Of a stretch of 64,000 nucleotides of DNA, positions 1 through 64,000 are shown piece by piece; the first letter of the stretch is position 1; each line of letters starts with the position of its first letter. The stretch covers positions 10,974,001-11,038,000 of the forward strand of contig NW_024704748.1 of the NCBI RefSeq assembly GCF_018977255.1. The letters run 5' to 3'. This DNA is from Callorhinchus milii (Eukaryota). The translations under genes were made by a program, and so were the position numbers. Below the pieces are notes generated by a model. That model saw only the letters and a list, made by a program, of their open reading frames with translations. It ran no database searches and had not been told where the DNA came from.

Positions 1-253
1 CACCGCATGAGACAGTGCGGGGGCTGAAGGAGAAGCTGTTTGCCGTGACAAAGTGGAGGCGGTGTGAAAGGTAGGACCTGAACCAGTCAAGGACAGAACC
101 TTGAAGGTTAAGGTTGGAAGAGAGGTAGTGGAGGAGGATTGAGTGGTCCACGGTGTCAAAGGCAGCAAAGAGGTCGAGGAGGACGAGGAGGCAGAGGGAG
201 CCCTGGTCATACATGGTTAGGATGTTGTTTGTGACCTTGACCAGAGCAGTTTC
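1..253 (-). mobile_element. L2-clade LINE reverse-transcriptase fragment
   Basis: Minus strand reads ETALVKVTNNIL...LLVLLDLFAAFDTVDHSILL, a non-LTR RT motif. Confidence 0.85.
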
Positions 254-564
254 CTGCTACAAGAGATACAAGATGAGCTCCATCAACAAGGAATCCGTTA
301 AAGAGAAAAACTACCTTGATAAACTATCAGGAAAATACATGATGATGAACTGTTAAGTGCTCCGAGACGCTATCCGGGGTGAAGGGCGCTATTTAAATGC
401 AAGTCATTGTTGTTAAAAAGTGAGTCCCACAAATATTTTGAGAGACAGAAACAATGAGGGTTACTATGGTAAAGGCCAGGGAAGTGGGACTGAACACAAA
501 GCTCTTCTGCAGCAGTGCAGATACAAAGGTCTGAATATCATGATGGAAGAATGAGGGGATACAT

Positions 565-843
565 GATCTTTCGGATAACATGTTGAACCAAGGTCCCATC
601 TGCCTGTTCAGGTGGAGGGTTAAGTTCAGATCCCATGACACCATTCGAAAAGAGAAGGGAGTTTTTCACACTGTCCTGGCCAATAAATCCTCCAAATACT
701 CCATGGCTGTTTGTGGGACATAGTTGTGCGCAACTGGCTGCCATGTTCGCCCACAAAATACAAAGTCAATCCACTTTACAGTACATCCTGTGAAGCACTT
801 TGAGACATGATAAGGCACTATAAGAATTATTATTATTATTATT
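565..843 (+). mobile_element. Deu-domain SINE, 5'-truncated
   Basis: Core ggctgtttgtgggaca...gcgcaactggctgcc shared with other copies; ends in an (ATT)n tail. Confidence 0.75.
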
Positions 844-2409
844 AGGATTGCAAAGGGCAATTCTACGACAGGCCCCAGGAAGTATTTTCTTTATAACTAT
901 AATTGAGGCTGAAGGAAGGGGGGGTCAAGGGCAAGACATGGATTTTAAATGCGAGTAGCTGGATGTTCAATACGGGAGGGGCAGGTAGTGGGGAAAGACA
1001 AGACCAAATGGCTGACGGTCCTTATTCATCCAAATCTTCCTTGCGATCTCATGGACGGAAAACTCTCCATCACATCGAGCGAAGCCAAGAGCCGATAATT
1101 AAATTAACATTGTCCCTGAGTTCAAGAGCGACTGGAGAGTGTAATTGAAATGTACCATCCTTTGGGTAAGGTTTGTCTGGTGCAGATTTGGATTTCGGTG
1201 TCAGTGCTCGTATTCAATTTTCCGTCAAGGCTACAAAGACATGTCAATTACTTGAAACTGTAATTTAATGGGAACCTTGCCTAGAAGCTTGAGATGATTC
1301 GGTTTGAAAATGATCAGCAAAAGAGTATTTAAAAATCTCAACCACTAAAATCCTTAACCCCAATCACTGCCCCCACCCTCCCCCTTTCTGACTGCCCTGA
1401 GGAATTACTGAAAATCACAGCATTATTATATAGAGGGGGGTGGGGGGTAAGAGCACATAAATACCTAACATATGTTAGACTGGAAATTACTGTCAATGTT
1501 ATTTAACTGTTAATTTTTCAACTTATTTTCCCCTGTAAAACAAAGACATTCAAGAAAGATATATTTCTGTTGGTCTCCAATTCTTTGAGGCAAGTAAGAC
1601 AAATACTGCTTCGAGCAGTTTCTTTTGGCAGTTACAATATAATTGGATTAACATACAAAATAAGAATTCCTGTCAACAGCAGGTCCTAGGTCAAATCTAA
1701 GTTGTACATTTTGAATTTTCCTTATAAAGCGCCCACATATGGAGATACCATTTTGTGAACTTTTCCGCCACTGTGCACAGCTCAGAGATGTCAAACGACA
1801 GGCTCAGAGGTATCGTCTTTCTCATCTGATGGGAGGTGGCGTCCTTCTCCTGTCTTGGATGGCCCTTCCTATCCAAATTTACCCCCAGATTCAAATTATT
1901 TGGATCCACTTCTCATTATCATTGATGGGAATTTGCTGTACCCCGATTAGTCATTCCATTTGTCTACAAAAGGCTTACTTTGATTTCTAATCGATTAGAA
2001 CACTTTCTTTTGTCAGTTACAACATAATTGATCAATTATATCAATTATATTGATCAATTATATCTAATCAATTATTTGTGCGCCTTCACCCACCAAATGC
2101 ATTGCACTTTACAGTGCGTCCTGAGAAGCACTTCGAGTCATGCTCCCGACAAGAAAGGCACAATATAAAATGCAAGCATTCTTATCGGTTATTTTATAAA
2201 GCGCTTTGAGATGTTATCTTTTGCCTGAATATCTCTTAATGTAAATTCAAGATCTGATGACACTCTTTAAAAAGAGAAGGCAGTTTGTCCCGGTGACTCA
2301 GCCGACAATCTCCCAAATAAATTGGTTCTTCGTTTCACAGTTGTTTGTGGGACATTGCTCTACGCAAATTCTGCGTTTCATCTCCAAAAATACTAAATAT
2401 TGCAGTGAT

Positions 2410-2520
2410 TGAGAGGATACAGAGGAAGGCAACCTAAATGTTTGACGGGATTGTAGGACTAGACTACGAAGAGCGATTAGCTAAACTGGGCGTGTTCACA
2501 CTGGAGAAGAGAAGTTTGAA
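2410..2520 (+). mobile_element. CR1 LINE ORF2 C-terminal fragment
   Basis: ERIQRKAT*MFDGIVGLDYEERLAKLGVFTLEKRSL is typical of the CR1 ORF2 end. Confidence 0.8.
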
Positions 2521-4289
2521 ATTTCCCCACTTCTGGAAAGGAACACACACTCTCTCCCAGGAGCTGTTCCCACATAAAGAGTATTTACCTGGGTCTATTT
2601 CATTCAAGGTTGACACTTTGCATAAGAACTTTCTAACCCAATCTCTCTTCCAATTGTGCGACTACTTTGTACACTCAGAATCTGCAAATAAGAATGGCTG
2701 AGCATCTCGACGTACGATACTGTTATCTAAAAATTAAGCGCTTGTGAGACCTGCCCAGATAATAAACAGGAATCTTATGAGGATTCCTAAAGGTTATTTC
2801 TACCAAAGTTCACAACTCATGTTAACTCGCTACATTTCCATGTTGCCGCTCTTTAACGACCCGGTCGGGGCAGAGCAGAGCCTCTGATGAGCACGTCTGC
2901 CCCTCTGGTGTAATCTTCCTTGTCGGCCTCCTCGTCAGTAAGGTAACGAGAAGGAGCCGACCGCAACATGCGCACACGTTTACAGCTTTTAACGAGCTGC
3001 CGGTGACAGCAAGTGTATCCCCTGAAGCAAGCGATGTGATCTGCATTAAGCTGCTACAGTAAGATTCATGTGAACAGCATTTCAGCCCCACTAACATCAT
3101 ACGGTGCACAGAAGATATGCATAGAAAACTCATGGGTTCCCTTACCAGCATTCAGCCTAATTCACCTTGTAAATCCTACAAAGTTAGCTCTCAAGGCTCC
3201 GCCAAATGCCTACAGTGTTCTCCACCATCTATCTAATTTAGCTCCAAAATCAAACTGCACACGACCTACATCCCTGCACTTGAAGCTCGGTAAAGCTTTA
3301 ACTATATGTCTACTTCTTATCTTGGCTTCAACTATGATTTATCAACAGGGCAGAAAAGCCAACTTAACAATGTGAACTTCAAATAGCGAATGACAAATAA
3401 GAGCCGTTTAAGGAAGCCTTAAAGAGGACTGCATGCAACCAGGGACTGTCACACTGCCTCTGGCAAATAAGTACACAAAATAATTGGCAATCAATTCACC
3501 TCTGGATGCTGCTTTTATAGGTTCTTAAGGTTTCTAGTTATCCATCTGTCTGCCCAGTGTGAAAATTGACTTTCAACAACAACCATGCCTTTCTTTATAT
3601 TGCGTCCTTCACATAGAATAAATAATGTCTTGCAGCATTTCACAGAGCCCGGGACCAGCAAGCAAGCAGGAGGAGGAGGAGGAGAAGGTTGTGGTCAAAA
3701 AGATAGGCTTTTAGATGAAATTTAAAATCAAGAGAGGTGGAAGGATGAAGTTCCAGAAGTTAAGAGTGAACTTGTTGAAGACAGATGGTGGTGCCGGATG
3801 GTGAAACAAGATGGAACAGGATGTGCAACAAGCATTCATAACACGAATCCCAAACGGCGGGATTAACAGCGAAGTGGTCGTTTTTTGTCCTACCCCAGCC
3901 GGGCGCCTGTGAATAAGGATTAAAAGTTTGGCAAATTTTTTACGAACCAGGGCAGATGTTCTGGTCAGCTTGCTGGTTCATTCTAATCTGCTTTTAGCTT
4001 TATTCAACGGTTTCCCCAAGATGCTGAGAGTTTTCAAAGATGGTCTGCTCTCAGCCTCAATCGTGGGCAGGACTGGGTCAAACTGGCCACTGTTCACATC
4101 GGATTGGTCACAAGAAAAAGTTAACTCCTTCAGAACCAAACTCAACTATCTGGGGAACGTGTCGCTGCTGACAAAACCGTGACCCATTACAAGACGGGCT
4201 CTGATTTCACAGATCTCAAACTCCAGGTTCTATTTTTCAAGCCCAAATACCATCAGAACAATTCTTCAGAATGTACCAAGGCAGCAGAG

Positions 4290-4515
4290 CAAAAAAACAA
4301 AGGTTCAAAGTTGCAAAGGACAATTTCAGGACAGATATCAGGAAGTTCTTCTTTACTCAGTGGGTAATTAACGACTGGAACGGTGGGAAAGAGGTCAAGG
4401 CCTCGACATTGGACTCATTTAAAAAGTAGCTCAGCACCGAGACAGGAGGCTGGTAGGGTGGCATTTCTGGAGGGATGAGATGAGAAGGACTGAAGGACCG
4501 TCTTAATCCAAACCA
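4290..4515 (+). mobile_element. CR1-like LINE 3' end, degenerate
   Basis: Aligns by eye to the reverse complement of 8470-8700 (ttgcaaagg...ttcaggaca...ttctttac...ggactc.tttaaaaag). Confidence 0.65.
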
Positions 4516-6947
4516 TTCTTGTGAGGGGAGCTTCACTATCTTTAACATAACATATTCTGTGCAACTGTGGTGTTCAAAGGCAGAAAACAAAATGAAACCA
4601 AAGTGTAAGTCAGAACACGTCACCTTATAGACAGCATGATAATCAAAGCCTAGTTACATCATCGCTTGGAAAATTTAATGGAAAACAGAGTTAGGTGCTG
4701 CCATATGTGACCAGCCGGTAGTGCAAGCAGAAAAAGGAACAATTATCTTTATTTTTACAGCTCCCTTCACGCAGGATAGCATCTCGGAACACCAAAACAA
4801 TGTATAGGACACCGTACGTTTCTGTCCAGGCTTGATGGAAATGTGCACTTCCTTCACGCATCGAGAGGAAAAAGCCCAATCTGTTAAAAACTCCTATTCT
4901 CTTGGTTGTCGACTGCAACTCCCAAAGGCCTGTTCACGCAGCTGGACTGGACAAGATTTCGTACAGAAACGACGCACTGTAGGGAACTAGCCAAAGTATC
5001 TGCTGTTGCTGCTGCAACTGTCTTATTTTTTCATTTGCTCTCTGCATACAATGCCAAATACCAATGAACAACAAAATAATCCTTGCATTTGATATAATCC
5101 TTGAAAACTATATCGCCGCCCATTCGGTCCAATGCAGCAAGCAATAAAGCATTGCAAACGAGAGAAACGTAAAGGTAAAGCCTTTCTCAATCTATTCCCT
5201 GAATGGCTTGCTGTAGAAAACTTCTTATACGTAGACACCAGGCTAATGCACTTCAACCTGCAATTACAACATTACTGAACCATTACCCACTTAAACAATA
5301 TCATCTGAGGGAGTCCTCCTGGTCTCATTAGGATTTTAAGGGTTATGTGGTTTACTTGCTTTGTGTTGGTGCTCTGAGGTTGTAATTAGTAAATATATAC
5401 CAGCAGGGTAGCTCGATTTGCCTGGCTGAAAGTGAGTAAAATATTAAAATTAGAATATCCAAATGTTATTTTGCAAATGATATTTTTAAATGGGGTCTGT
5501 ACAGCAATCATAGGCTTCATTTAATTAAGATTGCTGAGCCACTTAAAAAAGCATCAAAAAGGGCCAAAAGTCATTCTAATAAGCTACCAAACACAATTAC
5601 ACTAATAACAATGGAGCTTTAAATCTATTCCAGACATTTGTAGATGTACTGTGCATGTCTGCACTGTAATGTCAAACATCGACAAACGGGACTGCTTTTC
5701 TGAGAAAAATTAAGAGCGGGCACGTAACAACGAGCCTAATATTAAAGACTCTGAACATTTTCAAACTCTCAAAGGAGGTATAAAGTGCTTTCATAAATAT
5801 TTCAGAAGCACAATAATTTCAACGGTGTTATTATCTATTGCACTGTTAGCTTTCTAATACCACTTCTTGAAGTTGCTGAGTGTTATTTAGCAATTGTTGC
5901 AAATCGATTTCAGTAATTTTATAAACAGCCTTAAGCAGCAGTTGATATTTTACCTGTTGCTAAGCAACCGCTGTAATGCATAGTCATCTGTATAAATCAT
6001 TAGATTTTGTTGAAACAAACATTGATCCGCTGGTACGTTTTAATTAAATCATTCTTTTTTTTAAGATTCAAACAGTACGACAGCATGTTGTACAGAATCA
6101 GAGTTGGACTACCCTTAACAACACAATTCAGTGTCTGAAGGCAAACACAGAGATTAAAATATTTATAACGTGGACTGAGAAGCAGTATATAATGGTCGAG
6201 TATACCTCACTGCTGAGGCCTCACAGCATACATTTGCCATTTGCAACAATCCCCCATCATTTCTCACTTGCGGCTTACGGTTCTGTATGAATAAGAACCG
6301 TATCAACAATATTTTTATTATTATGTTTTCGCTCCCCAGGCCCTTTAGCTGCTTTAAATATTTCCACTATCTGGTGCACGAAAAACAAATAACTGTGGAA
6401 GCTGCCCACAAAACAGAATCTACATCTTATCTGACCAAAATATCTTACAAGATCAAACTGTTTTCCATCTCGTTCTGTGTCTGGATAACCCGGTGCAGCC
6501 CATCTGCAACAACCCGAGAACTTTGACGCAGCTGGTGCGCGGGATAGACATGCAATGGGTTGAAACGTTAAAAGATTAACCTGGCGCAAAACGTTCGGAA
6601 CTCTCTGCAAACGCAGCTTGGAGAAACAACTGGCGATTTTGCAACCACTCCCATCATCGTGGCCGTGAATAAAAATGTTGTTGCGAAATTTGACGCGCAT
6701 GTTAAAAAAAAAAATTGTTCTTGAGGTTTGAAATCGCGTATCGACCCCCACTCCTCCCCATCTCCCACTTCCACATATACACTCCAGTTTAATTGTGCAG
6801 GGCTTATCATTAAAATTCCCTTTTCAAAACTCCTATCGTGCTACAAGCTATTCTTTTCTATTGCTGCTTATCGCCATCCTGTTTAAAACATCATAGCAGT
6901 CAGTTGGCTTTACTGTCAAGTAAAGCAATCTGAGACCGTTTGAATTA

Positions 6948-7253
<306 letters not shown>

Positions 7254-7924
7254 TCAAAACTGCAGCTACGGGACAATGCTTAACAAGTCGTCTTTTATGC
7301 TCCGACATTAAACCGATGTAACTATAGGCCGGGGAATTGGAGATGTACACTTATCTGAAAGGGTAGTTGGTGCTGATGGCAACTCTCTGGTTCATTGTTT
7401 ATACTCAGTGAAGCCATTAAAAGCAAATAAGAGACAGGATCTTTGCCAGCTTTCTAGATCTGAGTCGCTGTTGCCAAGTGAATAACTGTGAGCAATCATT
7501 TCAAACTGGCAAGCGCTGGCATTTGGAATGTGTGAACTGAATGCCAGTCAGCTCATCCTGACTCCAAAATGTCAAATGACCACTTGCGGCAGTCTGTAAG
7601 ATTCGGGCTGACACACGTGCAAAGCACAACCTTACCTGTATGCTAGACATGCGGTTCGTCGTGCCTGTGCTGCTCTAGAATTCACAGGGTCACTGTTCCT
7701 CAGTACCTGAAAGCTTCACTCCTCATTCTTTTGACGCTGAACAAGTAGTGCGTATACGAGCCCTGCTATTCAGCAAATGCCAATTCCTTAAGTCACTGCT
7801 AAATGCTTTCTATATCAAACGTGCTGCTCTCGAAACAAACATTTAAAAGGCAGCCCTTGGCTTGCAGCAAACTTAAAAGAATCTCTATATTTAATTCTCG
7901 TTTGCTATCTTTTTTATATTTTAC

Positions 7925-8024
7925 AGTCAATTCACTTTACAGTATATTCTGTGAAGCGCTTTGAGATGTCAAGAAGTTGTGAAAAGCGCTATATCAAATG
8001 CAACCATTATGATTATTATTATTA
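7925..8024 (+). mobile_element. SINE 3' tail
   Basis: cagtcaattcactttacag...gcgctatatcaaatgcaa + (ATT)n, same family as the full copies. Confidence 0.8.
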
Positions 8025-8469
8025 TCTCTGCTTTGTGCGGTTCTCTGGATTTTTTTTTATACTCTGCTCCTTACTTGCCTTCTCTTTCACTCACTAACCT
8101 ATCTTGTATAATGGAGAGTCAATCTGTTGGCAGAGCGGAGGGCCACCAGGATGAGGATCCCAAAGACAATGTTAATCCAACAGCTATAGAGCATAAAGCA
8201 CAGATAGAGGACGTGGCCTTCTGTTTATCTGACCGTCTCTCTCTCTCTTTGATCCATGAAAACCCTGTCCTATATTCAGTTTTTTTCTCCACTATCTCTC
8301 TTTAATATCATGTGTCTAGCAGGGGATTCATTTCACTCAGTCCCTGCTCATCCACATAACTCTACCCACCAACCTACCGGTTTTGCAGGGAGTCTGTTCC
8401 AAGTTGATATCCACCACACAAGCAGGATGCCTGAAGCTAAATACCATTCAATACGCATAAAATCACAAG

Positions 8470-8815
8470 ATTAGTTTGGATCAAGAAAGCCCTTCGGCTC
8501 ATCTGATCTCATTCCTCTGGAATACGCACTCTTAACTGTCCTCCCATACCAGCATTGAGCTGCTTTTTAAACGAGTCCAGTGTCGCGGTCTCAACCACAC
8601 TTCCTGGCAACATGCTGAAGCCATTAATTACCCTCTGGGTAAAGAAAAAAAATCCCTGACATGTGTCCTGAAAATGCCCTTTGCAACTCTAAACCTACAA
8701 ACTTTCGTTCTGCTGTCTCAGGACATTCAGGCTTTACTTTTTCAATTGCATCAAAACTTTTATACATCTGTATGAGTCGACTTCTCTAAAGACTGAAGAG
8801 CCTGAGCTTGTCTAA
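8470..8815 (-). mobile_element. CR1-like LINE 3' end, degenerate
   Basis: Inverted homologue of 4290-4515. Confidence 0.65.
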
Positions 8816-8944
8816 TTAACATACATACGCAAAACATTCTTTCTCTACTTTTGACCTTCCGTGACCAGTGAGGTGTTACACTAACCCAAACTGTTTAGAT
8901 TTTCCTTCAGCACCTGTGTAATTTCAAACTTCACTAGGACTTAC

Positions 8945-9169
8945 CGCAACTATCGTCACCTTAGGGAAGTTGTGAAGTGTTTCCCATTCTCGTTTCAGGT
9001 ATTCCAGTGCGCCCACAAATACAATGTGCTTCAGTTCATGATAATGAAAATTGCTGGCCCGTAAAGGCATTACTAAATTCCGTAAGCCCACCAGGGCAGA
9101 CTTTGAGTCCCCAAATATACACACCACCACGTGTCCGCTTAACACCGTCATGGCAGCTTCACTTCGGGT
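8945..9169 (-). CDS. KCNMA1: KCNMA1 constitutive exon, 225 nt, [21 protein letters not shown]...[10 protein letters not shown] (RCK2)
   Basis: gctctag|ACCCGAAGT...GTTGCG|gtaagt; phase 0-0; overlaps ORF 8924..9151. Confidence 0.99.
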
Positions 9170-9798
9170 CTAGAGCACAGACAAAAGATCATGGTTAAAG
9201 CCAATATATGAAATCCATACTCATTCACATAAGTTCGTCCAGTATACACAAAGCCGCAGTGGAAAATTTAACCGTTTGAAACATACTGCTTGATGACTTG
9301 GTTTTAATTTTTGTCCTTATATGGAACCACAGAGCCCAATACTCACTGATAGCCCTTTCAGATTCACCCATTAATACCTCTGACTCTCAAACAACCTGAG
9401 GAGAGGAACTTTTGAGTTGGTGGCTGGCTGTGTTAAGGGAAAGGGTAAGAGACATTGCACGCAAGAAACATTAAATTATCCTCTGCAAAATAAAAAACCT
9501 GCAATGTTTCAGATAAGTTTATTCCCCACAATTCTGCAAGGATATATTGTGGAAAGCTCAATTTATTTCCAGGATAAGGTCACTTGTGATTGACAAAAGT
9601 TCTCAATGCTCAAAGAATAGTTAGACCTTGCAACAATCCTCACCATTTACTGTTTACCAATATGGACCTTGTGCTATGAGCAGTGGGACTGCACTACCAC
9701 AAAGCTATAGGTGGACGATTAGCTTCAACCAGTCAGGATTAGGCCCAGATCGGGTCTGATTCAACGGGATGTCATCTGCACACTCCTTCTAAATATAG

Positions 9799-9839
9799 TC
9801 ACTTTGTCAGAGTTGATTCCATCAGCTCTGACAAAGTGA
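9799..9839. repeat. 19-bp inverted repeat (hairpin) with a 3-nt loop
   Basis: tcactttgtcagagttgat-tcc-atcagctctgacaaagtga, one mismatch. Confidence 0.9.
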
Positions 9840-11923
9840 GTGCAGTATCCCATTGTTATTTTTAAAACAAAATAACATTTAAATAATTTCTCTATTCTGC
9901 ACAGCATCCTGAGGGTGGGGAGGTATGTCCACAGCTGCCCATCAGTGCTGGCTGTACATTTGCTATCACAAAAACTTCAATGAAGCAAGCTGCCTTCCTG
10001 ATTTGTCCTCTACTTCAAAGTTGACAGCTTGGGCAAAAAGTCAGGTAAAATTATTGGCTCCAACTCTTTGTGCCTTCCAGGCACAGGGTAAAATTCCAGA
10101 GAATTTGCCTGCTCACTCCCCTCCATCAAATTACTTAACAGAGCAAAATCATTTTAACTTGAAATGACAATGAAATGCAACAGCAAGCTAGGTGGGACAA
10201 TGTGTCAGAAACCCCAGGAACTGCACCTTTTCAAACAAAAGGGAAGAAAAATCTGTGAAAAAGAATGACACAAAAGCTAAATGTAAAATTATTAAAAATC
10301 ATCTCTGCATAGATCAGCAACAGTCACATGGAACATGGTTTAATGCACGTAACTTCCTTGTTATGTAAATGCCAACAGGACAATTGCGAGACGTAAATAA
10401 AAGGATCTAAAATAAAGTGCCTGCATCTATTGCAAAACAATGAGGAAATAAATGGTGAAGAGTTAGCTACAAAAGACGGTTACTGTGCGTGTGTCTTTGT
10501 GCCACTTTAAATCTTTTCAATTCTGCTGACTCAAAAAAGGACGATCAAATCTTCTCAATGGGTAAATGAACAAAATGGGGTATTAAATCAAAAAGAGCAG
10601 GAAGTTCCCAAATTAATCCACTACATGTGTCGAGTGAGCTAATCTCAGTTGCGGAGGCTGCGCAGGCCATTACAATTCACCGCAGTCTCTCTGAACTATG
10701 GAGAGAGAGAGAAACACGACCAGATCACCATCCAACAACCCCAGGTGGAAAATGTGCACCTAGAGTTACGTGTAGTTACATCGGAGTGATGAGACATGGA
10801 AATGGGTCGCTCGGCCCAACACGTCCGTGGCTTATGCTCCCCACGAGCCACTCCCTGATCTCAGTTAGGGTGAGGGACCGAAAAGCAGCTAAATGCAAGG
10901 AAGAGGAAATGAAAGCAGCCAGGGTTCCAACTCCTGATCACTATCCAGTGATACTTTCTGGAAACTGGGCGTCCATCGACACCAGTGAGGACAGGGCCAG
11001 GCCCAGCGATAGCTTGACCCCAACCCCCACCCCCTTGCCCACGTAAAATAGCCTTATGTCACTGATTCACCTGTGACGGATGGTCATTGTAATCGGGCAC
11101 ATTGCAGCCGATGTTCTCTCATTAGGCTGACAATAATCCACTCGTCCATACGCACGTACATTTAGTTCCCACGGTCAAGGGAACATATGGTGGTTTCGCA
11201 GCACATCTTTGTGTGTCGTACGCTGTTAACCTGTGACTGTTGTTATTTGTCTTTATATTAGGACTGCCCATCAGAACAGGCTTTGAACCGTGTCTCTTTG
11301 AAGAAAGCAGCTCTCCAACAGAGACTGTGCAGGTTAGCATGGATTTCAAACCAGGACTGCCACTTTGCTGCAAATCAGTGCAGTGATTTTACAAATGAGA
11401 AGTGGCATTTATGCAATCAATGAATGCAATGTGGTTTTTCTGGCCGGTCGCTGATAAGCACTGCACTGAAATGCAGAAAAAAGACCTGGGATTGCTGGTT
11501 TGATTGCAATTATTTGACAAATTTGTAGCTCTAATTGTATTTGCATGGCTTCAATGTTTTCAGCCGGCTGAAACCCCATTGACGGAACTCGCTTACACTT
11601 TCCCAGTGCGCAAAAGGTACCATTTGTGAGGAACGCAACTGATCCTGGTCAAAATAAATACGTTCCATCAAAGGAGGACAAGAATCACTGCAAATCAGCA
11701 AACAAAGGGTTAGGTCAGAAGGTGGTGAACACTAATGAAGTTCAGGGCTGTTGGTGGCAGTTTGCAAAACAACACGTCAGTTTTGTTCTTACGAGATGGT
11801 GAGAAGTTCAGTATATGTGGTTGTCAGCTCCTACTAAGTAAAACGTCCGTTACAAGTAATTGGGGAGTTGTGTCACTCTGTGCCACCCAATGTCACTGAT
11901 CACTGCCACTTCATGATACCCAC

Positions 11924-12047
11924 CAGAATGACCTTTTCGATGTCCTTCGGCAGGCACCAGTGAAACATCCCGGTGGAATCGTATTTCTTCACATTAGCGT
12001 CCATCTCTTCAATCTGGTCATTTCCCGGAATTAACAAGGGGTCGTGC
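11924..12047 (-). CDS. KCNMA1: KCNMA1 constitutive exon, 124 nt, (R)[41 protein letters not shown]
   Basis: tctctgcag|GCACGAC...ATTCTG|gtgggt; phase 2-0. Confidence 0.98.
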
Positions 12048-13617
12048 CTGCAGAGACACAAATGCAAGAGAGGAGCTGTCAGTCAGCCTTGACATCGCTC
12101 TCAATCTAACTTCAATCACATGACTAGTCACTACCAGGCAGGCACGCTTAATGAATGCGGCTCGTTTAATTTACTAGCAATCCTATTACTCGCAGTCCTT
12201 ATTCCGAGGCACTGCAACCCTCACCCCACCCCCAAAAAAATTATCAAAGGGCTCACATTAGCTGCTGCAATGAGGTGGAATAGATAGAAACAGAGCTTCA
12301 TGCTGGCATGAAGATGAAAAGCCAATTACATGCTTTTACCGCATACGACTTCTGATGCCTTTCGTGGTGCAATAAAAGCTTTAACAGGGAGCACTTGAAA
12401 TATTTTAGCAATTTTGCCCCATCATATTTTGCTTTTGAAAACTGGAAGCCATTAAAGTTTCAGCGAGTGTCAGTTCCAAGAGCAGATTGATTAATTTACA
12501 TCTGCGTCGTGAGCAGATGATTTTTATTCTGAAGAACATCGGGTATAAAAGTGGTCATCAGCATCTGCCACCTGGCCATCAGTGACAGCAATTCTAACAT
12601 TTCATTGCGTTCGGCACATCTATCATTTCCTCAGCAGCTGTCATCCCGCATCTCTATCTTGAATATTCAGCAATAGAGCTTTCAATAGAAACCTTTTCAC
12701 CCCCGATTCAGCTGAAGCTCTTTCACAATTCCCATTATTTGAAATTCCAGGACGTTTTTTTTAAAAAAAATAATTATAATGACAACGTACCTTACACTTA
12801 GCCATTCCTACATAAGATATACTTAAGAAATGACGGGAAAAAAGGGGGTACGATGGTCCTGATTATTCACTCAAAACTACCTAAAATATCTGCCTCTTCA
12901 TAAAACGAGGTACATTTTTCAGAAAAAGATGTCTGCGGTACTTTGAGCTGTTATGACCAAACACTATATTTCTGACATAATTCAATCCCCATAAGTGCTA
13001 ATATACAAAACGACTGTCTACGCAGACATCTCCTCCTCCCCAACCCAACCCGTGTGCACACTTTATTAAAGTGTCAAGATTCAGTGGAGTGTCCAAAAAA
13101 TGCTTTCTTTTAACTCTTTCACCCATGTTGGTTTCCACTATGGTTCGTTACCCCCTCACGTCGACCTGCGTGGGACTCTAAATCACTGCCTTGTAATGAC
13201 GTGTTCGGTTCTTAGCACGAAGTTCTGTCTCTCCGCAACTGTCACAGGCTGGCACTGCAGACATTTGAAAATGCTTAGCTGGGATTCGCAAAATTGTCGT
13301 GGAGAAATACGGAGAGGGAGGTCACCGTAAGCACGATCAAAAAGGATTTCTTTAGGCAGGAGGGGGCAAGGCAGATTAAGGGAGAGAGTTCCAGAGCTTC
13401 AGGGCGTAGTGGCTGAAGGCATGGCCACTGATGATGGAGAAGAGGAGACGAGCGACAAATAGCAGGCCGGAGCCAGCCGAGCGGAGGGGCAGGTGGTGAA
13501 GTGGGGGATAAACAGGTCGGACAGGTAGGGAGGTATGAGGGCATGCAGCAATTTGAAAACGAGTGAAAGAATCTTGGAATCGATCTGTTCGGTAATTGAG
13601 AGCCAGTGGAGCCTGGC

Positions 13618-14409
13618 AACAGCAACAACAACAACAACAAGATTCCATTTATAAAGCGCCTTTCACGTCAGGAGGACGTCCCAAGGCGCTGCACAGTTGG
13701 GTCAGGACCCGAGCAGGGGGGAAATGGTGAGGGGAGGGAAGGGAGAGAGCGAGGAGGGGGGAAATGGTCAGGGTGAGGGGAGGGAAGGGAGGGAGCGAGG
13801 AGGGGAGAAATGGTCAGGGTGAGGGGAGGGAAGGGAGGGAGGGAGCGAGGAGGGGGAAGAGAGTCGAGAGGGGAGCTGAAGGCTCGGTCAAAGAGAAAGG
13901 TTTTGAGACCGGCCTTGAAGGAGGAGAGGGAGGAAGCGGCGAAGGCACTGGGGATAGAGTTCCAGAGCCTAGGGGCTGAGAGGCTGAAGGCCCGACCACC
14001 GATGGTAGGGCGATTGGGGCGGGGGACGTGGAGCAGACCGGAGCCGGAGGAACGGAGGATACGGGCAGGTAGGTAGGGGGACAGTAGGTCAGAGTGGTAG
14101 GAGGGAGCAAGGCCCGTGGATGGCCTTATGGGTGAGGATGAGGATCTTGAAATCAATCCTCTGGGGGATGGGGAGCCAGTGGAGGCGAGCGAGGGTGGGT
14201 GTGATGTGATCCCGAAGCCTGGTGCGGGACAGTACACGAGCTGCAGAGTTCTGAATGACCTGCAGCTTGTGGAGGGAGGTGGCGGGAAGGCCGGCGAGGA
14301 GAGAGTTCCTATAGTCCAACCTTGAGGTGACAAAGGCGTGGACCAGGGTTTCAGCAGCGTGAGGGGTGAGGTAGTGCCGTAGTCTGGCGATGTTCCGGAG
14401 GTGATGGAA
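13618..14409 (-). mobile_element. Younger 5'-truncated L2 LINE with G/C-rich tandemly duplicated 3'UTR and (TTG)n tail
   Basis: FHHLRNIARLRHYL...LDYRNSLLAGLP...LHWLPIPQRIDFKI; tail gggacgtcctcctgacgtgaaaggcgctttataaatggaatc(ttg)n. Confidence 0.9.
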
Positions 14410-14586
14410 GGACCGGTGTGATGGCGATACCGGATTTTGTGCAGGTGAGTATCTGGGCGCTGGAGTTTTTGATTAATTGGAGTTTGTGTATGGTGGAGCT
14501 GGGGAGAAAAACGAGGTGTGCATTGGAATAGTCTAGTCGGGAGGTGACAAAGGCATGGATGAGGGTTTCGGTTGCGTTGGTTGTGA

Positions 14587-14756
14587 CAACAACAACAAGA
14601 TTCCATTTATTGAGCGCCTTTCACGTCGGGAGGACGTCCCAAGGCGCTGTACAGTTGGGTCAGAACCCGAGCAAGGGGGAAATGGTGAGGGGAGGGAAGG
14701 GAGGGAGCGAGGAGGGAGTAGAGAGTCGAGAGGGGAGCTGAAGGCACGGTCAAAGA
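14587..14756 (-). mobile_element. Younger L2 3'-end copy
   Basis: Near-identical to the 3' end of 13618-14409 and to 42510-42702. Confidence 0.85.
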
Positions 14757-15016
14757 GAAGTGACGGAGGCAGACAATCCGGCAGAGGTGGAAACAAGCAG
14801 TCCTGATCAGGGAATAGAGGTGTGATGAAATGGAAAGCTGGGGATTGAACCTGACGCCTAAGTTATGCATGGGCTCCGTGAGTCTGAGGGAGAGCCCGGG
14901 GAGGTTGAGGAGTTCAGATCTGCAAGAGAGAAGACGATGACGGGAGCCGAAGAGTATGGCTTCCGTCTTGTTGACATTCAGGTGCAGGAAATTTGCGCTC
15001 ATCCAGACCTTAATGT

Positions 15017-15081
15017 GAAGCGCTTTGAGACGTCTTGAAGACGTGATAAGGTACTGTATCAAATGCAAGGATTATTATTAA
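15017..15081 (+). mobile_element. SINE 3' tail with TAATGT target-site duplication
   Basis: taatgt at 15011-15016 and 15082-15087; removing the insert restores CLMDIKVW in the host L2. Confidence 0.85.
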
Positions 15082-17315
15082 TAATGTCCATCAAACACGC
15101 TGACAGGACATCAGCGGACTGGGATTCTCAGCTAGAGGAGGAGAAGTAGATTTGGGTGTCATCCGCATACATATGGACGTTGACCCTACATCTGCTGATG
15201 ACATCACCGAGAGGGAGCATGCAAGCCAGAAATGTATCATCAAATCTGTGAGCGGCAGTGAGGGCAGAAATTGTGTTTAATGCAGTACGAGTGTACAGCA
15301 ACCTGTGCTGTCTTACAAGCGACAGCCAGGAGCAAAACCACAAAGCCCACCGGGCCATGTAACCAGTGGGGGTTGGTGTTTTATTCATCAATCTGACAGT
15401 CCCAACCTTCCATTTTCCGAGGAAATTATTCCTTCTAAAACCTCGTGTTCATTTCCCTTCAAATTCCACACTCACGCTCGCTCAGCCCTTCGCAATCATC
15501 GTGACAAAACATTTGTCCATTAACATCTCAGTCGTCTAGATGTACGCAGTCAGTACAGGTGCTAATAACTGAGAAACCATTTAGTGATTTTACACTGCGG
15601 CTGAATATTTCATGATGCTCTGTGTGTTTCACCATTCAGTCAATGGACCTCTGTCACTTCAATCTCTTCTGACTGCCTTGACTGGTGCTGAAAAGCTCCA
15701 CCAAGATAGCTATCTTTCACAAACTGTCACTCATCGCAGCCTGTCACTGGCAAACTCTGCCGAACACTGTTACTCACAGGGAATAACTGCGACATTTGTT
15801 GCACCGTAATGCTCTGTTCTGATGGATCTGAACAAATGCGTTGTGATTAATAGACCTAACATTTGCAGACTACAATTAGAACGGGGTATCCGATGACCTT
15901 CTGCAATCCATCAGAAGAGTGTTAATTTCATATAAAGAATGTTGGGCTGGCACTCGTTAGAACTTGTTATAGTGAAGGCTCAAACAGTTCTGTGCTTGGT
16001 GTTCAAGCTGCGTTTAGCAATTCCAATTTGATGCTGACTAGACAGCACTAGCAGGGATGACTATTCTCCCTCAGTCCCACTTCGCCAGGCAATGAAAGCA
16101 AGCTGCTCTTTGAAATGTTGAGCTCCCATCATGCAAACTGACAAAGGCATGCTTTTCAAAACCCACATCCAAACTGTTGATCATTACTTATTTACAATGG
16201 CCTTGAGGCACATCTGCCTGTAAAAACCATATTTGATACAATATATACCATTTTTTTCACCTTTGTGCAATAAGAACCCCTTAGGCTGCTTTAAACCAGC
16301 ACTTCATATTGCCCATAAAATGTACCTTGTAATTCCAAAATATGTAATATTTAAGGTATGATATATCTTCGGGAAACGAATTTCTGAAAGCCCGGGTGAT
16401 TCTCTGTTCAGTAATTCCACGTTTTGCTGAGGACTACAACTTGAGAAAGCTCCACATAGCACAGAAGACCTGTCATTCGACTACCCGAGGGCCACTAATA
16501 TAAAGGATTACCCTACAGCGGCAAAAGTTCGGCACAGCTTTGAAGCATGCCAAAAGAGTGCAACCCACTCCCCAGAATTATTACTGCGCAGAGATCAAAA
16601 GAGGTTGGTGCATATTTTACTTGGTAAACAGGGACCTTCTGTTCTTCTGGAAAAAAAAGGGTTTGGAGCTTCTGTAAACCCCAAGCAATTTTCTTGTACA
16701 ATTGTTTCATATGCTAAGTGGATGAAGCTGTTTACTTGTCAAACACCGAGCGCAGGTTAACCCGTGACACGGCAACAACCAAATGTTCCTCTCACTCATC
16801 ACCAGCTCATAAACTTCCCGTTACCTAACCCGCCAATTATTTAGCTCTCCCCCCACCCCCCGCCCACTCTCTCTCTCTTTGGAGTCAAAATCAATTAATG
16901 ACAATTTAATGCAAAAGGACAAGATAAAAGGAATGTAAAAATTTGGGTTCATTTTTCATTGTTACGATACATCTCACATATGGCCTCAAGTACAGAAAAC
17001 AGTACTCCAAGGGACTCGCAGACACAGGGAATAGCCTGAGGGAAGATAACCGTATGAGTCTTTCTGATTGGTTACTGCTGTCATTAGTGCCATTGCTGTT
17101 TAAGAAATACATGTGGACAGACTGAGGTGACAGCTGAGAGTTTAAAGCCTGCATTCTCTCTAACAGCTTTGCCTACCCTCTTTCATGACAGAAATTTTTC
17201 AGCTCTATCATTAACCGCTGACAGGCTGACAGAATAAATACTTCAGCCTTTAAGGATTTTTCTCGCTTGCTCCCTTTCTCTTCAGACAGAGAGTTCTTTA
17301 GCTGTCTTTTCTTAC

Positions 17316-17409
17316 CTCATCAATTTGGGCGAACCGTTGGGTGAATTTCGCATGCCTCCGTTGCGCTGCTTTTTTTTGGGTGACAATGCTGATGGATGTT
17401 CATCTTCAA
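17316..17409 (-). CDS. KCNMA1: KCNMA1 constitutive exon, 94 nt, (L)[30 protein letters not shown](R); upstream acceptor (exon start 17415) adds 2 codons
   Basis: tttgcag|ttgcag|TTGAAGAT...GATGAG|gtaaga; phase 1-2. Confidence 0.98.
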
Positions 17410-18429
17410 CTGCAACTGCAAACATACGGAAGATGTGAGATTAGGAGCCATTTTCAGAAGGATATGAAATGGAAATTAAATATTTAAAAAAATGCATATT
17501 TAAACAGAAAGTGACTCATTATAAAAGTTAAAGATCTCCACTATATAGCAATGAACAGTTACTCGGGGAAAAGAAAAGAAAATCAAATGAGGACTAAGTA
17601 CGGGCTAACGTGTTAATCAAAAACAAACCAGTTCAAAACCCTAATGGCATGACTAAGATAATCTAGCACTCAAGATTCCTAAGCACTAAACACACACGCA
17701 CACACGATATCAATTAAAGGAAAGTGGAAAACATTTTTTAATCAAAACAGGACGCACAGGGAAGGGACAACAGTTTTAATTTGGGAGGTTGTGGGTGAAG
17801 GAACCATCTGCCCCACTCAGAAAGGGTAAATAACAAAATTGCAGACTTTGTACAGGTTAAATATCTAAAATACAACAGTAATTCTTTTTAAGTAGAAGTC
17901 AAACCACTCAGTTAAAGGAGGTGTCACTCTAGAGCATGCAGCATTAACGCACTATTTCTGGCTCACAACCTTCAATGTTGAACCAGCATTGACTAGGGGA
18001 CCTATGAAGGAATTTGCAGGATTGAGCAAAACAAACAAGTGTGTGAGAAAATCCTACCGAATGTAATCTCCAGCCTTTCAAAGAATGTCAGTGCAGTTGC
18101 CCGTTAAAAAGCCAGGCAAGGTGTAACCCAAGGATTTAATCCATTAAGGAGACACTATTAATTCAGGTTGTCTACATTAGCTGCGTTTTAACACTCCGAA
18201 GACTTTAAACCCACACTACATTGTTTCTGTATATCTCATCTGTCATTCAGTTCAAGGTGTTTTTTAAAATACATTTACTGAATAAGAGATTTGGTTATCT
18301 TGCTAAATTCAGCAGACACCTTGTTTACGACACATTCAGGAAAATTCATGGAAGTCAGACTGCATTCATGAATTTACTGAAGGGATAAAATTATTCCTGA
18401 GCTCCTTCAAATAGAGGGCTTTTGGGATA

Positions 18430-18555
18430 AATAATAATAAAATAATAATGATCCTCGCGCCTGATTTAGAGCCTTGCAAGACGGGAAGACGTCTCAAAGC
18501 GCTTCCCAGGATATACTGTAAAGTGGAGACACTGTATGTTCTTGTGGGCAAACCC
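18430..18555 (-). mobile_element. SINE 3' tail, degenerate
   Basis: (AAT)n...gacgtctcaaagcgcttc...tactgtaaagtg. Confidence 0.7.
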
Positions 18556-19757
18556 ATCCACAAATACACATGTACATCAGGAAATAAAGGATGCTTTATT
18601 TGTTGACTTTTTTCACAAATTCAACTATCCGCAGAAACTAGACACATGTATCGGGACAACAATCTGAGCGAAGCAGACAATCGTACAGAGTTAACAGGCG
18701 GTTAGAACTGAGTGACGAGAGGAGGAGAGAGCAGATAGAGAGAATATAAAAACTATGCCTCGAGTAATTGTCAGGAATGATGTTCCATCACTGGCAAAGA
18801 AATAAATGGAAATACTGAATTGCAAAAAAAAACTTGGTACAAGGTTACTGTCTGGGCTTTGCTTTCTACACATCTCCCTGCTCCCATATACTCTGCTTCC
18901 CCTTTTTAGCTCTTAGGGAGCCATGCCAAACAGAAACCCGTTCAAGCACCCATAGCAAATGCTGTGTGCCTGAATCAAAGAATGGCAGACGACAAAAGAG
19001 CAAAAAAGGTCCTCTACTGAAGTGAACCGCATTATTTTAACTGTTGCAACTTTTGCTTTGACACAACTCAAAAATCCAGCCTGATTATTTGAGTTACATT
19101 TCACCGTGACTTTTAACCTGTTTGTAATGATATCTGCCAGCACTTACTGTGTTTAATTGGCAATATTGTCTAGTATGGAATTAGTAAGAGATTAGTTTAT
19201 AAATTTTTTTTAAAAAAATTCTGCTAAAGTGTGTCTGACTACAGAAGACTCAAGCCACAGCCAGACTTGTAGCTGGAAAGAAAATAATTTCAAGGGTTGT
19301 TTAATATGGGCGGACTGGGATGTTGTCTGGTTTGAAAGTTAAAAGAAAAGTTCTGGCTCGGGAATTTTCAATCATTTTCTGGAAGATGTTTAGTCAAACT
19401 TCAAACTGTTATTACTGGCAAGTGATAAGATGACATGATTCCCCGAGAGAGTGATCCACAAAACCTGGGAAAGACGTATGCTTTTCCTTTAAAGGTGTAA
19501 TATATTATTACAAAAAGCCTGCAGCTGTTTTCAATCCTCATTTGCAATGTCATTTTGTTCTTTATTTCCTAGTTGTTAGAGATTTGACTCTGGTTTGGGG
19601 TAACATTGTACTGGGACAGTGCATTGCTTCTCCACATTTAGAGATTGCACCATCTGAATAATGTACACAGAGTGGCGTGTACAGTGGTGGGTTAGAATCT
19701 GCAGCAACACATCCAGGGGCTGCGCAGCAAAGTATAGTAAATGGAAAGAGTTCCAAG

Positions 19758-19892
19758 TAATAATAATGATCCTTGCATTTGATATAGCATCTTATTACAT
19801 CTTCAAGACGTCTAAAAGCACTTCACAGAATATACTGTAAAGTGTAGTGACTGTATATGTTGTGGGCGAAACGCGACAGCAAATTGCACAAG
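19758..19892 (-). mobile_element. SINE 3' half
   Basis: (AAT)n ccttgcatttgatatagc...actgtaaagtg...gtgggcgaaacgcgacagcaaattgc. Confidence 0.8.
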
Positions 19893-20407
19893 AAGGCACA
19901 GGCTGACAATCATCAGTGACAAATTATATTAAGTCAGCAAACCTTGCTACTTTTTTTTTGGTATCCTCAAATTTCTGCTTAACGATACGTTACGTCAACA
20001 CAACAACACTGCAGCGATTGTACTGGAAACCATTTTTTAAAGCTCACTTAAATTTCAAAACACAGTGAAGTTTACATGGGTATAAACTCAGAAAATAGCA
20101 GTTCTTATAAAGAGGACCTATTTTGGACCAAGCCAGAAAATTGTATTTATTTATGTAAGATCATTTGTAAATTCCCGCTTCTTCCAACTGCTTAACCCCC
20201 ACCCACCCCCCATCTCTAGGTTACTATTGAGCAGAGGTTGAGTTCACACCAGATCAGAAAAGGATCACATCTGGAGGGGGCACCATTGTCCTATCATCAC
20301 TTGGTAGATTTAGTTTTTTGGGGGGAACAAAATAAAAACACCCAAAACTAGAATGCCATGCATATGTGTCTGCAACAGCTGATGAGTGCAGCTGAGGGGA
20401 AACCTAC

Positions 20408-20695
20408 AGAGATCGTTGAAAGTAGTGTTGTTGGGGTGGTATCTGTATTTCACAGGCAAGCTGCGTGCACGTTGTAACCTACACTGGGCACCTCTTCCTT
20501 GATCACTTGTATTCAGCAGACTTAGGCGCCTGAGTGAAGGGTCGCTGGACAAGTAGAGGCTTCCTTTACGGTTATTAACAAGCCGCACGGCTTCAGGGCC
20601 TTCTGTAATAGGTACAGTATTTGGCAATGTGTGGGGCTTGGTGGAGTGGGCTCTAAGTGAGTCATTTAGCAAACCTGGTTCAGCTTCATCCTTTA
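20408..20695 (-). CDS. KCNMA1: KCNMA1 site-2 large alternative exon, 288 nt, KDEAEPGLLNDSLRAH...NNRKGSLYL...LQRARSLPVKYRYHPNNTTFNDL
   Basis: T-rich tract then acttggcag|TAAAGGAT...GATCTCT|gtaggt; exactly 96 codons, stop-free, phase 1-1. Confidence 0.85.
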
Positions 20696-21074
20696 CTGCC
20701 AAGTAAAAAAAAATAAAGTGGACACATTAAGAAACAAAGCACAACGAGGCATTTGCATTTTCACGATGTTACTGTTGGCAAAATGGTCTTTTTTTTGTTT
20801 CATTTCTGCAACAACAGAAAAGAAATGCCCATTGCAGTTAAATTGTCAGTGCAAAACAGATGTGGAAGACATTGAATGCTAAACATCAGCAAAAGTAAAT
20901 TAATACCCATGTCTGATCTCAGTTGTAACCTTTCGGGTGGGGTAAATGTGATGACAGGTGGGGGAATGGAAGAACAAGCGTACGGTGTACTAGGGTCTGT
21001 ATTTACTTGGTCTGTTGCTGTTCACGATCTGGATAGCGTCAGCATCGTCAGACACAGTGCGCATGAATACTTAC

Positions 21075-21143
21075 CATACAATTTCACGCACACATTATCT
21101 CCATCATCTTCTCCTGAGACTATTATTATCCATCTTTTAACCA
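21075..21143 (-). other. Candidate KCNMA1 site-2 cassette exon (69, 45 or 39 nt depending on acceptor), ending ...SGEDDGDNVCVKLY
   Basis: Strong donor ATG|gtaagt; three AGs give stop-free phase 1-1 exons; acceptors have weak pyrimidine tracts. Confidence 0.35.
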
Positions 21144-21454
21144 CTTGAACAATAATGTACCACAGTGCAAATTACTAGTTTACATCATTGGTAGCAGTCA
21201 TTAAGCATAAATTAATGAAATAAATTTGGCCATGTGGATTATTGCAAAAATAAAAACACTTAATGTGAAAATATTTCTTCTGGTTGCCCAATGAGTCCCA
21301 CTGTATTCAAGGAAGGCAGATCAGAGACCGCCTTTATAGGTGTCATCACTCTTGACCCACCTGAAAGGGAGTCATGTGGAGCAATGTCACTGGGCTGCTG
21401 ACCTAGCCTCCTTGCACACTGTGGGGAAGTGCCTATATTGGCTCTGTGAGCCGA

Positions 21455-21730
21455 TTACCCCCATCCACGCTCGGCTTCACTATCTCCACATCTCTCAGAG
21501 GATAGAGTTCAAATTCCTCCTCCTCACCTTTAAAGCCCTCCTCAGTCTTGCCCCTCCGAACCACTGTGACCTATTAAACCTTTACCAACTGTCCACTCCC
21601 TCCACTCGAAGGGTACCTGCCTGCTCCATACCCCCCACTCTGTCTGCTCCACTATTGGTGGTCGAGCCTTCGGCCTTTCTGCCCCCACCCTCTGGATCTG
21701 CATCCTAGAGCCCCACCGCCTCACACCATC
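21455..21730 (+). mobile_element. L2 LINE ORF2 C-terminal fragment
   Basis: ITPIHARLHYLHISQRIEFKFLLLTFKAL within ORF 21340..21708. Confidence 0.8.
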
Positions 21731-21903
21731 AAAAAGATCTTGAACAAACAATCTTGTTCTTCTACTTATCACATGATACACTGTTTGGTTGCAAACATTG
21801 TGATGTTGTACTTTGAGAGCAAGACAGGTGAATCTTCCCCTTCTTCCTGCAGAGTGTGTAACTCAGCAGCACCCAGATTGTAGTTTGGGGAAAAGAATCG
21901 GAC

Positions 21904-22209
21904 ATAATAATAATCCTTGCATTTGATATAGCACTTTTCACGTCTTCTAGACGTCTCAAAGTGCTTCACAAAATATACTGTAAAGTGAATTGACTATATT
22001 TGTGGGCGAAATGCAGCAGCCAATTGCGCACAGCAGTGTCCCACAAACAGTCGTGGATTGAAGTGACCAATTTTATTATTTTTTTTCTTGAGGGATTATT
22101 ATCAGGCGTGTGGAGTAAGGAAACCTACCCAAGGTTTCGACCTGCCGGGAATTGAACCCAGGTCTCTCGCTTGAGGGGCGAGTGCTCTAACCACTGAGCT
22201 ACAGGACCC
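21904..22209 (-). mobile_element. Full-length tRNA-derived SINE (Deu-like core, L2-type tail)
   Basis: Head with Pol III A box TAGCTCAGTGG and B box GGTTCAATTCC; (ATT)n tail; high identity to the 52045 and 57443 copies. Confidence 0.9.
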
Positions 22210-22591
22210 AACCACCTCTCAGACCCAACCACCCCCATGATTCTTCAGTATTTGGTGAATTACTCGGAACAGTATTTTGCAAATTCGTTCTCACAATAAT
22301 AAGCCTTTAACCTAAGTACTGTATATCCTTTCCTGAGAACTCAATCAAGTTCTGAGTAACAAACACTGCAGGAAGGAGGAGGATGTCAACTCTTGGCTGG
22401 CGACAGCACAACATTACAAGCTGAATATCTCCAGAACAGAGCAGAAGGCACTTGATGCCAGCAGGAGAGAGACATTACTGAGGGCTCAGAGACCTACTAT
22501 GACAGGCTTTAAAGTCAGTTAATTTCCCTTCAATATTTAGCACCATTACATCTATTTTTAGAGGTAGGATATCATTTTAGTCCCTCCTCCA

Positions 22592-22710
22592 CTGCACATA
22601 CACTCACTCACACACACACATACATACATATACACAAGCACTCATGCATACGCGCACACAGCACATGTAGACACACATGCGTACACACACGCTAAACATT
22701 ACACACATTT
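22592..22710 (+). repeat. Degenerate (CA)n / (CATA)n microsatellite
   Basis: cacatacactcactcacacacacacatacatacata...cacacacg. Confidence 0.8.
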
Positions 22711-24689
22711 ATAAAGCAAATGCATCTTATCCGTCAAATTATTGGTATTAGTGATGGGTGACACCAATCACAGTTCTGACTGATGCCAAATTTTAAGGAG
22801 ATTTTCCCATACTCGCCAACAGCAGAACACAGAGCACAAGCAACCGATATCCATGTTTCAACAGTAGGTGCAGTAACACTAAATCGTAATAAACAATGCC
22901 TTGTAAATGGCATGAAATAATTTGAACCAGAAGTGTGATTAATTTAAACTTCAGAGAGGCACGGGAGACGTGCACAATAATAAATATAAATATTCAGAGC
23001 AAACATCTTTAATCGCACTTAATGACATAAACATCGCCCCATGAATAATCACAAGAATCTCCCCATGAATTAACTTATTACAAATAAATATTACATTACT
23101 GCCATTGCATTATTTATGATTTCCTATGGAAAAAAAGTCTTTGCAATTTTGATTTTGAAAGATGCATAAAACTCACATCAAATGCTTGAGGCAGACTAGA
23201 TTTCTGAAGCAAACAGCCCGAAGATATATAACTCTACATTTGATACTTCAGCTTTGAATAGGTAATCCCAGGTAATTGGATGGGTTTTAATTAATGTAAT
23301 CATTATTTTGGATCTTAGTTAAATGATCACAAAGTGTCACAAATTTTCAGAATTACTTATGAAGCTCATTTCAATTTTAATGCAGGCCAATGGCTTTTTT
23401 CTTGAAAAATATTTCTCTTCCACACATTACTGAAGGCATTTCCCAAAAAAAATCCTTCATACTATATAGCAGCATAGCTTCCCCCGAACTAGCTTAGAGC
23501 TATACATGGAGGCTGATTCTAACGTCAGCTGCCGCTTAGATTCAAACCCCCGCACCGATAACTCCTGGATTCATCTGTGCGTTGTCAAACATATACAGCA
23601 TTAGTTTGAGAATAAACAGTGTGGCAGTTTCACAGAGGATCCAGAATGATCAAGACTGCTGCTGTCTGTTTGCGCAAACTGAGGCAAATGATGAGTTTGC
23701 CGCGCATTTCTTATCAGTTATGTAAAGACTGGTTGGCAATTGAAAAGATCAGATACAAAAAGAAAAGTATGCATGCTTTTCGTCAACAAAAATGTGGCTT
23801 CCTTGAACCTGGTTATTTATATTCTCCAGCCTGGTTAACTCGAGAGTTTAAGGGCCTTTGTTCCATGGCTGGTAAAGCAACATGTGCTAAAGCATTGCCA
23901 GCGACTCCACTACTGAACACTGCATTAGCCACAAGAACAAACAACAGACCCTCTTCTCCAATGTTACAGAGGCACAAGTTTCACTTCTGCCATAAGCACT
24001 AAGACTGTAAATCGGAATTGCAACATTGGTTATAATATATCATATTCCATCTGAAATCTCTAAAACACAGAATAAGCTCCCGAAACAGAATTTCTTTCAC
24101 CGGGAGATGAAAAATAAAAAAGGGGAAAGAGGAGATGAGAAGAGAATGTTTGCTTGATTGTTATAATATGGAATGGGTTTCCACAAATAGCTGTTGGAAG
24201 ACGAGTCCATTGCAAAAGGGAACTGGATAAATACTAGGGGTGGGGGAGAGCAAGGGCAATGGGATGCGAGCAGATAGCTTCAGCAGTGGGAGTTAACTCA
24301 AGCTCAAGGTGGCCCCTTGGATGTTGTAAAACTTTATAGACTTATAAAGAAAAATAAAAAAGACATTTGATCTGTCTACAGTTTATTTAATTGACCTGAA
24401 TTGGAACATTTGCAAAGGCTGTAGGGCTGTGAAATACTTGGGGAAAATAAACAGAAGGAGGAAATAAACTTGCTATTGTGTCCATAGTCCGATATGTGCA
24501 CTCTGTATGTGCGTCTCAGGGCTCAGTCAAGATTTATTCCTTAAGTCACAGCACCACCTGCTGTCCGTGAAATTCATCCAACATTCAAAACAGTCTGCTT
24601 GATTCCCACCCAAATGCACCGCGTTGTAAATTAGAAATCAAGGTTCCAAACAAAACAATCACCAAATAAAGTGGTAAATCACCAGGTCA

Positions 24690-25005
24690 GTGGACTCTGG
24701 CTTGTTCCATATCCCCTATCCTGCTTTGCCCAACATCATTGGTCAGGCCTTCTTTCTCTCTGCCCCCACCCTTTGGAACTCCATCCCACAGTCCCTTCGC
24801 CTCACCCCACCTCGCTTGCCTCCTTCAATGCCCATCTCAACACCTTCCTCTTCAACTGCGCCTTCAGTTATCCTCCCACACCCACCCTCCCTGCTCTCCA
24901 CCCCTCCTGATCCCAACCCCAGCTCAGATGTAAATCCTAGACTGTCCAGCACCTTGGGACATCCTCCTGATAAGAAAGGTCTTATACAAACGTAATTTGT
25001 TGTTC
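24690..25005 (+). mobile_element. L2 LINE 3' end
   Basis: IIGQAFFLSAPTLWNSIPQSLR; tail gggacatcctcctgata...ttgttgtt. Confidence 0.8.
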
Positions 25006-25560
25006 TTGCAAGCAATACTAGGATTTGTAGAAAGATGATTTACGTTCACATACTTGGGCTGTGTACTTTTTTTTAAAGATGTGGCGACCAGCTCTAATTA
25101 TGAGTAGCAAATACAGTGATATGCCGCAGCTCTCCACAAAACGGATGGCTAGAGTGCGAGGAGGACTGATGAGGGAGAAAGGCCAGGGGATGAGGGAGAC
25201 TGGTGCAGAAGCAAGATCGGGGTGAGAGAAGCCAAGACATGGCGTATGCAGGAAGGGCCCGTTACCATGGTAATGAGATAACTTGATTAGGCACACTCAG
25301 ATTGCTTCACCTGCCAAACAGGTCATCAGCCACAACCGGTTGTGTCTTCAGATCCCCAAATCCCAGCGACTAACAAATTGTGTAAAAAAAACTGAGTAAT
25401 CACTGCACTGTCTCGGAAAGGACAATACCGATGAAATGGAATGAAACTAATGACATGTGTGGGCAGAAAGACAAATGGATTAAAGGAGAAGGAATACAGA
25501 AATAAACCGTGTTGGGAGGCAACAGAAAAATTAATAATTATTGACAAATCAATGACTTAC

Positions 25561-25593
25561 TTGAGGTGATAAATCCGTTATAGTTATACTTTG
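25561..25593 (-). CDS. KCNMA1: KCNMA1 site-2 alternative microexon, 33 nt, (P)KYNYNGFITS
   Basis: ttttctttccattgtcttcag|CAAAGTAT...ACCTCAA|gtaagt; strong splice sites, phase 1-1, in frame. Confidence 0.8.
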
Positions 25594-25954
25594 CTGAAGA
25601 CAATGGAAAGAAAATGACAGGTTAAGGAAGGGAGTAACAATAAATGTGCATCATGCACCATGAGAGGTTGTCGATGACAAGCAGAAGGAGGGGGTAATAG
25701 ATACATTAAGTACAAAGCACTTGATTTTTAAAGGTCGACATCGAGTATGCACTATGCTTTGAGCATTCATCCTGAAAATTGCCACTTTTGAGTACCGTTC
25801 ATCTCCAGCATTCTACATAGATTTACACAGATTGTACAGTACACTGTTGGCACAAACAGTGCCAACAAGTCCATGCCAGTGCTTATACTCCACATGAGTC
25901 TAAACTCTATCTCTGGTGAAATGAACCAAGAGTGTATAAAATGGGTGCCATTAC

Positions 25955-26026
25955 CAGCAAACGCTTTTTGAATGTGGTGCATCCCGTTTGTCTCGAAGCA
26001 TGCCAACCTCGAGGAGCTCCCAAACA
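25955..26026 (-). CDS. Candidate KCNMA1 site-2 cassette exon, 72 nt, (L)FGSSSRLACFETNGMHHIQKAFA
   Basis: gtgtgcag|TGTTTGGG...TTTGCTG|gtaatg; stop-free, phase 1-1; UGC-rich pyrimidine tract upstream. Confidence 0.45.
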
Positions 26027-29000
26027 CTGCACACGAGTGTCTCTCTTACCTCGATCAGCAGAGCAGAGCGAGGGAGAAATAGCAGGGTGATGCTTGTGTT
26101 GGCTCAGCTCGCTTTAAAATTCACAACCTGTGCACCTGTGCCACCTTACGCTGTGCTTAACGACAACACAAGGAAACACGGCACAAGGCAGAAGACAGGC
26201 AGCATTAATTGCCATCATGCAGTCAGCATCCTGTGCCAGAACATTCCTGTCCACTTCAATTCAGTTCCACAGCCTTGTGGATTCCTGGGAGAAAAGCCTA
26301 CAATTAGAATGGGGAAAGGACGAGAGGCAGAGGGAAGAGAGGATGAGACAAAATGCCTAAGAGGGAAGAGGGGTTTGCTCATCCTTTTAAAAATCAGGCC
26401 CGCAAGATTTCCGCTGGAAAAATAACCGCCCCCACCCCCCCGACCACCAAGTAAAACAATTATGCTAAATTCTATGATCAAGATAAGACCTAAATAAGCT
26501 GTAAACAGTGTTGACAGTAAAAATGAAGAGTGGTGACTACCCGGAGCTGAACATGCAAGAGTTCCTGGGCAATCTAATTGCTTTTCTGCATCTTCTTCTC
26601 TCCCGAATGTATTTGCTTAAAACTCACATAAGAAATGCCTCACGACGATTATTAAATTCTAAAGTGACAAGACCGATTGCTGCTTGCATTTGGAGAGCTG
26701 GGGCGATACTGGACCTCTAATCCAGGTGGACGGAGGAAGAGAACAGGACCCGAAATTTGCTTTGAGACTGCTCTGGATGAAGGTTTTCGCTTCTTCATAA
26801 AAGCTTTTGTTTTATTCACAAAAGGTCACACTTTGGGCTCAAGGCAGAGCTGTGACAGAAATGTTCATGAGAAACAGTTCTTGTCCTGGCATCTGTCGCT
26901 TGGAATAGTCCAGAGCAAAAGGCCTCTGAAAAATAACTGCGTAGCATCTGTCCTGCACAAAAAATGTTACAAGAAGAATCTACTGCCTGGTGGTAAAGAA
27001 CTGTCAGGGTGAGTTTCATGACAACCAGCAGCACTACCAAAATGAAAATGCAAACATAATTTCCATGTCACCACATATAAACCTTCCACTGAATTCACAG
27101 CACAAGATGCGGACAGCATCATTTCCAGCCTGTCCACATCACAACAAGCCACTCGCTATTTAGTTTCCAGTGACCCTAGTAAGAAACACAGTAGTAACAA
27201 GCCCGCGCTAACAACTGCCTTCAGCAATAGAAATTTCTGACCTATCTTCTTAAACCTTCAGTATCTCTTCCGGTTGGCCTACATAGGCTGCATTTATAAG
27301 ACCAGTTATATGCAACAGCCCCTTTAACATGTTCATACAGGGCTAACATTTCCGAGGAATAGGTTTCACAGTTAATAAAGGAATAGTTCCCGCATCTGGT
27401 GCATTCATGCCTTAAATATTATGCAGAATACATAGGGATTTCATACACACAAAAAAAAGATGTACTGCTCCTCTCCTAACCCCCATCCAAAAAGGCAACC
27501 AAAACAGTAATTATTAACCTTAAAAGGACCTAAATTTCCCCAATCACAGTATCCTCAGTAAAATTTCAGAACAGTAAGCTAATGAGTCCAACTAATCAAT
27601 GAGTCGTGCACTTGCCCTTGTAATCCGGCAGACTGCAGAATGCGCTCAGTGACAGGTCTCTTCACAAGATCTCTTCTTTGATCCGTAAGGAAAATATTTG
27701 TAGTAACCAAAGATTTGATCTGAGTTAAATGCAACTGAAGGTAGAACTGACTCGCACTTAAGAATTGTTAACGTAATGACTACCATGCTACCAGGTACTG
27801 TGAATGTGATTTTGGCTGAGCGTAAAACAGGGCTAGGCAAAAAGGTGAAATTACCTTTTATTGTTTCCAATTGTTTAAGCGAAGACATTTTTATTGTGTC
27901 TTATGTCAGAATGGTACAAACACTTCACTAGTAGTTAATGTCAAATGCAATTTCTTGCAGGAAAAACGTGACAGCAATTTTGTGACAGCACGGTCCCACA
28001 AACAACCATGAAATGTGATGACTTATCAATTTCTAAGATTGTTGACTGTCACTTTGCTTTACTGGAGAAGCACCTGTCAAGAGTTATGTGTCAAAATCCT
28101 TGACAATGTAATGGTAGTAGCCTGGTTGTTTACATAAGCAAAGCAGGGATGTAAATTGTCTTTCTCAGGATCGCACACTTGTATAAATTTATCGAGCAAT
28201 TTGTATTTACCACAAATCTAAAGGTTTGTACGTGCACGCTAAATAATTCCATTGGGCTAACTAACATCAAGTTAGCATCTGCCTGTCAGTAAACGCTACA
28301 AGGCTATGCATCCTCTGAGGGAACCTTGGGATTTGGGAGTTAACTTTTGTCATGGCTTCTGTGCCCAACTGATCACAAGAGAAATTCAAAGGAAGAAGCC
28401 CTTTGACCTCAGCTTCGCAAAATACCAGTCTTATTGCCTTCTCATCACAGTATTAAGTGCTTTCTTAAATGAGTCCAGGGACCTGACCTTTACCACTCTT
28501 CCAACTGTTCAAGGTTCTACTCTCCCGTTCCATGCACCGATTATTACCTGTATAAACAAACAATAAAATAATGAATTCATTGATTAATAAATTAATTCCG
28601 GAACCTGTGCCCTGCCCAATGCCTTGACAATACATGGAAAAATGCTTGTACAGCTCCAATATCAGTTGTTCTGCCACCTGTCAAATGGTTGCCTGCTTGG
28701 GAACTAATGAGTTGTTCTCTGTGGAGCAATAATGTTTTCCATGATTTTAACTTTGTAAGAGTTCAACTGGATAGTTGTAATGATAAATACACTTTTAGTT
28801 TATACTAATGTAAAAAGCACTCACATTAATCATTTCAATTTGTACTTCTGTATAGATGATGGAACAAAAAATATCCATACTGTGTTGTTCCACTTGATTC
28901 CTAGCTCACCTCCAAAAGCAATAGTGTTTTTGTCAATTAAAAAAAGTCAAATTGATTCTTACAACATTTATACATCAATATTTCGTCTTGTACAAAAGAA

Positions 29001-29519
29001 CAATTGCTTACTTAGGTAAGCAAATGTTGCAAGGCCACTTCACAAAAGATGTAATCGGGGACCTGAAGGCCTTTGTTACATTTCCTGTTACTCTAGGACT
29101 CGGGCTCAAATTCAGCTCAAATGGTTTCCGCTGTCAATCTTTTTTCACGTGATTGTACTTTCAGAAGATAAAACTGTTGCAAATTTGGCACTAATTTTAC
29201 CATCTCACCTAAAGGGGGCACATGGCTGGCTGGCAGGCAGACAAAATGGAAATGTCACAACTGTACTTTGGGGATTGCTCTTGTACAGTTGAGGCTTGGG
29301 TAAATTGTTGGGGAAAAGCAAGGGACACTTTCCTCTGTTGCCAATTGTCCTGCTCGACTTCAGTGTCCGATGTTCACTATGAGTGTCAGTGCCAAAATGC
29401 ACTTTGATTCTCAAAAAAAATACAAACATTTAGCAAACCAAAGTTGTGCAGATAACAATTTTTGTAACTGAATAATTCATTTATGGTTGAGCACGGATAA
29501 GTGATGGCAATTACACATG

Positions 29520-29840
29520 TCTTTGATTCAGCGCCTCATCAGGCCGTTGAGATATCTCAAAACACTTCACAAAATTTTACTATGAAGTGCAGAAACTATT
29601 TAAGGGCAAACATGGCAGCCAATTTGCCCGCAGCAATGTCCCACAAATAGCCATGAGTGAGTGACCAATTTTATCTGGGAAGATATTTGCCAGGCACTGG
29701 GAGAAATTCCCTTCCCTTTTGGAATTGGGCCGTGCCATTTTTAAGTTTTAACGTCTCATCCAAAGGATGGCACCTCCGACAATGTAGCACACCCCTAGCA
29801 CTTCAATAGAATGTCAGTCTATATTGCGAGTTTCAAGTCC
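29520..29840 (-). mobile_element. Deu-domain SINE, degenerate
   Basis: ggcagccaatttgcccgcagcaatgtcccacaaa core and tttaacgtctcatccaaaggatggcacctccgac. Confidence 0.7.
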
Positions 29841-30398
29841 CAAAAGCTATCAGTTCAGATTTTTATATGACATTAAACAGCACAGTTGGAAATAGGGTAC
29901 AAATAAGTAGAAGTTTATAGAAAGTGTCAAAGTATTTGGATCTCCCTATAATGTTTGTACTTTTCTGTTCTACAAATGCTAACAGAAAAGCAGAATAGAA
30001 GTCAGATTGAATAAGATTAAAATATTGTTTTTACAGTTGGTCTAACATCCAGACTAGCTTGTTGCAGCTAAATGTAGTCAAACCCTGATAAAGAAAGAAC
30101 TCATTTGCCAAGGAATGTTCTATTTGGCTCAGGGTTGTACCTGGTTCAGGAATTATACATAATAGGAGCCGATGGGAATGTACACTCTAATCTGCACTTG
30201 GGAGAAGACGTCTGCATACAACAATTGGGTGAGGATCGTTTATGGCAATCTAACACTTGAGAGAAGATACCCACACGGCTCAATTGGATAGAATCGTACA
30301 CTGCAAAATGTATTTTCACCAGATTCATATTGTACTAGAAAGAACGGAATGGTATTCTGCATATCCTCCATTCATCTTATCAGAACTTGTACACAACA

Positions 30399-30770
30399 GA
30401 AGTCCTGTAGGATAGTGGTTAGCGCATTCGAGTCACAAGCGAGAGGATGTTGGTTTGATTCTTGGGCAGGTCTAAACCTTAAGCAAGCTTCCTTACTCCA
30501 CATACTTCTGCTTTCCTAGTAGTAAACAGGAACCCGGTTGATAGTTGATTGGCAGATCGTTTTCAGGGGTTAATATTCCTTTCAAAAAATATATAATAAT
30601 GTGGTTACTCAATCCACAACTGATTGTGGGATACTCTTGTGCGCAATTGGCTGCTACGTTTCGCCCACAAAATATACAACCAATTCCCTTTACAATATGT
30701 TCTGTGAAGCACTTTGAGATGTCTCAACGACGTGATAGGCACTATATCAAATGCAAGGATTATTATTATA
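30399..30770 (+). mobile_element. Full-length tRNA-derived SINE, older variant
   Basis: gtcctgtag..tagtggttagcgca head, Deu-like core, tail cactatatcaaatgcaagg(att)n. Confidence 0.85.
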
Positions 30771-33700
30771 ACACAAGTGGATGATCGGAAGAGAAATCTG
30801 AAAAATGTTGTTTTCACAAAGGTTGGTGAGAATACAGAATATCCCGTCTCAGAAGACCACAGATGAAGTATAGAGAGGCACTCACAACTTAAGATAGGTA
30901 AATACATGGCAAATAAGGTTTGTTAAGTGACATGAACAAAAAGAAAGGCAGGAAAACAGAATTTTAAGAGTGGCCAATAAACTTCATGCCAGAGTACCCT
31001 GGATGAGCGGAATGGCCTACACCTGTTCCAATTTTTTCTAAAGTTACATTTTACATTGTGGCACTGAAATAGCCTGACCAGGCAGATTTCATGGCATCAA
31101 TAACAATATGGATACAACTGAGCTGGTGTGTGTAAATCTGGTGGTGGGGGGAAAAATAATCGCAAGAATTCACACTATTACAGGCAGCACCACCATCTCT
31201 TTAATACTCTATTGACACTGTTCTTTACATGTCAATTCAATCCACAAATGTCACTGAACCAATGCTAAGCAGGAGGGTAAGTACTATTTTAGGTTCACAA
31301 TCAAAAGCAAATGATGCTTGAATTCACCCTGAGGAGGTGATTTCACCAGATCAATTCTTATTGAATGGCTTCTAAAAAGTTCTTGAGCAACCTTAGTTTT
31401 GTTTTAATGCTATTCAAGCGCTATCCACAAGACCAGCTCTTCACCACAGAAGCTGACTGGAGTTTGGCATCAGTTAGTGGAGCTCTGAGCATGTGTTTAA
31501 TTGCACCTTAGCAGAGTTCTTGTCAACCCTTGGCTAATGTGATTTGGAGAGGTAAATGTAATGTGGTTTCCTGCTCCAAATCCTGTTGGAAGTGAGCTCA
31601 GATCACTTGTGAACACTGCATTGAAAAGAGGGCTGTCATCAGTGTCAGAGCTCCAATATAACTGTGGAATGTTTCTCCAGCTAAGTCAAAAACAGTTTTT
31701 TTTCATTTTTACCTTCACTTGGAATATTTTAAATTTAAATTGCTCTGCTGATACCGTGGTGCTCTCTGAACAATTCCAACCTTCTATCCTTCACTATTAA
31801 GGCGCGCTTGCCTTAATAACAAGAAAACAGCTTCAAACAAGGAAACAACGTTTCTTTGTTCCTGCTGCTCCAGAACGGTCAATTACAAGTGCAAATCTGC
31901 CTTGTTAATGTGTTAATACTGCATTAGATGCCCATTTGTTTCATTTCACAAAAGAACTGACAGTAAGTATCCGTTCAGATTAACATTTGATTTTTTTAAA
32001 AAAACAATATTGTCCACTGTGATTTACCATTTTTAAAATTCCAGATTTTTGAAAGTTTCCTGAAGATTGCAGACATTTCTTTTTCCCTCTTTCAAAAACT
32101 AAAGCACTTTCTACTTCCACGTTATATAACCATGCTGAGCCAAATGTCAGCCATGACTGATATGACAAGTAGATGGGGAACCACCTACAGCTTTCACTAC
32201 ATGGTATGTGAGAGGAGTCGGGTGAAGATGTTTGTCCCCTACTCCTCCCTACCCCAACACAAGACCCTAAGCTTCCGAGAATTGGTCTCTCACTTAACAG
32301 TAATGGTGGAATGCACCCCCACCCCACCTCCCCACTCTTTTAAACAATTGAATGTTTAAAAGAGAAACAGGTTTTGCTTTTGGTCAGCTGGATGTCTGTA
32401 ACATGCAGGAAAAACATCACTATAGTTAAGAGTATACAAAACAGACCAAGAATTCCATGTATGTATGCCACTGGCACAAGGACATTTCCCAGTGTCTGGA
32501 ATGAAATATGCACTCTCTCACTGGGGAGTAATAGCGCCTGTCCACAGTATGGACCCCCCCACACCCATTGAATGATAGCTCTGCCAGTTCAAAGGACATT
32601 CATAAGCTAAGCAGCAACTGCTCACTCTCAGCACATCAATCAAGGTGGATACCAAGCCCTGTATGTATACGAGTGTGTGTTTATGAATCTAGACTATGGG
32701 TAATGTTTTCTAACAGCTGTCGTCCAAGCCTCAGAGATTCCTTATAAGCTATCTGATGGCTATCTGCTTTCAATGTGGTGGGAGGACCTATGGAGGACAA
32801 CTTGTGATGTGCCAGCCACCTTGATGTTCCAGAGGTCCAAGAACAATGCTGGTTAGCAGGTTCACTCAACATCAATCGTTTAATTTACTTGAGCAATCTT
32901 GGCATCAGACATACCTGTCTTGAAGCTGCCTCCACCTCAGGCCACCCTCCTCCCTGAAGGGGCAAGGAGCAAAGGTGGAGTAAGGGATCTGACAAACTGG
33001 ACTAACAGGCCCAATGGGCTGAATACTTTCTTCCTGTTCCTATTTTTATATGTCCATAAAGTGCCAGATGCTGCATCAGTATATGTGTAGATTTATGGCT
33101 CTCGTTTTTTATTCAATTCCACAATTTTAAGTCATTTTTCTGTCCTCCTCAGGTCTCTCCCATGTCTCATACCATTCCTGGCTAAGGCTGCAGTCAGTCT
33201 AGCTGCTCCCAGACCTCTGTCAATGCTGCTTTATAATCAGCAGTGTGAGAACAGCCTCGGGTGATATCCTTGCCCATCCCTTCTTTCTGTACCTCTCCCA
33301 AGGGCCCAGCTTTGATCTGGTTCATGGGGGGGGGGGGGGGGGTAGGAAATAATGGGAGCAAATCCCTATGTTTACCATTATGTGACACAGCATGTCAATC
33401 CACTAATTTATAGTGCTTATCTACTCAAGGCAAGTTCCTCAAAGAAACGTATACAACAAGTTGTAGAGTCAGCAGTTTCTAATCAGTAAAATTGGTCTCC
33501 TTCTACCCTCACCAATCACTGCTCTTTGTCCTTCCCCCCCACCTCTCCACTTTGACTCCTGGTTTGTCTGTGGTAATATCACCTTGCAGCTGCTTCTGTG
33601 TCATGTCAACAGTACTGTGGACAAAACCGCTGGACAAGCATCACAGTGTAAGCATCCAAGCTTTTCTTCAAATGTCACTAAAATATGTGATTGTATTTGC

Positions 33701-34949
33701 TGTAAATACACGCTTGAAATGACCCTGAAACGGATGTCACTTGCTAGAAACCAAAACAAAATAGGGGTTTGTTTGTGTATTTTACAAGGGAGAAGATACC
33801 ACAAAAAAGTGTTTCAAATGCTTGCTTCAATTGTGGCTTTTCCCTGTGTTATTTGGTCTACTGCAAATGAAATATTATGAGCCACAATCAAGGGCAGTGA
33901 GCCTTGGATTTAGTTCAAGAAACAAAGTCTGTCTTTAGTACAGTACAAGTGAAAGTCTGGATTTCAGTTTGTGGATTCTCTGAAATCCCTTTGAAATGCA
34001 GCCTGTGCTTGCAAGATGGCCAGAAAAAGTCAGAGGTAGTTACTGCTATTGCTTGTGACAATTCATGGAATGGGTTATGCGATCACACTGAAATATCAAA
34101 AACGTGTGTTGTAATGAAAGAAAATTGTCTAACAAAACCATGAAGTGTGCTAACCTTACTGGGGTCCACACCGAAACCAAGCCAAGTAATGATATAATGA
34201 CCTTTAATGAGTATCTAGGGAAGCAATCTAGTACCACAGTAAAAGACAAAGGGCAAAAACCATCATAGCTGAACTGACATTAATTCAATCTGATTGTTAA
34301 AGCAGCTGAAGAATGTAAGAAAGGAAATGTGATCTCTACATCTGACCTCCCTTTGATTCAACCCCCACTGCTGCCATTTCTAATTGTCAAATAGTCACCA
34401 TTTCACATCTGCTTATATTAATTAAATGAAAATCGGAATCTTGCCACTCACTGTCCTTTGATGGGGGGAAAGCTGCTTCAGTTAAACAGGCTCTGAATCG
34501 TTTGTGTTTTTTGGGGTTTATACTGTACTTGATTTACAGTTTTGAACCACCAATCCGACAGGAGAGATAAACTTTTTGTCTTATTTGGGTTGGAACCCAA
34601 GCCAAATGAATCATTACAAATGATGGCAGAATGTGTGTATGCGGTGAGTTTAAAAAGGTGAAAGTTTAAAAAAAATTCACTGTGTAGACTACTGCAACAA
34701 ATATCACAACTTAAGTTTAAGTAAAGAAATACTAAGTAATAACAAATCTGTTTATATCCGGTCTCACGCTATTTAAAGGTCTGGATACAGTGCCTGTCAC
34801 ACACAGTTAAACCTGTGCTTCTGTTTGCACATTACCACTTTGTACCATTCAGATTTCAATCGGAATTTTCATATGCTGTGTAGATTCAGAGTCAAACTAA
34901 CAGCGTAGTTTGTTTACTGTACCCTGCAGTAAATACTCACCTTCTCCAT

Positions 34950-35400
34950 AACAAAAGCAAACTGGATTTATATCACGCCTTCACATAGGGTAACATCTCA
35001 CACATGGGAGAGGGGGAAGAGGGAAGGGAGACAGGCAATAGCTGTAGAGGCAGGATTTGCGGCAAGACTTAAAGATAGAAAGAGAGGAGTGATAAAGGAA
35101 GGAGTACAAGAGCTTTAGGGGCATAGGAAGCAAAAGCTCTGCCACTGATGGTGGCAGACAGGCTGGAATAAACCTGAGTTAGACGAGTTGCAAGGGCGAG
35201 CGGAAGAGTAGGATAGGAGATCAGCGATAAGAAGGTGCCAGAGAGTAGATAGATTTGTAGGTGAGGATGAGGACCTTGAAATCGATCTGCTGTGATCTGC
35301 CAGTAGAGACTGGCAAGGGCTGGAGTGATGCAGACTAGAGTGGAGATTGATGTGGACGAGAATGCCGGCGTCAAGAGTTTTGGATGATAAATTGTTAAAT
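34950..35400 (-). mobile_element. Degenerate L2 LINE 3' region
   Basis: ITPALASLYW...ATISGRAFASYAP in ORF 35069..35374. Confidence 0.7.
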
Positions 35401-35604
35401 AGTTTGATTTGAATACTCAGAAACTTTTCAGCCTGGAAAAATATCACAACACATGTATCAGGCAGGGTCATACCATGAACTGACCGTAATCGGAGGACAT
35501 AAATATACTGATAGATCTACAACTACAACAAATTGCACTTATATAGCAACCTTCACGCAGGGTGGCGTGTCAGCTCACTGAAATCTCTGGAGACAGCTAA
35601 TAGG

Positions 35605-35865
35605 AAGTTTAGGAGAAATTTCTTCATGCCAGAGGATATTAAGAACGTGGAACTCAACTGCCAGAAGCTGTGGTTGGAACAAATAGCATCAGTGCATTGA
35701 AGAGAAAACTTGATGCGTACATAAGGGAGAAGGGAATAGAGAGATATGGGTGAGGGGAATTGCAGGGGTGGGGGCTTGTGTAAAGTATAACCACCAGCAT
35801 AGAGTAGTTGGGCCGCATGGCCTGTTTCCGCGCTGTACCACTCTGTGTAACTCTATGTGACTCTG
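35605..35865 (+). mobile_element. CR1-like LINE 3' end
   Basis: tttaggagaaatttcttca...gtggaactcaactgccagaag...ttgggccgcatggcctgtttcc, then a (actctgtg)-like tail. Confidence 0.7.
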
Positions 35866-37144
35866 GGCAGAGGGGAGTCTAATTGCTGAGAGATTTTGCT
35901 CAGTTCAGATCAACTTGATGCAAACTGAATGTGACCTCCAAGTGGAAATGGGCATTACACTGTGAACTAAAAATGACAGAATTACTGTTTTTTACAGAGA
36001 TCTGTCACACCACAGCATAGCTGGCTCAAATATTTTAATTCATCATTTGAATTTTGCAGATCCCACCGCCTGTGTAAAACTAGCAAAAGCTTCAGGCCAA
36101 GGGAACCAATAGCTGCCTAAATCTACACAATGTCTGACAAGGCATTAAAGTTGCATTTTTACAAGATACTTTAGACTAGTTTTACCCACTCTTCTCCACC
36201 CTACTCCCCCCAGGAGACAATGGCAGCTTTTGTTATTGCACGAAGGAGAATTATTTTATTTTCTTCTCTTTTCTTCCCCCACCCACACACACACACCAAC
36301 CCAAATTGTCCTTTGGAACTTTCTGGGCCCTCCTTCTCAAGCAGATGAAAGCTGGTATCCTGGTTACCTGTCAGGGGGATAAATCTAAAGTGGTTTTGCC
36401 TTTTCTACCTGGGCAGGAATCTGAAGACCACGTTCCACACTTGTGGTAGTGCAGAAGTGATGGGGGGTGCATTAGCCAGGTGGGATGCAATTGAACTCCA
36501 GTAGCGAGTACAAAGAGCTGTGGGACCAGAGAAGCTGCAATACATTGAGGACTAATTGCCTGGAGTTGGGGAGTTGACTTCATACACAGAAACAACAGCC
36601 AAGAACAGAGACTGAATAGAAATGTGGTACTGTACATCTCATTTTGCCACTGTTCCAGGCCAATGAAGCCATGGGTGGGGATTGTACTTGTGAAAGAAAA
36701 AGATAGTGAGAAAGAGAGAGAAGACAACAGAACATTTGCATAACCAAAGATAACAAAGTAATAATTGGAAAGAAAGTAGCTAAATTCGACAACATATTTT
36801 CCCCAGGGTTGTGCACATACCATTTTCTGCCACTTTCTTTAACTTTAATAAAGTCACTTGTCCATAGCTTACTCGCAACAACATTCAAAGACATGGAGTA
36901 AAAATGCATTTCAATAGTACTGCACAGTACCAAGAACATCAACACTGCACAGTGGGTCTCACATGCACATGTACAGACCCATGCTCAAGCAAAGCACACA
37001 TAGCCAGCATTTTACACTAGGAAGCCCATTGAACACTGTGGCAGCAGCAGCCAAACAAAAACCAGCTCACCGGACCACAGAATACAACACAAAAGGGACG
37101 ACTCCACATACAATTGACATGGAACAGCATGGTATAAAACTTAC

Positions 37145-37318
37145 AGGCACGTAAACTGGTGGAGCAATCATTAACAGAGACAGAAGAAAGTGGGAAGGTT
37201 CTCTCAAGGGTGTCCATGTTACTATGTACACTGCCTGACATGCAAGCGCAGTCACGCTCACAGCCTCCGCAATCAAAACAACATGCGAGTTTCATTCTCT
37301 TGTAGATGGAGATCTTGG
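37145..37318 (-). CDS. KCNMA1: KCNMA1 STREX exon, 174 nt, (P)KISIYKRMKLACCFDCGGCERDCACMSGSVHSNMDTLERTFPLSSVSVNDCSTSLRA(F)
   Basis: acatgattatag|CCAAGATC...CGTGCCT|gtaagt; 58 codons, phase 1-1; clear homology to STREX. Confidence 0.98.
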
Positions 37319-37320
37319 CT

Positions 37321-37331
37321 ATAATCATGTT
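37321..37331 (-). promoter_or_regulatory. CaRRE1-like element (CaMKIV-responsive splicing element) at the STREX 3' splice site
   Basis: AACATGATTAT abutting the acceptor AG; 10/11 match to the CACATNRTTAT consensus, at the known position. Confidence 0.7.
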
Positions 37332-40300
37332 TTCGATGGAAGGAGAGGAAGAGGAGCAGGTTAATGGCAAGGTTATTTAGTCTGGCAGTTGGAAGGAATC
37401 AACAAGGGAACTAACATAGGCCTTAGTAACGTTAGCAGGCTTGACAAGGAAGAAGAGCCAGATTATTCAAATGAAGCACAATAACAAGAAGTCATTTTTA
37501 CAAGTTGAAATAAAAAACTTCAGCATATCACTTTGAAATTGATGATAAACATTTTTAAGTATTTTCAAGTTTGCAATCGAGTTTGCCAGCAAGGCAACTT
37601 TTCCACTGGGCCACAAGAAGTTTGCATGAATTTCAATCGTAGATCCGTTCAAGAACACACGCACATCCTGTTTTATAACAATTTAGCAAAAAAAACAGGC
37701 AATTATAGGAAATTGAGTCACGATGCATATTTTTGAGTATTTTTGTCATACGTTTTGGAGGGATGTGCACAGGATGCTCACAGAAATTTGGTTACAATTA
37801 ACATGTTCATTGTAATTACTGCTATCGAAATGAACATGTCAGATTTTACTAGTTCATAAAATACAGGTCTAATTCTTTCAAGCACATGAAGTCGAAATGG
37901 TAATGGTAATTGTGCTAATTGATTCACTTGTTCAATAAACATAAAGCCTTATTATTTCATATTAACCCCAGTACTTCTTTTTAAAAAATAATGAAAAGGT
38001 ATCAACTTTTGTTGAAAAAGCCATTATGTCACACTGCAGACATAATATTTCAAGCTCTCAACTGAGTCAAGCACTGACCTAAGGCCATTTATATCAAAAT
38101 TATTGGCCAAGCAAGGGTCACCGCTATGATCGAGGAAAAAAGGCGCGGGGGAGGGGGGTGATGAATGAGAGGGATCTGTAGTAGAATCCCTTTTCTCTGC
38201 AATTTTGTAGGGTTTTGAGTTGTAAAATGTTTAAACTTTCAGCAAAAGGTTGCTTACAGTACCCGTTAGCTGAGAGAAAAAAAACATCACATCATGCAGC
38301 GTCAGGCTTGTTCAATGCAAATGCCAAGGCCAGTCATTAGCACTGGTATCTTAATTAGGAAAGGAGCATCAAAAGCCTGATAAATGCTCGTGATGCTGGG
38401 TGGCTCAACCTCTTGTCTTCCTTAGAACTATGCCAATCGTTTCAATGTGACACTAATTGAATCCGGCACTTTTTAAAAGGAACAAAATCTTGAGGGAGAC
38501 AAACTATTTTGATTTTGTTTCGTGAAATGAAACCAAATACTTGGGCCAATTAATCTCACCGCTCATTGGGGAATCGTCCACAAGATGCACATAATAAATA
38601 TGTGTGGGTATGAATGACCTCAGAATTTTTTTTATATAAAAAGGAAGACCGGAGGTGCTGTTTCTTAATCCATGCACAACTACTGAAATCACAGCATGCT
38701 GAGAAAACAGGCTTCAACCTTGGCAATAAAAAAATGAAAAAAAAAGATTCAAAAATGGTTATTCGATTGAAGCATTCATAAATGTTAACATTTGCGCTCA
38801 TATCTCAAAAAAATTCCATGCTGTAATATACACTGCATTCGTTGTGTTTTGAGGGAGGGGTGGCGGGTGGTGATCAGGGGAGAGAGAGAAACCACAAACA
38901 GTAGTAGCAACTTTCACACAATGACACGACATGTTGAGAGATGTTAGTCTTGATGGTTATGCATGTGGTGCTACACTGGAAGAATACTTCCACTAACACA
39001 ACACACAAACTGCCATATGGATTCATTGCAAAAACATGGTTATACTGCCATTCGAAATGTTTTTGTGTCATTCGGGGAAACCTGAAGTGTACGGTTGGAG
39101 ACCAGAGGAGGACGAGGAGGAGAAATGGGTTGGTCTCTGAGGACATCTAGTGGATCTGCATTGGAGAGCATGAGCTCTGAAAAATGTGAAAGCTGTGAGG
39201 GTCCAGTCATGGGTAGTGAGTAAAAAAGGGCCCAACTACCAACACAAATTGAAATGAGGGCAAATTCATTTCAATTCAGTAAGTATTAGTGATTACAGAC
39301 ACAAAAATAAATAAATGGAGGAAACGGCCTTGGGGTAGAAGCAGGACACAAGAATCAGTTTGATTGATACCCGTCCCTTTGTAAACTTTCTTAAATTGAT
39401 GGGGCTTCCCACAGATTATTTTAAATTCATTGAAAATACAGCAGAAAATACAGCAGCATCATAAAATTCATGACCAACTAGACTTTCCTGAATGATTCAC
39501 CGCTCAGTCTATCCATGGTAAGCATTTAACGGCCATTCACTTTCTCTAGAATTGGAGAAATTGGCAGGTTGGATTTTCATTAACTGAAGCTAAAAATTGC
39601 TTTGTTTAGTTAACTTGTAAATGTCCACATTGAATCAGCCCATTTGATCCTGATTACTGGAACAGAATCTAATGAGGCAGTATCTCCCTTGGTCTGCTCA
39701 AATGGGATTTAAACGATATTCGAAAGGATTGAAAAATATCTTTGGATATCTTTACCTTCTTTGGAACCCTGCGGGCGGCCTTTCTTCAAAGTAGAGGAAA
39801 TACTACTTTTCGTGCATCACTGTCTGAATGATGCAAAAATTCTGTCCCTCCTCTGCACTGCAGAACTAGTTTTGGGGTGCTCATCAAGTAGTAGGCTTTT
39901 CAGTGCTGCACCAATAGCCAACCTGGCCCTTAATGCAAAAGGCCATCCTGTGCCTATGCAAACATTTTGTAAAAATCAACTAAAGCCTCTAGAGGAGAGG
40001 CACACTCTTGGCCTACCTAATTGGAGGGGAGGATTGACGTAATTCCACCATCCATTCCTCTTATGATGATCAAACAGTTGATGGGGCTTCTCACAGCTTT
40101 TCAACACAACCTCAGCAATTCTAAGCCTAAGCCTCATGCCCACCCAAAAAAAGGTTGAAACTTAGTAAGAACATTTGTGTTGATTTTTATCCGATTAATG
40201 CTAATAAACAAACAAAAAGGCCTGCAAAAGGGCTACTGAAAGCTAGGTGAGTGAGCCCTTCTCCCCTCTATGCTCTGTTGTTTAATTTCCATCCGTTCCC

Positions 40301-40509
40301 TGGTTTCAAATCGAATCGCTTATTACACGGGAAGCTTGCCACTTTGGCTGCTGTATTCTCTACAGATTCAGGGTGATCTGTGGGCAGTGTTCAAGATGAT
40401 GTGTGCGTATGATATAACTGCTACACATGCAACACACACAAAAAAATCTCTGCTCAAGGAAGACAGGTTGGACCGCACTGTGGGCAACAGGGAACCCATT
40501 TTTACTCAC

Positions 40510-40518
40510 AATAGATCA
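40510..40518 (-). CDS. KCNMA1: KCNMA1 site-2 IYF microexon, 9 nt, (L)IY(F/S)
   Basis: ctgcacactgatag|TGATCTATT|gtgagt; phase 1-1; lies just upstream of STREX as in tetrapods; UGC motif before the AG. Confidence 0.92.
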
Positions 40519-42139
40519 CTATCAGTGTGCAGTTAAATTACAGTTTCATGTTCCATAGGCAGCAAGGAGAAAAATAAATCAAAATTATGTCAATCATCAA
40601 AAGATACTTGCAATCATTTCATACATGGACTTTTGAGTGCCTGAATATCAGGACAATAGTTCTACACATCTTTGTTCTTTATCTCCTATCATGGAAGCCG
40701 CAACAGTGGCACATGTCAAAAAGCCGTGAATGTTTAGGAACCAAGTTCACATACGAGAAGGAAATGTATGTATACACGTAAGACGCACACATTTTAAAAA
40801 CATAATTTTTTTCTGTTGAGTCATTCTTTTATGACAGGGAACTATTTTATATTTAAAATTCAAAATAGCTATTTCCCCCCTAATATGAACCTTTACTTGC
40901 AAATTCTGTACCGTCCTTGAATAATTTAGATTTAATATGAAAAAATAATGATACTTTTAAGATGAATTTTTGTCGAGCTTTCAAGCAGTCTTTTTTTTAA
41001 AGATAAAGCCTACTCACTTTAATTATTCTTGACCTCTGCTGATGCACCAAGATTTTTGTTTAAATTATTAATAATGGGCCTAACAGGTTTGGACAAGTGG
41101 TTAAGTAGGTCAGGTATATGTTAACAATGTGACATGACTAATGCCAATGTAATGATAAATCTATTGGAACTGGGTTCCAAGTGTGACAGCAGATCCTATG
41201 ATGTGTGTATTTTTTTTAAAAAATCATCCACATCTTCCTGGTACTTATGTATTGCATATTGTATGATCCACCATGATGGGGCTGCAAAATACAATACATT
41301 TGGCAAGGGTTTGTCTTTGTTTTTCCAGCTGACTTGGAGCATTACCTCTAGTGTTTTCAAACAGAGGAAGTTTAGTTCTGACAAGCTACTTCTTCAGCCT
41401 CACTAATCATGTCATTTTATTTATACATCTGTTCCACATCACATCATTAATAGACTCAAATTTGATCTCCTCGTTTCTGAAATGTTGTTCTTCTCCGCAA
41501 ACGTTTTACATTTGTGGGGGGGGGGGGGGGTGAGTCACCTAATCACTTTGGTGCTCAATATCCATTAACGTTCTCAGATTCACCATAACATTATTGATAA
41601 TAATTTATTATTTTATTTCAAAATATTATAGTTTGATAATTATTTTAAGGAGAGGATAAAAACTATGATGCTTTTACAACATAAGAAGGCATGCCTTTCA
41701 ATAATTAGTGAGAGTTGACTTTTCAAACGCACTGACCTCTTTTCACATCTAGAACGAAAGGTTTATAGTCTATAACATTTTTTTATATGGCTGCTGAAAC
41801 AAACTCATGCCAAATGAGGGTTATAATTAATGGTGGAGATGCAATAAAATGTGCACCTGTACACTTCAAAACTGTTTAAAACGAAAGCCTGCTGCTTTTG
41901 AATACTAATCATTTATAGTGTACTATGTATATCTAATGTCTAATGAGCGCCTAAATGGAGTTTAACTGCTCTACTTTATCTCTCATCTTCAGTGACAAAC
42001 TGGCAAAAAAAAACATTGCACAATAGGCAAGTTGCCCCAGCATTATCCGGGCACCGTAGCCGTAAAATCTTGCATTGCATGTTTTAATGCATTCAGGCAC
42101 AGTAGCAAAGTAACTCCCGGTAAGAAATTAAGAACATTA

Positions 42140-42331
<192 letters not shown>

Positions 42332-42509
42332 TTACAGTGCAAGTTAAATAACCTTCTGCTGCCACTTTATCCGCATCTCTCAGCATTTTCAAGATCTGGA
42401 TAATATCCCCTTCTGAATATTTTCTGCAGCTAAACCAACCAGGTTTTCAGTCGAACCTTAAAATACAAGAGCAACTCTGTTGCGTTTGAATTTTTCAAAA
42501 CTGGTTTCA

Positions 42510-42702
42510 AAGGCCGGTCTCAAGACCTTTCTCTTCGACCATGCCTTCAGCTCCCCTCTCGACTCTCTACCCCCTCCTCGCTCCCTCCCCTCACTCTGAC
42601 CATTTCCCCCCCCTGCTCGCGTCCTGACCCAACTGTCCAGCGCCTTGGGACGTCCTCCCGACGTGAAAGGTGCTCTATAAATGAAATCTTGTTGTTGTTG
42701 TT
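42510..42702 (+). mobile_element. Young L2 3' end
   Basis: Reverse complement of the 13618 and 14587 tails; ends in (ttg)n. Confidence 0.85.
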
Positions 42703-43218
42703 CCTGAATTGCGTTCATCAAGGTACTGGTTGTTAGGTGGCAAGTTTTATATTTCAGACTCCCTGTTGCTTTATCGTCGTCTCCAACACCAATCTTTGAC
42801 CAAAACTCTAACATGGCCTAATGCACTAGTGTACTATTTCCATTCCCCACCCCAACTGTCCTTGTGGCGTCTCTTAGTGACAATTAGTAGTACTGGTGAC
42901 TTCGGTGCTCGAAATTGGTATTGGATCTCAGCCTTCTAGTTGAGAGTCCAAAACTCGGTCCCACACCTCATAATCTTTCATTGAGCAGCTATTTTTCACA
43001 CACTTGTTTAAAGATTCACTGCCAGATCTTTCCAGAAAATAGGTTAAAGATTTTTATTGTTCAATCACTGCATTAATAGCAATGACTGAGATTCATTCTC
43101 GTACAGGTTTGGATAACAGGGCATGAAAGCTTTCCCCCAAAAGGGCAGTATTTCATTCACTGCATTTAACATATGAAACAATTAAGTGAAAGTAGACAGG
43201 AATTGTCTCGTTATCAAG

Positions 43219-43460
43219 AATAATAATAATAATCCTTGCATTTGATATAGTGCTTTTCACGTCTTCTAGAATAGACTGTAAAGTGAATTAAATGTATAGT
43301 TGTGAGCAACATGCGGCAGCCAATTGCACATAGCAGTGTCCCACAAACAGTCGTGGATTGAAGTGACCAATTTATTATTGTTTTTTTTCTTGATGGATTA
43401 TTATCAGGAGTGTGGAGTAAGGAAATTTGCCCAAGGTTTCACCCTACCAGGAATCAAATC
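43219..43460 (-). mobile_element. tRNA-SINE, 5'-truncated, next to the 43476 exon donor
   Basis: Same sequence as the 21904-22160 part of the full copy. Confidence 0.88.
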
Positions 43461-43474
43461 AAAGGGACCACCTA

Positions 43475-43597
<123 letters not shown>

Positions 43598-45838
43598 TTA
43601 GCTGCTGTTTGAGAGAAACTTCATCTCAATAGTGTAATAATCAAAGGGGAATGGTACAAGGATCTTTACTGAAAAGAAGTCACTCTCAAATGGATTGCAC
43701 TAACTCCTGATAAAATTCAACGGCTGAATACATTTCACAGATGACTGTGAATGATTCAATTGACGCCTGAAATGAAATGGATTATTGGATTCTTAATATT
43801 TAGATGCATGGTTAGCAAAATACCATCTGCTTGACAGCATCTCCCAAAATAAGTTCTCACTTTTCTCCAATTCTATAGCCTTCTGATAACAAAGCAGAAG
43901 TAAAAACCTTCTTCTGGATATTGGTAACTCCAAACTAAATACTGCTTCTAATTCAGGTATAGTTTTGATGCTTATTCCTGCAGATTTTCCATTATCTCTC
44001 TCCAAAACACACTTTCTATCTCCTTGCGACCTAAATTACCTCCTTCGTGTATTGAGGACACTCCCTCCCCATATCATGATATATTTTCCAACTGAGAAGG
44101 TTGGTGATCTCTTGACCTCAGGCATATTGTTTCTGAGCCAACCACAAGGAAATGTTTGCACATATTTCCTGGGTGTCCGTTCTCAAAATTGCCCTTCACA
44201 ACTATGTACGTGTGTTCTCTTATCCTGCCTGCTCTCATCACAGAAAAACACCCTCTTTTTCTGGGTTTATTTTCTTCAACTTATTCAACATTTTATATAC
44301 TTCTATCAGATCCTTTCTGAGATGTTTCTTTTTAAGACTGCAATAAACATCATGCTAAAAATCAGTTACTGTAGCCTGTACAATTCCCCAGTGATTGAAA
44401 CGTTATTTGCAACATAATTCATTAAATACTGTTTGAGCTATGTGCATAATGACACATAGCTTAAAGTACAAGGCAATACAAATCTAGATTATAACTAGTA
44501 CACAGCACAGCTATATGTTAGGTTCGGTAACCTGGCCCAAAGGAAAGAGATGGCTGATACACTGACGAGATTCACAACGCCCGAGTATGTTATCAGACTG
44601 CAGACTGATATCCTGCAATAACCCCAATTGTTCAGAATAAACATCCAGCTCATTCTTCTGGGCACTCTCAGTACTCTTAGTTGGACAAGATATTCAGCTT
44701 TCTGCTCACAAAGGAAAGAGGATAGAAAGCAAATGCACACTTAGGACATGGCATGTTCAAAAGAAAGAGTAAAATTGCTTCCAGGATTTAACTTCTTGCT
44801 CTTGATGGCTTTTAAGGCCATTATTTTTATTAGCCGAGAATAGAAGCCTTCCATTGGTTACCTGGTCTATTGCAAGATCGCTTCCAAATATAATGGTGAT
44901 TGATTTTATATCTGGACAAAATATTATTGCCCCGACTGAAGAAACTGAAGAATATACATTCCACTGCATTCCTGCAATGATCAAATAGCAATTTACTATT
45001 GTGTTGTTTTCACAAATTGATGATTTATTTGAAATTAAGTTAATGCATAGCCACAAATTACCAATCCTGAGGCATATATTTATTCAGGCAAGTTTTAGAA
45101 TTTCATTTGGAAATACAGTAATTTGGAGTTATGATCATTTGTCCTAATTAATGAATTAATTGAGGAAAAGCAAAATTAAGTGTGCTGCTCTCGTTTATCT
45201 AGCTTATTCAACGTGTCCTACTCTGTTTAATGTAGGTAAAGTGTACCTGTTACAATTTCTTCAACAAAGGCACAGGGGTCGCTTAATAACTCAAAGTATC
45301 TTGGATAGAGGGATGTGTTGCTCAAAAGGTCAGTTCCTCCTCCTAACTGTCATCCCAGATGAGATCAGATGGTTTTGCATAGATCAGAGATTGAAGCTCC
45401 TTTGTGGTCCATCATTCAAATCAAGTGATTTTATAAAAACTGTCAGTATAATTTATTTTTCCCCAGAATCTGCCAGAGTTAGGAATCTGCCGGGGATTAC
45501 CACACCGCCAATGAGAGATCAGGTCTCTGCAGACATTTAAACCTATTATTATGATAAATAGATTCTTTGTATAGATTGTCTTTTACTGTCCCATATTTAT
45601 ACTTTAGTGGGTTTGTTGTTAAATAATGTAAAATGAAGTGGAAATTCCGGAAGCAAGTTTATCTATTAGTCTTTCAGGCTGTGAATTACAATCACAAGCA
45701 TCCACCGCAAACTACTTCACATCAGGAAAGACTCCAAAAGTAGAAGCATAGCCACCGCCTAAGAGGTAGGGGGCTAATCACTGCAGTAACTTCGCTGCAG
45801 TTGTATCATTGAATATCAAACTGACAGGAAGAACTTAC

Positions 45839-45858
45839 TTTCGTAATGCACCTAGCCA
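45839..45858 (-). other. Candidate poison microexon (20 nt) with in-frame TAG at KCNMA1 site 1
   Basis: ~139-nt AG-free, pyrimidine/UGC-rich tract, then tgtgtgcag|TGGCTAGGTGCATTACGAAA|gtaagt; no transcript evidence. Confidence 0.5.
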
Positions 45859-46830
45859 CTGCACACAAAGCAAGGAGGTGAGGGACAGACACAAGCAAGA
45901 GGTGAAAGGAAGCACAGGAACAAATCAGCAAAATGTGGGTGGGGGGAAGGAGTGTGAGGCGGAGAGAGCAATTCAATGAGGAAAAAAGAAAGAGATAACC
46001 TGGTCAGAAAAAATGAAAATAAATATCAACAGGTGTTGATATAAAGGAACACAAAAAAATCTTTTGCGTGATGTTTTTCACTCAGTGTCAAGCAGCAAAC
46101 GTAGCAAGTGGCGGTCTTTGAAATGGACAGAATAAATCATTGACAAGCATGCTAATGCAATGAAAAACTTCAAAGAAATGTCAAAAAAAGTTCTGCAATA
46201 TAAGCCAATGATTTTTTTTTAACTTGAGGTAAATCGATGTGAAGCGTGAAATGTGATCCCTTTCTCTCAATGTTTCTCAAAAACTATCAGTATATATCAG
46301 AGGGAAAATAAATACTAGCTCGTTAATTAGCATGATTTTCAAATATTAATGATTTTGTGAAATTATGCATAACTTGAGGTATACTTTAAAAGAAGATATT
46401 GGAAAAATACATCAGTTAGACACTCTTGAGTAGCAAGAAGGGAATGCATGTACTGTATTGGGCATTTACATTCAATGATTAATGGAGGCGAGGATTATTA
46501 ATGAAGGGGAGGAGTAAAGCACAAACATTTTATGAAGCAAGAATGATCACCATCTGTGCTAGGACAAGGAATAAAACCACAAGAAAATACTGTGTATTGG
46601 TGGATTTTTCCTGCAAAGGAAACTATTGCTTTGGTACTAAAGAAAGGAAATGCTTTTTTATGTTGATTTTTAAAAAACGGGAACAAACTAATATATTTTG
46701 GTATGATACTCCTGACTCGATGAAAATCAAAGAATTAGTTTTATAGGAATTAGGTTAGGAATCAGAAGGTGTAGGAGAACGAAGATGTGTTGAAGTTTGT
46801 TTGTAGGTGAGTGAATGAAGAGGGGCATAC

Positions 46831-46842
46831 CGCTTTCCACTT
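46831..46842 (-). CDS. KCNMA1: KCNMA1 site-1 alternative microexon, 12 nt, (R)SGK(R); orthologue of mammalian SRKR
   Basis: ttctttgcag|AAGTGGAAAGCG|gtatgc; phase 2-2; position and length match the SRKR exon. Confidence 0.9.
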
Positions 46843-47914
46843 CTGCAAAGAACAAGAGAACATTTCAAATCAAACACTTTGGTAGAAACAAACAGGTGGC
46901 AACAAAAAAAACAAAGCAGAGTGAGAAAATCTTTTTTTTCTTGGATCATATATAAAAAAAACAAGAAAACACTTTTCTCATTCTAAACACCAATCTTAGC
47001 AAAATGACAAAAACACAAGAACAAAGCACTGCAGATGAGAACACACAGGGATTGTTTGAATTTTGTATTATTTTTCATGGTAAGCACACAACACTGTGAT
47101 GGACAAGGATGAAGGGGAGAGTGGGGATTCTAGCCTGTAGCGTTGTTATAGCTGACTCCCACCCCACTGTAACTCAACCCATTATAATGCAAGGTCTTCT
47201 TCTATAGACTCGCCAACCACCACCTTATAACGGGGACTGACTGTAAAATGTGCTTCAGAAACTCAATATTTAGTGGTATTGCTAGCTTTGACCATAAGCA
47301 GCTGAGCAAGCCGCCCCCACCCATCTCCTGCCTCCTGCAAACCTTCATCACTTTCACTGGATGCTCACTTGACACAATCAAGACTGTGCCTTCAGTCATC
47401 TTGTGCTTATTGCTTAAATGCTTTTTCACCAGATCATTTTGCAGAAAGTGGGATTAAACTTCTGCCAATTAATGAAATGCTGCTTTAATAGTGATGATTC
47501 TCAGCCTGCCTGAGCAGACTTACAGATGCAAGGAATGGCTTTTGTTTGCACGTGGTTAAGCTTCCTTTGAGGTCAGTGAAGGTTTTTCAGGTGCGATTAA
47601 GTCTAACCAGCATGATCGTTTCAACCGATTGTGCTACTCCCATTCAACAGATCCGAAGGAGCTCATAGGCTGCTTTCCTCAACTACTGCAAGCCTACTGT
47701 CAGAAACGGGTCAATGGCTCTAGTTCTTGAACACGTTACTGACAATTAGGATCAGTACATGATCAATAGCTTACTTACTAAATGGGAATGAATGGATAAA
47801 GGAATACTTTGGTTGACATAAAGTCTGTTCCCATTAAGAGGCTATATTTAGAAAGGGCTTTTAATCAGCATCATTCACCCACTGCACATTTCAGAGCAGC
47901 AAAATCTATAATGA

Positions 47915-48052
47915 ATAAAACGCAAAATACTGCAGATGCTGGAAACCCAAAACAAAAACAGAAATCACTGGGAATGCTCAGCAGGTCTGGCAGCATCTAT
48001 GGAGAAAGGAAAGTGAGTCTACGTTTTGGGTCCATGACCCTTCATCAGAACT
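47915..48052 (-). mobile_element. Penelope-like element fragment with a degenerate minimal hammerhead core
   Basis: Plus strand aatactgcagatgctggaa...ctcagcaggtctggcagcatct; minus strand CTGATGAAGGGTCATGGACCCAAAACG. Confidence 0.55.
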
Positions 48053-48149
48053 CAATCTATAATGAACCCTGATGTACAAAGTAAAATATTTGCCTCTTTG
48101 TTTCCATTTCAACTTTCCCAAATGTTATTTGGAAGCATTGTGTGTCAGC

Positions 48150-48580
48150 CTGACTCATTCTCGTCTCTGAGTCAGAAGATTGTGGGTTCAAGCCCCACGT
48201 TGGGACTTGGAATCACACATTCTAAGGTGACAGTCCAATGTAGTGCTGGGGATGTATTGCATTGTTGGATGTGCCATCCTTCGGATGAGATGTTAAAACG
48301 AGATCATGCCTGCCTATTCAGGACATTAAAGATCCCACAGCACAATTCAAAAAGAGAAGGGAGTTTCTCCCAGTGTCCTGGCCAACAATCTCACAAATAA
48401 AACTGGTCACTCACTCCATGGCTGTTTGTTGAGAAAATTGCTGTATGCAAACTGGCTGCCACGTTCACCAACAAAGTAGTCAAATCCACTTTGCAATATA
48501 TCCTGTAAGGCCTTTTTCGACGTCTCGAATGATGTGATAAGGCATCATGTTAAATGCAACGATTATTAGTATTATTATTG
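48150..48580 (+). mobile_element. Deu-domain SINE, near full length
   Basis: Head ctctgagtcagaagattgtgggttcaagcccc; core tgccatccttcggatgagatgttaaa...gtgtcctggccaaca; (ATT)n tail. Confidence 0.8.
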
Positions 48581-49772
48581 TTTTCTGTGTGATGCACCAG
48601 GTAGCTGTTGGAAATGTGCTGTTCCAGCAAATGCAACAGAAAACAGGTTCCAAGTCCCACATCCATCGTGCAAATCTGAGCGTTAACAATCATGCACGGA
48701 AGGGACGATGCATGATATTTTTCACCAAGGGGATTACTTGCAATAAAATTAGTATTTTTTTTCACAAAGTAACTCAAAAATGCCCGTACTTTTTTTTAAT
48801 TGAAATGAAATTTCATGACAGTCCAAATCTTGCGATACTTTCTTTAAAATTTAATGAAAACGGCATTCCTGTTGGTAACCATTGAAAGCATGCAACAAAG
48901 TTTGTAAAATAATCTTGACTGCTTTGAACTGTTCCATTTTCTCCATCTGATTTTAAGTTTTTAGTGAGGATTTGATACTGGGGTCTTTGCCACCTTTATA
49001 AAAACACGTTTATTCCATTGGTCAACCGCAGTTGTAGGGCTCAGTGACGCACATGCTTTGAAGTTAAATAAACTACATTTAATCTTCATTATCTATCTTT
49101 CTTCAATGATTTCAACACGACTGCCTTGCTTTCCAATGGGTGGGACATACAAATCATTAGTTGTGATGCATTTCTTTCATATGAAATTGATAAATATCAA
49201 ACTGATTTGTATTATTCTGTACAAAAGCATAGAATTAATCAGATTACTCTGTGGGGGGGGGGGGGGGGGGCGGGGGAGGTGGTGGTGAGAGAGGGGTTGC
49301 ATTGCCTTTATTAGTATTAATGCACCAAATTAATCTGATGCGATATTTAGATGTTTCTTAGTGTCCAATTAATGTAATCTTTTGGGTTTTAAGGGTCTGT
49401 TGACTGATCTCAATACCATCTCTTAAACCTCTTGCTACTCTTCTCTGCGAACACTTGTACACTAGTATAAGAATGGTCTGGGAAGAAGCACCATTTCTCT
49501 GAAAATAAAAATCGCGTGAAACAAATCACACAAGTTAACTGTATCATGTGCATCACAATGTTTCCTTTTCCCTGCTTCATCCCTTCTGCAGTTAACGCTG
49601 TACATAGGAACTAAGATGCCACTGTGAAATAATGTTAAAATTGCTTGTTGTATAGCAACCATAGTACCAGGTATTCTGAGCCAACATTTTCCTAAATTCC
49701 CTGATTGGAAAGATTCAGTGAGCAATTAGCAGAGACGTATTAATGTTTCGCAACAAATGCTGGAACACTCAC

Positions 49773-49841
49773 CTGCTCTCCCTTTTGTCTGACTTGTACT
49801 CTATGGCTATCAGCAGCAGCTTCAGCTTCACGTAACACAAT
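49773..49841 (-). CDS. KCNMA1: KCNMA1 constitutive exon, 69 nt, (E)LCYVKLKLLLIAIEYKSDKRES(S/R)
   Basis: cacacacag|ATTGTGT...GAGAGCAG|gtgagt; phase 2-2. Confidence 0.98.
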
Positions 49842-50094
49842 CTGTGTGTGAGACAAAGCACCAGTTATTGACTGTGGTTCTCTCTCCCTGTACCATGGTT
49901 AAAGCAGTCTCACAACCAGAAGAATGGTAAAGTGCTTTAGCATTTTGTCACAATTTACAGATCTAACCTCAAACTGCACCTCAGTATTGAACACCAGTGC
50001 AATTAAGCAAACTATAGAGATAAAAACAGAAAATGGAACCGAAAATGAATGGGGAGCTAATTCTGAGAATTCCTAGGTATAAAGAGGGTTATGG

Positions 50095-50300
50095 CCAGGG
50101 CCAATAGAAAATTGTGGAAATACTTACCACAAAAATGTGGAAAAATTTGACAGGTTTTGTGGGAAATTGCAGAGAAATTTGACAAATTTTGCAGAAAATT
50201 GCAGAAGGTTCATTGGTGCTACTGAGGTACATTTTTACTGCAAACCTACTTTTTTCACTTCATTGATAAAAACTATACATGAAGAAATAGCACATATTAG
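50095..50300. repeat. Imperfect short direct repeats (AAATTGYRG-like); possible DNA-transposon subterminal remnant
   Basis: gaaaattgtggaaa, aaaatgtggaaaaatttgac, gaaattgcagagaaatttgac, gaaaattgcaga. Confidence 0.4.
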
Positions 50301-51233
50301 ATTGTTGCAAAACAAATTATTAATGCTTTCTTTAACAGAAATTGGGTGGCTAACTCGAGTGGGGGGAGGGGGAGGGAATGAGGGTACGGAATGGGACACT
50401 AGCGCAGGCCCGAAGAGTCTGGAGATCTGCCAAAAACAGCATTGCTCGCCAAGCTCACCAATGTCCTGACTGCGGGGCTACAGGAGATCACGCCCTCGCG
50501 CATGGGGTACAAGAGCTCTTACAACAACAACTTATATTTTATAGCATTTTTCACGTCAGGGGGACATCTTAAAGTGACATCTTAAAAAGCTGACAGGGAA
50601 CCAAGCTGGTGCAGGGTTTGGGGGGATGGGGAAGCTGATGCATGGTTGAAAGAACAGTTGAAGCTGCTTTGTGTTATCACCCTGTCATTTGGGATTTGTT
50701 TCTGCTGGTATTTGATCACATGCTATAAAAACCATTTACATTCTGTTTCTTTTTACATGTGCAATAAGTATATTGGATCTAATCCAAGGCCAAATAATGT
50801 GTTAATTCAATAGTTTTTCATTAATTAGATTCCAGACACATACAAACTACCGTGAGGAAAAGCCAGGAGTTTAAGCTCGAATGTAATCAAATGTGTCTAC
50901 AATTAAACATTATGTAAATGGAAAGTACAGTGTCACCTAACATTAAGCACTTAGCCAACTGGAATGAGCTTTGCTGATACAACAATTGGAGGACAAGGTT
51001 ATTTATGCCAGCAGATTATTCTGACTTCACAAACAATTACACTTAAAAAAAATCTAGCTCATGTGAGAGGAATAAAGTGTAGAAGAATAATGATCATGAG
51101 TACAAAGCTGTCCATTCAGAGAAGCATTTGGGAAACCGAGATGATGTGAGGGTCTCAAATGTCTCTCCAATCTAGAAGTGATCAGACTTGTGACTTCTGT
51201 GATTTGGTGGGAGGAGAGCAACGTGTGCTTGGG

Positions 51234-51800
51234 AACAATAACAACAAGAAGATTACATTTGTATAGCGCCTTTCACATTGGGAGGACGTCCCAAGGTGCT
51301 GGACAGTGTACAGCAGTTCAGACCCGAGCTGGGGTCAGGGGGGAGAAGGGAGGGGAGGGGAAGGGGGGTGACCGATGACATGGTCGAAGAGGAGGGTTCT
51401 GAAGTGGGACTTGAAGGAGGCTAAGGAGAGGGCAAGTCAGAGTGATTGGGGGATGGAATTCCAGAGGTTGGGAGCAGAGTGGCTGAAGGCTCTCCCGCCA
51501 ATGGTGGGATGGGTGGGTCGTGGGACGTAAAGCAGGCTGGAGCCGGCTGAACGGAGGGAATGGGCGGGTTGGTAGGGGGTAAGAAGGTCACAGAGATAGG
51601 GTGGGGCGAGACCATTGAGGGCTTTGTAGGTGAGGACCAGGATTTTGAACTGGATCCTCTGAAGGACAGGGAGCCAATGGAGTCGGGCGAGAGTGGGGGA
51701 GATGAGGTCACAGAGGTTGGTGCGGGAGAGGACATGGGCTGCAGAGTTCTGAATTATGTGCAGCCTGTGGAGGGAGGAGTTGGGAAGGCTGACAAGCAGG
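51234..51800 (-). mobile_element. L2 LINE 3' region
   Basis: Homologous to the 13618-14409 L2; (caa)n tail on the plus strand. Confidence 0.85.
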
Positions 51801-52044
51801 ACCGTTTGCAGAGTACCACACCAATGTCACAGTTCACAAGTGAAACTTTTCATGGCATTTTTCACATGTTACAGAAAACTGTGCAGAACGTTTTTCTGAA
51901 CGCAGGTCAGGTTCCTATGTGCTAAAGGAGAAGCATCTATTTCAAGAAAGGATGTTGGGAAACACCCTATTTGTACCACAGTGCTTGATCCATGTGGATC
52001 CTGAACAATTCTAGTTTCACGTGGAATCCGCACCATGGTCAGTC

Positions 52045-52367
52045 TAATAATAATAATAATAATGATAATCCTTGCATTTGATATAGCGCTTTTCACGTCA
52101 GGAGGATGTCCCAAAGCGCTACACAGAACACACTGTAAAGTGAATTGACTGTATATTTGTGGACGAACGCGGCAGCCAATTACGCACAGCAATGTCCCAC
52201 AAACAGTCGTAGATTGAAAATGACCAATTTTTATTATTGCTTTTGGAGGGATTATTATTACGCATGTGGAGTAAGGAAACTTGCCCAAGGTTTCGCCCTG
52301 CCTGGAATTGAACTCAGGTCTCTCGCTTGCAAAGCGAGTGCTCTAACCACTGAGCTACAGGACTCCA
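52045..52367 (-). mobile_element. Full-length tRNA-derived SINE
   Basis: tggagtcctgtagctcagtggttagagcactcgctttgcaagcgag...gagttcaattcc head; (ATT)n tail. Confidence 0.9.
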
Positions 52368-55300
52368 CATTATTTGTCTGCATTATTTCTAATGTTGGTT
52401 ATAAACCAAACAGTGCTAAAGCTCTTGGCATGCTCTGGTTTATCATTCCCAGTATCAAAAGGGCATTAGGTCTCACTTCTACTCTGCAATAACACAACTC
52501 ACTAGTCAAACACACTGCCAACTTTTCATTTCATTGCTGCTCAATGAATGCACAAGCACACTTGTAAAGAGTGGTCATCCCACTGGATTTCAAAATGCAA
52601 ACTGCACTAGTTAGTCTGCTATAAATCAGCTCACCTACTGGGAGCATATTTGCTGTAAAATATTAACAATTATGAATGCATACTCCATAGAATTTCAACT
52701 ATATACCCAAGAGTGAATAAGTAAAAATATAGAACAATTAGCCATATCATTTCTCATTGTGTACATTTACTTGTTAGGGTCAATTAACACATCTAAAATG
52801 TCAAGAAAGCAAATGTTTCCAGCTCTGGCCCTGCCGTTCATCATTTTGCTCTCTTGTAAAGAAGTTACTGCAGCATATTTACTGAAAAAGTTCATCAACA
52901 ATTTTTATTAGTTGCTTAATCATTATTAATCATTATTCAACAACCCCCAAAAATAGATATGATGAAACACCTTTGTGCATAATTAAGATAATAATGTTTA
53001 TGTCGCAAATGTAATGCTTGAAATTGAAGTGTTTGGTTGTGGGATATGAAACAGGTAGAAAATGAATCCAAATAAAATTGGATTGATATCAGGTGATTGA
53101 TAATTCTGATCAATTAGACATAAGAATTATTAGTCATCTTGAAAGTGCAATAATCATTGACTGTCTAAATATCTTGAGACAATATCAAGGTAATTAATAA
53201 AATGCAGTAGTCAGCAATGAGATAAAATACTAAATACTTGTGATGTCAGTGCTTTCTGAAATTGAATAAGATCTCACAGTCCTTGTGCAATGTGTGCAGA
53301 GTACACACCTGAATCACAAACTCTTAACGCACTGCACTAAAATATCTTTCACTGAACAAATCAGAATTAATTCAAAGTTAATATCCTTGCTGAAATCTTC
53401 TCCACAGTCTAGCACCATACAGATTTTACTCGGCCTCTTAAGATTGACAGGATTTTCAACATTTGTTCTGCAATGACTTAAACAATCTGCTTAGAAATAA
53501 CCTTAAATGCGCCCTCCAGAATTTCGAGCAGGTCATCTAACTGTAGACTTTGTAACGGGACCTGGCGTACATTCCCACATGGAATAGAAATCATTGAGGC
53601 TGTGGCATTTTGATGGTAATCAGCTGCAGCATTTACATTTAGAAACTTCTCATCTATTTAATTATACCCAACTCCCTCACAACACTTTTCCATAAAACAT
53701 CTGTATTTACTGTAATGTTAACATGGATTAATTCGCACAATGATACACAATACGGTATATTGATTATTATAGGGCTTAATTAAACAGAATAGGATGGGGG
53801 TTATCCATCTAACACAAGCAAGGACAAGAGAGTGTATGAATAATGAGCCCTTTTAATTTAAACCAGAAAACAGGATAATTGAGTCTCTGGGCAAAACCTA
53901 TGTGTCAAACGAAGATTTTTAGGCGATTTCTAAATCTCATTAGAACCATCTGGATCCATTGATCATCACTTCCTTGAAGCACTGCATCGTTAACTGACAA
54001 TAACAGCCCCTCCTTGTTTAAATCTCATTAACCCCACAAGATCAGATGATGTGACTTTCGTAAGCAGCCATTACGTTGTTTGGTGATGAATATTGCTCTG
54101 GTAATAAAGTAATCAGCATATCCCTCGGGTAAATCAGAAATCTGAACTATAATTACCATCCAGAAGGCTTAGTGCTTTTAAATACTCTGCTTTCACTAGG
54201 AGAATCATTCAATTCTGATTTGTTCAGCCCAATTGATTTTGATTCCCCACCAATGTTTACGCTCGCCTTTGCCCTGACCCTGTGCATGCACTTAAGAATA
54301 TTGAATTGCCTGCCCACATCTTACACTGATATACAAAGAAGGATGGGGGAAATCTCACCAGTTAAATGACTTAATTGGGGAGTATTTATACAAGGCTGAT
54401 TTGGAAGCAGCCAGATTTGGAGCCAGTATCATTGGGAGAGTTTCACCCAATAGGGGAAATAAATTCATACCACATTTTGTGTTCGCTTTTACTTGTCTGC
54501 AGGTGTAACATGAGTGCAAGCAAATCAGTGTAAGTGAACTGCAAAGCTCTTGTTACTTTGCCCTGGGAATGTGTCAACCACCAAACAGATTAAGAGCTCC
54601 ACTTCTCAGCCCAGTCATCCATGAAACCAGTTGTACTGTATTACCCATATGTGCTTAATTGTGAGCAGCTCTGTATCCAATAAGAAATTGCTTGAGATTA
54701 ACCAACTTATTCCATGTGGGAGAGGGAGAGCGTGCACAAGAGGGAGAGACAGTGCTAGAGGGCAGATAAAATTTGGATCTGAGCTCGGATGCCAGATGTG
54801 AAAGGATAACAGTCTAACCTTCCAGTCTACCGTCCTCCATTTTTATCAATGCAGATAGTGCTTCACTGGCTAAACATTTAAGTGATCATCTCTATGATTC
54901 TGAAGAGATTGGTTACAATTTACACAGCTTCATTCCAAAGTGAATTCTATGCGTATCTCAGTCCGACACAATTAGAAAGCAAAAGCAGTAGGAAAATCGT
55001 CAACTAATTTTAAAAAAACTTTGAATCAAAGTGAGAATATCTTTACGCTAATGCATTGTTATGTCAACGATTCTTTTCCGCTTGCAAGTGAGGTACTTCC
55101 CACACTTTGGTAAGGATACCAAGAGGAAACACTGTCTGTTCACTGCACAGGAATTGAGGTGACAGCTTCTTGAATGCACACTAAAGTGCACAAACAGAGC
55201 AGTTCTTTCCAGTTACCAACAAAACATAGTTTTAAAAGAAAATCAGGTTTGCACTTCCAATTTTGTGGAGAAAGAAACAGAAGACCACTGAACTGGAAGT

Positions 55301-55766
55301 CTCAACACCGGCTTGTCACCAAACAATGTCATCTTGTCCTTCGGAGGTCAGTATACCAACAATATTTCAGCACAAGCCCTGTCATTAAAATCCAATGTGA
55401 TAAGAGCATCTAGTTCGATAATGTCTCCCAAGATATGAAGACCCCATAGGATTAGATGCATTGGGCTTTACAATTATAGGAACATTAACTAAAATGAGAT
55501 GCATCAAATCCAGGGCTTATAACATTTTACTAATCTCATGAAAAATACTTTCCTTGTGATTTATTCAAATAGCAAAGCATACTGTAATTCGTACTCCTGC
55601 AACAAGCTTTCTATATTCACAAATGAAATCAGCATTCTCCTTGAATCTACGTCCAATTTATTTGGAATCATTCAGAGTTTTTGTTACTGTACCTCATTCA
55701 TTGTTTAATTGCAGAGCTGGAAATAAGGATTTAACCACAGAAAGCATTTGGTTAGTATATTACTTA

Positions 55767-55877
<111 letters not shown>

Positions 55878-56454
55878 CTACAATGGAAACAAATAAAGAA
55901 TATTGAAGAATCTGTGACCAAAACAAAATTCTTGATTTTATTTATTTGACCACTTTCACCATGTCTTAAGCCTGTGTTGTAATGCAGCCCAGAATAATGT
56001 CAATATAACCAAACCATCTCGTTATCCTTTGAAGTGAAATGAAGTATTGGCCCTTTTTCTGCACAAATTTGCAATCTTGCCCAGAAAAGCCATATGAAAC
56101 CTGGAGCAGTTGGGGGCTAGGGGGGGCTTGTATCTTCTCAGGATTAGCTTTAACCTGCATTTAAACAGAGTAATTTTTAATATAATATCCTGGGATTGCT
56201 CATTGTTTCGGTCAGATGGTTTCACATGTTTTCAGAGTATCCAAACCAGACTGAGAGTTCCACATAGATATACCATCTACACATGGAAATTTCCCTGTAT
56301 CTGGAATGGAATGCGCACTCTCTCCCTGGAGAAATGAACCCTACATACCTACTTCCAGAGAGGATCAAACAAATTAGCAAGAGCCAAGACTTCAGGACCC
56401 CAGACTATGCGTTGCCCTATTGCTGGAGTTTCATCAATTAAACCAAATGAGTTA

Positions 56455-56605
56455 CAACAACAAGTTGCATTTATATAGCGTCCTTCACGCAGGGTATAGC
56501 ATCCCGGAGCGTTTAACAGTGGTGGAACCTGACCCCGAGCCAGGCAGACAATGAGGGAGGAGGTGACCGTAAGGACAATCGAAAAGGAAGGTCTTTAGGT
56601 GGAAC
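56455..56605 (-). mobile_element. L2 3' tail
   Basis: acaacaacaagttgcatttatatagcg. Confidence 0.65.
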
Positions 56606-56844
56606 TTTAGTTAGCATTCAGAGCACTGTCTGGCAAATTTCCCTCTGCTTGGCCGCTTGTGACCACCTATCCTTTAGGCTTGCAGAACGAAAAATCTCTG
56701 TTCCCTTCATATCCTGTTAAAGCTGCGAAACTCCTGCCCCCTGACCTATAGTTTGATCTTAAAGATTTTGTACAAGACCACAGCTAAACGTGGGCCTTGG
56801 CCATGTTTCATCACACGCAACTGTTGCAGGCTCGGAGACATTAT

Positions 56845-56905
56845 TCAGGGCTCCATGACGTTTTCCGATGTGAAGGACTCTATATAAATGCAAGTTGTTG
56901 TTGCT
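56845..56905 (+). mobile_element. L2 3' tail
   Basis: tgtgaaggactctatataaatgcaagttgttgttg. Confidence 0.6.
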
Positions 56906-57442
56906 GTCTTCAGCCCAACCGTGTATCTGTATGAGCACATTCTCCTAAATTAACAATATGTTCATTTTGAACAATGGCTGCTGATGCCTCTCAGCCTGAC
57001 TAATTGGTACTTTTGTATTTTGTGCTTGTGATTAGCCTATAGGTTATGCATCACTTCTCATTATTCTATAAGAGCAGAAATGGATGAGGCAGAGAAAATT
57101 ACACCACTTATCAAAGACAGCCTCAAAAGAAGAAACTACCACCAAGAATATTATATTGTTCATCCGACGAAAATTGGGATATTTTTCATCCAGCGTTTGC
57201 AGCACCTCAACTCCGCACCATGCCTCCTAACTGCGAGAACTAAAACTACCATACAAGGTCTCGCAGGCTTGAACCTTTAGTACTGGAATCTGATATTCCA
57301 AAGCACTCGGCTCTTAATCCCATTCTAGTAGAATCCTCCAGGGATGATTTTTCTCGAGTGAAGGAGGAAGCTGAGAGAGCAGACATGAATAAATTGGAGA
57401 AACAAAATGAAATGTGGGTATATTCCACACATTGACAACACA

Positions 57443-57743
57443 TGGAGTCCTGTAGCTCAGTGGTTAGAGCACTCGTTCTGGGTTCAATTCCCGGCAGGGT
57501 GAAACCTTGGGCAAATTCCCTTACTCCACATGCCTGATAATAATCCCTCAAAAAAAAATTGTATAAATTGGTCACTTCAATCCACGACTGTTTGTGGGAC
57601 AGTGCTGTGCACAATTGGCTGCCGGGTTTCGCCCACAAATCATGCAGTCAATTCACTTTACAGTAAATTCTGTGAAGCGCTTTGAGACGTCTAGGAAACA
57701 TGAAAAGTGCTATATCAAAACGCAAGGATTATTATTATTATTA
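57443..57743 (+). mobile_element. Full-length tRNA-derived SINE with a small deletion in the head
   Basis: tggagtcctgtagctcagtggttagagc...gggttcaattcc; Deu-like core; (ATT)n tail. Confidence 0.9.
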
Positions 57744-58829
57744 CTTTTTTTTAGATGCCTCGGAGTTCAAGCAATAAGGAAAAAGGATGTTGGCGTGCAA
57801 GTGCTCTGTTCTCAACTCACTGCGAATGTGTATTGCCAGGACACGGAGGCAGTGGGTTAAGGGATTTCTTAACCTCTGGAATATTGCCTCTGCCTCCTCA
57901 TGAACTTCCCTCAGATAGACCTGTGATCAGTTCCCTTTTTACACATGCGGAATGGGAACAAGGGAAGATAAGAAGAAGGGGGAAAAAAGCTGATGACCCA
58001 GTACAGCATGGTGCCTCAAGCCAGTGAAGCAATGAAATGTACTGCCAGGTTATTTACATGGTTCCATAAAGAGAATTAAGTTAACATTTGTGTCTGCCAG
58101 TTAACTTAGGAAAAGAAAAGATTTAGAAAGCTCTCTAATGTGATTATTCTTTTATAATGCCTAAAAGTATCACTCACTCTATTCCAAAAATGTCAGCATG
58201 AGCAGAGTCAAGGTAACAGGACGGCTGAGCCATTCAGCATTACACACGGCTTGCTAGTCCCAACACTCTAAATGCTCTCAGAGCTGTTTTTAAGCAGCAG
58301 TATAACTGTTCAGTAGAAACCTTTCAGAATGAAATGTTGCTTGTCACGACAAAATTCCACTGTCAGGAGCCGTTGATCGATGAAGTATGAGAGACAGCAG
58401 ACAGAGCTGGATCAACATTTGCTGAGCCAGGACAATCTGTTACACAAGGCAGCTTAAAGCTGCAGTGCCCCCTATCATTTCTTTTCCATTCAATTCTAAA
58501 ACAATTCCCACAGATTTATTGCCAGTGTATTGCAGGATAGTGCAGCTACCCTACAAAATCATACAACGAGCTGTTCAACTCAATTGTATTGTTAGTGAGA
58601 TGGTGGGTGGTGGGGGGGGGGGGGGGAGGGGGCAACAGGGTGAGTGGGGAGGAGGAGAAAAGGTTGAGAAAATGTTGATCCGAAGAAAGACACTTTCCCT
58701 CATTGTGCTGTCTATCCAAACATTGCACTCTTTTCACTGTCTTTAATATTGGGATCAGTGTATGATTGATGGGCACGTTTCCTTTTGATCTTGCACAAAG
58801 ATCTTTGCCTCCTGCCTGCCTTTGAATTC

Positions 58830-59345
58830 AGAGTCTACATTAACACTCCAATATAGCGCTGTATTGTTGGAGGTGCCATCCTTCAGCTGAGGCCCTGTCT
58901 GTGCCTGCTCAAGTCAGAATACATTAGAATATACAGCACAGAAACAGGCCATTCGGCCCAACTGGTCTATGCCGGTGTTTATGCTCCACATGAGCCTCTT
59001 CCTGCCCTTCCTCAACTAAGCCTTCAAGAATAACCTTCTATTCCTTTCTCCATCATGTACTTATCTAGTTTTCTCTTAAATACATCTATGCAAGTTGATG
59101 TTAAAGATCCTGCGTCACGAGTTGAAAAGTTTTGTTTCTTCCGGTGCGCTTGACAACAATTCTCCAGATAATATGGGTCATTTCACTTCCTGGCTGTTTA
59201 TAGGATGTTGCTGTGAACAAACTGGTTGCCATGTTCGCCTACAAAACACAGTCCCTACACTTTACAGTAAAATCCTGTGAAGAGCTCTCAGACATTTTGA
59301 CAATGTGATAAGGCGTTATATCAAATGCAAGGATTATAGTTATCA
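58830..59345 (+). mobile_element. Deu-domain SINE interrupted by an antisense CR1-like 3' end (~58925-59090)
   Basis: ggaggtgccatccttc...ctgctcaag | acagaaacaggccattcggcccaac... | gttgatgttaaagatcc...atcaaatgcaagg. Confidence 0.65.
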
Positions 59346-60734
59346 TAGTGGCCACTCCAGGGTAATATTGTTTATGGAGTAATTCTGGAACTGACCAAGT
59401 CCAAAATATCAACCAAAAAAGCAAGGAGAAAAACAAATTTCAAAGTGGCTTAATTGTGAAAAGTGCTGCAATTCAGTAGAGACACGTTAAAACGTCTGAG
59501 ATAATAACCTTCAATAAAGTGTCCAATATATTCACATGAGTTAACAATACTTGGTGAGAATTCAGATCTGTACTATCTGCTTGTAATAATTTCATAATGT
59601 TACTCCATACTAAGCACATTGTAACAACAGATTCTGTATATCTCATTATCAGTGGAGGCTTCTACTGCTTTATATCTTTGGGTCAAGAAAGCTCATAAAA
59701 AATCAGTGCGATCATTAGAACTGCATTTCTCAACAACTTCAAAAGTCATAATCCTGCAATGAGTTTTAAAAAAAATTTTGAGAGCCTCGTTTTTTAAGCT
59801 CTTGTGAGTTGTTAAAAAACATCGATGTATCTTTCTCCGAGAAAGAGAACTGTGTTGTTAAAACCACAGTTAAATAATGTTAACTGGAGGATAATATTAA
59901 ATAACATTTCCAGAACAAGGTCACAGCTGAAATGCTCACTGTTAATGACTGAAATGAGTAATTTTGATGAAATAATTATCATGAATGTGTTTTAAATTGT
60001 CGCTCGTGGTCCCTGCAGGTGACTGATTGTATCTCAGCTCACCGTCTGAGTCATTTCTGTCACCTCACCTCCCACAGCGACAGCTTCTCATTAGTACGTC
60101 ATCTCACAGGCGTCCTCCTCCACCTAACACCAGAGATGAAGCCTGTGAAAAATTGTGAGCCATAAGCGCTCGCTATGAGATTAATTCAACCTTCCAATCC
60201 AGTCATAAAAATTAAGACTTAAGAGTGCTGACAGTTCATGACTGCTTTCAAAACACATTTTTTTTAATGCCATCTATTTTTTTCATGTGCTATTTCTGAT
60301 GAATGTGTTTAACCATTTCACTAGAATATTTGTGTTGCTTTTACACTGCGGCTCCTGAGACTCAAAATGTAGCACCAAACTGATGGCTTTCCTGCATCCC
60401 GTAAAGTTGCCATTTCTCCATTACGTTTTCCGAGGTCACCTGCAGCGACTGATGTTCAGGCCACGCAAAAATGTCCTAACATTTATCACATTAAGTTGAC
60501 AGATGAAGGCAGAACTTCACACATGCACAAAACACTGTTATAAATATATTTTGTGTTATTCACTTCCCAAATAATGGCTATGAAGGCCAGGAGATGCCTC
60601 TGAACATCAGGCGACTTTGGTCGATGGGCTCTTCCATGGTTCAGTGACAGCCATTTCAGCAGTGGGGATCTCAAAGTACATTTCTCATAATGATTTGTGC
60701 CCACGCTAAAGCCTGATGGCTTACAAATTTACAT

Positions 60735-61085
60735 TTATACAGAACCTTTCCTATCAGAAGGACTCCCAAGGTTTGGCACCCGAGTTGGGAGTGGGAGCTA
60801 AGTGGGGTGGGGAAGAGATAGAAGACTGAAAGCACTGTCAAAGTGGTAGGTCCTGAGATGGACCTTGAACAATATGAGGGAGAGAGCAAGTCGGAGGGAC
60901 TCCAGGATGGTTGTCAGAGAATGTGAGCAGATAGGCTCATGGCCTGCCTTCTGATAGTGGGAGTGGGGGGAGAGTTAGGGTGGTGTTGTTAGGATATTTA
61001 TGCAGGTGTGTAAAATCAATGGGTTTGGTTGATCTGGTATCATGGTTTTGTATGGAGACAATGGGAGATCCAACTCCAAGTAGGA
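60735..61085 (-). mobile_element. Degenerate L2 3' region
   Basis: acatttatacagaacctttc...ggactcccaagg tail and G-rich 3'UTR like other L2 copies. Confidence 0.55.
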
Positions 61086-63869
61086 TGTTGTGAGATTCGG
61101 CACTGGGAAAACTAGACATTTTATATTATGGCTTGGGAAGCAAACTTGAAATGCAAAAGTTCAGCATGACTCTAAGCCAATGATGACAGATGTATGTTCA
61201 AGGGGCAATGTGATTTGATTGAACTTTTAGTCTGAACTTTTGTTTTGGCCATTTTGTCCACGCAATGATGGGGCAGTCCACCTGCTCTTTCGCTCACAAG
61301 AAAGATAAGTCACTTGTTTTCACAAGTAGGAGCAGTCCTGTTTCCCTTTATTGGCACCACATCCCATATATAGTTAAAAAGCCTGTCAGAACTGCAGTTA
61401 AACAGCCACGATCGTAGAAGCTAAAACGATTGAGAAAGTTAATCCATGGAAATACTTTCGGGTACAATAAGGGGCAGGAAGTCACAGCTTTCAGGGTGTA
61501 AAGCATAATTATAAGTCACAGACAAAGGTTGGGATACAGTTGAAGCAAGTTGCTAAGTATTACAAAAAAGCAAGGACACAAGACTTACTTAAAAAACAGC
61601 GTAGCTTCGGAATATAATTCTGTCAGATTGTGACACAGATCTGTCTAATAGATAATCAGATATTGAAAAGTTAATCATTACCTCTGTTTTGGGTTAAAGT
61701 TAATCCATCTTTGTGATACACTGAAATTGTGTTGAACACTTGGGTACAGTAGAAAAAAGAACAGGGCAAAAAGGCCTGTGAATCATTAAAAACTCCTTCC
61801 AATACTGGGAATAATCGCTCTGCAGCAATCTAGCCAAAAGTTATTTAAAACCACATCTGAAAAGCTGAATTACATGCTGAATGCCACAGGCAACTTACTG
61901 CCATGCTTGTTTTGAAAACAGACCCTAGAGACGACCAGAAATCCTTCAAACTGAAACATTTGAAAGAAAACTAGCTTTACAGACTTGCACTCCAATAAAC
62001 GTTTACACGATTGAGCAACAGTTGAGAAAGCAATCGGGATATAAAAGACCCACTTTGAACACAGTCCTAATTTTGTGCTCTCTTTCTTCAAACTGGGTGA
62101 CTGGAGTTTACTGCACTAAAGCAAAAGGAGAGATGAGAATTGATGTATGTGTGCCTTTGTAAAATCGTGGGTTAAAAAATAGGAAACCACATGCAGGGAG
62201 AACTACTGCCAGGGGGGGAAATTGCAGTAATTCAGGAAAAGGTCCCAAATTAGCTGTAATTTATGATGTTGATTTTTGAGGTTGTAACCGAGGCATTCAG
62301 AATCACTAAATCAATCTGTGAGATGAAAAGGGACCAAAGCCAGAATGAGTGGAGGCAGTCAAAGGCAAAAAAAGTGTACCTCAATTAAAAGTACAGTACA
62401 ATGAGAGTTCCCACAATGAACCAAAGCAAAGCACCTCTGGCAGAGAGTACTCAAGAATTCTCCTCAGACTTAGTAGATTTATGTGCAAATTATTATGCTT
62501 CAGAAAATGTATCGCTTGAACAAAGTCCAAATATATCGCAATTTTTAATAATTTCCAGGTGGTTTGGTTAAAGTTAACGGATGAGAGTATTAAAACTTTT
62601 TTAAAATAAAAAAACTTCTTTTTAATTTGAGCTTTATACTTAAAGCCTGGATATTATGGAAATCAATTTTTTTAATTATAAAATAGAAAAGATTTGAACA
62701 AGAACAGGTAATGTAGTGATTTGTCAAAGTGTTTCTGGCACTTTATCAACTCCGCATTTAATATGCACCATTTATTTTCAGCCTTAATTTTGAAAGATGA
62801 AATCAGCACTTGGATTCCAAAATGCTCCATAAACTCCCTTCACACCAAATTCTTGAGTGACAACACAGACCAAGTGATTGATCATTTTCAGGTTTTCTTA
62901 ACCCTCGAATGAGATTTTGATTAAAACAAATCATTTTTCATCAACGGATCACCAGGTGATTAGTTATTTCAGTGGAACGTGAATAAACAAACAACAGCTG
63001 TCATTAATAAAGATGGTGGATGGGATCCAACTTTTTAATTCCCAGACAGGTTCAGTACTCCTGCAGCCAATAGAGGAAGTTTTATTATTCCCCTAATCCC
63101 TAAAAGCTTTGGCCTGCAGAACTACTCTGTTAAAAGCCATGGCCCTGGAGATTTGACTGGCGAATGAAAGCCACGCAACAACAGTAAATTATCCAGTACA
63201 CTTTGGAAAAAAAGCTAACGTCTTTTCTTAACTTGGTGACAAGTATGATATATGTATGTTTTGAAATGATGTGAAGCCTTACCTAAACTAATTACTTCAT
63301 TCATGTTAACAAAGCATTCCTCAGAGTCTGATAATTAACCAATTCATGCTCAATACTCTGCAATGTAGATCCTAAGAAAAAATTCCCACCCTTATGGATG
63401 TATAAATATAGAACACTTGAGATTTTAAGAGATTACGTATTGCATCATAGCCTAGATTACCATGTCCATGTCCAACATAACAACATTCATCCTTTCATAA
63501 TATATACTGATTTGGATGTTTCAATAACCATCACCGCATTGAAGAAAGATGAATCCTGGCACAGAAGATCTGTCTAATTGTGTAATTTGCTAACAATGGA
63601 CAAAAAAATCAATCCCTAAAATCTAGCCCAAAACAAAGATCCAGCGATAAAGTGGCTTCCTTCCTGTAGCTCCTCCCCTGTATCTTGGAAAAGAGGCAGT
63701 TCATTGATCAGCAAGTGCTGATCACTAACTCTGTTAAAGTACCCAGACACATGGTAATGTGTATGTTCAGTCCACAACTCATAAGAAGTCTATTGTCACA
63801 TGATATAAGGCTATCAGGGCATCTCTGCACCACTATTAACAAGTTTAGTTGCAGCAATATAATAGATAT

Positions 63870-64000
63870 ATATTGCGTCTTTCACATGGGAGGATGTCCC
63901 AAACCACTTGACAGTTCTGACTGGTCACCAGAGCTGAGGGGGGTGAGGAGGGGAAAGGTGATCAAAAGTTTGTCACAAGAGTTAGTTTCAGGCACACCTT
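63870..64000 (-). mobile_element. L2 3' tail, runs off the window edge
   Basis: gcgtctttcacatgggaggatgtcccaaa. Confidence 0.6.

What the first reader, a model, noticed from the sequence alone, without database searches (positions are those of the whole stretch)
45839..45999. Candidate poison microexon at BK splice site 1 behind a ~139-nt AG-exclusion zone
Seen: on the sense strand no AG occurs from 45999 to 45861. This tract is pyrimidine- and UGC-rich and ends in tgtgtgcag|TGGCTAGGTGCATTACGAAA|gtaagt, a consensus donor. Entering in phase 2 gives (S/R)-G-STOP. An upstream acceptor (ttttttctgaccag, exon start 45999) reaches the same TAG in frame, and the internal TAG acceptor (13-nt exon) frameshifts. 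Known: long AG-exclusion zones and upstream UGC motifs mark regulated, SRRM3/4-type neural microexons. Inference: an NMD-coupled switch on BK expression, or a channel truncated in RCK1. I know of no description of such an exon here.
Basis: partly seen in the sequence, partly recalled or inferred. Interest (0 to 1): 0.7.

Follow-up and report, generated by a model that had tools for sequence, protein, structure and literature searches.

The report
Conserved poison-exon candidate in BK gene
An intron of the elephant shark's BK potassium-channel gene holds a 20-base stretch with strong exon borders and an early stop codon, followed by a predicted RNA hairpin that a distantly related vertebrate shares; it is likely a rarely used off-switch exon that would send the message to decay, but no spliced RNA containing it has been seen.

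Summary
The AG gap alone is weak (19% of shuffles lack AG), but the donor is the best-scoring GT of the 6.2-kb intron.

New here is one distant-vertebrate ortholog fragment (L052). It aligns significantly with this intron in only two blocks: the SRKR microexon and 54 nt starting just behind the candidate donor. It has a GTGAG donor at the same place (980 vs 993 nt from SRKR), the same predicted stem-loop (20 of 20 pairs kept, donor included) and an upstream CAG|TGGC-stop (TGA for TAG). The exon body, its length and the long AG-free tract are not conserved.

Three RNA contig sets from one study show only the skipped junction. They also miss the known SRKR-type exon, so the negative is weak. Three mammalian tables list no such exon.

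Verdict: probably (0.5) a conserved, rarely included poison exon; the main rival is a never-spliced decoy donor. SRRM3/4 control is unsupported. The scan noted a different BK poison-exon candidate (after S6) in another genome.

The parts
49773..49841 (-). Constitutive 69-nt exon (LCYVKLKLL...KRES), phase-2 donor of the site-1 intron
   Evidence: RNA joint 43562-49773
46831..46842 (-). 12-nt SGKR exon, counterpart of the known SRKR site-1 microexon
   Evidence: 81% over 80 nt to L052; mouse 12-nt exon between 69- and 87-nt exons; inclusion not seen in this species' contigs or in its 14 proteins
45861..45999 (-). 139-nt AG-free pyrimidine tract; branch-point-like A at 46004, 45977, 45955, 45925, 45903, 45879; UGC at -14; also the 5' part of a possible 161-nt exon from acceptor 45999
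   Evidence: sequence and length not conserved in L052
45839..45858 (-). Candidate 20-nt stop-codon exon (T GGC TAG, stop at 45854-45852)
   Evidence: sequence; splice-site scores; GCAGTGGCT+stop occurs once in 304 kb of the gene and once in L052; splicing not shown
45833..45838 (-). Consensus donor GTAAGT; a GTGAG donor lies at the same place in L052 (1804)
45785..45839 (-). Predicted stem-loop: arms CUUCCUGUCAGUU and AACUGCAGCGAAG, closed by donor AGUAA paired with UUACU; arms conserved, loop diverged
   Evidence: (E 2e-6)
45724..45770 (-). Second, weaker conserved block with a second copy of GCRGTGGCT (45758-45750); role unknown
43476..43562 (-). Constitutive 87-nt exon (ILINPG...KEVKR), acceptor of the site-1 intron

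Best explanation
The stretch is likely an old, rarely included poison cassette exon in the splice-site-1 intron of the BK channel gene, whose inclusion would put a stop two codons in and would send the mRNA to nonsense-mediated decay. Shown: the splice-site motifs, the in-frame stop, at least 12 downstream junctions, the skip junction in RNA, and in one distant vertebrate a donor at the same place, the same stem-loop arms and a CAG|TGGC-stop. Predicted: a stem-loop that starts at the donor and pairs its GU-A-A with UUACU. Inferred: the default is skipping; a regulator that opens or binds the hairpin, or acts on the pyrimidine/UG-rich tract, lets U1 define the exon (20 nt from 45858, or 161 nt from 45999), and the result is less BK mRNA rather than a new protein. 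Which regulator and tissue are involved is unknown, and nothing here points to SRRM3/4 specifically.
For: Top donor of the intron and top-1% acceptor. The only other site in 264 kb with the same anatomy is an exon used in an annotated isoform with a similar peptide in a seahorse protein. L052 aligns with the 6.2-kb intron at E below 0.01 in only 2 blocks, SRKR (1e-15) and the 54 nt right behind the donor (2e-6). SRKR-to-donor spacing is 993 vs 980 nt, and the only AAGTRAG in 2645 nt of L052 sits there. Consensus fold keeps 20 of 20 pairs in both sequences, with 1 double and 2 single changes; core hairpin z -2.7 and -2.1 (windows chosen after seeing the alignment). L052 has a T-tract, CAG|TGGC TGA at 1428 (stop codon swapped, 8 of 20,000 shuffles; found after the fact). 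All five L052 acceptors tried (1424, 1428, 1756, 1791, 1794) give an in-frame stop.
Against: The only spliced form seen in 3 RNA contig sets of one study is the skip; intronic contigs run through both candidate borders with no joint or loose end. This is weak, since contigs drop rare forms, tissue is unknown and the SGKR exon is unseen too. Only one ortholog, of undetermined species. Exon body, length and the long AG gap are not conserved. An in-frame stop after some YAG arises in 71% of shuffles, so stops alone mean little. The energy to open the donor is ordinary: 10-13 of 27 used donors cost as much, so masking is not shown. About 4-7% of intron windows fold as well, and two sequences cannot test covariation. 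Mouse and human tables list only the SRKR 9/12-nt forms in this intron, and a human NMD-event list has 3 KCNMA1 events, none here.
Confidence: 0.5

Rival explanations
1. A conserved decoy (pseudo) 5' splice site with a hairpin, never spliced: it would bind U1 and tune inclusion of the SRKR microexon 1 kb upstream, or delay removal of the intron.
For: What is clearly conserved is the donor and what lies 3' of it, not the exon. Only skip junctions are seen. Precedent: the ENOX1 pseudo-5' site silences an upstream alternative exon through U1 and has no junction reads (PMC13100119, passages).
Against: A good acceptor lies upstream in both species (45858; L052 1756 and 1424/1428), and the CAG|TGGC-stop start is shared; a pure decoy needs neither.
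Confidence: 0.25
2. The conserved hairpin is an intronic regulatory element in its own right (protein-binding or structural), and the flanking AG, stop and GT are an incidental, unused pseudo-exon.
For: The AG gap follows from composition (19% of shuffles). About half or more of long AG gaps are chance (PMC1431707, passages). The donor's pairing with the hairpin's 3' end gives a non-splicing reason to keep AGURA.
Against: Top-ranked donor of the intron, same position in L052, and a shared stop-bearing acceptor motif.
Confidence: 0.16
3. The exon is included and the mRNA escapes decay, giving a channel cut near the end of RCK1 (about 590 aa) that would dampen or poison tetramers.
For: The stop falls after the whole membrane core (residue 589 of 1187). 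Truncated dominant-negative BK variants are described for site 2 (recalled, not checked).
Against: At least 12 junctions follow the stop. None of the 22 short BK proteins that reach site 1 (of 80 hits under 652 aa) ends in S/R-G-stop.
Confidence: 0.05
4. The conserved CTTCCTGTCAG inside the hairpin is the real acceptor of an exon starting at 45820.
For: The pyrimidine run and CAG are identical in both species.
Against: It scores -2.4 and -1.7 bits, its possible donors 0.5-2.8 bits, and a 4-nt indel shifts the frame between species.
Confidence: 0.04

Closest known systems
Poison (AS-NMD) cassette exons, e.g. the SF3B3 poison exon controlled by a conserved stem-loop (cited in PMC13100119, passage)
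   Same: Stop-bearing exon far upstream of the last junction, with a conserved flanking RNA structure.
   Different: In SF3B3 the stem hides the branch adenosine; here it starts at the donor. Inclusion and decay are not shown here, and the exon body is not conserved.
Distant-branch-point exons with long AG exclusion zones (PMC1431707, passages)
   Same: AG gap over 100 nt; a CTGAC with A at 46004 sits at its 5' end, 3 nt before an AG that scanning could bypass, followed by a pyrimidine run.
   Different: Five nearer branch-point-like sites exist, no branch point is mapped, and L052 has no such long gap.
SRRM3/4-dependent neural microexons (10.1101/2024.09.17.613571, passages and section 10)
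   Same: 20 nt, strong donor, UGC at -14, long AG-free tract.
   Different: Carries a stop and breaks the frame; the ortholog's candidates are 48 or 376-380 nt; no inclusion data.
Known BK site-1 inserts: SRKR (PMC3840924, passages) and the turtle 27-aa exon (P0046, P0114)
   Same: Same intron, same phase.
   Different: Those are in-frame coding inserts; the turtle peptide has no tblastn match in this intron; no insert among 249 parsed proteins matches the candidate.
Ultraconserved pseudo-5' splice sites (ENOX1; PMC13100119, passages)
   Same: Conserved donor-like motif downstream of an alternative exon with no junction reads so far.
   Different: Here a good acceptor and a stop lie upstream and a hairpin downstream; KCNMA1 is not named in that paper's main text.

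Membership tests
Poison (AS-NMD) exon | Exon-like unit with usable acceptor and donor | tested here: met
   donor top 0.21%, acceptor top 0.9% (matrix from 27 own junctions)
Poison (AS-NMD) exon | Inclusion gives a stop more than 50-55 nt upstream of a later junction | tested here: met
   stop at 45854-45852; at least 12 junctions downstream
Poison (AS-NMD) exon | Spliced into mRNA in some condition | tested here: inconclusive
   only the skip junction in 3 RNA contig sets; contigs drop rare forms and miss SGKR too
Poison (AS-NMD) exon | Inclusion isoform stabilised by NMD block | not testable with these tools
   no such run was offered
Poison (AS-NMD) exon | Conservation of splice sites or flanks across species | tested here: inconclusive
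   one ortholog: donor, 3' flank and a stop-bearing acceptor present; exon body not conserved
SRRM3/4 neural microexon | Length 3-27 nt (range recalled) | tested here: met
   20 nt in the window; not in L052
SRRM3/4 neural microexon | UGC between branch point and AG | tested here: met
   UGC at -14 and four more upstream; a common motif, present in 74-79% of targets
SRRM3/4 neural microexon | Neural-specific, SRRM3/4-dependent inclusion | not testable with these tools
   no tissue labels, no perturbation data
Distant-branch-point exon | AG exclusion zone of 100 nt or more | tested here: met
   139 nt; not in L052
Distant-branch-point exon | Branch point mapped near the 5' end of the zone | not testable with these tools
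   candidate A46004, but nearer candidates exist
Pseudo-5' splice site (decoy) | Conserved donor motif that is never spliced | tested here: inconclusive
   conserved in 1 ortholog; absence of junctions rests on contigs of one study
Known Rfam RNA family | Match to a covariance model at its gathering score | tested here: not met
   two weak matches (E 0.11, 0.5), both far below threshold

The most novel reading that the evidence does not exclude
KCNMA1 carries a jawed-vertebrate-wide, RNA-structure-gated poison exon about 1 kb behind the SRKR microexon. A conserved hairpin that pairs with the donor sets how much BK mRNA is destroyed, the exon's length drifts while its stop is kept, and a human counterpart (hg38 chr10, between 77019099 and 77025445) would be an antisense target for raising or lowering BK in KCNMA1 channelopathy.
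Probability: 0.2. Interest if true: 0.75.

Novelty: new member of a known kind. Interest (0 to 1): 0.5.

Why it matters
BK site 1 is described as taking one alternative exon (PMC13674577 and PMC3840924, passages). A conserved stop-codon exon there would add a dosage switch to a channel whose gain and loss of function both cause disease, and would tie that switch to the neuronal SRKR choice next door. Even if the exon is never spliced, the donor-plus-hairpin block is the only stretch of the 2.6 kb compared, besides SRKR, that aligns significantly with a distant vertebrate, which makes it a precise target for a minigene test.

Tried and rejected
Run search: no RNA holder listed on record; 12 runs offered, 6 laid (X1, X2, X3, X4, X5, X10), all contigs. 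X4 and X10 had no cover on the two exons, and X2 and X3 had none over about 46000-47100; no inference drawn. RNA contig ends at 45883-45995 lie near a SNP at 45886 and come from one study; not used. Extra depth near the candidate vanished when the SINE was left out, so it was a repeat artefact. Competing helices between AGUUACUGC and the two GCRGUGGCU copies are stable as isolated duplexes (-13 to -14.6 kcal/mol) but have pair probability 0.18 or less in all folds; not adopted. Donor masking as an unusual energetic barrier: not supported. YCAY (Nova-type, recalled) clusters: not enriched in the tract (P 0.46). A-to-I editing: no sense A>G in the hairpin in contigs. Homology to the turtle 27-aa exon: none. 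Paralogous copy in own genome: none. More orthologs: 0 in viral contigs, 0 in genome contigs, 1 of 85 metagenome loci. Rfam: nothing. Two papers on teleost and skate BK splicing were not held and may bear on novelty. No fold or complex job was run, as no protein question was open.

Full report
Setting. The window holds part of KCNMA1 on the minus strand; one exon's protein is 100% identical to Callorhinchus milii BK. Twenty-seven junctions were resolved against protein P0121 over 304 kb. The finding lies in the 6,210-nt site-1 intron (49772-43563), 993 nt behind the 12-nt SGKR exon (46842-46831), the counterpart of the mouse 12-nt exon that sits between 69- and 87-nt exons.

Observation. The AG gap is mostly composition: 19% of 20,000 shuffles lack AG, and gaps this long before a pyrimidine-rich YAG occur 5 times in 264 kb of sense strand. 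The pairing with a donor is rarer. Of 67 sense-strand sites with a gap of 60 nt or more, 2 have GTRAG within 51 nt, both GTAAGT (about 0.8 GTAAGT expected at that cut, about 0.09 at the 120-nt cut where both still stand; hand calculation). One is the candidate; the other (25593-25561) is used in an annotated isoform. With the gene's own matrix the candidate donor ranks first in the intron, acceptor 45858 fifth and acceptor 45999 second; the internal TAG acceptor is poor. The matrix rests on 27 sites and is no substitute for MaxEntScan or SpliceAI.

Conservation. A scan of metagenome contigs with a degenerate SRKR-exon pattern gave 85 loci; 1 of 85, L052 (2,645 nt), is a vertebrate site-1 intron fragment. 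Its species was not determined, and it holds no neighbouring exon, so orthology rests on the SRKR block and on spacing. Against the whole intron only two blocks reach E below 0.01: SRKR and flanks (81% over 80 nt) and 54 nt that start 7 nt behind the candidate GT (78%, E 2e-6). A weaker block follows to about 45724. Directly upstream of the block L052 has TAA|GTGAGG, 980 nt from SRKR, its only AAGTRAG; it scores 6.7 bits, fourth in the fragment. Upstream acceptors in L052 are at 1756 (48-nt exon, 8.7 bits) and 1424/1428 (380/376 nt; 1424 scores 12.6). The one at 1428 reads CAG|TGGC TGA, the same Ser-Gly-stop as the window with a different stop codon. The pattern occurs once in 304 kb of the window's gene and in 8 of 20,000 shuffles of the L052 segment; a looser form occurs in 84 or 709 of 20,000. 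It was found after the fact, and the same 9-mer recurs downstream in both species, so it may be kept for another reason. The exon body and the 139-nt gap are not conserved.

Structure. Both sequences fold the conserved block into the same hairpin. The consensus has 20 pairs, all kept in both, with 1 double and 2 single changes, and includes the donor A|GURA paired with UUACU. Limits: two sequences cannot beat the shuffle control (265 of 500), the windows were chosen after the alignment, 4-7% of intron windows fold as well, and opening the donor costs 4.0-4.9 kcal/mol, matched by 10-13 of 27 used donors. The hairpin is thus a fair prediction, while masking of the donor is only a possibility. 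No Rfam family matches.

RNA. Six of 12 offered runs were laid, all as contigs. X1, X2 and X3 (one study, tissue unknown) are RNA, as each holds the spliced joint from 49773 to 43562. Each also has an intronic contig running through both candidate borders, with no joint or loose end there. By hand, the bin depths at the two exon ends in X1 and X3 are fully accounted for by the listed contigs. The SGKR exon is not seen either, and the tool states that contigs drop rare forms, so this shows that skipping dominates and nothing more. X5, apparently DNA, has the AG, exon, donor and hairpin unchanged.

Proteins. Of 328 stored proteins, 249 could be parsed at site 1: 207 have no insert, 34 SRKR, 5 an extra Ser, 1 SRKR plus Ser, and 2 a turtle 27-aa exon. 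These are the top-listed hits of three searches, biased towards insert-less forms. None of the 14 C. milii proteins uses the candidate. Of 80 hits under 652 aa, 22 reach site 1 and none ends as predicted.

Literature. Searches found no description of such an exon. Read as passages: PMC3840924, PMC10486799, 10.1101/274449, PMC3989361, PMC6879206, PMC13674577, PMC13100119, PMC1431707; 10.1101/2024.09.17.613571 as passages and section 10. Searched in supplements only: PMC13078869 (5 mouse and 5 human KCNMA1 events in files 3 and 5, one more human event in file 6, only SRKR in this intron; file 4 was cut when stored), PMC7347940 (3 NMD events, none here), PMC7821500 (only 9- and 12-nt forms in this mouse intron) and PMC6889285 (human transcripts rose from 24 to 91, not listed one by one). 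A longer mammalian counterpart could be among those transcripts or outside these filtered tables. Two papers on fish BK splicing were not held, and bioRxiv supplements were not available. An earlier scan note (e1-9544406) proposes a different BK poison exon after S6 in another genome; I did not test it.

Mechanism and verdict. Most likely (0.5) a conserved, normally skipped poison exon whose donor sits at the foot of a conserved stem-loop; inclusion would stop translation at about codon 591, at least 12 junctions before the end, and trigger decay. Rivals: a never-spliced decoy donor acting on SRKR or on intron removal (0.25), a hairpin element with an incidental pseudo-exon (0.16), a stable truncated channel (0.05), an acceptor inside the hairpin (0.04). 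It works like a poison exon on paper, but membership needs junction reads. It would be a new member of a known kind; interest 0.5.

Noticed in passing
window 25593-25561 (-): 33-nt site-2 exon (PKYNYNGFITS) behind a 124-nt AG-free tract with GTAAGT; used in 1 of 14 C. milii proteins (P0130), with a similar peptide in seahorse P0135. Served as the internal positive control.
   Followed up: partly
window 43565-43562 (-): Tandem GAG/TAG acceptor; an extra Ser appears in 2 of 14 C. milii proteins and 5 of 249 parsed proteins.
   Followed up: partly
window 46830-46770 (-) and L052 825-885: The intron directly behind the SGKR/SRKR exon stays similar for about 60 nt; a chick insert extending SRKR from this stretch is recalled, not checked.
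   Followed up: no
window 45758-45750 and 45862-45854; L052 1424 and 1905: GCRGTGGCT occurs twice in both species, flanking the hairpin; only 4 copies on the sense strand of 304 kb and 0 on the antisense. Unexplained.
   Followed up: partly
window 45886: C>T (+ strand) allele in X1, X2 and X5 inside the tract; it creates no AG.
   Followed up: yes
G000 C7, window-continued 85769-85678 and about 85592-85500: Two similar pore-region exons in tandem, matching the mutually exclusive pair described for skate BK.
   Followed up: no
window 48580-47917, 43450-43215, 42700-42510: Interspersed repeat copies in and beside the site-1 intron.
   Followed up: no
window 17415 and 17409 (-): Two acceptors 6 nt apart (AV insert) on the exon after site 2, both used in C. 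milii proteins.
   Followed up: no
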